A stretch of 64,000 nt of DNA from Macrostomum lignano. Taxonomy: Eukaryota. Under the pieces are notes generated by a model. The model was not told the origin of the DNA. It was given only the letters and a program-made list of their open reading frames with translations, and searched no databases. Positions 1 to 64,000 of this stretch are shown here, one piece after another (the stretch's first letter is position 1; every line of letters begins with the position of its first letter). The DNA is taken from positions 62,001 through 126,000 of the forward strand of contig NIVC01002376.1 in NCBI GenBank assembly GCA_002269645.1, given 5' to 3'. The position numbers and the translations under genes were made by a program.

Positions 1-3000
1 CAAGCAGTACAGCACCGTGAACGGGATGAAGGAGTTCAGGCAGCAGATCAGGCAGAATGCGAACTGGGACACGGGCTCCGAGCGGAGGCTGCGCAGCTGG
101 CACAGAGTCAGGTAGGTGGCCGTCAGCAGCAGCAGCAGCTGCGCAGTCGAGGCCGCCAGGTGAGCAGCCGATGCGGCCGGAGATCCGGGCTGGAATGGCG
201 CCGCTGTCAGCAGGGCGAGGAGGGCGACGGCGCAGAGGCAGCAGACGGAGCAGCAGGCGGCGTAGCGGCCGATCTCGGGGTTGCCCTCGCGGGGACCGGC
301 AGGGCAGCCGGAGTGACTCAGGGACCGCCGTCTGCCGACTAGGAAGGAGATGAGCATGACGGCCTGCGGGAGAGACGGCGGGAGTGACACTGGGAGTGAC
401 TAGGAGAGTGACACTAGGAGTGACTAGGAGTGTGACACTGGGAGTGACTAGGAGAGTGACACTGGGAGTGACTAGGAGTGTGACACTGGGAGTGACTAGG
501 AGAGTGACACTGGGAGTGACTAGGAGTGTGACACTGGGAGTGACTAGGAGAGTGACACTGGGAGTGACTAGGAGAGTGACACTGGGAGTGACTAGGAGTG
601 TGACACTGGGAGTGACTAGGAGAGTGACACTGGGAGTGACTAGGAGAGTGACACTGGGAGTGACTAGGAGAGTGACACTGGGAGTGACTAGGAAAGTGAC
701 ACTGGGAGTGACTAGGAGAGTGACACTGGGAGTGACTAGGAGTGTGACACTGGGAGTGACTAGGAGTGTGACACTGGGAGTGACTAGGAGTGTGACACTG
801 GGAGTGACTAGGAGTGTGACACTGGGAGTGACTAGGAGAGTGACACTGGGAGTGACTAGGAGAGAGTGACACTGGGAGTGACTAGGAGTGTGACACTGGG
901 AGTGACTAGGAGAGTGACACTGGGAGTGACTAGGAGAGTGACACTGGGAGTGACTAGGAGTGTGACACTGGGAGTGACTAGGAGAGTGACACTGGGAGTG
1001 ACTAGGAGAGTGACACTGGGAGTGACTAGGAGTGTGACACTGGGAGTGACTAGGAGAGTGACACTGGGAGTGACTAGGAGAGTGACACTGGGAGTGACTA
1101 GGAGTGTGACACTGGGAGTGACTAGGAGAGTGACACTGGGAGTGACTAGGAGTGTGACACTGGGAGTGACTAGGAGAGTGACACTGGGAGTGACTAGGAG
1201 AGTGACACTGGGAGTGACTAGGAGTGTGACACTGGGAGTGACTAGGAGAGTGACACTGGGAGTGACTAGGAGAGTGACACTGGGAGTGACTAGGAGTGTG
1301 ACACTGGGAGTGACTAGGAGAGTGCCACTGGGAGTGACACTGGGAGTGACTAGGAGAGTGACAATAGGAGTGACAATGTCAGTGGAGCGCACCTGGTATC
1401 CGTTCCCCAATATCACGAAGGCCAGCAGCAGGCAGTGATGCAGCGCCGAGTCTCCTTGGTCTTCGGTCGAATCGATAAGCAGGGTGACTGGAGTCAGGAC
1501 GGTGAGCTGGCCCGCAATCAGAGCCGAGTACACAGACAAGTTGAGCACTGTGAGGCAGGTGATGATGCCGCGGGTTTGCTGCTCAAGCTGCTCCAGCCAA
1601 GTCAGGAACAGACCGGGATGACTGGAGTTCCAATTGACGAGTATCTATGCTTTTTATTAAATTCAGTAGAACTATTGAAGTGCCAGACGGAGAGTGATAA
1701 AGCGAGTGATGAATTTCTTGTTTCTCGCATATGTTAACAAAATAATCCTTTACTAATAGTATATTAGATTTATAAATTACTAAATTTGTCAGTCAGTTAA
1801 TCCATCCATCAATCTCTAGCAATCCGTCAATTAATTAATCAATTAATTAATCAATGAATTAATCAATGAATTAATCAATCGAGCAATAAACCAATCAATC
1901 GATCGAGTAGTCAACCAGCCGATCAATCAACCAACCAATCAATCACTCAACCAACCAATCAATCACTCAACCATCCAATCAATCACTCAACCAACCAATC
2001 AATCACTCAACCATCCAATCAATCACTCAACCATCCAATCAATCACTCAACCATCCAATCAATCACTCAACCAACCAATCAATCACTCAACCATCCAATC
2101 AATCACTCAACCAACCAATCAATCACTCAACCATCCAATCAATCACTCAACCATCCAATCAATCACTCAACCAACCAATCAATCACTCAACCATCCAATC
2201 AATCACTCAACCATCCAATCAATCACTCAACCATCCAATCAATCACTCAACCAACCAATCAATCACTCAACCAACCAATCAATCACTCAACCAACCAATC
2301 AATCATTCAACCAACCAATCAATCACTCAACCATCCAATCAATCACTCAACCAACCAATCAATCATTCAACCAACCAATCAATCACTCAACCAACCAATC
2401 AATCACTCAACCAACTAATCAATCACTCAACCATCCAATCAACCAACCAATCAATCACTCAACCAACCAATCAATCACTCAACTAACCAATCAATCATTC
2501 AACCAACCAATCAATCACTCAACCATCCAATCAATCACTCAACCATCCAATCAATCACTCAACCAACCAATCAATCACTCAACCAACCAATCAATCACTC
2601 AACCAACCAATCAATCACTCAACCAACCAATCAATCACTCAACCATCCAATCAATCACTCAACCATCCAATCAATCACTCAACCAACCAATCAATCACTC
2701 AACCAACCAATCAATCACTCAACCAACCAATCAATCACTCAACCATCCAATCAATCACTCAACCAACCAACCAATCACTCAACTATCCAATCAACCAATT
2801 AATCAATCAATCAACAAATCAATCAACCAGTGGGCACGCACCGGAACACGGCCTGCCGCCGCAGCAGGTGTACATTGCGCATCCCGAAGCGGTCCATCGT
2901 CAGCATCAGGGGGCTCCTGAAGAAGCGGCAGCCGAGCTGCTGCCCGGTGCCGCAGAAGTTCGGGCTGGCATAGCAACTCAGATCCAGCACCCGAAGCCGG

Positions 3001-3654
3001 CAGCTGGTCAGCAACTGGCCTGGCAGCGGCGCGTCCGTCTCGCTCCAGTAGCGAGTCAGGAGGCTCTCGGCCATAGACAGCAGGCCCAGGTGGGCCGCCA
3101 GCTCAGCGGGCAGGAGGCCTCTGCAGTTCTCCCGACGAATCAGGCTAGCCAAATCCTCTCGGGATAAAATTCCCCGATCAGACAGGCTGTCAATCAATTG
3201 CAGCTGCCGTTTTGAGCCGGCCGAAGCCGCCGCTCCCAGCACGGCCGCGTGGAGGGCGTTGGTTCGAGTCCCAGGCTCGGTCAGACTGGGCAGACAAATC
3301 TGGCCAAGATTGGAGTCTGAGCCGAGCCAATCGGGTGACAGCAGAACCCGTCGGGAGCCGTGAAAAATCGCCATCAGAATGGGATTAGTGGGATCAGTGT
3401 GCTGCTGCCGCCCGTACTCAGGAGGGTGATGCGGCTGGCAGCTGAGCAGGAACCGCAGCCACCGATCCGGCCCCAGACGGTCGGCAAGACGGTGGGACCA
3501 TTTGGGGTCGTCGCGAGCCAAGCTGAGCACAAAGTCCCAGTGAGACTGCTGCGATTCTTCATCCAAGACTGACAGGTGCTCCAGGTAGTCGGAGTTGCAC
3601 AACTGATCAGCTGCATGCAGGTGCGCAAGTGTTTTGCGGTTGCGGACTGCATGG
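1..3654 (-). CDS. Divergent TRPV-like (ankyrin + transmembrane) ion channel gene, partial; runs off the left edge
   Basis: Phase-consistent GT-AG exons 3654-2842, 1621-1393 and 363-1. Ankyrin-like TNALHAAVL and ENCRGLLPAELAAHLG resemble the TRPV N..GLTPL.LAA..G motif. They are followed by AVFR|HPGLFLTW and several hydrophobic segments (IITCLTVLNLSVYSALIAG, CCLCAVALLALL, FAFCLICCLNSFIPFTVLYCL). The 5' exon was not resolved. Confidence 0.55.
384..1370. repeat. Intronic 24-bp minisatellite (gtgacactgggagtgactaggaga)n
   Basis: About 40 near-identical units visible; explains ORFs 384..869, 414..872 and 866..1438. Confidence 0.97.
1920..2820. repeat. Intronic 20-bp AATC/AACC-based minisatellite
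   Basis: Unit aaccaaccaatcaatcactc with c/t variants. Confidence 0.97.
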
Positions 3655-3789
3655 CTAACTTGTCAGGCGTTTTGACAATTGCTAAATGCTACATGTACAT
3701 AATGTACGTGCGTACATGTAATTTTAAATTTACATACTATATGTACTGAATTTTAGACAGCGACTTCTAAAGTGACTGCGATAGAGTGA

Positions 3790-4460
3790 CAAGTGGAGTG
3801 ACTGAATTGGAGTGACTGAATTGGAGTGCCTGGATAGGAGTGCCTGGATAGGAGTGACTGGATAGGAGTTACAGAATTGGAGTGCTTGGACGGGAGTGAC
3901 TGGATAGGAGTGACTGAATTGGAGTGCCTGGACAGGAGTGACTGAGGTGGAGTGCCTGGATAGGAGTGACTGGATAGGAGTGACAGAATTGGAGTGCCTG
4001 GACAGGAGTGACAGAATTGGAGTGACTGGATAGGAGTGACTGAATTGGAGTGCCTGGATAGGAGTGACTGGATAGGAGTGACAGAATTGGAGTGCCTGGA
4101 CAGGAGTGACAGAATTGGAGTGCCTGGATAGGAGTGACAGACTTGGAGTGCCTGGATAGGAGTGACTGGATAGGAGTGACAGAATTGGAGTGCCTGGATA
4201 GGAGTGACAGAATTGGAGTGCCTGGATAGGAGCGACAGAATTGGAGTGCCTGGATAGGAGTGACAGAATTGGAGTGCCTGGATAGGAGTGACAGAATTGG
4301 AGTGCCTGGATAGGAGTGACAGAATTGGAGTGCCTGGACAGGAGTGACAGAATTGGAGTGCCTGGACAGGAGTGACAGAATTGGAGTGCCTGGACAGGAG
4401 TGACTGAATTGGAGTGACTGGATAGGAGTGACTGAATTGGAGTGCTTGGACATGAGTGAC
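3790..4460. repeat. Minisatellite, about 28-bp unit built from 14-bp subunits (ggagtgacagaatt/ggagtgcctggata)
   Basis: Direct inspection; explains three overlapping minus-strand repeat ORFs. Confidence 0.95.
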
Positions 4461-5586
4461 AGAACTGCAAGGCGTACCAGCTCCATCAGCAGCAGCAGCA
4501 GCAGGAGTGGCATCCATAGCCTCTATTCAGAGATGAAGAACTCAGAAGCAGTCTTCAATTACACAGGAGCCTTCTCAAGCAGCCGACATCCGGACAGCCG
4601 TATTATATATTACTCAGCGGTTAAACAATACTCCAACAAGCCGTGGAGCAGCAGCGCATCTATTTGTTAGCAAACTAACTTGCAGGGTGCCTCAGCATTC
4701 CCGAGACGAGTGGCTTGCTCAAACAATCTCGAACCAAGGAGCCTCCAAAAGCGGAGCCTCTCCCGGTGCCCCCTGAGGCCGTCTGTATGCAGACATCAAA
4801 CAAAATTCAAGCAGAATTCATAAAAAATTTCACTATTTGCCCATCGAGTGCAGACTTTCTGTATTGGCTAACCAGCAACCAGATGCTGCTTGGCGAATTA
4901 GACTACTACCCGAGACAGCGGGTGTAAGTAGCACAATTCGAATATTATTGTCAGAGTTTATTACTAAAAAATGCTGATTTCTGTGCTGCTATACTAATGA
5001 TGATCAATTAAAAAAGCAGACTTGAAGCAAAAAAGGCTCGAAACGTTTAAAAGCGCAAAAGCAAAACAGGAAATCAACTGCACTCCATTCAACAGAGATA
5101 ATTCAGAGATTTAAAAATTGAGGAACTCCTGCACTGAGAATAGGAGATGAGATTAGAGAAGATGGCTTGAGAAGAGAGGAGAGGTACGAGACCTGAATTG
5201 CAACCTGAAACAGTGCGAGAAAACTATTATTAAGTATTATAATTATGTTGCTTATGAACTGAAAATATGCAAACTTTTACCAACTGCACCAAGGCTACAA
5301 ATTACAGTTGCATAAAGGGTAATTACCGGTAATTAACGGAAATCGCCTACAGTAAATTACCTTTAATTAACGATAAATACCTACAATTAATGATTACTAT
5401 CGATAATTAACGATAATTACCTACAATTTTTTACTTACTACAAATATTTTACGATAATTTTCTAGTATAATGTGACACTAAAAATAATTAACGATAATCA
5501 CCTACAATTAACGGTAATTACCATCCAGTTAGCGATAATTAAGCTTAATTAGCCGCAATAAATCAATCACTAAGACACTTAATGTT

Positions 5587-6455
<869 letters not shown>

Positions 6456-6819
6456 TCTTTATATTTATATTTTCACTTGCAGATATCCTAAAAAAATCAC
6501 GGTCGAGAAATAATTTGAATTTGAATTGGGAAAATTCATCTCAAACACGAGCGTACAAACACAAAACTAAAAGTACGCAAAGGATGTAAAAAATTAGGAT
6601 CTGATGGATGGCAATGGCAGTGCTGATTGATACACAGGTTTATTAAACATGGAAGAACGGAGACAGTGAATACCCAGTTTGCAGATTGTTAATACAGATA
6701 TTTCTTTGTTAAAATTTGGTCAAAAAGTGACTTAAAGAGGCATTGATTTTTCAATTAATTATCGAAATTTAAAAAAGCACGACTGACAAAGGAGCATGGC
6801 TGCATCATACACGCACTGA

Positions 6820-7295
6820 GATCCCACACAGTGTTTTATCCCACCCTAAAATCCCACACACTGTTTTATCCCACCCTAAAATCCCACACAGTGTTTTATC
6901 CCACCCTAAAATCCCACACACTGTTTTATCCCACCCTAAAATCCCACACAGTGTTTTATCCCACCCTAAGATCCCACACACTGTTTTATCCCACCCTAAA
7001 ATCCCACACAGTGTTTTATCCCACCCTAAGATCCCACACACTGTTTTATCCCACCCTAAGATCCCACACACTGTTTTATCCCACCCTAACATCCCACACA
7101 CTGTTTTATCCCACCCTAAAATTCCACACACTGTTTTATCCCACCCTAAAATTCCACACACTGTTTTATCCCACCCTAAAATTCCACACACTGTTTTATC
7201 CCACTTTAAAATCCCACAGACTGTTTTATCCCACTTTAAAATCCCACAGACTGTTTTATCCCACACTAACATCCCACGCACTGTTTTATCCCACA
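6820..7295. repeat. 30-bp minisatellite (atcccacacactgttttatcccaccctaaa)n
   Basis: About 15 units. Confidence 0.96.
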
Positions 7296-7325
7296 AGCAA
7301 TGCCCATCAGTACTCAACCATTGTC

Positions 7326-7592
7326 TCACAGTTCCCCAGTCGCTGGACTGGCGGTCTGCAGATCTCCCTCAGAGGAGCCGTTGAACAGGGAGGCCAGCAG
7401 ACCCAGGGAGTGCTGGATCACGGTGTGGTGCGGCAGGAACACCCAGCCAGTGTACAGCGACATGACCAGAATCAGCACCATGGCTATGTTGAACACTTTC
7501 CGTTCCCAGGGCTCCAGCATGTAAATTGAAGTTTCCACGATGTACTTGAAGTACAGGCTGGAGAGGAAGTTGCCGGGTTCAACTTCTTTCAT
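7326..7592 (-). CDS. SPTSSA: Serine palmitoyltransferase small subunit (SPTSSA/B family)
   Basis: LYFKYIVETSIYMLEPWERKVFNIAMVLILVMSLYTGWVFLPHH matches the family signature Y..Y...T..YMLEPWER.VFN.....I..M.LYTG.VF.P.H. A versus B paralogue assignment is not possible. Confidence 0.92.
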   Translation of the reverse strand: MKEVEPGNFLSSLYFKYIVETSIYMLEPWERKVFNIAMVLILVMSLYTGWVFLPHHTVIQHSLGLLASLFNGSSEGDLQTASPATGEL

Positions 7593-7734
7593 AATTTATC
7601 GATTGGCTGAAAAAGAAGAGAATTTATATCGAAAGCTGATTAGCAGATATATGCAATTATTTCACTAATTAAATATAATTTAGGATGGCAGCACTGAAGC
7701 TAATGAAGAAGGTAGGAACATCTACTGAAGGATC

Positions 7735-9752
7735 TGAGGAGGGCAGCGCCATCTACTGAAGAATCTGAGGAGGGCAGCGCCATCTACTGAAGGATCTGAG
7801 GAGGGCAGCGCCATCTACTGAAGGATCTGAGGAGGGTAGCGCCATCTACTGAAGAATCTGAGTAGGGCAGCGCCATCTACTGAAGAATCTGAGGAGGGCA
7901 GCGCCATCTACTGAAGAATCTGAGGAGGGCAGCGCCATCTACTGAAGAATCTGAGGAGGGCAGCGCCATCTACTGAAGGATCTAAGGAGGGCAGCGCCAT
8001 CTACTGAAGAATCTGAGGAGGGCAGCGCCATCTACTGAAGAATCTGAGGAGGGCAGCGCCATCTACTGAAGAATCTGAGGAGGGCAGCGCCATCTACTGA
8101 AGAATCTGAGGAGGGCAGCGCCATCTACTGAAGGATCTGAGGAGGGTAGCGCCATCTACTGAAGGATCTGAGGGTAGCGCCATCTACTGAAGGATCTGAG
8201 GAGGGCAGCGCCATCTACTGAAGGATCTGAGGGTAGCGCCATCTACTGAAGGATCTGAGGAGGGCAGCGCCATCTACTGAAGAATCTGAGGAGGGCAGCG
8301 CCATCTACTGAAGGATCTGAGGAGGGCAGCGCCATCTACTGAAGGATCTGAGGGTAGCGCCATCTACTGAAGAATCTGAGGAGGGCAGCGCCATCTACTG
8401 AAGGATCTGAGGAGGGTAGCGCCATCTACTGAAGGATCTGAGGGCAGCGCCATCTACTGAAGGATCTGAGGAGGGCAGCGCCATCTACTGAAGGATCTGA
8501 GGAGGGCAGCGCCATCTACTGAAGGATCTGAGGAGGGCAGCGCCATCTACTGAAGGATCTGAGGAGGGCAGCGCCATCTACTGAAGGATCTGAGGAGGGC
8601 AGCGCCATCTACTGAAGGATCTGAGGAGGGCAGCGCCATCTACTGAAGGATCTGAGGAGGGCAGCGCCATCTACTGAAGGATCTGAGGAGGGCAGCGCCA
8701 TCTACTGAAGGATCTGAGGAGGGTAGCGCCATCTACTGAAGGATCTGAGGAGGGTAGCGCCATCTACTGAAGGATCTGAGGAGGGCAGCGCCATCTACTG
8801 AAGGATCTGAGGAGGGCAGCGCCATCTACTGAAGGATCTGAGGAGGGCAGCGCCATCTACTGAAGGATCTGAGGAGGGCAGCGCCATCTGCTGAAGGATC
8901 TGAGGAGGGCAGCGCCGTCTACTGAAGGATCTGAGGAGGGCAGCGCCATCTACTGAAGGATCTGAGGAGGGCAGCGCCATCTACTGAAGGATCTGAGGAG
9001 GGCAGCGCCGTCTACTGAAGGATCTGAGGAGGGCAGCGCCATCTACTGAAGGATCTGAGGAGGGCAGCGCCATCTACTGAAGGATCTGAGGAGGGCAGCG
9101 CCATCTACTGAAGGATCTGAGGAGGGTAGCGCCATCTACTGAAGAATCTGAGGAGGGCAGCGCCATCTACTGAAGGATCTGAGGAGGGCAGCGCCATCTA
9201 CTGAAGGATCTGAGGAGGGCAGCGCCATCTACTGAAGGATCTGAGGAGGGCAGCGCCATCTACTGAAGGATCTGAGGAGGGCAGCGCCATCTACTGAAGG
9301 ATCTGAGGGCAGCGCCATCTACTGAAGGATCTGAGGGCAGCGCCATCTACTGAAGGATCTGAGGGCAGCGCCATCTACTGAAGGATCTGAGGAGGGCAGC
9401 GCCATCTACTGAAGGATCTGAGGAGGGCAGCGCCATCTACTGAAGGATCTGAGGAGGGCAGCGCCATCTACTGAAGGATCTGAGGGCAGCGCCATCTACT
9501 GAAGGATCTGAGGGCAGCGCCATCTACTGAAGGATCTGAGGGCAGCGCCATCTACTGAAGGATCTGAGGAGGGCAGCGCCATCTACTGAAGGATCTGAGG
9601 AGGGCAGCGCCATCTACTGAAGAATCTGAGGAGGGTAGCGCCATCTACTGAAGAATCTGAGGAGGGCAGCGCCATCTACTGAAGGATCTGAGGGCAGCGT
9701 CATCTACTGAAGGATCTGAGGAGGGTAGCGCCATCTACTGAAGGATCTGAGG
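7735..9752. repeat. 2-kb tandem array, 31/28-bp unit (gagggcagcgccatctactgaaggatctgag)
   Basis: About 65 units between the divergently oriented SPTSS and p53-like starts. Confidence 0.98.
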
Positions 9753-10031
9753 CCATATTTGCATCACAATGAGATCTGAAGCAACCCCCTCCCCCTCTTA
9801 AGAGAGCCAGCCAATAGGAAAGATGAAGGAGTTCCTCCCTTGGATTTTCTCAAACGAACGCAGGGGCAAAAATACCCCCCAAAAATCCTTGCCCGCAAAG
9901 TCGTGAGCCAATCGAATTCCAAGGACCCGGGATTAAATTCGGTTAGAAAAACAGGTGCGAATAACCGGCTGAGCTCCAGCCTGCCAGTTGGAACAGATCG
10001 AGCTCAGGTTAGGTTTAGGTTTAACCCAGTC

Positions 10032-11901
10032 ATGTTAGCCGCCCAATCGGCACACCTGAGCACAGCAAGCCTACAGCAGCAGCAACTGCAGCATCATCAC
10101 TATCCCTGCATCCTGGACGAGAAGAACGACTCCGTTTCACATATCGATTTTAGCCTCGTCAGAGCCATGACCGACTCCATGCATCCCAGTCAGCAGCAAC
10201 AGCAGCAGGACATGGTGTGGGGTGGCGGCCAAAACTCCGTGATGAAGTTTGACTGCATGGGCGCTCAGGACGGAGTCTTCCAGCAGCACTGGTCGCAGTG
10301 CGGCGGCTTCACAAAGTGAGTCTCAGGGGCGGATTGTGTCTCACTCCCAGAGGGCGGATTGGGTGCCTCAGGGGGCGGATTGTGTCTCACTCCCAGAGGG
10401 CGGATTGGGTGCCTCAGGGGGCGGATTGTGTCTCACTCCCAGAGGGCGGATTGGGTGTCTCAGAGGGTGGATTGGGTGTCTCAGGGTGTGGATTGGGTGT
10501 CTCAGGGGGCAGATTGGGTGTCTCAGAGGGTGGATTGGGTGTCTCAGGGAGCGGGTTGGGTGTCTCAGGGGGCGGATTGTGTCTCACTCCCAGAGGGCGG
10601 ATTGGGTGCCTCAGGGGGCGGATTGTGTCTCACTCCCAGAGGGCGGATTGGGTGTCTCAGAGGGTGGATTGGGTGTCTCAGGGTGTGGATTGGGTGTCTC
10701 AGGGGGCGGATTGGGTGTCTCAGAGGGTGGATTGGGTGTCTCAGGGGGCGGATTGGGTGTCTCAGAGGGTGGATTGGGTGTCTCAGGGAGCGGGTTGGGT
10801 GTCTCAGGGAGCGGGTTGGGTGTCTCAGGGGGCGGATTGGGTGTCTCAGGCGGCGGATTGGGTGTCTCAGAGGGTGGATTGGGTGTCTCAGGGTGTGGAT
10901 TGGGTGTCTCAGGGGGCGGATTGGATGTCTCAGGGTGTGGATTGGGTGTCTAAAGGGGGCGGATTGGGTGTCTCAGAGGGTGGATTGGGTGTCTCAGGGA
11001 GCGGGTTGGGTGTCTCAGGGGGCGGATTGGGTGTCTTAGAGGGTGGATTGGGTGTCTCAGGGAGCGGGTTGGGTGTCTCAGGGGGCGGATTGGGTGTCTC
11101 AGGCGGCGGATTGGGTGTCTCAGGGGGTGAATTGGGTATCTCAGGGGGCAGATGACAGCAGACGACAACAGTGCATCTCCCGCATTGAGAAAACAACCAA
11201 CGATGACCAGCCACCTACCCCCACCCGATCCATCTCACACCCAGCGACTTCCGGCTGAACAATGACGCCTACTACAACAGCGGCCAGAACGCGGCGTCAG
11301 CTTCGGCAGCCTCGGCGATGAGCGGCGGCAGCCCCTGCGGAGCCCAGAGCTCCGTCATCAAGACGCCTTCATCGACAACCCCCAGCCACTGCAGCCAGCA
11401 GCAGCATCTGGCTGACCAGTCAGACGGTCTCATCGACCTGGAAGTCGACGCTCCGACCAGTTCAGCGACGCCAACAAGTCACCCCGACGACGCCAGCATC
11501 AGCACCCAGAGCGAGGCGGGCCCGTACAACCTGCAGCTGAGGCTGGAGGAGATCGAGTCCCAGACTGCGGCTTCGTTTCACCAGCGACTGAATGCTTCGG
11601 GCGGGTCCAGCCTGTGGTATGCCATCGGCTTCCACTCGGCAGAGAAGGACATCATGGAGAGGGCGCTGACCGCGCCAGACGAGAAGATCACTAAGAGCAT
11701 CGTGTTGAAGAACCGGGAGGTGCTGGCCAGCCTCTGGTGCAAGGAGCTGGCGCCCGTGCGGCTCTACCTGCACGGCAACTTCGAAGCCGCCGCGGCTAAC
11801 AACCAGGCTGTGCGGCTGGTGATTCGGTGCGGGGCCTTCAGACAGCACCAGCTGCCCGTCAAGGAGTGAGTGGCCGCCTTTCTGTATTTCTGTCCTGTCT
11901 G

Positions 11902-11935
<34 letters not shown>

Positions 11936-11936
11936 A

Positions 11937-11998
<62 letters not shown>

Positions 11999-14900
11999 TT
12001 ATCTCAATCAATTATCTATCCCTAACCCCTGCGCCTGGGACCACACAAAGACCCAGTAGTGAAAACCAGCCCTAGATTGACGGTCTAAGTTGAAGAGCAG
12101 ACGAAACAAACAACTGGAGACAAACTTGGCCAGATGCCAGACAGACACCCAAAAATATGAGAGGGCTTCTCACAGTCCGCACACGACTCCGACTCATTCC
12201 CTCTCGCACCATTTGCCCCGGAATGGGTCTCACGCACCGAGCTCTAAAGGCGCCCCCTCAAAGCCTCCGTGCCCTCAGTTACGCAATAATGAAAATGCCT
12301 CTATTCGATAGAAAAGTTTCAATTGCCGATTAGAAAGAAGAAAAGGAAGGGAGAGAGGAACCCACCAGCCAGTCCGAAAGCACGGATTCCTTCTTTGTTT
12401 GTAGAATGCTGGGCTTGGCTGACTGGCAGACAAAAGATGATTGCATCACAGCAGCATTGGTAGATATATCATTACCAAATGTAACTGATGTCTATCTGCC
12501 CACTGGATCAGGTGCTCAGCCAGTTGGGGGGGGGGGGTAGCAGGTCTAGGTGGGTCAGTCAGTCACGCATGAAGGATTACCAAGCAGCCCACAATAAAGC
12601 CTTGGATACTGCTGATGTGCCATGCTAGAATTCGCCCCCCCACACCCCCTAAGGGAGATTTAACGTAACAGGCTTATACCGCTCAAAACCTAGCGCTAAA
12701 AACCACAGGCAAGACTAAAAACAAAGAATACTGTGATCGCCTCAAGCACTGATGCATGACCGAGGTGACAATGCTCAAGTTAAACAAAACAAGTGTAAAC
12801 TGTAGAAGACGCAACGCTTGAATGGCAAAATGTGTTAAAAAGTCAAACTGGCCTCGAGGCAAAAGCAATGGATTTAACAGGCTCGCCCGATCTTTAGCGT
12901 TGACAAAGACATTATTATTTAAGTCTTTGTCGATGGCCTATGGCCCTCGCTCTGAGCTCAAACCCCCCAACACGGCCCCAACTCATTCTATTTCCGATCG
13001 ATTTAGTTAGCCAGCACAATTCTGCGATCTTGGCACCGTGTCAAAAACTCACCCCCAACCCCTCACCTCCCCGCCACGAACCGCCCCCACCCACAATTTC
13101 TACCTTGGTTTCCATCATGCCTTTGGGCCTTCCCGCTCAGTTTTATGATTCAATTTTTCCCAACCCCACTGCCCAAAACCCGCTCTTTGTGTGGCATCGA
13201 ACTCTACATAAAGTTTGTTGATCGTGGGAAAACAGCGACCAGAACCAACCCGCCTTTGCAAACTTTCAGAGCGGGAATTTTGAATGTCACCGGTTGTGTT
13301 TTTCTACCAGAGCGTGGCTTGTTTATGAAAAAAAAGCGAACCCATTGTTCTGTACTACTCTGCTGCTTTTGTTGTTTTTGCTTCCACCGCCAGTCAGTGC
13401 ACAGACTGCAATTATGACCTCTATAATTGTGTTTATGATTAAATAATATTATCTTTACTATGGGATGAGACATATTTGGGATATAACTATATTCTGAAAA
13501 TTGTTGTAAACAGAATCGTGCCACAACTGCCATGCTTGTTTAATTTTCTTGACCAGTGACAATGCTCCTGTCTCATTGGCACTCTTGGCTAGGCAATTTG
13601 TTCATGGCGCCTTCTGACTCTCACTTCATATCGCTTTCTGACTCTCACTTCATATCGCTCTCTGAATCTCACTTCATATCGCTTTCTGACTCTCACTTCA
13701 TGGCGCCTTCTGACTCTCACTTCATGGCGCCTTCTGACTCTCACTTCATATCGCTCTCTGACTCTCACTTCATATCGCTTTCTGACTCTCACTTCATGGC
13801 GCCTTCTGACTCTCACTTCATATCGCTCTCTGACTCTCACTTCATATCGCTCTCTGACTCTCACTTCATATCGCTCTCTGAATCTCACTTCATATCGCTT
13901 TCTGACTCTCACTTCATGGCGCCTTCTGACTCTCACTTCATGGCGCCTTCTGACTCTCACTTCATATCGCTCTCTGACTCTCACTTCATATCGCTCTCTG
14001 ACTCTCACTTCATATCGCTCTCTGACTCTTAATTCATGGCGCCTCCTGACTCACTTTATGGCGCCTTCTGACTCTCACTTCATGGCACTCCCAGACTGTA
14101 ATTCATGGCGCCTCCTGACTCACTTCATGGCGCCCCCTGACTCTAATTCATGGCGCTCCCAGACTCTAATCAATGGCGCTCCTAGACTCTAATTCATGGC
14201 GCTCCCAGACTCTAATCCATGGCGCTCCCAGACTCTAATCCATGGCGCTCCCAGACTCTCACTTCATGGCTTTTAATCTATAATTCAAGCCTCGCTGACA
14301 CAAATTTCAAAGCAAACTTATGAAAAACTCCAACCAGACAATCTAATACTTAGCAAAACAATTCGCTAATAACTAACATGGACAGTGAGACAGTGAGTCA
14401 TCTACTAAGAGAAGAATGAAAACTGAGCACTGACTGAGCAGGGAACACAAAGGCATTAAATTAGAAGCCAGAACTTGGCAACTGTTTCAAATTCCATAAC
14501 TACCTGCTGTTATTAGCATTATTAAGATTTTAATCACTTATTAAAGCAGACTTATAGTAGCTCCCTCTCAGATCTACGCTTTACGCAATCAGTGTGTTGC
14601 CGCGGATTCCTGGAACTGAAGGTTGCGCTGTGAGTCACACTGCCTCATCCCTCAACTCAGTTATAATGTACGGATCTGGATTTTGTTGCCAAGGCCTCGT
14701 AAAAGCTGAATTATAAATTCGAAAACCTTCTCTGTCAGAGTCGGGTTGGGACAGTTGAGAACAATTCCTATTACAACGCGCCAATGATAAATGATTGAGA
14801 ACGTTGGCACTGTATCAAAATGCTAGACAGCTTGAAACTTGGCTTTAAAATCATAAAGCAAAAAGTAATGCAAAACAGGCAGGCGACTCCCCTCCCCCCA

Positions 14901-17900
14901 CACTCGGAACCGCAATAACAAGAAACCACACAACACAAGTTAGTCAGTTAGTCAGAGCAGATGACAAAAAGGGCCCCGTGTTTTCAAACTTTTCAAAGGG
15001 GACTTCTGGGAGCCTGTATTTTACAATGTTGTTTTTTTAGCAGAGACTGGAGTGGGGGGATCTCGCGAGTTCATCAAGAAATGAAATATCTCGGTAAACG
15101 AAGCAAAGCTTATTTATCTCGTCTTTATAAAATATTCCGCATTTAACAATGCCAAGCAATAAAAGCCGCCTAACACTCCTTCAATCCGGAGCTGAAAAAA
15201 TATTAACCGAAAAACTTGCGCATTGTTTGAGGAGTCTCTCTGCCTTAAAACCCTTAGTTGCTAAGGTCCAGAAAAATGATAGAATAGAAGATTGGGGTCG
15301 TTAAGAAGAAGCGGCACGCGAAACCGCCAGGTGCCCCCCTAGGACCCCCCCCCCGCTGGCCTGTCAAAACGGAAAATTTCCAGTGACTGACTGGGACGGG
15401 GGGAGAGCGAGTGGCTGCCTCAGCAGCTGCCGCCACGAACCCCCCTCTCCTCCCCCAGACCCATTCAGACCGAGCTCCAGTTGCTGAGCATGACTCACGA
15501 TTCACCGCCCGAGCAGCCTGGCACTCAAGCGAGCACAAAGAGTCATAACAGAACGGCGGCACAGAGCGGCAGGAGGGAGATGAAATGCTGATGAAATTTA
15601 TATTCGCTGAACAATGGCCGCTCCTATACCTCAAAGACCAATATAACAATAATTTTTATGCGCAGAAAATATAAAATGGGGGAACTCGATGAGCATGACT
15701 CACTCAGCATCTTGCACTCGCTAGCCAAGAATAATTATCTTTCTATTCGAGTGTCATTCTCTACCCTGCGCTTGGCTGACAGATATTTATGGCTGGCAAC
15801 ATCTTTGTAGTTTTATATTTCCACAACAAAAATGACGCGTGGGTCACGTGGCTTCTTTCTAAAGGAAATAAAAATAATACGCAGGATTAAAAAATAGCTG
15901 TTTGCTACCTACAATTAATTTATATTGCCTGTTACTATCAAACTACTAGATATCGAACTGATTAGCGAACCAATTTTTTAAATAAACGCGCAAATTAAGA
16001 TGTTATCTTAAAATATTGAAATACCCTCCCAGATCCTCAGTTGCTGGGCCACCAGTCTCCGACTCCCAGATCCCAAGTTGTTGGGCCAGCCTCCCATGCA
16101 GATCCTCAGTTGCTGGGCCAGCCTCCCAGATCCTCAGTTGCTGGGCCACCAGCCTCCCAGATCCTCTGTTGTTGGGCCAGCCTCCCAGATCCTCATCATC
16201 ATGCTGGAATCCTTGACTCAAGCTCCGTCTCTCACACGCCCCCCGCAGGTGCACAGTGTGCAGCGATCAGAAGCACCGCGGAGGCTGGTACGGAGCGGAC
16301 AAGCGCGACACGAACTCGTCCAAGAACATCCCGGAGGCGCTGCAGGCGTACTGGCCGGCGGACAGCCGCAGCCCCACGCTGCACAAGAACAGCCTTGTGA
16401 TCGTGCGTCACGACTCGGTGGAGTACCACACGGACAGCCGCGACCGAGTCTACGCCGTGCTGCCCATCAACAATCGGCAAAGCAGCGGGCCCATCGAGCT
16501 GATGCTCTATTACACCTGTATGACAACGCACAGCCACGACGCCACGGCGCCAAACTCCAAGGACACGTTCACCTCGGTGCAGCTGGAGACTCTGGACAGC
16601 CTCACCGGCCGCTGGTTCAGCCAAGGCCGCTGCGTCTTCCGCATGCGCATGGTCACCTCGCCGGAGCGGGACATTCTAAACGAGGTCACGCAGTTTCTGA
16701 CGCCGGCGCAGATGGGCTGCCGGATGGGCTGCGGCCACCTGGAGTCGCACAACACTCGCTGGCAGAGGGCCAAGGTGCTGCGCACACAGGGTCAGGAGAA
16801 GTTCGACTACTATGTGCAGCTGTACGGCTCTGAGCCGGGCGTCAAGTGCAGCAAGGCCAAGGCCAAGAGCAGACAGGCAACCGTGAGTTTCAGATTAGTC
16901 CCGATTAGATTCCTTGATCCCCAGTGCTGGCACAGACCAGAGATTTGAGATCCGACTTAACTATTTTTGTAGGCTAACTAGAATCCCAATAAACTCCCTA
17001 TAGAATCCCAATAATCTCCCCATTGATAACATCGAAAACTCAAATAGCAGCCACTTTCATAAGATCGAAATTTCACAATATAAAAACTGAGAATTTAGCA
17101 GCCTTAAGTATGACAAGGTCAAAATTTCACAATGTAGAAAACTAAAGTTTTCATTGTGTCAATGTTTATATTATTTATTTTTGTTTTAATAACTATTTGA
17201 GTTTTCGATGTTGTGAAATTTGGACCTTGTGCAATAATTTGCTTTAAGACGGTGTAAAATTTCGACCTTGTGAAAGCACCCCCATAGAAACCCAACAAAA
17301 ATCCCGATAGAAACCCAACAAAAATCCCGATAGAAACTCAACAAAAATCCCGATAGAAACCCAACAAAAATCCCGATAGAAACTCAACAAAAATCCCGAT
17401 AGAAACCCAACAAAAATCCCGGTAGAAACCCAACAAAAATCCCGATAGAAACCCAACAAAAATCCCGATAGAAACCCAACAAAAATCCCGGTAGAAACCC
17501 AACAAAAATCCCGATAGAAACCCAACAAAAATCCCGATAGAAACCCAACAAAAATCCCGATAGAAACCCAACAAAAATCCCGATAGAAACCCAACAAAAA
17601 TCCCGATAGAAACCCAACAAAAATCCCGATAGAAACCCAACAAAAATCCCGATAGAAACCCAACAAAAATCCCGATAGAAACCCAGCAAAAATCCCGGTA
17701 GAAACCCAACAAAAATCCCGATAGAAACCCAACAAAAATCCCGATAGAACCCCAACAAAAATCCCGATAGAACCCCAACAAAAATCCCGATAGAAACCCA
17801 ACAAAAATCCCGATAGAAACCCAGACAAAAGCCTCGAAAAATCGCAACAAAGACTAAGATCTACTCAAAGACAACTAAGGCAACTCAAAACTCTATTAAT

Positions 17901-18352
17901 CCTGAATTCCTCCTAAGGGCTCCAACGCCGATCCAAGTGACGAGCTCGAGCTGCTAGACGGCGGAGCGGCGTCGGCAGTGCAGACCCTGCCGTCCGCATC
18001 AACCGACAGCCTCAGTCAGCTGGAGGTCCTTGAGCAAGCAGCGGACGGCAGCCTTATTATACGCGGCGCCCTGCTCAGCAACCAAGACAGTCGCGAGCTG
18101 ATCGCCAGCGCTCTGAGAGCCTACCTAGCCAGCCTGCCGCTCATTGTCAAAGGCGTCGCCACTGCCGCGGCCGCTGCCACAAACAAGCTGGCCAACTCTG
18201 CTGCCACGAAGCAAGAACCCGGGCAGCAACAGCAGCAGCAACAGCAGGTCATGCCGCGCGAGAATTCGCCTGCGGACTCTCTGCACAGCAGCGCCCACTG
18301 CCCATCTGTGGCATCGAGCACCGGGGAGCACAACAATGCCACCTCTGTCTAG
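10032..18352 (+). CDS. Highly divergent p53-family transcription factor (spliced)
   Basis: Exons 10032-10315, 11245-11865, 16249-16882 and 17918-18352 join in phase (AA|C, GA|G, phase 0). The DNA-binding domain aligns by eye to p53: YAIGFHS~FRLGFLHS; LWCKELAPVRL~MFCQLAKTCPVQL; VEYHTDSRDRVYAVLP~VEYLDDRNTFRHSVVVP; YYTCMTTH~YNYMCNSSC; LETLDSLTGRWFSQGRCVFRMRMVTSPERD~[25 protein letters not shown]. Confidence 0.8.
10320..11146. repeat. Intronic 21-bp G-rich minisatellite (ctcagggggcggattgggtgt)n
   Basis: Begins immediately after the gtgagt donor at 10316. Confidence 0.96.
11898..12000. repeat. (TATC)n microsatellite
   Basis: Direct inspection. Confidence 0.97.
13600..14280. repeat. 24-bp minisatellite (ctctctgactctcacttcatatcg / ggcgcc variant), decaying at the 3' end
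   Basis: Direct inspection. Confidence 0.95.
16022..16200. repeat. Short degenerate tandem repeat (cccagatcctcagttgctgggccagcct) upstream of the exon 3 acceptor
   Basis: About 6 imperfect units. Confidence 0.85.
17280..17825. repeat. Intronic 23-bp minisatellite (cccgatagaaacccaacaaaaat)n
   Basis: Direct inspection. Confidence 0.97.
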
Positions 18353-18424
18353 TGAGTGCAATTGCCGCAGAGATGCGTACTACGATACATATCGGCTGAT
18401 GCTTAAAAGAGAATCGCCCTTCGT

Positions 18425-19540
18425 CAGCAACCCGAATCTACTATGAAATCTGCTCCCCCTAGCAACCCGAATCTGCTTTGAAATCTGCTCTCCTAGCAAC
18501 CCGAATCTGCTTTAAAATCTGCTCTCCTAGCAACCCGAATCTACTTTGAAATCTGCTCTCATAGCAACCCGAATTTGCTTTGAAATCTGCTCTCATAGCA
18601 ACCCGAATCTGCTTTGAAATCTGCTCTCCTAGCAACCCGAATCTGCTTTAAAATCTGCTCTCATAGCAACCCGAATCTGCTTTGAAATCTGCTCTCATAG
18701 CAACCCGAATCTGCTTTGAAATCTGCTCTCCCTAGCAACCCGAATCTGCTTTAAAATCTGCTCTCATAGCAACCCGAATCTGCTTTGAAATCTGCTCTCC
18801 TAGCAACCCGAATCTGCTTTGAAATCTGCTCTCATAGCAACCCGAATCTGCTTTGAAATCTGCTCTCCTAGCAACCCGAATCCGCTTTGAGATCTTCGCT
18901 TCCTTAGCAACCCGAATCTGCTTTGAAATCTGCTCTCCTAGCAACCCGAATCTGCTTTGAAATCTGCTCTCCTAGCAACCCGAATCTGCTTTAAAATCTG
19001 CTCTCCTAGCAACCCGAATCTGCTTTGAAATCTGCTCTCCTAGCAACCCGAATCTGCTTTAAAATCTGCTCTCATAGCAACCCGAATCTGCTTTGAAATC
19101 TGCTCTCATAGCAACCCGAATCTGCTTTGAAATCTGCTCTCCCTAGCAACCCGAATCTGCTTTAAAATCTGCTCTCATAGCAACCCGAATCTGCTTTGAA
19201 ATCTGCTCTCCTAGCAACCCGAATCTGCTTTGAAATCTGCTCTCATAGCAACCCGAATCTGCTTTGAAATCTGCTCTCCTAGCAACCCGAATCCGCTTTG
19301 AGATCTTCGCTTCCTTAGCAACCCGAATCTGCTTTGAAATCTGCTCTCCTAGCAACCCGAATCTGCTTTGAAATCTGCTCTCCTAGCAACCCGAATCTGC
19401 TTTGAAATCTGCTCTCCTAGCAACCCAAATCTGCTTTGAAATCTGCTCCCCTAGCAACCCAAATCTGCTTTGAAATCTGCTCCCCTAGCAACCCGAATCT
19501 ACTTGGAAATCTGCTTGCTTAGCAACCGGAATCTAGCAGA
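18425..19540. repeat. 34-bp minisatellite (agcaacccgaatctgctttgaaatctgctctcct)n with an internal ~410-bp duplication
   Basis: Identical ORFs at 18732 and 19143 show the higher-order duplication. Confidence 0.96.
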
Positions 19541-19602
19541 AAAGCTGCTGCCCTATACCAAACAAATATACTAGAGAATCTCCAGTCTTAAACTAAGCCA
19601 AC

Positions 19603-20397
19603 ATGTCACCCTCCCACAGTCACATGCCGGACATGTCGGGTTCCATTGCCGTTACTACAAAAACATCATCAACTGAGATACTGGAGGCTGGTGGCCAGGC
19701 GCTCATGCAGCAGCAGCAGCAGCAGGAGCAGCAGTACCTCACCCAGCTGAGCCATCAACAACAGCAACAGCAGCAGCCCCCAGCGCCAGCCAGTGTGCAA
19801 TACTTCAGTCTTCAAGGCTCCACCGCTAGCACAGCCATGTCAAGTGCTGTCGCTCCCGCGGCGCCCATGTACTTCATCAATCCGCAGCAGATGGCGGCGG
19901 CCGCTGCTGCCGTAGCCGCGGCTTCCAGTAGCAGCAATCACTGCAACAGCAATGGAAGCCTGAGCAGCGCCTGCGGACCCACCCTGCTGCCGCCCTTGCA
20001 GCACATTGCCAATGGCATTGTCACTCAGCCGTACCAGCAGCAGCAGCAGCAGCAATACCAGCAATATCAAAGCCACCCAACCACTCTAATGATGCAGCAC
20101 CAGCAGCAACAACCTCCGCAGCATCCGCATCAACAAATAATTCTGAGCACCGGCTTCGGACAAGATCAAGTAGACGGAGCGATGCATACTGATGATGATA
20201 ATGACAGGGCTGAAGATGAGGAGCAGAGTCTGCAAGAGCAGCCACAGCAGCACTATCAGCAGCAGCAGCCTGACGCCGCTCTCACCCGCAGGTCGGGCAG
20301 CAGCCTGTTCCGTCGACTGGCCGCCGTTAAGCGTCGCCGACTTCACGGCAGCGCCGGCAGCCTCGGTAAGCTGTTTAAAGCTAAGCAGAACAAGTGA
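19603..20397 (+). CDS. Glutamine/alanine-rich low-complexity coding exon; possibly the C-terminal exon of the p53-like gene or a separate gene
   Basis: 264-aa GC-rich ORF with poly-Q tracts and a basic end (RRLAAVKRRRL). Splice phase to exon 4 was not reconciled. Confidence 0.55.
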   Translation: MSPSHSHMPDMSGSIAVTTKTSSTEILEAGGQALMQQQQQQEQQYLTQLSHQQQQQQQPPAPASVQYFSLQGSTASTAMSSAVAPAAPMYFINPQQMAAAAAAVAAASSSSNHCNSNGSLSSACGPTLLPPLQHIANGIVTQPYQQQQQQQYQQYQSHPTTLMMQHQQQQPPQHPHQQIILSTGFGQDQVDGAMHTDDDNDRAEDEEQSLQEQPQQHYQQQQPDAALTRRSGSSLFRRLAAVKRRRLHGSAGSLGKLFKAKQNK

Positions 20398-21141
20398 CAT
20401 TTTTGGTTAAAAAAAACTATGTGCAAACTATGCTACTGAAAAACTGACTGAACAGTAGGCTACATGAGAATATTGATGTCTGATTTTGAAAATATGTAAA
20501 AAAACCCTGAAAACTGTTAATTTGTTACCCTCGCAATGCTCGATCTTGATGGTTCAATTTCTCAACCTAAACTTGACGTGGATGTACACAAACAAAAATA
20601 CTAACAGTGTATTTGTACAAATAATTTCTTTTCAAACGAAAGTCTCTCAAAGTATTGCTCAAAGTGCAGTCGTGTTTCTAATCAACATTTAGTTTCTATT
20701 CTCTACTAATTTTAGAAAGCTTTTTTATCTGTTAAAAATTTTTGTTTGCAATTCATTTTCTGTAAATAACTTGTTCGAAGCTTTTTCTAATCTTTCTTTG
20801 TTTACGTAGTGCCACGCAATCTCATATGGTAGTGCACCACTTGCCCCTTGTTAGCACTTTTTGCACTATTCAATAAGTCTGTCTATGCAAAATAGACTAT
20901 ATATTACCAACTTGTCAGCAATAGTAACTAATGACAGATTAAAGTAAAAAATCTTGCGCTCATTAGAAGACAAACAGCTCTAAAATATGTTTTTTCCTTT
21001 GTTCACCCAATGCTACAATTGAACTTTGATGACAAATAAAAGCTTTCACCGTGTCAACTCAGCTGATGATGAAAGCCAATTAATTCGCTGAAATTTCCCC
21101 AAGCTTTCGTTCTTTGATTGCTCTGAAGTGAAATCCCGGAC

Positions 21142-24100
21142 TCTCATGACTCACTCAGGAATGAGATTCTGAACCCTCATAACTCAGGAATGAGATTCTG
21201 AACCCTCATAACTCAGGAATGAGATTCTGAACCCTCATGACTCACTCAGGAATGAGATTCTGAACCCTCATGACTCACTGAGGAATGAGATTTTGAACCC
21301 TCATGACTCACTCAGAAATGAGATTCTGAACCCTCATGACTCAGGAATGAGATTCTGAACCCTCATGACTCACTCAGGAATGAGATTCTGAACCCTCATG
21401 ACTCACTCAGGAATGAGATTCTGAACCCTCATGACTCACTCAGGAATGAGATTTTGAACCCTCATGACTCACTCAGGAATGAGATTCTGAATCCTCATGA
21501 CTCACTCAGGAATGAGATTCTAAACCCTCATGACTCAGGAATGAGATTCTGAACCCTCATGACTCACTCAGGAATGAGATTCTGAACCCTCATGACTCAG
21601 GAATGAGATTCTGAACCCTCAAAACTCACTCAGGAATGAGATTCTGAACCCTCAAAACTCACTCAGGAATGAGATTCTGAACCCTCAAAACTCACCCAGG
21701 AATGAGATTCTGAACCCTCATGACTCACTCAGGAATGAGATTCTGAACCCTCATGACTCACTCAGGAATGAGATTCTGAACCCTCATGACTCAGGAATGA
21801 GATTCTGAACCCTCATGACTCAGGAATGAGAGTCTGAACCCTCATAACTCAGGAATGAGATTATGAACCCTCATGACTCACTCAGGAATGAGATTCTGAA
21901 CCCTCATGACTCACTCAGGAATGAGATTCTGAACCCTCATGACTCAGGAATGAGATTCTGAACCCTCATGACTCACTCAGGAATGAGATTCTGAACCCTC
22001 ATGACTCAGGAATGAGATTCTGAACCCTCATGACTCACTCAGGAATGAGATTCTGAACCCTCATGACTCAGGAATGAGATTCTGAACCCTCATGACTCAG
22101 GAATGAGATTCTGAACCCTCATAACTCAGGAATGAGATTCTGAACCCTCATGACTCAGGAATGAGATTCTGAACCCTCATGACTCAGGAATGAGATTCTG
22201 AACCCTCATGACTCAGGAATGAGATTCTGAACACTCATGACTCAGGAATGAGATTCTGAACCCTCATAACTCAGGAATGAGATTCTGAACCCTCATGACT
22301 CAGGAATGAGATTCTGAACCCTCATAACTCACTCAGGAATGAGATTCTGAACCCTCATGACTCACTCAGGAATGAGATTCTGAACCCTCATGACTCACTC
22401 AGGAATGAGATTCTGAATCCTCATGACTCACTCAGGAATGAGATTTTGAACCCTCATGACTCACTCAGGAATGAGATTCTGAACCCTCATGACTCACTCA
22501 GGAATGAGATTCTGAACCCTCATGACTCACTCAGGAATGAGATTCTGAACCCTCATGACTCACTCAGGAATGAGATTTTGAACCCTCATGACTCACTCAG
22601 GAATGAGATTCTGAATCCTCATGACTCACTCAGGAATGAGATTCTAAACCCTCATGACTCAGGAATGAGATTCTGAACCCTCATGACTCACTCAGGAATG
22701 AGATTCTGAACCCTCATGACTCAGGAATGAGATTCTGAACCCTCAAAACTCACTCAGGAATGAGATTCTGAACCCTCAAAACTCACTCAGGAATGAGATT
22801 CTGAACCCTCAAAACTCACCCAGGAATGAGATTCTGAACCCTCATGACTCACTCAGGAATGAGATTCTGAACCCTCATGACTCACTCAGGAATGAGATTC
22901 TGAACCCTCATGACTCAGGAATGAGATTCTGAACCCTCATGACTCAGGAATGAGAGTCTGAACCCTCATAACTCAGGAATGAGATTTTGAACCCTCATGA
23001 CTCACTCAGGAATGAGATTCTGAACCCTCATGACTCACTCAGGAATGAGATTCTGAACCCTCATGACTCAGGAATGAGATTCTGAACCCTCATGACTCAC
23101 TCAGGAATGAGATTCTGAACCCTCATGACTCAGGAATGAGATTCTGAACCCTTATGACTCACTCAGGAATGAGATTCTGAACCCTCATGACTCAGGAATG
23201 AGATTCTGAACCCTCATGACTCAGGAATGAGATTCTGAACCCTCATAACTCAGGAATGAGATTCTGAACCCTCATGACTCAGGAATGAGATTCTGAACCC
23301 TCATGACTCAGGAATGAGATTCTGAACCCTCATGACTCAGGAATGAGATTCTGAACACTCATGACTCAGGAATGAGATTCTGAACCCTCATAACTCAGGA
23401 ATGAGATTCTGAACCCTCATGACTCAGGAATGAGATTCTGAACCCTCATAACTCACTCAGGAATGAGATTCTGAACCCTCATGACTCACTCAGGAATGAG
23501 ATTCTGAACCCTCATGACTCACTCAGGAATGAGATTCTGAATCCTCATGACTCACTCAGGAATGAGATTTTGAACCCTCATGACTCACTCAGGAATGAGA
23601 TTCTGAATCCTCATGACTCACTCAGGAATGAGATTCTAAACCCTCATGACTCAGGAATGAGATTCTGAACCCTCATGACTCACTCAGGAATGAGATTCTG
23701 AACCCTCATGACTCAGGAATGAGATTCTGAACCCTCAAAACTCACTCAGGAATGAGATTCTGAACCCTCAAAACTCACTCAGGAATGAGATTCTGAACCC
23801 TCAAAACTCACCCAGGAATGAGATTCTGAACCCTCATGACTCACTCAGGAATGAGATTCTGAACCCTCATGACTCACTCAGGAATGAGATTCTGAACCCT
23901 CATGACTCAGGAATGAGATTCTGAACCCTCATGACTCAGGAATGAGAGTCTGAACCCTCATAACTCAGGAATGAGATTATGAACCCTCATGACTCACTCA
24001 GGAATGAGATTCTGAACCCTCATGACTCACTCAGGAATGAGATTCTGAACCCTCATGACTCAGGAATGAGATTCTGAACCCTCATGACTCACTCAGGAAT

Positions 24101-26545
24101 GAGATTCTGAACCCTCATAACTCAGGAATGAGATTCTGAACCCTCATGACTCAGGAATGAGATTCTGAACCCTCATGACTCAGGAATGAGATTCTGAACC
24201 CTCATGACTCAGGAATGAGATTCTGAACACTCATGACTCAGGAATGAGATTCTGAACCCTCATAACTCAGGAATGAGATTCTGAACCCTCATGACTCAGG
24301 AATGAGATTCTGAACCCTCATAACTCACTCAGGAATGAGATTCTGAACCCTCATGACTCACTCAGGAATGAGATTCTGAACCCTCATGACTCACTCAGGA
24401 ATGAGATTCTGAATCCTCATGACTCACTCAGGAATGAGATTTTGAACCCTCATGACTCACTCAGGAATGAGATTCTGAATCCTCATGACTCACTCAGGAA
24501 TGAGATTCTAAACCCTCATGACTCAGGAATGAGATTCTGAACCCTCATGACTCACTCAGGAATGAGATTCTGAACCCTCATGACTCAGGAATGAGATTCT
24601 GAACCCTCATGACTCAGGAATGAGATTCTGAACCCTCATGACTCACTCAGGAATGAGATTCTGAACCCTCATGACTCAGGAATGAGATTCTGAACCCTCA
24701 TGACTCAGGAATGAGATTCTGAACCCTCATAACTCAGGAATGAGATTCTGAACCCTCATGACTCAGGAATGAGATTCTGAACCCTCATGACTCAGGAATG
24801 AGATTCTGAACCCTCATGACTCAGGAATGAGATTCTGAACACTCATGACTCAGGAATGAGATTCTGAACCCTCATAACTCAGGAATGAGATTCTGAACCC
24901 TCATGACTCAGGAATGAGATTCTGAACCCTCATAACTCACTCAGGAATGAGATTCTGAACCCTCATGACTCACTCAGGAATGAGATTCTGAACCCTCATG
25001 ACTCACTCAGGAATGAGATTCTGAATCCTCATGACTCACTCAGGAATGAGATTTTGAACCCTCATGACTCACTCAGGAATGAGATTCTGAACCCTCATGA
25101 CTCACTCAGGAATGAGATTCTGAACCCTCATGACTCACTCAGGAATGAGATTTTGAACCCTCATGACTCACTCAGGAATGAGATTCTGAATCCTCATGAC
25201 TCACTCAGGAATGAGATTCTAAACCCTCATGACTCAGGAATGAGATTCTGAACCCTCATGACTCACTCAGGAATGAGATTCTGAACCCTCATGACTCAGG
25301 AATGAGATTCTGAACCCTCAAAACTCACTCAGGAATGAGATTCTGAACCCTCAAAACTCACTCAGGAATGAGATTCTGAACCCTCAAAACTCACCCAGGA
25401 ATGAGATTCTGAACCCTCATGACTCACTCAGGAATGAGATTCTGAACCCTCATGACTCACTCAGGAATGAGATTCTGAACCCTCATGACTCAGGAATGAG
25501 ATTCTGAACCCTCATGACTCAGGAATGAGAGTCTGAACCCTCATAACTCAGGAATGAGATTATGAACCCTCATGACTCACTCAGGAATGAGATTCTGAAC
25601 CCTCATGACTCACTCAGGAATGAGATTCTGAACCCTCATGACTCAGGAATGAGATTCTGAACCCTCATGACTCACTCAGGAATGAGATTCTGAACCCTCA
25701 TAACTCAGGAATGAGATTCTGAACCCTCATGACTCAGGAATGAGATTCTGAACCCTCATGACTCAGGAATGAGATTCTGAACCCTCATGACTCAGGAATG
25801 AGATTCTGAACACTCATGACTCAGGAATGAGATTCTGAACCCTCATAACTCAGGAATGAGATTCTGAACCCTCATGACTCAGGAATGAGATTCTGAACCC
25901 TCATAACTCACTCAGGAATGAGATTCTGAACCCTCATGACTCACTCAGGAATGAGATTCTGAACCCTCATGACTCACTCAGGAATGAGATTCTGAATCCT
26001 CATGACTCACTCAGGAATGAGATTTTGAACCCTCATGACTCACTCAGGAATGAGATTCTGAATCCTCATGACTCACTCAGGAATGAGATTCTGAACCCTC
26101 ATGACTCACTCAGGAATGAGATTCTGAACCCTCATGACTCACTCAGGAATGAGATTCTGAATCCTCATGACTCACTCAGGAATGAGATTTTGAACCCTCA
26201 TGACTCACTCAGGAATGAGATTCTGAATCCTCATGACTCACTCAGGAATGAGATTCTAAACCCTCATGACTCAGGAATGAGATTCTGAACCCTCATGACT
26301 CACTCAGGAATGAGATTCTGAACCCTCATGACTCAGGAATGAGATTCTGAACCCTCATGACTCAGGAATGAGATTCTGAACCCTCAAAACTCACTCAGGA
26401 ATGAGATTCTGAACCCTCAAAACTCACTCAGGAATGAGATTCTGAACCCTCAAAACTCACCCAGGAATGAGATTCTGAACCCTCATGACTCACTCAGGAA
26501 TGAGACTCTAAACCCTCATGACTCAGGAATGAGATTCTGAACACC
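21142..26545. repeat. 5.4-kb satellite, 33/29-bp unit (tcaggaatgagattctgaaccctcatgac[tcac]) with higher-order structure
   Basis: Variant clusters (ccctcaaaactc x3, gagagtctg, aacactcatg) recur near 21620, 22740, 23740, 25320 and 26390. Confidence 0.98.
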
Positions 26546-27024
26546 AAGATCAAGTACTGTGGCCTCTTAATGGAAACAAATCTAAAAAATAAAAATGGAA
26601 ACTGACTAAACTAAAAACAGACTTAATGAATAATCAAAATTATTTGAAAAAATCGATGAATGATTGTGATTATGCTTACGCCAAATTTATTTGATAATGT
26701 AAAAACTTTACTAATTAAAATACTACTGGCTACTACTAATTGTAAGCTTTGCGGACATTGTTAATGAGCAAACTCTTAAATAACACATAACACTGACATT
26801 AGGACAATAATAAATAAATTTTTAAACTATTTTGGCAGCAAGACAAACAATTTAAAAGCAAGGTTATCAAGTACTTCTATAATTAAATGACTGACTGACT
26901 TCAGCTTAGCGAATGGTACACCAAATCGATACAGGAGGTTCTATCGGCTCAACATTCTATTGAACACAGGCCCTATGGACTCAAAACACACATGTGTTCA
27001 TACACACACGCTTTGTTATATTTT

Positions 27025-27514
27025 GAATTTTGTTATAACTTTTGATCTAATGAACGTTTGAACCTGAAATTTTCAACCTAACAATTTTTACACAACTGGG
27101 CAACTAATAGCTTTATTTTAAGCCTTTTATACGCAGCTGTGTAATCCTAAATGAAAGTCCATACCTCAACATTTACAATTACGATTTTTGTCTATGGCAA
27201 AAGTAACCAAGTTTAAATGTGTTCATCAAGTCGAAAATCTGCACCATTGTCAATTTTTTCAGCGATTTCAGCGAGGAATATTCTGTGGCCACATCATTTT
27301 GAGCATTTTTTGCCATAGACAAAAATTGTAATCTTCAATCTCGAGGCGTGGACTTCATTAACGATTACACAGCTGCGCATAGCTATATAAGACTTAAAAT
27401 AAAGCTATTAGTTGTTCATACCTGTCAAATTGTTGGGTAAAGATTTCAGGTTCATAAGTTCAATAAATCGAAAGTTATAACAAATTTTTCCTTACTTTTG
27501 AAACAACCCTCGTA
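27025..27514. mobile_element. Long-TIR MITE with a Tc1/mariner-like right end
   Basis: About 170-bp imperfect inverted arms (gttataactt...tgtctatggcaaaa vs ttttgccatagaca...aagttataac). The right end acttttgaaacaaccctcgta reads tacgagggttgtttcaaaagt on the minus strand. The left terminus is not clear. Confidence 0.65.
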
Positions 27515-27557
27515 AAAAGAGGAGAGCCTTGAAAAGTATTATTTCTAAGAAATGATT

Positions 27558-29852
27558 TCATTCTGCATCATGGCCACAGCGAAGCGGTTTCCTAGCAACA
27601 AAGTAAGCGCACCTGTACTCATACCGAAGCATGCTGGCCTCGTTCTGTGTGTAGCCGCATCGAATATCTGTATTCTCCGTTAGCAACTCGAACCCGGAAC
27701 CCAGCACCAGCTGGCGCAGTGTGGCATAGTCCAGCTCGATGCTGGCCTCCCCGGGCACATCGGCAAAATGATACAGCAGGGGGCCCAGGTTGATCCAGTA
27801 GCCGCCCGGCTTTAAAATTCTGCCAATGGTCTCCACATAGGCCGCAATGTTGTGCGCAGTATCGATGAAGAACACCGTTGCTACGCAGTCCCACGCCTCC
27901 GGCTCCGTGTAGATTTCTAAGAAATCGCCAGCGGCCATGGAGAAACTGCCGGATTTCGGCAGATCCGCCGGCGACACGTCGGGGAAGGTGATTGGCCGGA
28001 GCTGGTCTGCCCAGGACCAGTTGTTGCAGAACTGGTGCACCCAGGGGTACAGGGTAAAGCAGTTGGGCTCCGAGCACCTACGAGTGTTTGAATAAATTAA
28101 ATGCCTAAGCAACAGCTGTCAAATCACCCTAGCAACATAATTCTACCTGAAAAACCTTAGCAACACAATTCTATCTGAAAAACCTCCCTTAGCAACACAA
28201 TTCTACCTAAAAAACCGCCTTAGCAACACAATTCTAATTGAAAAACCGCCTTAGCAACACAATTCTACCTGAAAAACCTCCCTTAGCAACACAATTCTAT
28301 CTGAAAAACCTCCCTTAGCAACACAATTCTACCTGAAAAACCGCCTTAGCAACACAATTCTACCTGAAAAACCTCCCTTAGCAACACAATTCTACCTGTA
28401 AAACCGCCTTAGCAACTCAATTCTACCTGTAAAACCTCCTTAGCAACACAATTCTACCTGTAAAAGCACTGTAAAAACACAAAACTAAAAGCGATTTTTC
28501 TACTTTTCTCACCTGTTAATAACAAAGTAGCTGCAGAACAGCATATACAAGCTCCACTCGTTGCCCTGGCAACTGAATCCTAATCTGGCCACTTCCCAGG
28601 CCAATCGACCTAGTCCGGCGCCCGGCACCAGGACTCGAACCTCGGACCTATCCGGGCAATTTTCAGCTGAAAATAATCGATCGATCTCTCTGAGCATGGG
28701 TTCGTAGCATAGAGCTCTCTCATTGGCGCCGTCTAATGACCAGTCGCGGGCAAACTGCTTGATGGTGCTGCGGACTTTGTCCATGTCGTTTGAGGTCACC
28801 TGCAGCTGCTGGTGCTGCACCGAGGAACTGCCCTCGCTGCCAGCGCATGGGGACAGCGGCGAGTCTGCGGCGAGATTTGCGAGTTTGAGTGAGATGGTGA
28901 GACTGGGGTGAGACTGAGCAGTGAGATGGTGAGACTGGAGTGAGACTGAGTCACTGACTGAGCAGTGAGATAGTGAGGCTGGGGTGAGACTGAGTCACTG
29001 ACTGAGCAGTGAGATGGTAAGGCTGGGGTGAGACTGAGTCACTGATTGAGCAGTGAGATGGTGAGACTGAGTCACTGATTGAGCAGTGAGATGGTGAGAC
29101 TAGGGTGAGACTGAGTCACTGATTGAGCAGTGAGATGGTGAGGCTGGGGTGAGACTGAGTCACTGACTGAGCAGTGAGATGGTGAGACTGGGGTGAGACT
29201 GAGTCAGATTGAGCAGTGAGATAGTGAGGCTGGGGTGAGACTGAGTCAGATTGAGCAGTGAGATAGTGAGGCTGGGGTGAGACTGAGTCAGATTGAGCAG
29301 TGAGATAGTGAGGCTGGGGTGAGACTGAGTCACTGATTGAGCAGTGAGATGGTGAGGCTGGGGTGAGACTGAGTCACTGACTGAGCAGTGAGATGGAGAC
29401 TGGGGTGAGACTGAGTCACTGACTGAGCAGTGAGATGGTGAGACTGGGGTGAGACTGAGTCAGATTGAGCAGTGAGATTGAGACTGGACTGGAGCGAATT
29501 ACAATTTTGAAGGATAACACAATGAATTAAATCACAAATCAAGACCTGAACTACTTACAGTAGTATAAAATCGTGCAAAAACCGCGAAAACTGACTCACC
29601 CCCATCGAAGATAGAATTGGCATCGGCAATGAACAGGTTAATCATTTCGGCATTATGCTCAATAGACGCTCTAACCCGGGCCAAGTGCTCGGGCACACCA
29701 GAATTGCCGCCCATAAGCCGTTTGTGCCTCTCTGGCAGGCCATTGTATTGGGCCAGCTTGTCAGCCACCTGCTGCAGTCCATACCGCCTGTAGTGCCGAA
29801 ATGCGGCCAATATTTTGCGGAAATGCTGCCTCTCCTGGTCATCATCTGACAT
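27558..29852 (-). CDS. CARNMT1: Carnosine N-methyltransferase (N2227 family), 3 exons
   Basis: Exons 29852-29600, 28864-28513 and 28077-27558, phase-consistent. Motifs [70 protein letters not shown] and [11 protein letters not shown]. Confidence 0.96.
28128..28465. repeat. Intronic ~32-bp minisatellite (ccttagcaacacaattctacctgaaaaacctc)n
   Basis: Direct inspection, CARNMT1 intron 2. Confidence 0.95.
28885..29490. repeat. Intronic ~44-bp minisatellite (gagcagtgagatggtgagactggggtgagactgagtcactgact)n
   Basis: Direct inspection, CARNMT1 intron 1. Confidence 0.95.
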
Positions 29853-29942
29853 TGCTGACTGCAAATTAATTGATTATTTACTGATTTACACTGGCCGTGC
29901 AACATTTTAACCAAAAATGAGACTTATGTATGAAAGAAACCT

Positions 29943-30027
29943 AAGAAAAATCAACGTAATTCAGGGTAGACGGCAGGAGTAACTTTAACTGTATTATGAG
30001 GGTTAAATGCCTCGTCATCTAATTAGT
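29943..30027 (+). repeat. 28S rRNA (H69-H71)-derived segment, copy 1
   Basis: gggtagacggcaggagtaactttaactgtattatgagggttaaatgcctcgtcatctaattagt versus the known 28S GGGTAAACGGCGGGAGTAACTATGACTCTCTTAAGGTAGCCAAATGCCTCGTCATCTAATTAGT. Confidence 0.85.
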
Positions 30028-30805
30028 ACAACATCTATGGCCATATTGGCTGGCTTGGCTGGGTGTTGCGCATGTATGTTGTAGCCAGTCAATCCCAATA
30101 TATATTGAGAGCCCAAAAATACAATTTCAAGCACACTGGCTCGATTAAAGAGAATCTACAGAGCTTTTGTCAGAAAATTGTTCCTGTAATGCTGCAAGAC
30201 TGAATTCATGCCACCATCATACAGCAATTGCTGATGAAGAAAGTGACTACTTGGTGTGTGCTAGACAAGTTGGTGATTGTGATAGCAACTATTGACAAAT
30301 GTAGTTTTAAATTGCTTCTCCACCCTCTCTATACTCCCCATATCTTGCACTGTTAAATGGAAAATCACTTGAGAACATTTCCAATTGGATAATGACATCA
30401 TGATGGACGCTGTAGAAGAGTTTTGTGATCTCCAACAGAGATATACTTAGACATCATCAGGTCACCTGAGCATGACACTGGATACATATATATCCCCTAG
30501 TTGCACTGGTGTAGCAGTCTATGGTTAAATTTTTTATTTCATTTATTTATACTAGCACAAATAAATGATTTATTTGCACTGGAACTGAATGCAAATAAAT
30601 GGCAACTGATGGATACATCAAATATTCCCCATTTATACAAGTGTCTATGGCAAAAAAATGCTTTTGTGCCATACTTATTGACTTTGGCTTTGCCTCGGTC
30701 AATAAACTGGTCATTCAAGCATTTATTGCCTTAGCATTGGTATAAAAATGGGAATATATACTATGTATCCCCCACTTGCCCCGGGCAAATGTCTATGGTC
30801 TCAGT

Positions 30806-31871
30806 TAGGTCCCAAATCCTAGAGATTTTACAATCCTAGGAATCCGGACAAAAAATTGACCCAATCCCAGGATCCCAGGCCAATCCTGGAATTGAACAAA
30901 CAAATTTATAGGAAGCTTTCCCATTGTCCACAAAACAATTTCTCAACTAATTTGAGCATCATTTGGGTTTCTACTTTCTATTTCTAGCTTATACAAGTAG
31001 AACTGCATTGAAAAAATAGTTGAAGTTATATATAGTTGTTAGTTGTACTGTACATACATACTAAACTAGTAAACTACACCCTTCTCTCAGATTAGGACCG
31101 AATACACTGCGCTAGTGCCTCTTTCTGCCCCCAACACAGACCACCTCACACATATATAGACTCAGACTCAGAATCCAGTCTGCACCCCACCCCCATTTTT
31201 CCCTTTCCCTTCCTTAGCTGCACCTGCACACTGCAGCAGAATGGGACCCAAGCCAGTGGGCCCAGTGTCCAGGCCATTGCCACTTAGACTGTTAGAGTCT
31301 AGACTAAAATTAGACCCCTTAGTCTAGTGACTAGTAGGCCTAGTGCTTGATACAATTGATTGATAGTCCTACTGTCCTTCATTCTATAACTTCATTCTCA
31401 GGATGCAAAAATTCTCTCAAAACTATTAAGTGCTAACTGCAAGACAAAAAATATTTACTTTTGCAAAGTGTAAATTCCAATCCCGTGTTTACTGAGATCC
31501 TAGACCCCTAATCACGGGATCCCACACACTAACAAAAAGCCAAGATCCTAGAGATTGGGACCCCTATTGCAGCGCATGGCTTAAGTATGCAGACGTCTAT
31601 ACAACCTGCGCCACGCTGTGAAATGACTTACCTGTGAAAGAAACCCTAAAGCAAAATTAACGCAGTTTTGGGTAAACGGCAGGAGTAACTATAACTGTCT
31701 TATCAAGCCTAAATGCCTCAGCATCTAATTAGTACTACGCCCGTATTCTATGGGGTGGCATTTTTGTGACTTACCCCTGGTCCACCACCAATGCTGCGCC
31801 GCGCAGGCTGATCCGCGCCGGACGTCGTCCGCCAAAATTCCCATGCGCTGCAATCAGGATTGGGACCCCTA
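30806..31871. mobile_element. Non-autonomous hAT element (MITE) with 8-bp TSD
   Basis: Ends taggtcccaaatcc and ggattgggaccccta; TSD gtctcagt at 30798-30805 and 31872-31879. An extra internal right-end copy (gattgggacccct) lies near 31553. Confidence 0.85.
31610..31733 (+). repeat. 28S rRNA-derived segment, copy 2 (inside the hAT MITE)
   Basis: gggtaaacggcaggagtaactataactgtcttatcaagcctaaatgcctcagcatctaattagt; upstream gctgtgaaatg...gtgaaagaaa resembles 28S GCTCTGAATG...GTGAAGAAA. Confidence 0.85.
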
Positions 31872-32118
31872 GTCTCAGTGTAAATTTCATTTATTTGCAT
31901 TGGTATAAATAAATGGTTTATTTCACTGTGCAACTGCTCTTTTGATGCAAATAAATAAAATTTACACTGAGACCATAAACATTTGCCTGGGACAAGTGGT
32001 AGATACATCACATATTCCCCATTAATACCAAGTGTCTAGGGCAATAAATAGGGAATATTTACCATGTACACAACCTACCCAGATTTGCACTGGCTGTGCG
32101 CCTTACTTTTTAGATAAT

Positions 32119-32174
32119 GGCAAGAGTAAATTTCATTGTATTATTAAGCTAAATGCCTTATCATCTAATTTGTA
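32119..32174 (+). repeat. 28S rRNA-derived segment, copy 3 (most decayed)
   Basis: ggcaagagtaaatttcattgtattattaagctaaatgccttatcatctaatt aligns to copies 1 and 2. Confidence 0.65.
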
Positions 32175-33899
32175 TTGAATAATGTTAGTGTTGTAACTAG
32201 ATGAAATGTATAAACTTAAAAGGCAACTATGTTAAGAAATAAAACATTACAAGTTAACATTTACCTGCTAATCCATTTTCTGTGTTAGGCTATAAACTTT
32301 TCAACCAACCCTTATATAAGGGTATAAAGTGGCCTTGTCTTTCTAATTGTTAAGCATATTACTCTCTGTGCTTTGGGAGTTGGCCATTATGATTATGAAT
32401 TGCATTATAACCTCCTTAAGTGATTATTTTTATGCATAAGAGTCAGATTCACTACTAAGTTGCTCCAATCACCTATAGATAGATAATCTTATTATAACTT
32501 ATTTGATTTGAACATAAAATATCACAAATAATAATTACATTATAGCTAAGTTACAAATCTTCTAATGCAAAAATTGAAGTCCAAGTATTAATTGGCTCAT
32601 TACAAAAAACATTAAATCCAATACTAATATATTAAAACTTTAAATAATTTTAAATAAACCAAAAATGACAAAATCAATTACCTCAACCAAAACTTTATAA
32701 TTTTTATATATTTTTAAATATTCTCAATATCCAAATCAATACAGAAAAATTAGTTAGAAATTGACAAACAGATAGATAGATATATATAACTTTCAAATTT
32801 TGTCTACAGTGCTATAGTTGACAGGGTTCTAGTAACAAAAACGTTTCATATATCTGTTACCCATTGCTATATCTATTTTTCCTATATATTCATGTTTATT
32901 TATAGCTAATTAACTTTCTAACTTCCAATAACTTTCAACAATGTTAAATCCAATGGTAATAAATAGATATTTTATCATATCAATAGCTAACAAAAATAGC
33001 TAGGACTGCATTCATTTTAACTTTGGCTTATACTATCTTAACTATACAACTTGCATACAATGCTTCTATAAAGTATATTGCTAGAATCTATAATATAATG
33101 TGGCAGCTGGGTGCCACTAGTGAAACTTGATTAACAATTTACTCTAGTAACTTTTAAATCGCATGCACAAGAAACATTAATTTTGTGTCCACTCAGTGAA
33201 TTTTGGCATTCTATTTCCGTTAAGTGGACATCCAGCTACTTAAGGTGGGGGTGGAGAAGCTTTAATTTGAAATTCTGCCGAATCGGTCGGTTTGAAAATT
33301 TACTGGGCCTTTTCATATTGTGGCAGTCGAGTGCCACTGATGAAAACTTAATGAAACTGTGGCAGTGGGGTTGCCACCATTTAATATTTTTCATTTTAAA
33401 TGCGCGCCCGTGTTTTTCTTCGTGAATACCAACCCGTGCGGCCAACCATTGCTAAATGACATCACCCCCTCCTCTTGTTGGCCCCGTGTGTGGACCCACC
33501 GTTGCTATTCAGTTTCCCATCGTTGGCTAACAGCCTTTTCATTAGTTGGAATTAAGCGGTTCATTATATATTTTCTGTGTAATTTCTCCTTTAACCATTG
33601 TATGGCCCCCTTGTTGGCTAATCTTTCCCCCATGCTTTGGACGTTGCCCTACTTTTGCTTATATAAACTACTCATGCTCAGTTGCCAATTTTTCTAACTT
33701 TCTTCTTGCGCGACCGCTCCCTCACTATCTTGTCTGTTTATCTCTACAGTTCATTAATTTATTAGTTTATTAGCGCACCGGCGCCCGTGTATTCATCATC
33801 GTCATTATATTACTCATTAATCAATAAATAACCTGCTTTAAAATTAATAACCATAATTACTTTAATAAATAACAACAAATTAACGCTTAATATTTATTC

Positions 33900-34302
33900 C
33901 GTTGACTTAAGCCATAGCCTATCTTGAATCCTTTGCCCGTGGGGCGTAAAATAACCGAAATCTCATCTCAAAGAAAGCTCTGAGATCACTAAACGTTCCG
34001 TAATACGTAAATTACGGTGGTGGCAGCAACTACCCTACTGACAGTATTCAGCTCTGCAAATCGACACATTACTTTACGGTGTCAATCTCCGGTGTCTACC
34101 ATCTGAACGACCGTGCCGCTCTAACGACCGCTCTGCTACGATTACGACTACCCTCCCCCGGAATTTGAGGACCCCGGCTGTCGGAGTAAAAGGAGAAGAA
34201 ATTCGTGGTGATTCGTCTGCGCGATTTTCCGGCTTTATTCGTGTTTCAACAACGCCGGCGGCAATTCATACGAGGAATCCGCCCCACCTCACTGGTGTCA
34301 GC
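33900..34302 (+). repeat. Conserved ~400-bp block, copy A (probable LTR/retroelement terminal region)
   Basis: tttgcccgtggggcgtaaaataacc...tctcatctcaaagaaagctctgaga...ccgtaatacgtaaattacggtggtggcagcaactaccc... is shared with 37570-37920 (+) and 38240-38670 (-). Confidence 0.85.
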
Positions 34303-37300
34303 AACTAATTTAAAATAACCCACCAATTTCCAAGAAAACTTCTCCACCCCCACCTCAAAACCATTACGCTAAGTTGCATGCACAAGAAACATTAATTTTG
34401 ACTTTTCGTATCCATCCAGTGAATTTTGGCGCATCATTTTCCGTCAAGTGGCCGTCCAGCCACTGTTTTTAGTTTTCCACTTGTTGCTAAAACGCGCTCC
34501 CTTGCGATGGATTTTTGTTAAAGTTTTCTTCTTTTTCGTTTGCGGAAAGCCGTCCACCCAAAGTTTCCACGCATTGAAACTTTGCTCCATCGGCCTGTCC
34601 AGTTTATCTTCCAAACGATGTGCATGTAATTCGCTCTTTATTTATAATCTGCGCACGATGAGTTGTTTTCTAACCCTTTTGGCCTTCAACCCCCCCTGTT
34701 TCCTTGATCTACCTTTTGGTTCACTAAGTCTAATTTTCGTTATTTTCTAAGTTTATTTAGCGCACCGGCGCCCGTGAACATCTCCGTCGTCTGAAATATT
34801 AAAGTTACTAATCATAAGCCTGAATTATTATTAATAAACCAAGCCTAAAAACCTTTATTCCGAATCATATTTAATCTGTTTGATGAGGACGCACTTTTTC
34901 CCAAATCCCGCGCTAGCACATGGGCTCTAAACTTACTTGCCTACTAACAGTGGGCAATGGGCATTTTTATCCTTTTTCTGCGAATTTTCATAGAATCTAT
35001 ACTAGATATAATGCCTGGTCATACTAGTAGTCATAATAACATAGGCGCAGCTTTTTGGGTCATAAATCATCGCTTTCAAAGTTGGTCTGACAGCCACCTG
35101 CGCCTCACTCAGTGTTGAAGCGGGCGCCAGATGGTCTGAGAGGATGCGGGCGGTAGCTTTTTTCTCATCATTTTGACAGGCCATCAAGATTTATGAGGTC
35201 AGAGCCTATTGTTCGTGTTCACTCAAGCGTGTGACAGCTTTGACAGCTATGCGTTTTACCCCTAAAAGTACTTTGGGATTAGCGATTAGCGATTTCTCTT
35301 CATTATCTTCACTTTCTATTTAATAAGAGCTTTCTAATGTATATTTTTTCATTAATTTCTGTCAATCCTACGCGAAAGGTCATAAATCATTTTGTTGCGA
35401 TTTTGAGTGATTTATGGCCGCACCTGTCATCTTTTTACGACCCTGTGGGAACTGATAGGATCTCTCGGTCACGTGATTCTGGGTAGCAACAAGCTTAGCC
35501 AATCAGAAAATTCGGCGCTCATTTTAACAAAACGGCTCAGCCAATCAGAATCGACGTGTTCCATTATAACAAACTGCGGTCCAGTTGGCGGCTATTTAAA
35601 CCGGAGTTTTTGGCCCGCTCGGACTCAACTTTGGCTCGGGCCCAGCGCGCAACTTCTGGTTCAAGGAGCACGACCGTCGTTTCTTGATCCCCGGATTGCG
35701 ACTTCCCCCATCATCATCAAGGACGAGTCCCCCGGTCGACAGCAGCGAACATCAAGCAAAGATCATCACCTGCCAGCTATCAGCGAAGATAGTGACAGCA
35801 TCATCCCGAGTCTACAGCTGCAGAGCATCGAGCCGATTCGGTCACTGTGGATTACCTGGTCTCCAGCTGTTGAGTTTCTGATTGGTTGGGTGAGAGGCTA
35901 CCTAGACTTGCTTGATTGGGTGATCCCTTATCTGTCCCCTGTTGCAGTAGCTGAATTAGGCGCACACTTTTGCTCATTTTGTTCAGTAGTGCTGTTGCTG
36001 AGGCAGAAATCATTCAATAATACTGCTAGTAGTCTAAGACTTCAATTCAATCTGAAGTGTGAAGTGAACTAAGGAGAAGGTTAAATCTAACAGTTATTTT
36101 TATCGGTTTTATTTCTTTGTTCGCCGATGGCTCAGATGAGTAGCTAAGCTAGTAGGCGCCGGTCACAGTGGACCAATGGCAAGGCAGTTCTCAGTCGACC
36201 AATCTATCAAATTAGTGAGCAAAACTGCCAGAAGTGCAGAATCGGCGCCAGAGATGTACTTTGTGCACTCTAGGGTAGCCAAGCGGCTCGGGTAAATGAA
36301 TCATGCGGTCTCTGAAGTTCGAGTTAGCCTATCATCAGCGCTATGAGAGGCTAGTTGGCGCGTTGAAGGCCAAAAGTACATATCTTCGTATTTAGCAATG
36401 TGTTGTGTCTCGGCCTAATGGCCGCTGGACGGGTCAAGGTTCGGGCCCTCCCCGCCTGAGACACCCCTGTCCCAGCCCTCACCCCGGCTATTCCTACCCT
36501 GTCTCGCTCGGTTCGGCGAGAGTTCGCCTGACCGAACACCCTGGGATCGGCGAGAGTTCACCGTTCCCAGGTCCCTGCAGATCCCGGCCCCACGCGGCAA
36601 CCCAGAAGAACGAAAGCTCGAGCTCACCTCCTCTTGATATATCGAGTTAATCACGAAGCGTTTATTGGCCCGAAGCAGTTATTGGCACGCGAAGGCAGAG
36701 GTACGCCGTTGAACGCAAAAACAGTAAGAACGAAGCGGACACCAATAGAGAGCAAACGTGGAGCGCAGCCCGCTCAGGGCTAGCATTTAAATAATACACA
36801 AAAAAGGGGAGGGGTGGGGCAGAATGGAGACGGCGAGCCAAACCCTGGGGCCCAGCCGGCTTATCAGCCAGCCAGCCAATACGAGCAGCCCCCAGGGTGA
36901 GGCGGGCAACGAGGGGGGGGGGCACCCAGATTGGACAGAGATTGGGCCGGGGGCTGGGTGCAAAGGGCTAGGCCAGGGTTGAGACTTACGCCTCTCACAA
37001 ACCCTGGCCCGGGCGCGAGACGGGGGACGGGGCGGGGTGGCATGAAAACTGAAAACAAAAGTACGAGTACATACACACTGGAAGGGCGCAGCCCAACAAA
37101 TGTAATAGTACATGTAGCTACCCCAGACTCGCCACCGCAAGAATCCCCTGCACAAGTCCCCTCTGTACCTGCATGGCCAATGCGATCTAGTCCCAGCAGT
37201 GTCCCTTATCATCGGCTATGACTTCGAGATTGACAGCAAAAAGACACTAGTTGGCAGGTAAGTGCAAAGCCCCTTCTAGTCGGAAGCCCGATTTCGAGAG

Positions 37301-37569
37301 TCCCGGTGTGGTGAGCCAGGGCGCACGGGCTGGTGGCAGCAAGTTAGTTGATCTGCGGATTAGCTAATTTCTACTTTCAAAATTCTCCCTGCTCGTCTCT
37401 CGCTGTCCCTCTCTTAGCTATAGGACCTAGACTGCTCGCCACACGATCAAGCTACCATGGGGCTGACCATCTGACAGGAGTGGGGGGCCAGGTCTCTAAT
37501 TGATTTATTTCTGAGCCTGAGGCCCGAAGGCTTCCCTAACAAGGAGCCCGAAGGTCGAAACCCATAATG

Positions 37570-37990
37570 TTGACATAAGCCATAGCATTTAGAGTCATTT
37601 GCCCGTGGGGCGTAAAATAACCAAGTTCTCATCTCAAAGAAAGCTCTGAGACTTATCCGTTCCGTAATACGTAAATTACGGTGGTGGCAGCAACTACCCT
37701 ACTGAAAGTAACCAGTTCAACACATCGGCGCATTAATTTACGGAGCCAGAAATCTCCGGTGTTTCATCGCTTTGAACGACCCGAGCCGCTAAACGACCGC
37801 TCTGCTACGATTACGACTACCCTCCCCCGGACTTGAGAACCCGGCAGTCGGTGAAAAAGGAGAAGAGATTCCGTTGTGATTCATCCGCGCGATTTTCCGG
37901 TTTTATTCGTGCGAACGCAATGCCACCGGTTTCGAAGAATTTCGGCCGACCTTCAACCCAAGAGTTTAAATCTTCTCCACCCCCACCTCA
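37570..37990 (+). repeat. Conserved block, copy B
   Basis: Direct repeat of copy A, including the downstream cttctccacccccacct (also at 34338). Confidence 0.85.
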
Positions 37991-38194
37991 ATATTACCAA
38001 TTCCAGAACCAGAATCGGTTCGAAATTCCAAGAAAAACAGCAGTATAACTATTTAACTCTGTTAATATTTGACTGCCTTAACAACCTCACTAAGTACAAT
38101 TTTCACTTTCTTCTTGGCGATTGTCATTCAATAATAAAAACTTTATAGCACGTATCTCCCTCTAGTTATGGAGACAAAAAGTTATACTTCACAA

Positions 38195-38670
38195 ATTGGT
38201 TCTGGTTCTGGAACCAGAACAAGCAATATGAAAAGGCCCACTGACACCAATGAGGTGGGGCGGATTCCTCGTTTGAATTTCCGCCGGCGTTGCTGAAATA
38301 CGAATCAAGCCGGAAAACTCGTGCAGACAAAACCTCAATGAAATTCTTCTCCTTTTACTCCGACAGCCGGGTTCTCAAGTCCGGGGGAGGGTAGTTGTAA
38401 TCGTAGCGGAGCGGTCGTAGAGCGGCACGGTCGTTCAGTTGTAGAAACACAGGAGATTCTGTCTCCGTAAATTAATGCGTCGATGAGTTGAACTTGTTAC
38501 TTTTAGTAGGGTAGTTGCTGCCACCACCGTAATTTACGTATTACGGAACTTCTAATGGTCTCAGAGCTTTCTTTGAGATGAGACTTCGGTTATTTTACGC
38601 CCCACGGGCAAAGGATTCAAGATTATGAAAGGATTCATGATTCAGGATTCATGGCTTAATCAACGGATAA
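38195..38670 (-). repeat. Conserved block, copy C (inverted relative to copy B)
   Basis: The reverse complement of copy A/B is readable across 38240-38620. Confidence 0.85.
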
Positions 38671-39155
38671 AGAGTAGTTAATATTTAATTCGTCGGCGTT
38701 ATTTGTGTATTAATTATAATTCGTTAAAACGTTTTGTTAGCAGGCGTTGGAAATTTATTTTGTTGCGAACGAGAAAAGGGGGCCGGCGACGACGGATGCC
38801 GAGACAGCGTAATTAACTACAACTAAACAAGGAGAGAGAGCGCAGGAAGGGAGGAGGGCAAAAACATCGCGGCAGAAACCGAAACTTAAATAAGAAAAGA
38901 TATTAAATTCAATCCCAGGGCGGGGGTTGGGACGGATGACTGGACAACATGGGCGAGCCCGTGGGCAACCTGATGGACAAAAAATCACAATGCATAAGGT
39001 AGCAAAATTGGGAAATATCAACAAAAGACAAAAACATTCCAACGGCGGGGCAAACCGGAGTGACAACAATAGGAGAACACAAAACAACACCGGGAAAAAG
39101 GAGACACAACCGTTGGAAAAGTAACAAGGAAAAGTTCCAGGAATTGGGAGTCAAA

Positions 39156-39521
39156 TTAAATTCCCGCCTCCAGATAGGCTAAAGCCAGCAGCAGGGCCAG
39201 CGCCGGTCTCGGTCGACCAGGCCATTGGCGTAGATGCTCCTCCGCTTGGCCGAGCAGGCTCTCCAATACCTCAAGGGTCGCCTCCGGCGGCATTAGGCTG
39301 CAGTAGGTGCGCCAGGGGACGTCGATTTGGACGCGCCCCTTGCGCGTGGCCTGGTAGTAAGCGGCGTCCAAGGCATGTTTGAGGCGAACTCGAGCCGTAA
39401 GGGTGCCGGCAGCTGTAGCAGTAATTGCCCGAAGGGCGGCGACTTCGTCCGGCCGGAGCCACGGGGCTCGGGCGAGGGCGGCTTGCATCTCCGGAGTTGG
39501 GGCGCCATTGTAGTTGGACAT
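39156..39521 (-). CDS. Orphan 121-aa ORF inside the repeat element, with its own TATA/Inr
   Basis: Intact GC-rich ATG ORF in lower-GC flanks. The minus strand has TATTTAA near 39650 with TCAGT about 26 nt downstream. Confidence 0.5.
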   Translation of the reverse strand: MSNYNGAPTPEMQAALARAPWLRPDEVAALRAITATAAGTLTARVRLKHALDAAYYQATRKGRVQIDVPWRTYCSLMPPEATLEVLESLLGQAEEHLRQWPGRPRPALALLLALAYLEAGI

Positions 39522-40895
39522 GGCAGAAACTCGCAGATTGACGGTGTTGAAGTTTAGGTTGCTATGGTCGCAAATTGATGGTTACAAAACCCAAGAAATA
39601 TTACACGGTTTAGAGAAAACTGATCCGGGCCGGCGCGCTGGCTTAAATAGGCCGGCAAACAACCAACAGTTAAAAAGGGGGAAAAGGGCTCAACCGTGGG
39701 AGCAGGCTGGCACCCCTCCTTGCACTCTATGGCGGGCGCGCACAGAATGGGGTGGGCGCATGAAATCAAAGGCAATAAAACAGATAACCGCACAGCGGGG
39801 GGCAGAACTAAATGAATCAGATGGGGCCTTTGAAGGGCTCACATTGAACAGGTTGGCGGTTAAGAAAACTAAAATAAAATCGCATAAACGGAAAGTTAAA
39901 ATAGAATAATAGAAATAATAGCAAGTTAACATATATATAAGATTCGCAAGGAGGCTTCCGTAAAGAGTTACAATGCATAGGGCTGACAAATGGCACTGGG
40001 AAGAGGAGCCAAACCGGCGGCCTACACGAATTCCCAGGCTCGAGCCAAAATTCAGACAAAGAAAGGGGGTCGAGTCCTCGAAAAAAATGCCCACCACTGA
40101 GGACAGGCCTGAAACCGGGGCTTGACCTGAGCGGGGCACAGACAGTTTGGGCCCTTAGACAGTGGGCTAGCATCCTGGAAAGAGATACCTTCAGTTTTAA
40201 TCGAACTGGAAGGCTTACAACTCGGCTGCTTTTCTGGAAAGCATAATGAAAAGGGCACTTCTGCACTTTGAGCGTGTGCAACGAAGCTTACATGAAATGG
40301 GGATGCGCAATTGAGCAATGGCTTTACTGTATCGCATCGATTAAATATTTCGCATTGGATAAATATTTGTCGCGTTGAATAAGCATGATCGCATTGGTGC
40401 GAGCTTTGGCCGGGAAGCTTAAGGATAAATAGATAGCGCATGAGTGCTGAATTATTGAAACGCATTGGATAACTAGCAAATCGCGCACTTCGCGTGGGTA
40501 CTGAAAACTGTTCAAAATATACACTGCTTTTAACCCTCAAGCATAAGGAAAGTACATTGAAATGAAACTGCTTTTGACCCTCAAGCATAAGGAGAATGTA
40601 CAATGATTGCTTTTAACCCTGAAGCATAAGGAAATAGTACAAAATTGATTGAGCGGAAAGTTACAATTGACGCCTGCTTTTATCCTGAAAGCATAAGGAG
40701 GAATTAAACGGGAAAATTACAGCAAATTGAACCGCTAAATTAGAATTCTGCTTTCAGCACAGAGCGGGTGCAGAGAAAGCTTACAGCAAATAAATAAATT
40801 AAAACACGTTCACCGGCTTGACTACTATTAGTAAGGCGCATCGTTAATTAGCAATTTAGGTGCAATATTAATGAATTTCGCTGGTAAATACCTGT

Positions 40896-41132
40896 TTAAA
40901 CCTCGATCTCCCTGCCGATGTCAGGCAGATCCGGGTCGTCTTCAGGCAGCACTTCCGGATGGCGGAGACTCGGTTCGAACAGCTGACTGCCGCGCAGCTC
41001 AGGCGAGGCTGCGGCTGGCTGCTCTGGCGCGGGCTGATCGGCGGGGTCGACTTCGCTTTCGTCACTCGACTCGAAGGGCAACATTGGCCGCTCAGTCTGG
41101 TGCGGCGGCTCCTGCGGTCGGTCTGCCATCAT
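40896..41132 (-). CDS. Short acidic/proline-rich ORF (MADRPQEPP...), unknown; possibly a gag-like N-terminus or accessory ORF
   Basis: GC-rich ORF within the element; no domain recognised. Confidence 0.3.
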   Translation of the reverse strand: MMADRPQEPPHQTERPMLPFESSDESEVDPADQPAPEQPAAASPELRGSQLFEPSLRHPEVLPEDDPDLPDIGREIEV

Positions 41133-41986
41133 CTGCGGCACCTTAATTATGTTGTTGCGATGTACCAACTGTAGTAGGGGGTTTAGTTTCAAGCAGTTTT
41201 GCTAAGGCGTTTGCCATTCGTCGGGATGAATTATTTTAGTAGCATGAAGTCTAGAATAAGCAGTTTTGCTTTTACGCTACTGTTAGTAGTTCACCATCGG
41301 GGAAATATCTGAAGTTGTGGGAATTCGAGTCTTAGCGGGTTCCTCCATTAGTAAAAGGCTGTTTAGCCTCGGAAAAGCATCCGTTCGGGACAATCAGTCT
41401 AGCATCCTGTTCAGGACCGTCCATTGGAACAACATTTATAGAGATCAAAGTCTCAAATAAGCTAAACTAAGGGAGTCTCCCCCTTTTTTAATAGAAGAAT
41501 TTATAAGAAAAGTATAAGGGTAAGTTCGGGGTAAAATAGGGAAGCTAAGAGGAGTCTACCACTTAGTTAAACGGAGTCTACCGAAAATAGGAATAAATTA
41601 GGTAAAATAAGGGAAAGACTAAAGGAGTCTACCATTTGGTCTAAAAGGAACCAGGAGTCTACCGGTTCTATTAAAATAGGAAATAATACTGCTTAATCTT
41701 TTGCATATTTTGGTTTAATAATATCATTTTTTCTGTTTGTTTATTCCAAATAACTTACATGAAATTGACTCTTGTCTCGCTTATTTTAATTTAAAACATT
41801 AACTATAAAGGGACATTAGTCTGGTGGCAGCAACCTACCAATTAAGAGTACGCAATAGCAGATTAATAGAGCGAAGTATCCTAGATCATAGGAATTATTT
41901 AGCCAACTTAAAGTAAATAGAAAAATCTTCCAAACTTAGGCCAAGCCCGGAGTCTCCCGAGCTCGGACTAATCAACTTAAAAGAAA

Positions 41987-42590
41987 TCAGTAAAACCAGT
42001 AGCTTAACCGCGAGGACACGCGATTCCACAACATTTCGGCTGGGCGTCCACGTCGGGCTGTTGCTGGCTGGATCCAATAGGCTACTTCGCCGACTTTTCT
42101 GTTGACCTTGTACATACTCTTGTACGGCCGGTGAAACTTCGGCAGCTCGCCCAACTCGAGCTTCGGGTTGGCCAGGCAGACCAGGTCTCCGGGCTGCAGT
42201 TCCACGGGCTTGGGTCGGTTCTCGTAATACTCTTCGCGGCGCTGGATCTCGGCTCGCAATCGCTGTCGCACAATCCTCTCGGTCTCGGCCAGTCTGCGCT
42301 GATGCTTTGCGATGTACTCGGGGAGGTCCGGTGATACGTCCAGGCGGTCTAGGGTGTTATCGATGGGGTACCGATAGGGCACGCCGTAGATGACGTAATG
42401 CGGCGAGAATCCTGTCGTACTGTTGACAGCTGATCGCAGGGCTGTCAAAGCGGCTGGCAGCATCTTGTCCCATTGCTGATGGTCTTCTAGGAGACAAGTG
42501 AGCACCTTCTTAATGTTTTTGTTGCACGATTCAGCTTGTCTATTGGCCCAGGGCGAGTATGGCGGCGTCGTTGTTTGTCGAATGCCATTA
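41987..42590 (-). pseudogene. Ty3/gypsy integrase C-terminal fragment
   Basis: GIRQTTTPPYSPWANRQAESCNKNIKKVL...WDKMLPAALTALRSAVNSTTGFSPHYVIYG...LQPGDLV...KFHRPY...YKV. Confidence 0.9.
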
Positions 42591-42692
42591 TTGGGACATC
42601 ACGTGCGCCGACCATTGTCCCCTCTAAGGCAAAACCCGCTCGTCATTTGATAAAAATAGCAACAGAGTCAGACATGACTCGCAGCGGGGGTC

Positions 42693-43308
42693 TTGTTTTC
42701 AGTGGTGCAATCGATTCCCCCTATAAATGCAGCTCCTCTTATGGCTTGGCTCAGACAAGCCTTTCTGCCTTCCGGCCCTTCAGCCTGCTTTTCAGGCCGC
42801 GTTTTAAACTCTCTGCCAAAGTCTCTAAGTTCGTGTGTTGATTTCGATCTCAAGTCTAACCTTATAATTGACCTGACTTTGAGTGTACCTGCTTCTAATT
42901 GTGCCTGCTATCTATTAGCAGGACATCTTAGCTCACCCGAAGCTAGCACCATCGTTCTATCCACGACTGTGGACGCTTCTGCTCAAGAAATGCTAAATCT
43001 GCACGAAGTGCCAGTCTCTCTCTCTCTCTCTCGTCTTAGTTATTTTCTTCTACGAGCTCAGCACCCCATAGAAGGAAGCGACTCCAAGAAGCTGGTGGCA
43101 GCACTACCAACGCTACAAGTATCTGTTTCTAAGAAACCGCCAACTAGAGGTCTCCACCCAGAGCAAGGAGATCTACCAGGACACCTCACGAGAGCCGACG
43201 GTAATTCTCAAGCGGCAGCCCGTACTTCATCGGAGGCAGAGGCGCTATCAAAGACCTACCCGGCCACCTTGAGACAACCCCGAGAAAACTAACAAGCAAG
43301 AACCAACA
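42693..43308 (+). mobile_element. Probable LTR preceded by a polypurine-tract-like sequence
   Basis: gcagcggggggtct|tgttttca...; internal ctataaat TATA; tggtggcagcactacc motif at 43093; ends near aaccaaca. The right boundary is approximate. Confidence 0.55.
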
Positions 43309-44249
43309 AGCACTTCAGTTCTATCCTACGACATCGGATGCAAACTAACCGGTTGCATTTCGCTATTCCGCGGCTTTTTATTCCTATGGGCATGTTCTAC
43401 GCTGTCAATTTGAAATGGTATACACTCTGTTTACTCAGTCGGCCTGACAGATGGTGAGAGCGTAGAGCGAATCTGGCAACGTTTCGACGTTTTGGCCCTC
43501 AGTTGAAAGAGATAGCTTACGATAACCGTGGTGAAATTTTGAACTATTTTGCTATGTATACGCTCGTATCATAGGTACCAGAAATTGCGTTAAAAAGTTG
43601 AAACCCAACGAAATGAAACGGTAGAGAGCAAGATAAAAAACTAAAAACTTAACCGATGTACTTAAATTAAAATCTTACTTTAGCTACCTGGCTGATCGGC
43701 CGAAAAGCCGTGGAGAAAAAGGCAATAGAGGAGTTCCAAGCAGAGCTTTCAGCTTTTCGACTCCAGAACAATCTTTAACTAAGCTTTTGATGGTGCACTT
43801 TACATAGGAATTTAAATTAATTTACTCTGCGAGTAGTTATTAGAGGGAACTAGAGCTCGTTTAGAGGGTCTGGGTACCATTTGGGAAAGTAATTTTTGCC
43901 TGATGCGACTCCTACATATCATGCTCTTGCGCTGACAGCGACCACCCCTCCGGAGTCCAGGATGATGCGCGGCTCGTCCTCTCCTCGCCCGGCGTTCGGA
44001 GATGCCTCCTGGCGAGCTAGCCCCCCACAACAACAGCAGTAGGCCTGAGGAATAATCCTTGAGGGAGCAATCCTGGCGCTTCCAGACCGACCTCCACGCG
44101 GTGCGCCCTGGCCCTGAAGGCATCAGTCAGAGGGGACGAACAGGTCTGGGACTACAAACTGAGACAGCGAAGCGAGCGAAGAGAGCCATCATGATGAATG
44201 CGACCTGGAAGATTAGCTGTGGAGGCAGCTGGCCAAAGCCAGTGACGTT

Positions 44250-44680
44250 GAGAGGAACCGAACGGCACGTGCCCGTACTGCGTTGGCCAGCTCAGGGCCA
44301 ACCGGGTCAAGTGCTGCAAATGCGGAGCCGAAGCCCAACTCGGCTGCTTAGGCCGGTCAAGAGGAGAAACGAACCGCTGCGTAGCCTGTGAGTTAGAGTG
44401 GCAGTGCAACAGATGTCAAACCACTGAGCTAAGGGAGTGCAGCCGGTGCCAGACCGAGCTCCGTGCAAACTCGAAAGCTCTAAGTTGCACAGACTGTCAT
44501 AGAAGGTTCCACAGAAATTGCGCTAGCCTCAGCCGCAGCAAGGTCAAAATAATCGGGGACGAAAACTATGGACCTGTCGGTTATGCACCAGAAATGGCCT
44601 GCCGAGGCACCAACATAATTGGCTCTGAAGTACTTACTCAGACCAGACTCAATTCAGAGGCAATTTAATACTTGTTGATG
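44250..44680 (+). pseudogene. Tandem PHD-finger ORF fragment (LINE ORF1-like), copy 1
   Basis: CPYC..VKCCKC...LGC...CVAC, then CSRC..LSCTDCHRRFHRNC.../WTCRLC with a frameshift. PHD fingers are known from CR1/L2-type LINE ORF1s. Confidence 0.7.
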
Positions 44681-44759
44681 CGCTTTGGGAGCGTGGGATT
44701 ACGCAGACCATGATGCAGGCAATTCAGCTCGGCAACAGTGAGTTGGCGTCTAGAAATGA

Positions 44760-45273
44760 GTCGAGGAATGAGTCTAGACGCTGCGATGAAGATCACTACG
44801 CGAGAGGGAAGAGGATTGCAAACAAAATCCGCTGGTGTGATCAGTACGACTGATGAGGAGAAGCTGTGGGATACCGTGCTCGGTGATGACACACCTAAGA
44901 AGTTGCTGAGAACTCTTTTATTTAAATGGGCTCCATTTTGCCCTTCGAGGTGGTGAAGAACACGCTGGTCTTACTACTGATCAGTTGTCAGTTGAGATTC
45001 GAAGCGGCAAGAAGTGCCTGGTGTACAGAGAAAAACATTCCAAGACCAATAATGGAGGCCTCGCAATTTGAGTGAAGCCGAAGGAAGTAGTGCACTTCGA
45101 ATCAACTGATCCTGGCAGGTGCCATGTCCGGCTATTTGAGGACTATATGACCAAGCGTCCGGTTGGAGCGAAACGCTTCTAATTGCAGGCCTGTGCGAAA
45201 CCTGGTAGGTTGTGGTTTTGCAACCGCCCCGTTGGTAAAAACACGTTGTCCAGTTCATGGCCGAGATGTGGTT
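44760..45273 (+). pseudogene. Crypton-type tyrosine recombinase (DUF3504-like) fragment
   Basis: LDAAMK...TKSAGVISTTDEEKLWDTVLGDDTPKKLLRTLLF/NGLHFALRGGEEH...VYREKHSKTNNGGL...RCHVRLFEDYMTKRP...WFCNRPVGKNTL, with one frameshift and two stops; cut by the LTR at 45274. Confidence 0.85.
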
Positions 45274-46156
45274 TGTTAGAATTTTTCCTCAGAACCGCCT
45301 CGTGAGGACTTGTCGAGAGCCTTCTCCAAGTCTAGCGCTCTAGCGCCGGTTAACAGCGAAGCAAAAGCTCCTGAGCAGGTCTTGGTAGAGCTATAAGCAT
45401 CGCTAAGCAGACGCAAGCTCCTGAGCTGGTCTTGGTAGAGCATTGCGGCGCTAAAGCAGAAAGCACGCTCCTGAGCAGGTCTTGGTCTCGAGCAGGTCTC
45501 GAGCATTGCTAGTGCTATAGCTCTGGTTTTTCAGCCTACCCTATTGGCAGGAAATCAGTTGGCTAAAGCCATTCTGCTGTTGTCTATTCACGACACAGGC
45601 GCGAATAAGAGTGAGAGTGAGTGTGCAGTCGCAGCACTCGTGCGCGATTCTAAGAAATAGTTGATAGCTTAGTTAGCGTGAGTCTATTGCTGCTTCAGGC
45701 GCATAGACCTATTTCATCGCCGCCCATCTGCGCGAGACTAGTTAGCGTGAGTCTATTGCTGCTTCAGGCGCATAGACCTATTCCTCGCCGCCCATCTTCG
45801 CGAGTCGAAGCTATTAGGTTAGTAGGAGTTAGGGGTCCTCTGAGAGCTAAACTCAGACACGCTCAAGCGCGGACATTGTCAGTGCCAGGACTGCGCCGCT
45901 TAGGCCATTTGCTACCATTGACTCCTGCCACTTGGACATTAAAATAGCAGAGACTAGTTGTTCTAGTGTTATTAATTTGCGTGGAGCCCAAACAGACCCC
46001 TTCATTGCAGATTCTGCGGTTCCCACGCTGTTGGCAGCACTACCCTTAATTTTAGAAGTCTCCCTATCCCCGCTCCCAGAAATATATACGCTAAAATTGC
46101 CTCGGCCAACAGCAGTCCACCTCATTCAATTCAGGGCAAGAAAGAGAGTTATAACA
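45274..46156 (+). mobile_element. LTR (TG...ACA), same family as 51012-51809
   Basis: Long similarity to 51012-51809; starts tgttagaa and ends tataaca; no matching TSD seen. Confidence 0.8.
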
Positions 46157-47034
46157 TATAGTATAGACTATAGTCTATAATTTTTTGTTTTTTTATGTAC
46201 TCTATAAACTAGGCCTAAGTCTAAACTAAGAATTTTTATGCTGGTTACATGACCCTCACTAAGTAAGTGAGTTTACTCTAAAGATGAAAGTCCTTAGCGT
46301 ATGCCTATATTTTAGTTTTGGGTTGTAAAATTGGATTTTAACTGCCTACTAGAGTAAGAATCATTAAATTAAGTTTCACTGATTACAAGGGCTAGTAGGG
46401 CCAAACTAGAAATGAATTTGATCTTAATCTATACTATAGAATAAGTCTAATGATAATAGTTAGTTATATTGGTCATTGTAGAATTTTTTATACTATCAGT
46501 AAATAGATAGCCTAGTTAGAAATTATATGCTTGATGAATTTAATATATAGCCAAGGGCAAAGGGCAGGGTCATTGCTAAGTCATTTACTATGTAGCCTTA
46601 TTCTAGAATATGAGTTTTAATAGGCATATGATTAATATGAAGTTCTTTTCTTTTACCTCTCTCTAATAAAAAACTGTATTAATTCTTTTAAGCTCAACAG
46701 ACCGATTTATTTATTGCTGCAAAAACATTGTCTTTCCTCACTATAATCCTAAAATGCATTAGCTCAAATTAATTCATTAAAAAATAAAAAGTATGCATAA
46801 ACTCAAATTAGTTCATTAAAAATAAATATTATCCCAAGTCTTGCTAAAACTGTTGTCGATTAAATATTTTATTGATGAAGTGGTTGGTTGCAAATGGCAT
46901 AAGTTGGTTTTGTTTTCCGAACTTGTTCGTTATTTTCTAATGGGCAAGCGTGTATTTATGTGCATGAGGGAAATCAATAAACAGAGTACTCTTCTATAAA
47001 ACAAAAATCAATGCAGTATATTACTCGTATGTAT

Positions 47035-47301
47035 TACTATACTTTTTCAAGCTCGACTTTGGCAAAAGTGACTTCAATTTTGGCAGCCCATAGAAAAAGC
47101 ATACACCTGCCAGCAACATGTCTATGGTCAACTGTGATGGAATCGGTAGATTCGCTCACTTTTGCCAAAGTTGAATGCACGCTTTAACCGATTCTACCAC
47201 AGTTGACCATAGACATGTTGCTGGCAGGCGTATGCTTTTTCTAGGGGCTGCCACAATTGAAGTCACTTTTGCCAAAGTCGAGCTTGAAAAGGTATAGTAG
47301 T
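47035..47301. mobile_element. Near-perfect ~265-bp palindromic MITE
   Basis: tactatactttttcaagctcgactttggcaaaagtgac...gtcacttttgccaaagtcgagcttgaaaaggtatagta; arms about 110 bp. Confidence 0.85.
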
Positions 47302-48164
47302 AGCAAGATAAAAAGCAAAATTGCAATCAGAATTGCTTAAGCAAATTGTAATTTGATTGCCACTCCTCTTGTGATAATTGCAGTTTAAATGTCACAATTG
47401 CAATCTAATTGTAATCTGCTTGTCGAGATTGCAATTTAATTATAATTTGCTTATCAAGATTGATAATCAATTGCCAATGAATTTGCAATAATTGCAAACT
47501 TCGTCGACATCGGATGCGGTAGTGTTGGTGAACTTGTAAACTGGTACAGTGAAAAATATTCACAGACGGCGTGTGGCTTTGGCTCACGGATTCAGTGGCC
47601 GGAGTCGGCATCACCAGTCAACCGAGTTTGCCAGGCAAGGCCAAAGCCGGCGGCACGAAGCATTGACAGTGGCCGAAATCAGGCGGATGCTCACACAGGG
47701 CAATCATGTCGACGCCGTACTGAAGCAGTGGCAATGGTACTTGGCATCATCGCGCGTATTGCCCATCAAACAGCCGCCGCATCGGCCGCCTATGGACTCT
47801 GGACCAGAAAGCTACCTCACCGCTACCCAGTCGAAACACTCGACGGCCAGTGGCGTAGCCAGGAATTTCAATTGGGAAGGGGGGCAAGTTGGCCTGGCTG
47901 GCCATGCCTCATGCCATTGCCTGTTGCCAATGCCATTGCCACTTTGCTCATACACCAGCGCCACGCGGCGCGGCATGCCACACCATAGTGATGGCCAATG
48001 GCCAAATCCCAATGTTATGTTAAATGTGCATAGTGCATAATGGTATTGCATTGCATCATGGTTCCTTGTTCTTTCCAGTTTTGTATCATTTCTTTTCCAT
48101 AATTGTTATTCTACTTGAGTTTCTTTTTCGCACCAAGCCACCAATTCAAGTCGAAAACATTAAC

Positions 48165-49538
<1,374 letters not shown>

Positions 49539-49964
49539 TTTGCTTATTAACCAACTCTGTTTTCACACCACTTTGTACAACTACTTGTGTTGTTTGATTT
49601 GAAATAAACGCTTGAAACTGCTAATAATATTTGTTCGCCAGCAGTTTCTTTTACAAGGGGGGGGGGCAAATGGAACTTAAACCGAGGGACTCTTACATCC
49701 GCCAGCTTTTCGCTTTTCGATGAGGCTTTTCCCCCTCCTTTTTCGCTCTGGCCTGGCGCGGAAGCGGTTAGCTTTCTCGTCTTGGTCTGCTGGTGGAGGA
49801 TCCCCCCTGCTGCTTTTTTGCAGGGCAGGTGGCTGCTAAGTAGTTGGCTGCTGGAAAAGCGCCAACTACCCATCGACAGCCCATAGTTGCAACTGGTACC
49901 ACACGGGTTCTCGAGGGCCGCTCCTGTGGGGGAGGGCTCGGGCGTCGGCTGTCAACCCGACCTG

Positions 49965-50362
49965 GCTCAGGGCCAACCGGGTCAAGTGCTGCAAATGCGG
50001 AGCCGAAGCCCAACTCGGCTGCTTAGGCCGGTCAAGAGGAGAAACGAACCGCTGCGTAGCCTGTGAGTTAGAGTGGCAGTGCAACAGATGTCAACCCACT
50101 GAGCTAAGGGAGTGCAGCCAGTGCCAGACCGAGCTCCGTGCAAACTCGAAAGCTCTAAGTTGCACAGACTGTCATAGAAGGTTCCACAGAAAGTGCGCTA
50201 GCCTCAGCCGCAGCAAGGTCAAAATAATCGGGGACGAAAACTATGGACCTGTCGGTTATGCACCAGAAATGGCCTGCCGAGGCACCAACATAATTGGCTC
50301 TGAAGTACTTACTCAGACCAGACTCAATTCAGAGGCAATTTGGTACTTGTTGATGCGCTTTG
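49965..50362 (+). pseudogene. PHD-finger ORF fragment, copy 2
   Basis: Near-identical to 44311-44680. Confidence 0.75.
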
Positions 50363-51011
50363 TGATGTGGCCGCAGCCTTCTGCTGCAAGCATAGGGCCG
50401 CAGTCACATCTTAGGCACTCTGTCCGCTGCTAGTATCTGGAATAGGAATTTTCTGCTGCCTCCATGCACTCTAAGCAGCCTTCCTTGGCGCTCAGAAGTT
50501 GCACAATATGGCGCAATCTTTAACATAGGAAATTAGGAAGTTTGCCTAGCCTAGGGTTAGTTAGTGGAAGCCGCCAAATTTGGCGCTTGCCTGTACTGTT
50601 GTTGCCTGGCCTGCCGCGTACAATCGCTCAGTGTACGCAAGTCTAGTTAGCCGCACTCCTCCCCGTGCGCTCTCTGGACTCTTCCCCCTTCTGCTCTCTC
50701 GTTCCTCCTGCGTCCGAGCCTCTCCCCTGCGTCATTCTATTTTTAGACTGAGGGTTTCGCGGACCCCGTGTCCCGAGCTGAACCCTCCCTCACGTGCAGC
50801 CTTGTGCGCACAAGCCCAAATTTGGCATGCTGTTGTCACTGTAGCTTGAGGCGACTGTCGGCGCTTCGTACAAGCTACTCTCCCCCCATGTTTAATCAAT
50901 ATCTGTTGTGCATCATTATCCGCACTTTTCGGGCTACAGTTCCATGGTCAAGCCACGGAATGCCCAAATGCTCCACCCTCCGCGTTCTATATTAACGAAT
51001 GCAGGCCCGCT

Positions 51012-53354
51012 TGTCTGAATTTTTTCCTCAGAACCGTTTTGACCGCTGGTCAGACTTGTCGAGAGCTTTCTCCAAGTCTAGCGCTCTAGCGCCGGTTAAC
51101 AGCGAAGCAAAAGCTCCTGAGCAGGTCTTGGTAGAGCTTTGAGCATCGCTAAGCAGCTGCAAGCTTGGTCTTGGTAGAGCATTGCAGCGCTCAAGCAGAA
51201 AGCACGCTCCTGAGCAGGTCTTGGTAGAGCATTGCTAGTGCTATAGCTCTGGTTTCCCAGCCTAACCCTATTGGCAGGAAATCAGTTGGTGAAGCCATTC
51301 TGCTAGTGTCTATTCGCGACACAGGCGCGAATAAGAGTGAGAGTGAGTGTGCAGTCGCAGCACTCGTGCGCGATTCTAAGAATAGCTGTTAGTTTATAGG
51401 CCTAGAGTCTATTGCTGCCGCAGGCGCATAGACCTTTCCTCGCCGCCCATCCGCGCGAAACGTAGCTATTAGGTTAGTAGGAGTTAGGGGTCCTCTGAGA
51501 GCTAAACTCAGACACGCTCAAGCGCGGACATTGTCAGTGCCAGGACTGCGCCGCTCAGGCCATTTGCTACCATTGAGTCCTGTCACTTGGACATTGAAAT
51601 ATCTGAGACTAGTTGTTCTAGCGTTATTTATTTGCGTGGAGCCCAAACAGACCCCTTCATTGCGGATCCTACGGTTCCCACGCTGTTGGCAGCACTACCC
51701 TTGATCTTAGATTTCTCCCCAGTCTCAACCCCCATAAAAGTGTTCGCTAAGGTTGTCCGGGACGACAGCAGTCCACCCCACCCCAGAATCCAGAGAGCCA
51801 AGTATAACACTGGTGATAGCGGTGGGATTTCAAGATCTACAGACCCGAGCCAAAGCAACCAGAAGCGAGGGCACTTTATTGGTGGCAGCGGTGGGATTAC
51901 GATACCGACTCCAACTCCAGACCAAATAGTTAGGAAGTTTAGTAGTGAAGCAGCTGTTGGGAATACCATACCAATAAGCGCTCAAGAGGGAATAGCATCC
52001 TATCAGTTAGTAGATAGATTCCCTAGTATATCAGCTATTAGTATTAGACGCGCGAAGCTCGCTGCAAGTTAGAATCAGTTAAATTCTCGCCTTATAAAAG
52101 TGAGAATGTCATTGAACCGATCCCGTTCGTTAGAGAGTGGTTCAGAGCAAATTCCGAATGCGAACAGGGGCGCAGCCGCCGCTGCAGCCGCCTCTTCATG
52201 CGCTAGCCTGATGGTGGCATATTTGGAGCAGACGCAGACTTCATTAGAGGTCTTGGCGCAGGCGTAAATGCTAACCTGCTGCAAAACCTGCTCGTAAATA
52301 TGAACAGGCAGATGAATTTGCAGACTAAAAAGCAGATTAAAATCGCCAAGTACAAGTCATCAATGGACATTCGAATTTGGCTCGAAATGTTTGAGATGAA
52401 GTGCGAGAGAGAAGAAGTCTACGACATGAGAGAGAGGAAAGCTTTAATCATGGATAGCCTAGATATGGAGACTGCCCTCGCCGCAGTTCTGCATATGAAG
52501 CTACCCCATGACCTTCCTTATCACAGCTTTAGGGAGCAGCTCATTGAGCGCTTCGAGAAGCTTAGCGGACCAAACGCCTATAGGGAAGAGTTTCGCTCTC
52601 GATTACAGCGAAAGAATGAGTCAGTTGATGACTATGCTGAAACGCTTCAGGCACTCGGAGAACAAGCATACCCGAACCTGAGAGCTGACCAAATTGAGAT
52701 AGAGCTCGTAGATGCTTTCACCCGCGGTGTACGCATAAGCCCTGACACCGCGAGAAGCTTCTACTGATGCAACCGGCTACGATTATGGAGGCAAAGCGTG
52801 CGCTCAAGCGCATAGAGGCTGCGCGAGAGTTCGCCAATCGAACTCGTGACGCGCCCGTCAGGATGATGCAAGATGACTCGCGATCATCAGAGCATTCCAT
52901 CCCCAAAGGCCTCCAAGAGTTGATGACAAGGCAGACAGCCGCGCTGGAACGCCAGCAGCAGGCTACGCAGCAGCTGCTTGAGCTTGTAAGCTCGCAAAGC
53001 GCGTGTCCGCCAGGACAACAGCAGCCGAGAGCTGCGCATCACCACCAGTCCCGCTGGTCGAGCAACGTCGAGATTCCGAGATATCGTCAGCGTGCAACAT
53101 GCTACGGCTGTGGCCAGGAAGGCCATCTTCTCGGACAATGCCAGCGCTACAAAGAGCAGCAAGCGCTCGGAAAGCGCTATTCGTGTGAACGCTGCGGAGA
53201 GTCAGGACATGCTGTCCAAGACTGTCCCGCGCGTGGTATTGATCGACAGTACAAGAAGAAAGTTTCGGGAAACGGCGCCGCAGGCGGTTGCGACGGCAAC
53301 AACCCCTGCGTCAACAGCCATGAGCCCGTAGCCAAGAACACCCGGCGACAGTAA
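51012..53354 (+). mobile_element. 5' part of a Ty3/gypsy-type LTR retrotransposon (LTR, tRNA-Leu PBS, gag)
   Basis: LTR 51012-51809; PBS tggtgatagcggtgggat at 51811 and tggtggcagcggtgggat at 51880, complementary to the tRNA-Leu 3' end; gag follows; pol is absent. Confidence 0.88.
52300..53354 (+). CDS. gag, split into two ORFs at TGATG 52765-52769, with two CCHC zinc knuckles
   Basis: WLEMFE...FRSRLQRKNESVDDYAETL (capsid-like); CYGCGQEGHLLGQC and CERCGESGHAVQDC. Confidence 0.88.
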
Positions 53355-53819
53355 GCTTCGCTGGAGGAGAGGAGGCACGACGCTCAGATCAACAGGACTT
53401 GAGTGAGATCGGTGCCAATTTTGTTCCTAAGAAGCAAAGACCCTAGGATATACCATGCTCGCCAATTTTAGCATCAATTTTACGCATCTATTGGCTTCTA
53501 TTATGGGGGTTGGTTTTCGCTGCTCTGTATTGGCCGATGACAAGGTCATTTGTATACAGTCTAGGGTCATCCCCGTTTATATTTAACTCGTTGGTATCGA
53601 AATAGTAAGCGTGGGGGGTAGCCCGCTAACTGATAAAAACGCGCGCGCGCAAGCATCAATCGAAGGCAGAATGCAAGTCAGTCAGCCAGCCAGCCAATTC
53701 TTCAATCTATGGTTAGTTAATTTAGCTATTCTCTTGCTTGCGAGTTTTGATCATTTCACGCATTTCACCCAGTCTCCGCTTCGTTTGATTGTTTCTACGT
53801 TTAATTGGATTGGATGGTC

Positions 53820-54550
53820 ACATCACCTTAGTGACTGGTGATGTGACCTCTACTGGTGTCATGACCTCTACTGGTGTTTTGACCTTAGGGACTGGTGATG
53901 TGACCTTGGTGACTGATGATGTGACCCAGTTGACTAGTGATGTGACCCAGACTGACTGGTGATGTGACCTAGACTGACTGGTGATGTGACCACGTTGACT
54001 GGTGATGTGACCATGTTGACTGGTGATGTGACCCGACTGACTGGTGATGTGACCCAGTTGACTGGTGATGTGACCCGACTGACTGGTGATGTGACCACGT
54101 TGACTTGTGATGTGACCCGACTGACTGGTGATGTGACCCAGTTGACTGGTGATGTGACCCGACTGACTGGTGATGTGACCTCGTTGACTTGTGATGTGAC
54201 CCGATTGACTGGTGATGTGACCCGACTAACTAGTGATGTGACCACGTTGACTGGTGATGTGACCCAGTTGAATGGTGATGTGACCCGACTGACTGGTGAT
54301 GTGACCCAGTTGACTGGTGATGTGACCCGACTGACTGGTGATGTGACCACGTTGACTTGTGATGTGACCCGACTGACTGGTGATGTGACCCAGACCGACT
54401 GGTGATGTGACCCAGTTGACTGGTGATGTGACCCAGACTGACTGGTGATGTGACCCAGTTGACTAGTGATGTGACCCAGACTGACTGGTGATGTGACCTA
54501 GACTGACTGGTGATGTGACCACGTTGACTGGTGATGTGACCCAGACTGAT
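53820..54550. repeat. 21-bp minisatellite (tgactggtgatgtgacccgac)n
   Basis: Direct inspection. Confidence 0.96.
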
Positions 54551-55674
54551 GCGAGCGCAGCGGTTCCCCAGAATAAATGAGGCTGTTGTATGCGTTATGG
54601 TTAGCGTAGGGGTGTGTGTTGTGTGTGCGCGCGCGTGTGTGTGTGCTGCGTGTGCTGTGTGTGTGTGTGCGCGTGTGTGTGTGTACGTGTGTAAGATACT
54701 AATGTAATTAGTTAAGTTATAACTTATATAACACGGGCACTAGTGGAAATCTTAATAAATTACTAAATATAGATAGTTACTATTTTGGGTATCAAATTGT
54801 TACCATAATTAGAATGTCATACTACCCCCTAATCAGGGTTAGGGCTAGGGTTAGGTGGTGTATGAATATCCTAAAAGCGTATGAACCTCCTAAAAGTGTA
54901 TGAACCTCCTAAACACTTACTATATATACCGATGAACCTACTTTTTATAGCATTTCATACTTTCATAATTCCCTACGTCTACTTAAACCTATTAAAGCTA
55001 ATTAAAGCAATCTCAGCGAATTGCCTATGGCATGGCGTATGCTGGCGAAGACGATGGCTTAGGTGATTTGAGACATGCAAATCCTCGCTGATCTCTTTGA
55101 CAGAGATTTTATACAATTTCTTCTAGGTTATTATTAAAAATGCATTGTAAAAATAGAATAGAAATGACATTTTCAACAATAAAATTAAAAATTCTAGCTG
55201 GGGAAGGGAAGCAAAGAGAAGTGCTTTTAGGATGTTTGTTTCATAAAATATATAGAGCTGGGGCTTCTTTTTATTTTAATATATTTATATATATATATAA
55301 TGGAGGAATAAATCAGATTATGGTTTGAGTAGGAGGGCAAGGATTTTTTCTATGGCAATAGCTTTTTAGGGTATGTTTTACTTTGAGGACAAATGTCTTT
55401 TTGAGGGGCAACTGTTATTACAAAATTATTTTCAGCTGCACCCTATTTAGGAGGGGATATAGTGGGTACTTTATGAGGGGTTATGGAATTGCAGGTCGTA
55501 GTTATGGCGTTATGGCGTTGTTGCGTAGTTATGGCGTTATTTATCTCCATAATTTTTTTAGTTTAAAAGATTTTCTTAAGTTTACTCCATTCAACTCTAT
55601 TTTGTGCCATATTTTGCATAAATCATTTATATAATAAATAACTTCAGCTTTCTTGTTAATTCGGCTGGGCAGAC

Positions 55675-56377
55675 ATGGCGTGCGCCCGTCCAGATGGAGG
55701 GCATGAAGACGACCTTCAAAATATTGATAAAGACTCCCGGGATATTCTAGTGGAGCTCTTCCAATTGCCCATCGATGAGTACCACATTGCCGAGGAGGAA
55801 TCCAATGCGGCAACAACTGCAGTAGACACTGCAGGAGCTGCTGCTGCACAGAAGAGGCCGCGTGGCCCCACCGGCAGCCCGGGAAACCACGGGCCCTACC
55901 GTAGGTGCCCGCTGTGTGGGGCGGTCCAACAGTCAGATAACCTCCGGGAGCACCTTAAGACGGTGCACAATGAACAGCACCCCCTCCGGAGGGCCGTCAT
56001 TACGGGCCTGGCCAGCCTAGAGGCCCGCGTGGAGGAGAACGCCAAGAGATCCCGCTTGGGCCTCCTCATGTGCGCAGCCTGCCCAAGGGTGGGGCAGCGC
56101 ATGATTCAGCATTTTCAACAAAAGCATCCCCAGCTAGACAAAGGCCTCATCCATGGGCGAGACGCCAACGCCCGTATGCGGAATATGCTCGTAGACTTCA
56201 TGGAATACCGACGGCATTATATCCGCACTGGCAGCGTTGACCCTGTCAGCCACCCAAAAAAATGGCCGAAATACGCAATTCATGCCAACACTAGCAACCA
56301 GCCGGCGCCAGGCCGACCGCGGCCGGGTCCCCGTGCTGGTGGCACCGCCTTGGAGCGCGAATTCATGTACTGCGAGC
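55675..56377 (+). CDS. Intronless ORF with two atypical C2H2-like fingers, interrupted by a hAT-like end
   Basis: CPLC...LREHLKTVH and CAAC...MIQHFQQKH; GC-rich coding stops abruptly at cagggttttttt (56378). Confidence 0.55.
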
Positions 56378-57798
56378 AGGGTTTTTTTTTGTGCGCAGAG
56401 TGTGCGTATGCACCCTAAATTTTAAAATCGCACCCTGAAATTAAAAAAGTAGGTGCGGTTTAGGTGCGGTCTGTAAGATATTATAATATATGAAAAGTTA
56501 TATAAAAATCATTTGATCTTTGATCACATTAAATTTGGCCTTTTTAATCAATGATAAATGATGATAATTTTAATTTATCTAGTATATTAGTATAAAATTC
56601 AACTTTTTTATTTTGACATCTTCACTCTTGACTCTTCGGAGTCTTCACTCTTTCTTAGAATGTTAAGTATGAGTTAAGCGGTAGCCTTGTGTTTATTTAG
56701 TTGTACTTGTATATATAATCTATAGATATAATACAAATGCAAATTATAAGAATCTAAAGGTCTATCTAATCATAAGCTCTACTGAAGTAAAGTATTAAAT
56801 TCAAGTTCATAAATTTATCATATTCATAATCTAATAGCCTAAGGCTTATATATACAATTAAATCATAGTCATAGACTCATAGATAATCAATAGGCCTAGA
56901 ATAGATATATAAAATCAATAGATATAGACTATCTATAAGGACTAATGCCAATTTCTATTGTTTGTGTAGTAGGTAGTTATAAGTTAAAGTTATCAATGAT
57001 AAATTATAAGTCAAAAAGGCTGTTAGAGTCTAGATAACATAATCAGTGACAGTGAGGCGAGTGAGCTTCTATTGCAAAAATGTTTGAGTAGGCAATAGGG
57101 CCAAATTACATTTACTTTATTTTTTTTATTTTTAGTATAAGTAATTATTTACAATTATTATATAAAATTATTGTAAAATAATTGTAACAGTAAAATTAAA
57201 AAATTATATTTAAATTACTATTTAACTGTACTATATTATGTCTATGCTAGGCCTATGTATGTACAATAATATTATAATACTAATAGTATACATACATACT
57301 AATATTTATACTAATATTATTATATATTATATACTTTGAGTATGTATATAGTATAGTTATGGGCTATGGCTTATAGTAAATTAAAGTAGACTTGGACAAA
57401 AAAGTATTAGTATTTTTAGTATATTTTAATATAATAATAATAATTTAACAAATCAACTACAAACTAATCTATCTTATATTGTTATAATCTAAAAACCTTT
57501 TATTAAACTAGACATAGAATGTCTTTATGTATTAATAATAATGTCTTTAATTGTTTTAATGCCAGATTTGATATACATATAGCCTTGTTTAGTCTATAAT
57601 ACTTTTATTTTTAATATATAATATATACCCAATACATATGTTTATTTAAATGCAAACAAAAACAATAATACAAAAGCTAAATTAGTATTCAGCAAAAGCA
57701 ATTGTTAATTTGCTAAAGTTATAACTATAAATCATTAAAATGTACTATATTATAACATTTCAGTGACCAGTCTCAATTTATTTTATTAATAAAATCAA

Positions 57799-60700
57799 AT
57801 GAATCCACCAAAGCCAAAGCAGCCTCGTAATAGCTGTATAACAGCATGGCTCTTACCAGCACCAGCCCAGGGGCCCAAGGCTACTGCTGGTCCTGCCCAG
57901 GCCACTGCTGCATGCACTGCGTCTGCGTCTATTGCTCCTGCTGCCCAGGCCACTGCATGCACTGCGTCTGCATCTGCATCTGCTGTCCAGGCCACTGCAT
58001 GCACTGCGTCTGCATCTGCATCTGCTGCCCAGGCCACTGCATGCACTGCGTCTGCGTCTGCATCTGCTGTCCAGGCCACTGCATGCACTGCGTCTGCGTC
58101 TGCATCTTCTGCCCAGGCCACTGCATGCACTGCGTCTGCATCTGCATCTGCTGCCCAGGCCACTGCATGCACTGCGTCTGCATCTGCATCTGCTGCCCAG
58201 GCCACTGCATGCACTGCGTCTGCATCTGCATCTGCTGCCCAGGCTACTGCATGCACTGCGTCTGCGTCTACTGCTCCTGCCCAGGCCACTGCATGCACTG
58301 CGTCTGCATCTGCATCTGCTGCCCAGGCCACTGCATGCACTGCGTCTGCGTCTGCTGTTCCTGCCGAGGATCATTCAGTTTCAAAAGCTGGAAAAAGCTT
58401 TACAAAGTTTCAAAGCCGCTATTTGTTGATGTTTAACTGGCTCGAGTATGATGGGAAGGCAGACAAGGCTATTTGCCGCCTATGCAGAGCCTTTTCACCA
58501 GCAACGGAGCAAATTTTTACGCCCGGAAAGGATGGGTGGCGCTTGCATGTGCTGAAAAGGCATGTTAAATGCCAGACACATCAGGCTGCACTCGCTGTAC
58601 CCAAGTCGCAAGCCAACTGGAAGAGTGCAGTCGAGGAGAACGTCCGCCGCGCTCGGCCTGAAGTGAAGTGTAAGTCAGTGGATTTTCTGCCATTCCTATT
58701 GTTGAGACTTCTATTTTTAGATGTATATTTAATATTAAAAATATTAATGTACATACATATATGTGTATCTCTCTCTACCCTACCCCACCCTTATTAAAAC
58801 CAGGCCAGATGATGAACATCTTGTTCTGCCTCCAGAAGGAGCGGCCAATTTCATTCGCATCAGAGTTGCATACTCTGGTAAGAACGCAGCTTGAGCAACT
58901 CACACGGCAGCCCGAATCACAGCCGAATCAGGCTGTGCCTGGCAGCGAGTCTGCAGCACCGGTTCGACCTGGCACTGACAGTGACACGGTTGACACCCCA
59001 GCCCCAGGTCATCATTCTGCACAAAGAAGCAACCCCTGCAACTTCATAATGTCAGCTCATCACTGCTCGAATTACGCAACATACCAGTTTGCTGCAGCTA
59101 TGGACAGCTGGGTGAAGCAGGATGATGTCAAAACACTCCAGAAGGCTCCCTGTTTCAGTTTGCAGGTAAGTACTTAGTACCGGTATTGATACTGATTGAA
59201 TTAGGATTGACTATTGATTACTAAATATAGGATTGTCTTATATGTTCCTAATCCTAACCCTCAGGTTGATGAGGTCACTGACCGTTCGATGGAAAAGTCA
59301 CTCCTCATTATGGTCAACGTTGCCGATGTGAGCCAGGCTGGTGCAACTCAGCCTCTAAAAACGCTTCACTGGAAGCTGTGCGCTCTGGAGCGTGGAACGG
59401 CCAATGACATAACGGAAGCAATTCAGCGTAGCTTCTCCAGTCGAGGTGTGAGCCTCAGAAAGTGCATACTTTTTGTGTCCGATGGTGCTGCTGTGATGTT
59501 GGGTCGCCATAACGGAGTAGCACGTCAGCTACAACGAGCCAGCTGCCCAATGCTGACGGAGTTGCACTGCGCAGCGCATCGGCACAACATATGCGTCCGT
59601 GACGCGTACGAGGCCTGTCAGGTTATAAGCACGGTTGATGACCAGCTGCACGGCCTTATCGCCTATCTGAGGACATCGAAAAATTTGAAGCTGCTAAAAA
59701 GACTCGGCCAAATTCTTCAGGAAGTAAGTCTTGGTTAAGATACAACCTCATTCAATGCGAATCCAGAGAAAAATATCAATCCCGACGGCATCACATATTC
59801 CAATTACAGACATACACATCCATTCGATCCCTAATTATTTCTATGCAAAACTTTGAGAAAGTTACACAATCAATGGTTGTACAAAACCTCCAACTAAGTC
59901 AAGCCTAATCGCCCTAATGTCAAGCATTACTCACATGATGCCTCACTCTACCTGCAGGATTTTGTGCGCCCTGAGCGTTTTATCGACGTCAGGTGGCTTG
60001 GGCGCCACACAGCAGTCAGTTGTATTTTTCGCTCGTTGTCTGTTATAATGACTCTGCTCGAGTCAAATGCCACTTCGGATGTAGACAGCGGCGGTGCTAA
60101 AGCTGTTGCTCAAGGCCACCTGAAGACGGTCTGCAGCACAGGCTTTCTACTGACGCTGGCAGTTATGCATGACGTGCTGGGCATCATGGCGCACCTGAAC
60201 AAGGCTTTCCAGCAGTACGTTTGTATTTAATCCTGGTTCTTGTGCCACTTCCCACACCTAGCTCGTATAATAATGTTGTATCATTACTTCGTCTTTAACC
60301 TCCTAGCAGCATCCTTACTTTCTCCCTTACATCCTCGACCTCACCTGATCAGGCACGGCTTGCATCCATTCGACCTGAGAAGCCGTGTCAAAGCCGCCCA
60401 AATTGAGCTGCAGTCCGTACTGCTGGACGACCGTGGGAAGCTTCGCAGAACTCCGTCCATGGAGCAATTGCAGGAACTCCTGGACCTGAACTTAGAACTG
60501 GAACCATCGGATGTACCTGCTACTGACCAAATTGGTTCCAACCGACTGAACCGAGTTTCTGCGCGAACACGAGCCGAAATTGCAGCAGCTTGCTCAACTT
60601 CAGTGTTGATAACCCCTATCGCTGACCAGCTGACTAACTTCGTGCATCAGTTAATTAAGAATTTGGCCGACCGGTTCCCTGATGTAAAACGATCAGAGCC

Positions 60701-61235
60701 AGAAATTCTACCTGAGGCAGAGCCAGGCTTTGGAGTGCACGCAATGGACACGGAGCCCGCGGATTCAGACAGCTGCAATACTCTGCCAGCTGTTGATGAG
60801 GACGTAGAGTCCGAAACAGACGACTTGCTGACTCATTTACGCATCTTCGATCCTGCAGAAATGCCGGTCTCGGGCCAAGGTGAAGCCTTTGCCAAGTATG
60901 GCCATAGGAGCATCAAATGGCTTGGTCGTTTTTACCATGAAATTCTGGTTTCGGCTGCTGATCGCGAGCAGGACTTCGATACAGACGAACTCGAGGAACA
61001 GCTGACATCAGAGTGGCGCAGTTTCTGCTTCAGTGTGCTATACTTCCGCAATAGCGAAACCTCTGACTGGCGTACTTTCCTGCTCGTGGCTGCACGAAAT
61101 TCTGCGGAGTGGCCACTCCTATCGTGTTTAACGAAAATTTTTCTAACTTTTACTGCGGAAAACGCCACTGTCGAGCGAGGCTTCTCGCTTCTCGCAAGGC
61201 TAAAGGGCACTAAATTCGGACTTCTTGAACTTTAG
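57799..61235 (+). CDS. Spliced hAT transposase (TTF-type Zn finger, DDE, dimerisation domain; ZNF862-like)
   Basis: Phase-consistent exons 57799-58669, 58804-59165, 59265-59723, 59958-60214 and 60353-61235. Motifs WLEYD...ICRLC...LKRH...H, SLQ|VDEVTD, FVSDGAAVMLG, HCAAHR, RWL and NATVERGFS; the C-terminus ends abruptly. Confidence 0.88.
57890..58362 (+). repeat. In-frame 42-bp coding repeat (QATACTASASASAA)n in the transposase N-terminus
   Basis: About 11 units, frame-preserving. Confidence 0.9.
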
Positions 61236-62540
61236 TAGATAAAATAGTTGCAATTCTGATAGGATCAAAATTTTGTATCTATAGGGGTTTTTAATGGTGC
61301 TGATTTTAAATTTGAGCTTAATTTTTTTATAGCTTAAAGCCAACTACTGGGACATGGGGAATGGGGGTTTTAGGGTAGGGAGAATCTTCATGGGAATTGA
61401 TTTTATCTACTTAAACTTCAATAGAGGCATGGGGGTCTATTAAAGATTAGATAGATAAATTTAGAGACTGAGGGTTCCAGAGTGGAAATGTAATGAAGCT
61501 TAAATAAAAACTTTCAGCAAGTAATCAAACACTTCCATTGAGAAAAATTATAATCTTATCAAAATAATTGATATCAGCAGCTATAATTACATTTCAGAAT
61601 AGAGAAGACAATGCAGATTAGTAGAAATTAAGTATAGGTAAACATTTAAAGAATGTACAGCTAGTCACAACCATGAGAGAACAATAGCAAATCAAAAGCA
61701 GGAGGCGAGGCCAGTGGCAAACCATGAGTCAGCATTTTTTAAAAACACTAATTTGATGTAGCACTCTCGGTGCACTATAATAAACTGAGTAAAGATGAAT
61801 TACTCGTAGAATAGACACTCCTTTTATTGGAGTTAAAAATCTAACCTCCTAAATGTTTTTTTACAATGAATTCATCAAAATTTTAGACAATATTTACCTT
61901 TGAGAGCCATGATTCTAAAAAAGTTTAATTTTCAAACATACAATTCTCCGAAACTGCTTACATCAAATTATCATTAATTACATAGGGGGATTAACAAATT
62001 GAGCTCCTGTTAACTGTGACAGTAATTTTTTTGCAGTTTTCTTTGCTTTATTATCATTTTGGACAGCCTCTAAGACTCTGGCAAAAGTTTTAGAAAAATT
62101 GGAAAATCAGAAGTATTTTACGTACCTAAAGTTCAAGAAGTCCCTAAATTCTGCTATTTTTGCAATAAAATCCCTTAGTTGGCTAAAAATCTACTCCACT
62201 TTGGCATTACTATGGGGCATAGGGCAATACAAGTAGCGCTTGTATAAGCTTTATAAGTAAAAGGATTGGCTGGTATTTAAAATAGCTTCCTAGAAGCTAA
62301 TTAATCAATGAATATAGTCATATAGTGGACAAGTTTTAGTAGAAGACTAGCAAGAATCATCTTAGTGGAGATGTACCTTTACTTTGATGCTATAAATTAT
62401 AGGTTTATAAGTTATAACATGATCATGATCCTGACCATTTTGCGGATGGTGGGGTGTACGCCAGAAAATTCCGGTGTACACTTGATTTCTGTGGCATATA
62501 CCAGCGTCCATTTCTTGGCTGTGTACAGTGTGGCATACTG

Positions 62541-62610
62541 GGTTTTTTTCGCTAGAGACAAGGTGCAAAATCGCACCTTGTGCTAAATTTCAAGGTGCGA
62601 TTTTAAGGCT
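62541..62610 (+). mobile_element. Second hAT-like left end related to 56378
   Basis: ctgggtttttttc...aaaatcgcacc...ggtgcgatttt, in the same orientation as 56378-56470. Confidence 0.45.
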
Positions 62611-63336
62611 CAGAGTGCAATTTCTCTTGAGTCTTGTTTTAAGACAACTGGGAATGTATATTTTAATATCTTACATAAGGCTATAGCCATAGGTAGGGGT
62701 TCCAGTGAGGTTTTGAAACATTTTTTATTCTTGGATATTTTTAGGCAGCTAAGTAGATCTCTGCAACCAAAATCCAAAATGGCCTCACTTGTTAATTTCT
62801 GTCAAGGAATAAAAAGTTATAGCATTTTTAGTTGTAGAAAATTTTGTAATTCCTTATGGCATTTTTGCATTACGGCCTGTGACCTTTTTTGCGCAAAAAG
62901 TACAATTTTTCATATACTTTTATTTATAAATTTTTTGTCCCTTATCCAATTTTAATATGTTTGGTGTCATTTTTTTGCATTTTTTATATTTTTGTGGCCC
63001 TATTAGTCTTTTTAAAGACTAGAGGGCCTTGGCTAGTAGGCTTAGTTGGAGTCGGCTAGATATGCTGAAAATCATATGTGCAAATGTGTATTACATGTAT
63101 ATATGTGCATTTTTACAATACATAGGTATTGTTCTTTTGAATATATATTTTTTAGGTATTTAGCATTTTTACCAAGATGTACAGAGCAAATTCTAATCAA
63201 ATTTAACTGAATTTTCTTACTTTTTAGGCCTAGGCCAAGGCTAGGGACAGTCATTAGTTAGTATATTTCAGTCCATCTTGCTTACATGTATTGACATTAT
63301 AACTGCAGTCATATTACTCATACACCAATTTCAGCA

Positions 63337-64000
63337 ATGAGCAGTGCCAGTGATGAAAACCGGCCTCCAGATACCCCAGGGCCAGATCCAGTGCTGAGAG
63401 TGACAGTTGGGAAGGCATTGCAGTTAACCCAAAACTGCAAGGCCCCAGAGGCGATGCAGCACCTCATGCAGCATGTGGGTCTGCCTGCGAGTCATGTTGG
63501 CAGCTTGGCAACAAAGAATATCATGAAGAGGATAGCCAGGCTTCGCCAGCAGGCACGTGAGCTGCAACGCAGCCACTGCAGAGACCTGGCTGCAGGAAAG
63601 CAGTCAGAGTACCAGCAGTTGCTTGCTGGTGAGTTTCAGGTGACTCTGACTGATGAGTAAGTTAATGACTGCATTTGACATTTGGATTTGCTATTAGTAC
63701 TACCACTGCCTGTCTCTTAAAATCAATAATTAATTTGTTTAACAACCTGTGGTATTTTAGAGATCGTCCTGCCGAAGGAGAAGTCCACCATCCTCAACTT
63801 CATTGCGGCTGGTGTCCGGCGCAGTGTCCCCCAGTTACGTACCCAACTGAAGGAGCTTCTGGGGATACTGCAGCAGCAGGATTCAGCATCGCATCAGTCC
63901 ACATCCCAGGCCTCGAGCATTCAGCTGGACACAAGCTGGATTGCTACCCACTGAGGACAGAGCCCTCTGCATTCAACAGGCCATCGATGGCAAGCTGGGT
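63337..64000 (+). CDS. Unidentified spliced ORF, probably element-encoded; runs off the right edge
   Basis: ATG ORF of 107 aa with gtgagt/gtgact donors and a ttttag acceptor at 63761; an in-frame stop follows in the likely second exon. Confidence 0.35.

What the first reader, a model, noticed from the sequence alone, without database searches (positions are those of the whole stretch)
11245..16882. Divergent p53-family DNA-binding domain with apparently swapped zinc ligands
Seen: splicing 11865 to 16249 (GA|G) gives LPVKE-CTVC-SDQKH, and the L3 region reads YYT-CMTTH. Known: p53 binds zinc with C176/H179 and C238/C242. Here the pattern is C-x2-C plus C-x3-H, so the His appears moved from L2 to L3. 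R273, P278, R280 and D281 equivalents are kept (FRMRMVTSPERD). R175 is E, C277 is S, and the R248/R249 loop is lengthened and lacks RR (HSHDATAPNSKD). Inference: a lineage-specific p53 paralogue with a rewired Zn site and altered minor-groove readout, possibly with new specificity. Standard ORF annotation would miss it because the domain spans a 4.4-kb intron.
Basis: partly seen in the sequence, partly recalled or inferred. Interest (0 to 1): 0.8.

Follow-up and report, generated by a model that had tools for sequence, protein, structure and literature searches.

The report
Divergent flatworm p53-family gene, permuted zinc ligands
The window carries a four-exon Macrostomum lignano gene for a very divergent p53-family DNA-binding protein in which the histidine of the zinc site appears to have moved from one loop to the other; a second, distant paralogue in the same species shows the same pattern, and the public gene model for the window gene is mis-spliced and mislabelled.

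Summary
Exon 2 (11245-11865) and exon 3 (16249-16882) join GA|G across a 4,383-bp GT-AG intron and read ...LPVKE-CTVC-SDQKH..., YYTCMTTH and FRMRMVTSPERD. The window is Macrostomum lignano. The gene has four exons (10167-18352, 612 aa) with GC3 of 0.83.

Its only public model (UniRef A0A1I8GLG0, named 'START domain-containing protein') mis-splices this junction and loses the first Cys.

Homology to p53 is real but remote:
- Pfam P53 scores 18-20 bits, below the 27-bit cutoff.
- hhalign against a 26-member p53/p63/p73 alignment gives E = 1.3e-4.
- Low-confidence AlphaFold models of this protein and of its only relative hit only p53-family DNA-binding domains in the PDB (E = 3.5e-7 and 3.4e-5).

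That relative is M. lignano PAA59970.1 (25% identity, weak C-terminal SAM match). It has the same C-x2-C plus C-x3-H pattern, and its RECAQC is encoded inside a single exon. It also shows the permuted pattern is a conserved trait of this M. lignano family, not a quirk of one paralogue.

Zinc geometry, expression and DNA specificity remain untested. Verdict: a new variant of a known kind, of moderate interest.

The parts
10167..10315 (+). Exon 1 (MTDSMH...GGFT, then split codon AA|C). Start codon as in the public model. The frame stays open upstream to 9840.
   Evidence: tblastn of P0001 is 100% identical. Donor is AA|gtgagt and GC3 is 0.82.
11245..11865 (+). Exon 2. It encodes a low-complexity linker and the N-terminal half of the DNA-binding domain: S1 GPYNLQLRLE (11519-11548), a family-specific ~45-residue insertion (11546-11686), the K120-equivalent ITKSIV (11687-11704), and S3/S4 up to LPVKE.
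   Evidence: GC3 is 0.83. The segment 11728-11865, dropped by the UniProt model, has GC3 of 0.89 in this frame.
11866..16248 (+). Intron 2 (4,383 bp, gtgagt...cag). It is full of (TCTA)n and of 24-bp and 28-bp minisatellites.
16249..16882 (+). Exon 3. It encodes L2 to H2 of the DNA-binding domain plus a conserved C-terminal extension.
   Evidence: GC3 is 0.88.
16250..16261 (+). C-T-V-C (Cys258/Cys261 of the 612-aa protein). These are the proposed equivalents of C176/H179 in L2/H1.
   Evidence: Conserved as C-A-Q-C in P0002. A greedy hhalign extension aligns VKEC to VKRC. AF2 predicts a helix starting right after the first Cys, as for H1 in p53.
16517..16531 (+). C-M-T-T-H (Cys347/His351). These are the equivalents of C238/C242 in L3.
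   Evidence: hhalign aligns CMTTH to CNSSC. hmmsearch aligns P0002 CPSSH to CnssC. Conserved in P0002.
16553..16564 (+). N-S-K-D, aligned to N247-R248-R249-P250. The minor-groove Arg is replaced by Ser, a Lys remains, and three extra residues lie upstream.
   Evidence: hhalign alignment. P0002 has S-K-K-G at this position.
16637..16672 (+). FRMRMVTSPERD, the S10/H2 loop-sheet-helix motif. R273, P278, R280 and D281 equivalents are kept. C275 is V, A276 is T, C277 is S and R282 is I.
16715..16738 (+). G-C-R-M-G-C-G-H, a conserved C-x3-C-x-H motif after H2. It is absent from canonical p53 proteins.
   Evidence: Invariant G, C, G, C and H between the two paralogues.
17918..18352 (+). Exon 4, read in one frame to TAG (18350-18352). 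It encodes a Q-rich tail containing GSLIIRGALL...RELIASALRAYL (18047-18127), a weak candidate oligomerisation segment.
   Evidence: GC3 is 0.73 throughout. No significant similarity to P0002 or to Pfam P53_tetramer.

Best explanation
This is an intact four-exon gene of Macrostomum lignano for a highly divergent member of the p53/p63/p73 transcription-factor family.

Its DNA-binding domain keeps the p53 beta-sandwich and the loop-sheet-helix DNA contacts (Lys in L1, and the R273, P278, R280 and D281 equivalents).

The zinc that ties loop L2 to loop L3 is most likely bound by Cys258 and Cys261 (C-x2-C, in place of C176/H179) and by Cys347 and His351 (C-x3-H, in place of C238/C242). The site would still be Cys3His, with the His supplied by L3 instead of L2.

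This arrangement arose before the duplication that gave this gene and its SAM-bearing paralogue PAA59970.1.

Shown: the sequence features, their conservation between the two paralogues, and the p53-type fold at low confidence.

Inferred: zinc binding by these four residues, sequence-specific DNA binding with a weakened minor-groove contact, and expression with the proposed splice.
For: Organism and exons: P0001 (UniRef A0A1I8GLG0, M. lignano) is 100% identical to the window exons.

Gene model: all four exons have GT-AG borders. CDS GC3 is 0.83, against intron GC of 0.37-0.46.

Homology:
- Pfam PF00870 gives E = 0.0008-0.006, covering profile positions 91-189 of 193.
- hhalign gives E = 3.9e-4 against human p53/p63/p73 and E = 1.3e-4 against 26 family members, in the expected register.
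- Foldseek on unbiased AF2 models returns only p53-family core domains in its top 50. For the window protein, E = 3.5e-7 over ~200 columns. For the paralogue, the top hits are Alvinella p53, p63, p73 and p53 at E = 3.4e-5.
- The predicted secondary structure follows the order S1, S3, S4, H1, S5-S8, L3, S9, S10, H2.

Ligand pattern:
- All four residues are conserved in a paralogue that is 25% identical overall.
- The paralogue's RECAQC lies inside a single exon.
- Canonical members have His at 179 in 25/25 and Cys at 242 in 26/26.

Literature:
- Only C176 and C238 are invariant in remote holozoan homologues (PMC6981761).
- A p53-type motif marks the epidermal lineage in three flatworms studied; this paper mentions M. 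lignano (PMC11398382).
Against: - Sequence support is sub-threshold: Pfam gives 18-20 bits against a 27-bit cutoff.
- Searches of PDB sequences with phmmer and with a two-sequence profile found no p53.
- My own vertebrate-heavy HMM gave only 10.3 bits for the paralogue and -1.5 bits for the window protein.
- The N-terminal half, including L2, is not significant on its own. MAFFT misplaces the C-x2-C.
- The AF2 models are poor (mean pLDDT 46 and 49). TM-scores normalised by the target are 0.42-0.49, below 0.5.
- A His lies 4-5 residues after the C-x2-C in both paralogues (H266 in the window protein). It could be a ligand instead.
- No transcript evidence was available.
Confidence: 0.62

Rival explanations
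1. It is a p53-family domain, but the zinc site is not a simple swap. The metal would be bound by a different set of residues, for example C258, C261, the nearby His (H266 here, H126 in the paralogue fragment) and C347. His351 would then be structural, or the site would be three-coordinate or lost.
For: Both paralogues have a His shortly after the C-x2-C. The greedy hhalign path puts H179 next to that His rather than on C261. L2 is ~25 residues longer than in canonical members.
Against: That His is not positionally conserved between the paralogues (x4 against x3 spacing). The C-x2-C and the C-x3-H are invariant and keep the canonical spacing of C176-x2-H179 and C238-x3-C242.
Confidence: 0.2
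2. It is a decaying or fast-evolving duplicate with no sequence-specific DNA-binding role. The motif matches would be remnants.
For: The protein is extremely divergent. Only two 50%-identity clusters (this gene's own public model and P0002) were found among 1.84 billion representatives. R248, R175, R249 and R282 equivalents are changed. No NCBI protein model exists for this gene.
Against: The open frame is intact across four exons with consensus splice sites and strong GC3 bias. Conservation with a deep paralogue falls on functionally meaningful residues: the ligands, R273, S-P-x-R-D and the H193 equivalent.
Confidence: 0.1
3. The exon 2-3 junction is different, as in the UniProt model: an 11-nt 'intron' at 11717-11727, a donor at 11752, and an acceptor 7 nt downstream at 16256. 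The C-x2-C would then not exist in the protein.
For: UniRef A0A1I8GLG0 reads ...KNREPLVQGAGALCSDQKH....
Against: That model needs an 11-nt intron and a weak donor (C|gtgcgg). It deletes strands S3-S4. The paralogue encodes the matching segment and E-C-x2-C colinearly.
Confidence: 0.05
4. It belongs to another family with a p53-like fold (CP2/Grainyhead, NDT80, Runt, T-box, Rel) rather than to p53/p63/p73.
For: Pfam P53 is below its gathering score. The fold class is shared by several transcription-factor families.
Against: No other Pfam family was hit even at E <= 10. The top 50 Foldseek matches for both models are all p53, p63 or p73. The R-x-x-x-x-S-P-x-R-D motif and the Cys/His pairs are p53-specific features. 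The paralogue has a weak C-terminal SAM match, as in p63/p73.
Confidence: 0.03

Closest known systems
p53/p63/p73 DNA-binding domain (Pfam PF00870), e.g. human p53 core or the Alvinella pompejana homologue (PDB 7PC6)
   Same: Beta-sandwich with a loop-sheet-helix. R273, P278, R280, D281, K120 and H193 equivalents are kept, as are the C176 and C238 equivalents. There are four Cys/His at the L2/L3 positions with canonical spacing.
   Different: - H179 is Cys and C242 is His.
- R175 is Glu.
- R248/R249 are Ser/Lys, with a 3-residue longer L3.
- There is a ~45-residue insertion after S1, and L2 is ~25 residues longer.
- A conserved GCxxGCxH extension follows H2.
- Only ~17-24% identity, below the Pfam threshold.
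M. lignano PAA59970.1 / BOX15_Mlig030740g1 (P0002)
   Same: The only detectable relative (E = 2e-16, colinear over ~290 residues). It has the same C-x2-C / C-x3-H pattern, the same insertion and the same GCxxGCxH.
   Different: Only 25% identical. It has K-K at the R248/R249 position and a weak C-terminal SAM match. Its intron positions differ.
Flatworm p53 homologues: Smed-p53 and Schistosoma p53-1/p53-2 (PMC9478680)
   Same: They are flatworm p53-family genes with a DNA-binding domain and no Pfam-detectable TAD, tetramerisation or SAM domains. Paralogue pairs with split functions are known in parasites.
   Different: Those proteins pass the Pfam P53 threshold. Their zinc ligands could not be compared here. 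p53-2 was reported to be absent from the free-living flatworm genomes/transcriptomes examined (19).
Remote holozoan p53 homologues (PMC6981761)
   Same: Only C176 and C238 are invariant, so the second ligand of each pair can vary.
   Different: No reciprocal His/Cys exchange conserved across paralogues was reported in the passages I read.

Membership tests
p53/p63/p73 family (PF00870 DNA-binding domain) | Profile match above the Pfam gathering score | tested here: not met
   The score is 16.9-19.8 bits against a 27-bit cutoff (E = 0.0008-0.006), and only the C-terminal half is covered. The paralogue has no hit. This is an operational threshold, not a biological definition.
p53/p63/p73 family (PF00870 DNA-binding domain) | Profile-profile homology to family alignments in the correct register | tested here: met
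   hhalign gives E = 3.9e-4 (3 sequences) and E = 1.3e-4 (26 sequences, 95 columns, probability 53%), covering S6 to H2. The support is modest.
p53/p63/p73 family (PF00870 DNA-binding domain) | p53-type beta-sandwich with L2/L3 loops and an S10-H2 loop-sheet-helix | tested here: met
   In Foldseek against the PDB, the top 50 hits are all p53-family cores for both paralogue models (E = 3.5e-7 and 3.4e-5, probability 1.00). The models are poor, however: mean pLDDT 46 and 49, and TM normalised by target 0.42-0.49.
p53/p63/p73 family (PF00870 DNA-binding domain) | DNA-contact residues R273 and R280 and the P278/D281 helix cap | tested here: met
   FRMRMVTSPERD aligns to FEVRVCACPGRD.
p53/p63/p73 family (PF00870 DNA-binding domain) | Zinc ligands C176, H179, C238 and C242 | tested here: not met
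   The residue identities are C, C, C, H instead of C, H, C, C. All four positions still hold potential ligands. The literature shows that only C176 and C238 are invariant in remote homologues (PMC6981761), so this does not exclude membership.
p53/p63/p73 family (PF00870 DNA-binding domain) | Actual zinc coordination by the four residues | not testable with these tools
   No model coordinates were available, and model confidence at L2/L3 is below 50.
p53/p63/p73 family, full-length architecture | Oligomerisation domain C-terminal to the DNA-binding domain | tested here: inconclusive
   There are two weak candidates. VLRTQGQEKFDYYVQLY gives BLASTP E = 0.16 against the human tetramerisation domain. 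The other is GSLIIRG... in exon 4. There is no Pfam P53_tetramer hit and no significant similarity to the paralogue.
p53/p63/p73 family, full-length architecture | SAM domain (p63/p73 type) | tested here: not met
   None is present in the window protein. The paralogue has a sub-threshold SAM_2 match, E = 0.014.

The most novel reading that the evidence does not exclude
Macrostomid flatworms carry an old, independently duplicated pair of p53-family genes with three shared departures from the canonical domain. First, the zinc site is obligately permuted, with the His donated by L3 instead of L2. Second, there may be a second, family-specific Cys2His(His) metal site, formed by the conserved GCxxGCxH extension and the conserved His in the N-terminal insertion. 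Third, one copy (this gene) has lost the R248-type minor-groove contact. If so, a free-living flatworm has split p53 functions between paralogues independently of the parasite p53-1/p53-2 split. Domain-based surveys would have missed both genes.
Probability: 0.25. Interest if true: 0.65.

Novelty: new variant of a known kind. Interest (0 to 1): 0.5.

Why it matters
The p53 zinc site is marginally stable, and mis-ligation or loss of zinc underlies several cancer mutants. A natural domain that keeps Cys3His but moves the His to the other loop, conserved across two deeply diverged paralogues, would be a useful comparison for how that site tolerates rewiring.

For flatworm biology, the result shows that M. 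lignano has at least two p53-family genes that fall below Pfam detection. This bears on the claim that the free-living flatworms surveyed lack an orthologue of the parasite paralogue p53-2 (PMC9478680). It also bears on which factor reads the p53-type motif reported in the epidermal lineage of the flatworms studied (PMC11398382).

On the practical side, the public model of this gene is mis-spliced, lacks the first zinc ligand and carries a misleading name.

Tried and rejected
- phmmer of the spliced protein and hmmsearch of the two-paralogue profile against PDB sequences found no p53 hit. The only hits were chance matches to a dioxygenase and to ribosomal protein eL19.
- The word-indexed homologue search with the protein, and again with the two-paralogue alignment, returned only the gene's own UniRef model.
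- Exhaustive phmmer over 1.84 billion representatives found only that model and one paralogue.
- A look-up of contigs encoding P0001 found nothing on record.
- A metagenome scan with the two most conserved peptides found no relative.
- A home-made HMM from 26 mostly vertebrate family members scored the flatworm proteins weakly, at 10.3 and -1.5 bits.
- hhalign on the N-terminal half alone was not significant, with E = 0.058 and 0.38.
- hhalign in global mode gave a nonsensical register.
- MAFFT with the family misaligned L2. I therefore did not use that alignment for a second, circular AlphaFold run. I modelled the paralogue instead.
- Exon 4 against the paralogue by BLASTP showed nothing significant.
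- No Pfam P53_tetramer or SAM domain was found in the window protein.
- I considered the UniProt label 'START domain' and rejected it. There is no Pfam support, and the fold matches are to p53.
- I could not obtain other flatworm p53 sequences. The Pearson and Sanchez Alvarado 2010 paper is not held, and no supplements are held for PMC9478680. Whether the swap extends beyond M. lignano is therefore unknown.
Full report
**1. What is in the sequence**

The stretch 11245-16882 consists of two exons separated by one intron. Exon 2 starts at 11245, just after ...cacccag. It ends at 11865 (...CAAGGA) before a consensus donor, gtgagt. An in-frame TGA follows at once if the donor is ignored. Exon 3 starts at 16249, after ctctcacacgccccccgcag, and ends at 16882 before another gtgagt.

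Joining 11865 to 16249 rebuilds a GAG (Glu) codon. The join gives ...AVRLVIRCGAFRQHQLPVKE|CTVCSDQKHRGGWYG.... Further on come ...IELMLYYTCMTTHSHDATAPNSKDTFTSVQLE... and ...GRCVFRMRMVTSPERDILNEV.... The intron is 4,383 bp.

**2. Organism and full gene**

The spliced protein matches a single database entry, UniRef A0A1I8GLG0 of Macrostomum lignano (P0001, 486 aa, named 'START domain-containing protein'). Its exons are 100% identical to the window, so the window is M. lignano genomic DNA.

Using that entry, I placed exon 1 at 10167-10315 and exon 4 from 17918. Read in a single frame, exon 4 runs to a TAG at 18350-18352. The resulting model has four exons, all GT-AG, and encodes 612 aa.

GC at third codon positions is 0.83 over the CDS, against 0.48 at second positions. 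Introns 2 and 3 have GC of 0.46 and 0.37.

The public model differs at exactly the junction in question. It inserts an 11-nt 'intron', uses a weak donor at 11752 and uses an acceptor 7 nt downstream. This replaces 52 residues (VLASLWCK...LPVKECTV) with PLVQGAGAL. It also aligns colinearly with the paralogue described below. No transcript data could be consulted.

**3. Is it a p53-family domain?**

Sequence evidence alone is weak but consistent.
- Pfam P53 (PF00870) is the only family hit at E <= 10. It scores 16.9-19.8 bits (E = 0.0008-0.006), below the 27-bit gathering score, and covers profile positions 91-189 of 193.
- phmmer against PDB sequences found nothing relevant.
- An exhaustive phmmer search of 1.84 billion representative proteins found only the gene's own model and one other protein, P0002.
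- P0002 is PAA59970.1, BOX15_Mlig030740g1, also from M. lignano. It matches at E = 2.2e-16 with 25% identity, colinear over residues 4-296 of the query.
- P0002 has a weak C-terminal SAM match (SAM_2, E = 0.014) and no Pfam P53 hit.

A profile of the two paralogues was compared by hhalign with typed human p53/p63/p73 domains and gave E = 3.9e-4. Against 26 real family members retrieved (vertebrates, Alvinella, a snail), it gave E = 1.3e-4 with probability 53% over 95 columns. In both comparisons the register is the expected one:
- SVEY aligns to A-x-Y (S6).
- YTCMTTH aligns to FMCNSSC.
- NSKD aligns to NRRP.
- VQLE aligns to ITLE.
- GRCVFRMRMVTSPERD aligns to GRRCFEVRVCACPGRD.

Structure prediction used only the two paralogues as the alignment, so no p53 information was supplied. 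The models were poor: mean pLDDT 45.9 and pTM 0.49 for the window protein, and 49.4 and 0.50 for P0002. Even so, Foldseek against the PDB returned only p53-family core domains in the top 50 for both.
- For the window protein, the hits were human p53 at E = 3.5e-7, probability 1.00, about 200 columns and TM normalised by target of 0.42-0.45.
- For P0002, the hits were the Alvinella p53 homologue, p63, p73 and p53 at E = 3.4e-5 and TM of 0.40-0.49.

The predicted secondary structure follows the p53 order. It runs S1, then a helical insertion, S3, S4, and a helix starting directly after the first Cys (the position of H1). A long L2 follows, then S5 to S8, L3, S9, S10 and H2.

I conclude that the protein is a genuine but very divergent member of the family (about 0.85). 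The caveat is that the TM-scores are below 0.5 because the models are poor.

**4. The zinc ligands**

In the sample of 26 canonical members, position 176 is Cys in 24/25, 179 is His in 25/25, 238 is Cys in 26/26 and 242 is Cys in 26/26.

The window protein has C-T-V-C (Cys258/Cys261, 16250-16261) and C-M-T-T-H (Cys347/His351, 16517-16531).

The L3 pair is placed by significant alignments. For P0002, hmmsearch aligns CPSSH to CnssC.

The L2 pair is placed less securely.
- The N-terminal half is not significant alone.
- MAFFT misaligns it.
- Only the greedy hhalign extension pairs VKEC with VKRC.

Three things support the L2 placement:
- Its position between S4 and S5.
- The predicted helix right after the first Cys.
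- [VL][KR]EC[TA][VQ]C[SA][DE] is one of the two most conserved peptides between the paralogues.

All four residues are invariant between paralogues that share only 25% identity. In P0002 the RECAQC is encoded inside one exon (L001 12011-13282). No splicing choice is therefore involved in that gene.

The stoichiometry stays Cys3His, which fits a compensated exchange. This is inference. I had no model coordinates, and confidence at the loops is below 50, so geometry was not tested.

There is an alternative ligand. A His follows the C-x2-C in both proteins, but at different spacing (x4 here, x3 in P0002).

**5. Other features**

Kept residues:
- The K120 equivalent (ITKSIV).
- R273, P278, R280 and D281.
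- The H193 equivalent.

Changed residues:
- R175 is E.
- N239/S240/S241 are M/T/T.
- R248/R249 are S/K, whereas P0002 has K/K.
- C275 is V.
- A276 is T, as reported for Drosophila p53 (PMC4323202).
- C277 is S.
- R282 is I.

Features shared with P0002 and absent from canonical members:
- A ~45-residue insertion after S1, containing a conserved A-[ST]-x-H-x-R-x-N motif.
- An L2 about 25 residues longer.
- An extension after H2 with an invariant G-C-x2-G-C-x-H (16715-16738).

Nine of the 20 Cys/His in the window domain are conserved in P0002. Four are the putative ligands and one is the H193 equivalent. The other four are H24, C276, C280 and H282 in construct numbering. These four could form a second metal site, which is speculative.

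No oligomerisation domain could be established.

**6. Mechanism proposed**

The protein is a sequence-specific transcription factor of the p53 family. Its L2 and L3 loops are tied together by a Cys3His zinc site whose His comes from L3. It reads the major groove through the Lys in L1 and the R280 equivalent, and it contacts the backbone through the R273 equivalent. Its minor-groove contact is weakened or repositioned.

Because the two paralogues share the permuted site, the exchange predates their duplication. This gene is the SAM-less, more derived copy.

**7. Comparison and novelty**

Variation of the second ligand in each pair has precedent in remote holozoan homologues (PMC6981761). I found no description of a reciprocal exchange conserved across paralogues. 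I also found no paper describing M. lignano p53 genes among those searched.

Work on parasites describes p53-1/p53-2 paralogues and reports no p53-2 orthologue in the free-living flatworm genomes/transcriptomes examined (19) (PMC9478680). The pair here is a separate, deep duplication in a free-living species. Neither gene reaches the Pfam threshold.

I could not retrieve other flatworm sequences, so the phylogenetic extent of the swap is unknown.

Classification: a new variant of a known kind. Interest is moderate, at 0.5.

Noticed in passing
window 16715-16738, and residues 275-281 of the P0002 fragment used here: A G-C-x2-G-C-x-H motif just after helix H2 is invariant between the two paralogues. 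The His in the N-terminal insertion (ASFHQRLN, 11570-11593) is also conserved. Together they might form a second Cys2His2-type metal site that canonical p53 proteins lack.
   Followed up: partly
window 11717-11752 and 16249-16256; 17966-17990: The only public protein model of this gene (UniRef A0A1I8GLG0) contains an 11-nt 'intron', a frame switch in exon 4 and the name 'START domain-containing protein'. UniRef A0A1I8HBP9 (P0004) fuses the paralogue to the neighbouring 2-hydroxyacid dehydrogenase gene.
   Followed up: yes
window 9000-9752, 10348-11153, 11898-12004, 13601-14270, 16063-16195, 17280-17830, 18426-19534: Every intron and both flanks of the gene are filled with long minisatellite arrays: units of 31, 21, 4, 24, 28, 23 and 34 bp, with up to 38 copies. 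One array ends ~50 bp upstream of the exon 3 acceptor.
   Followed up: no
window 10275-10292: The N-terminal exon encodes V-F-Q-Q-H-W. This F-x3-W spacing is reminiscent of the p53 TAD1 motif F19-x3-W23. It may be chance.
   Followed up: no
window 7329-7595 (minus strand): An ORF with high GC3 matches Pfam SPT_ssu-like (small subunit of serine palmitoyltransferase, E = 1.3e-15). It is a divergently oriented neighbouring gene.
   Followed up: partly
window 52300-53354 and 57799-58797 (plus strand): The first stretch holds retrotransposon gag and CCHC zinc-knuckle ORFs. The second holds an ORF with a C17orf113-type zinc finger that overlaps a Cys-rich repeat. These are probably mobile-element remnants.
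   Followed up: no
L001 10001-17088 (NIVC01002207.1): The paralogue's introns lie after VSLVA|S and near residue 518. Neither coincides with the window gene's introns, so intron positions were not conserved after the duplication.
   Followed up: partly
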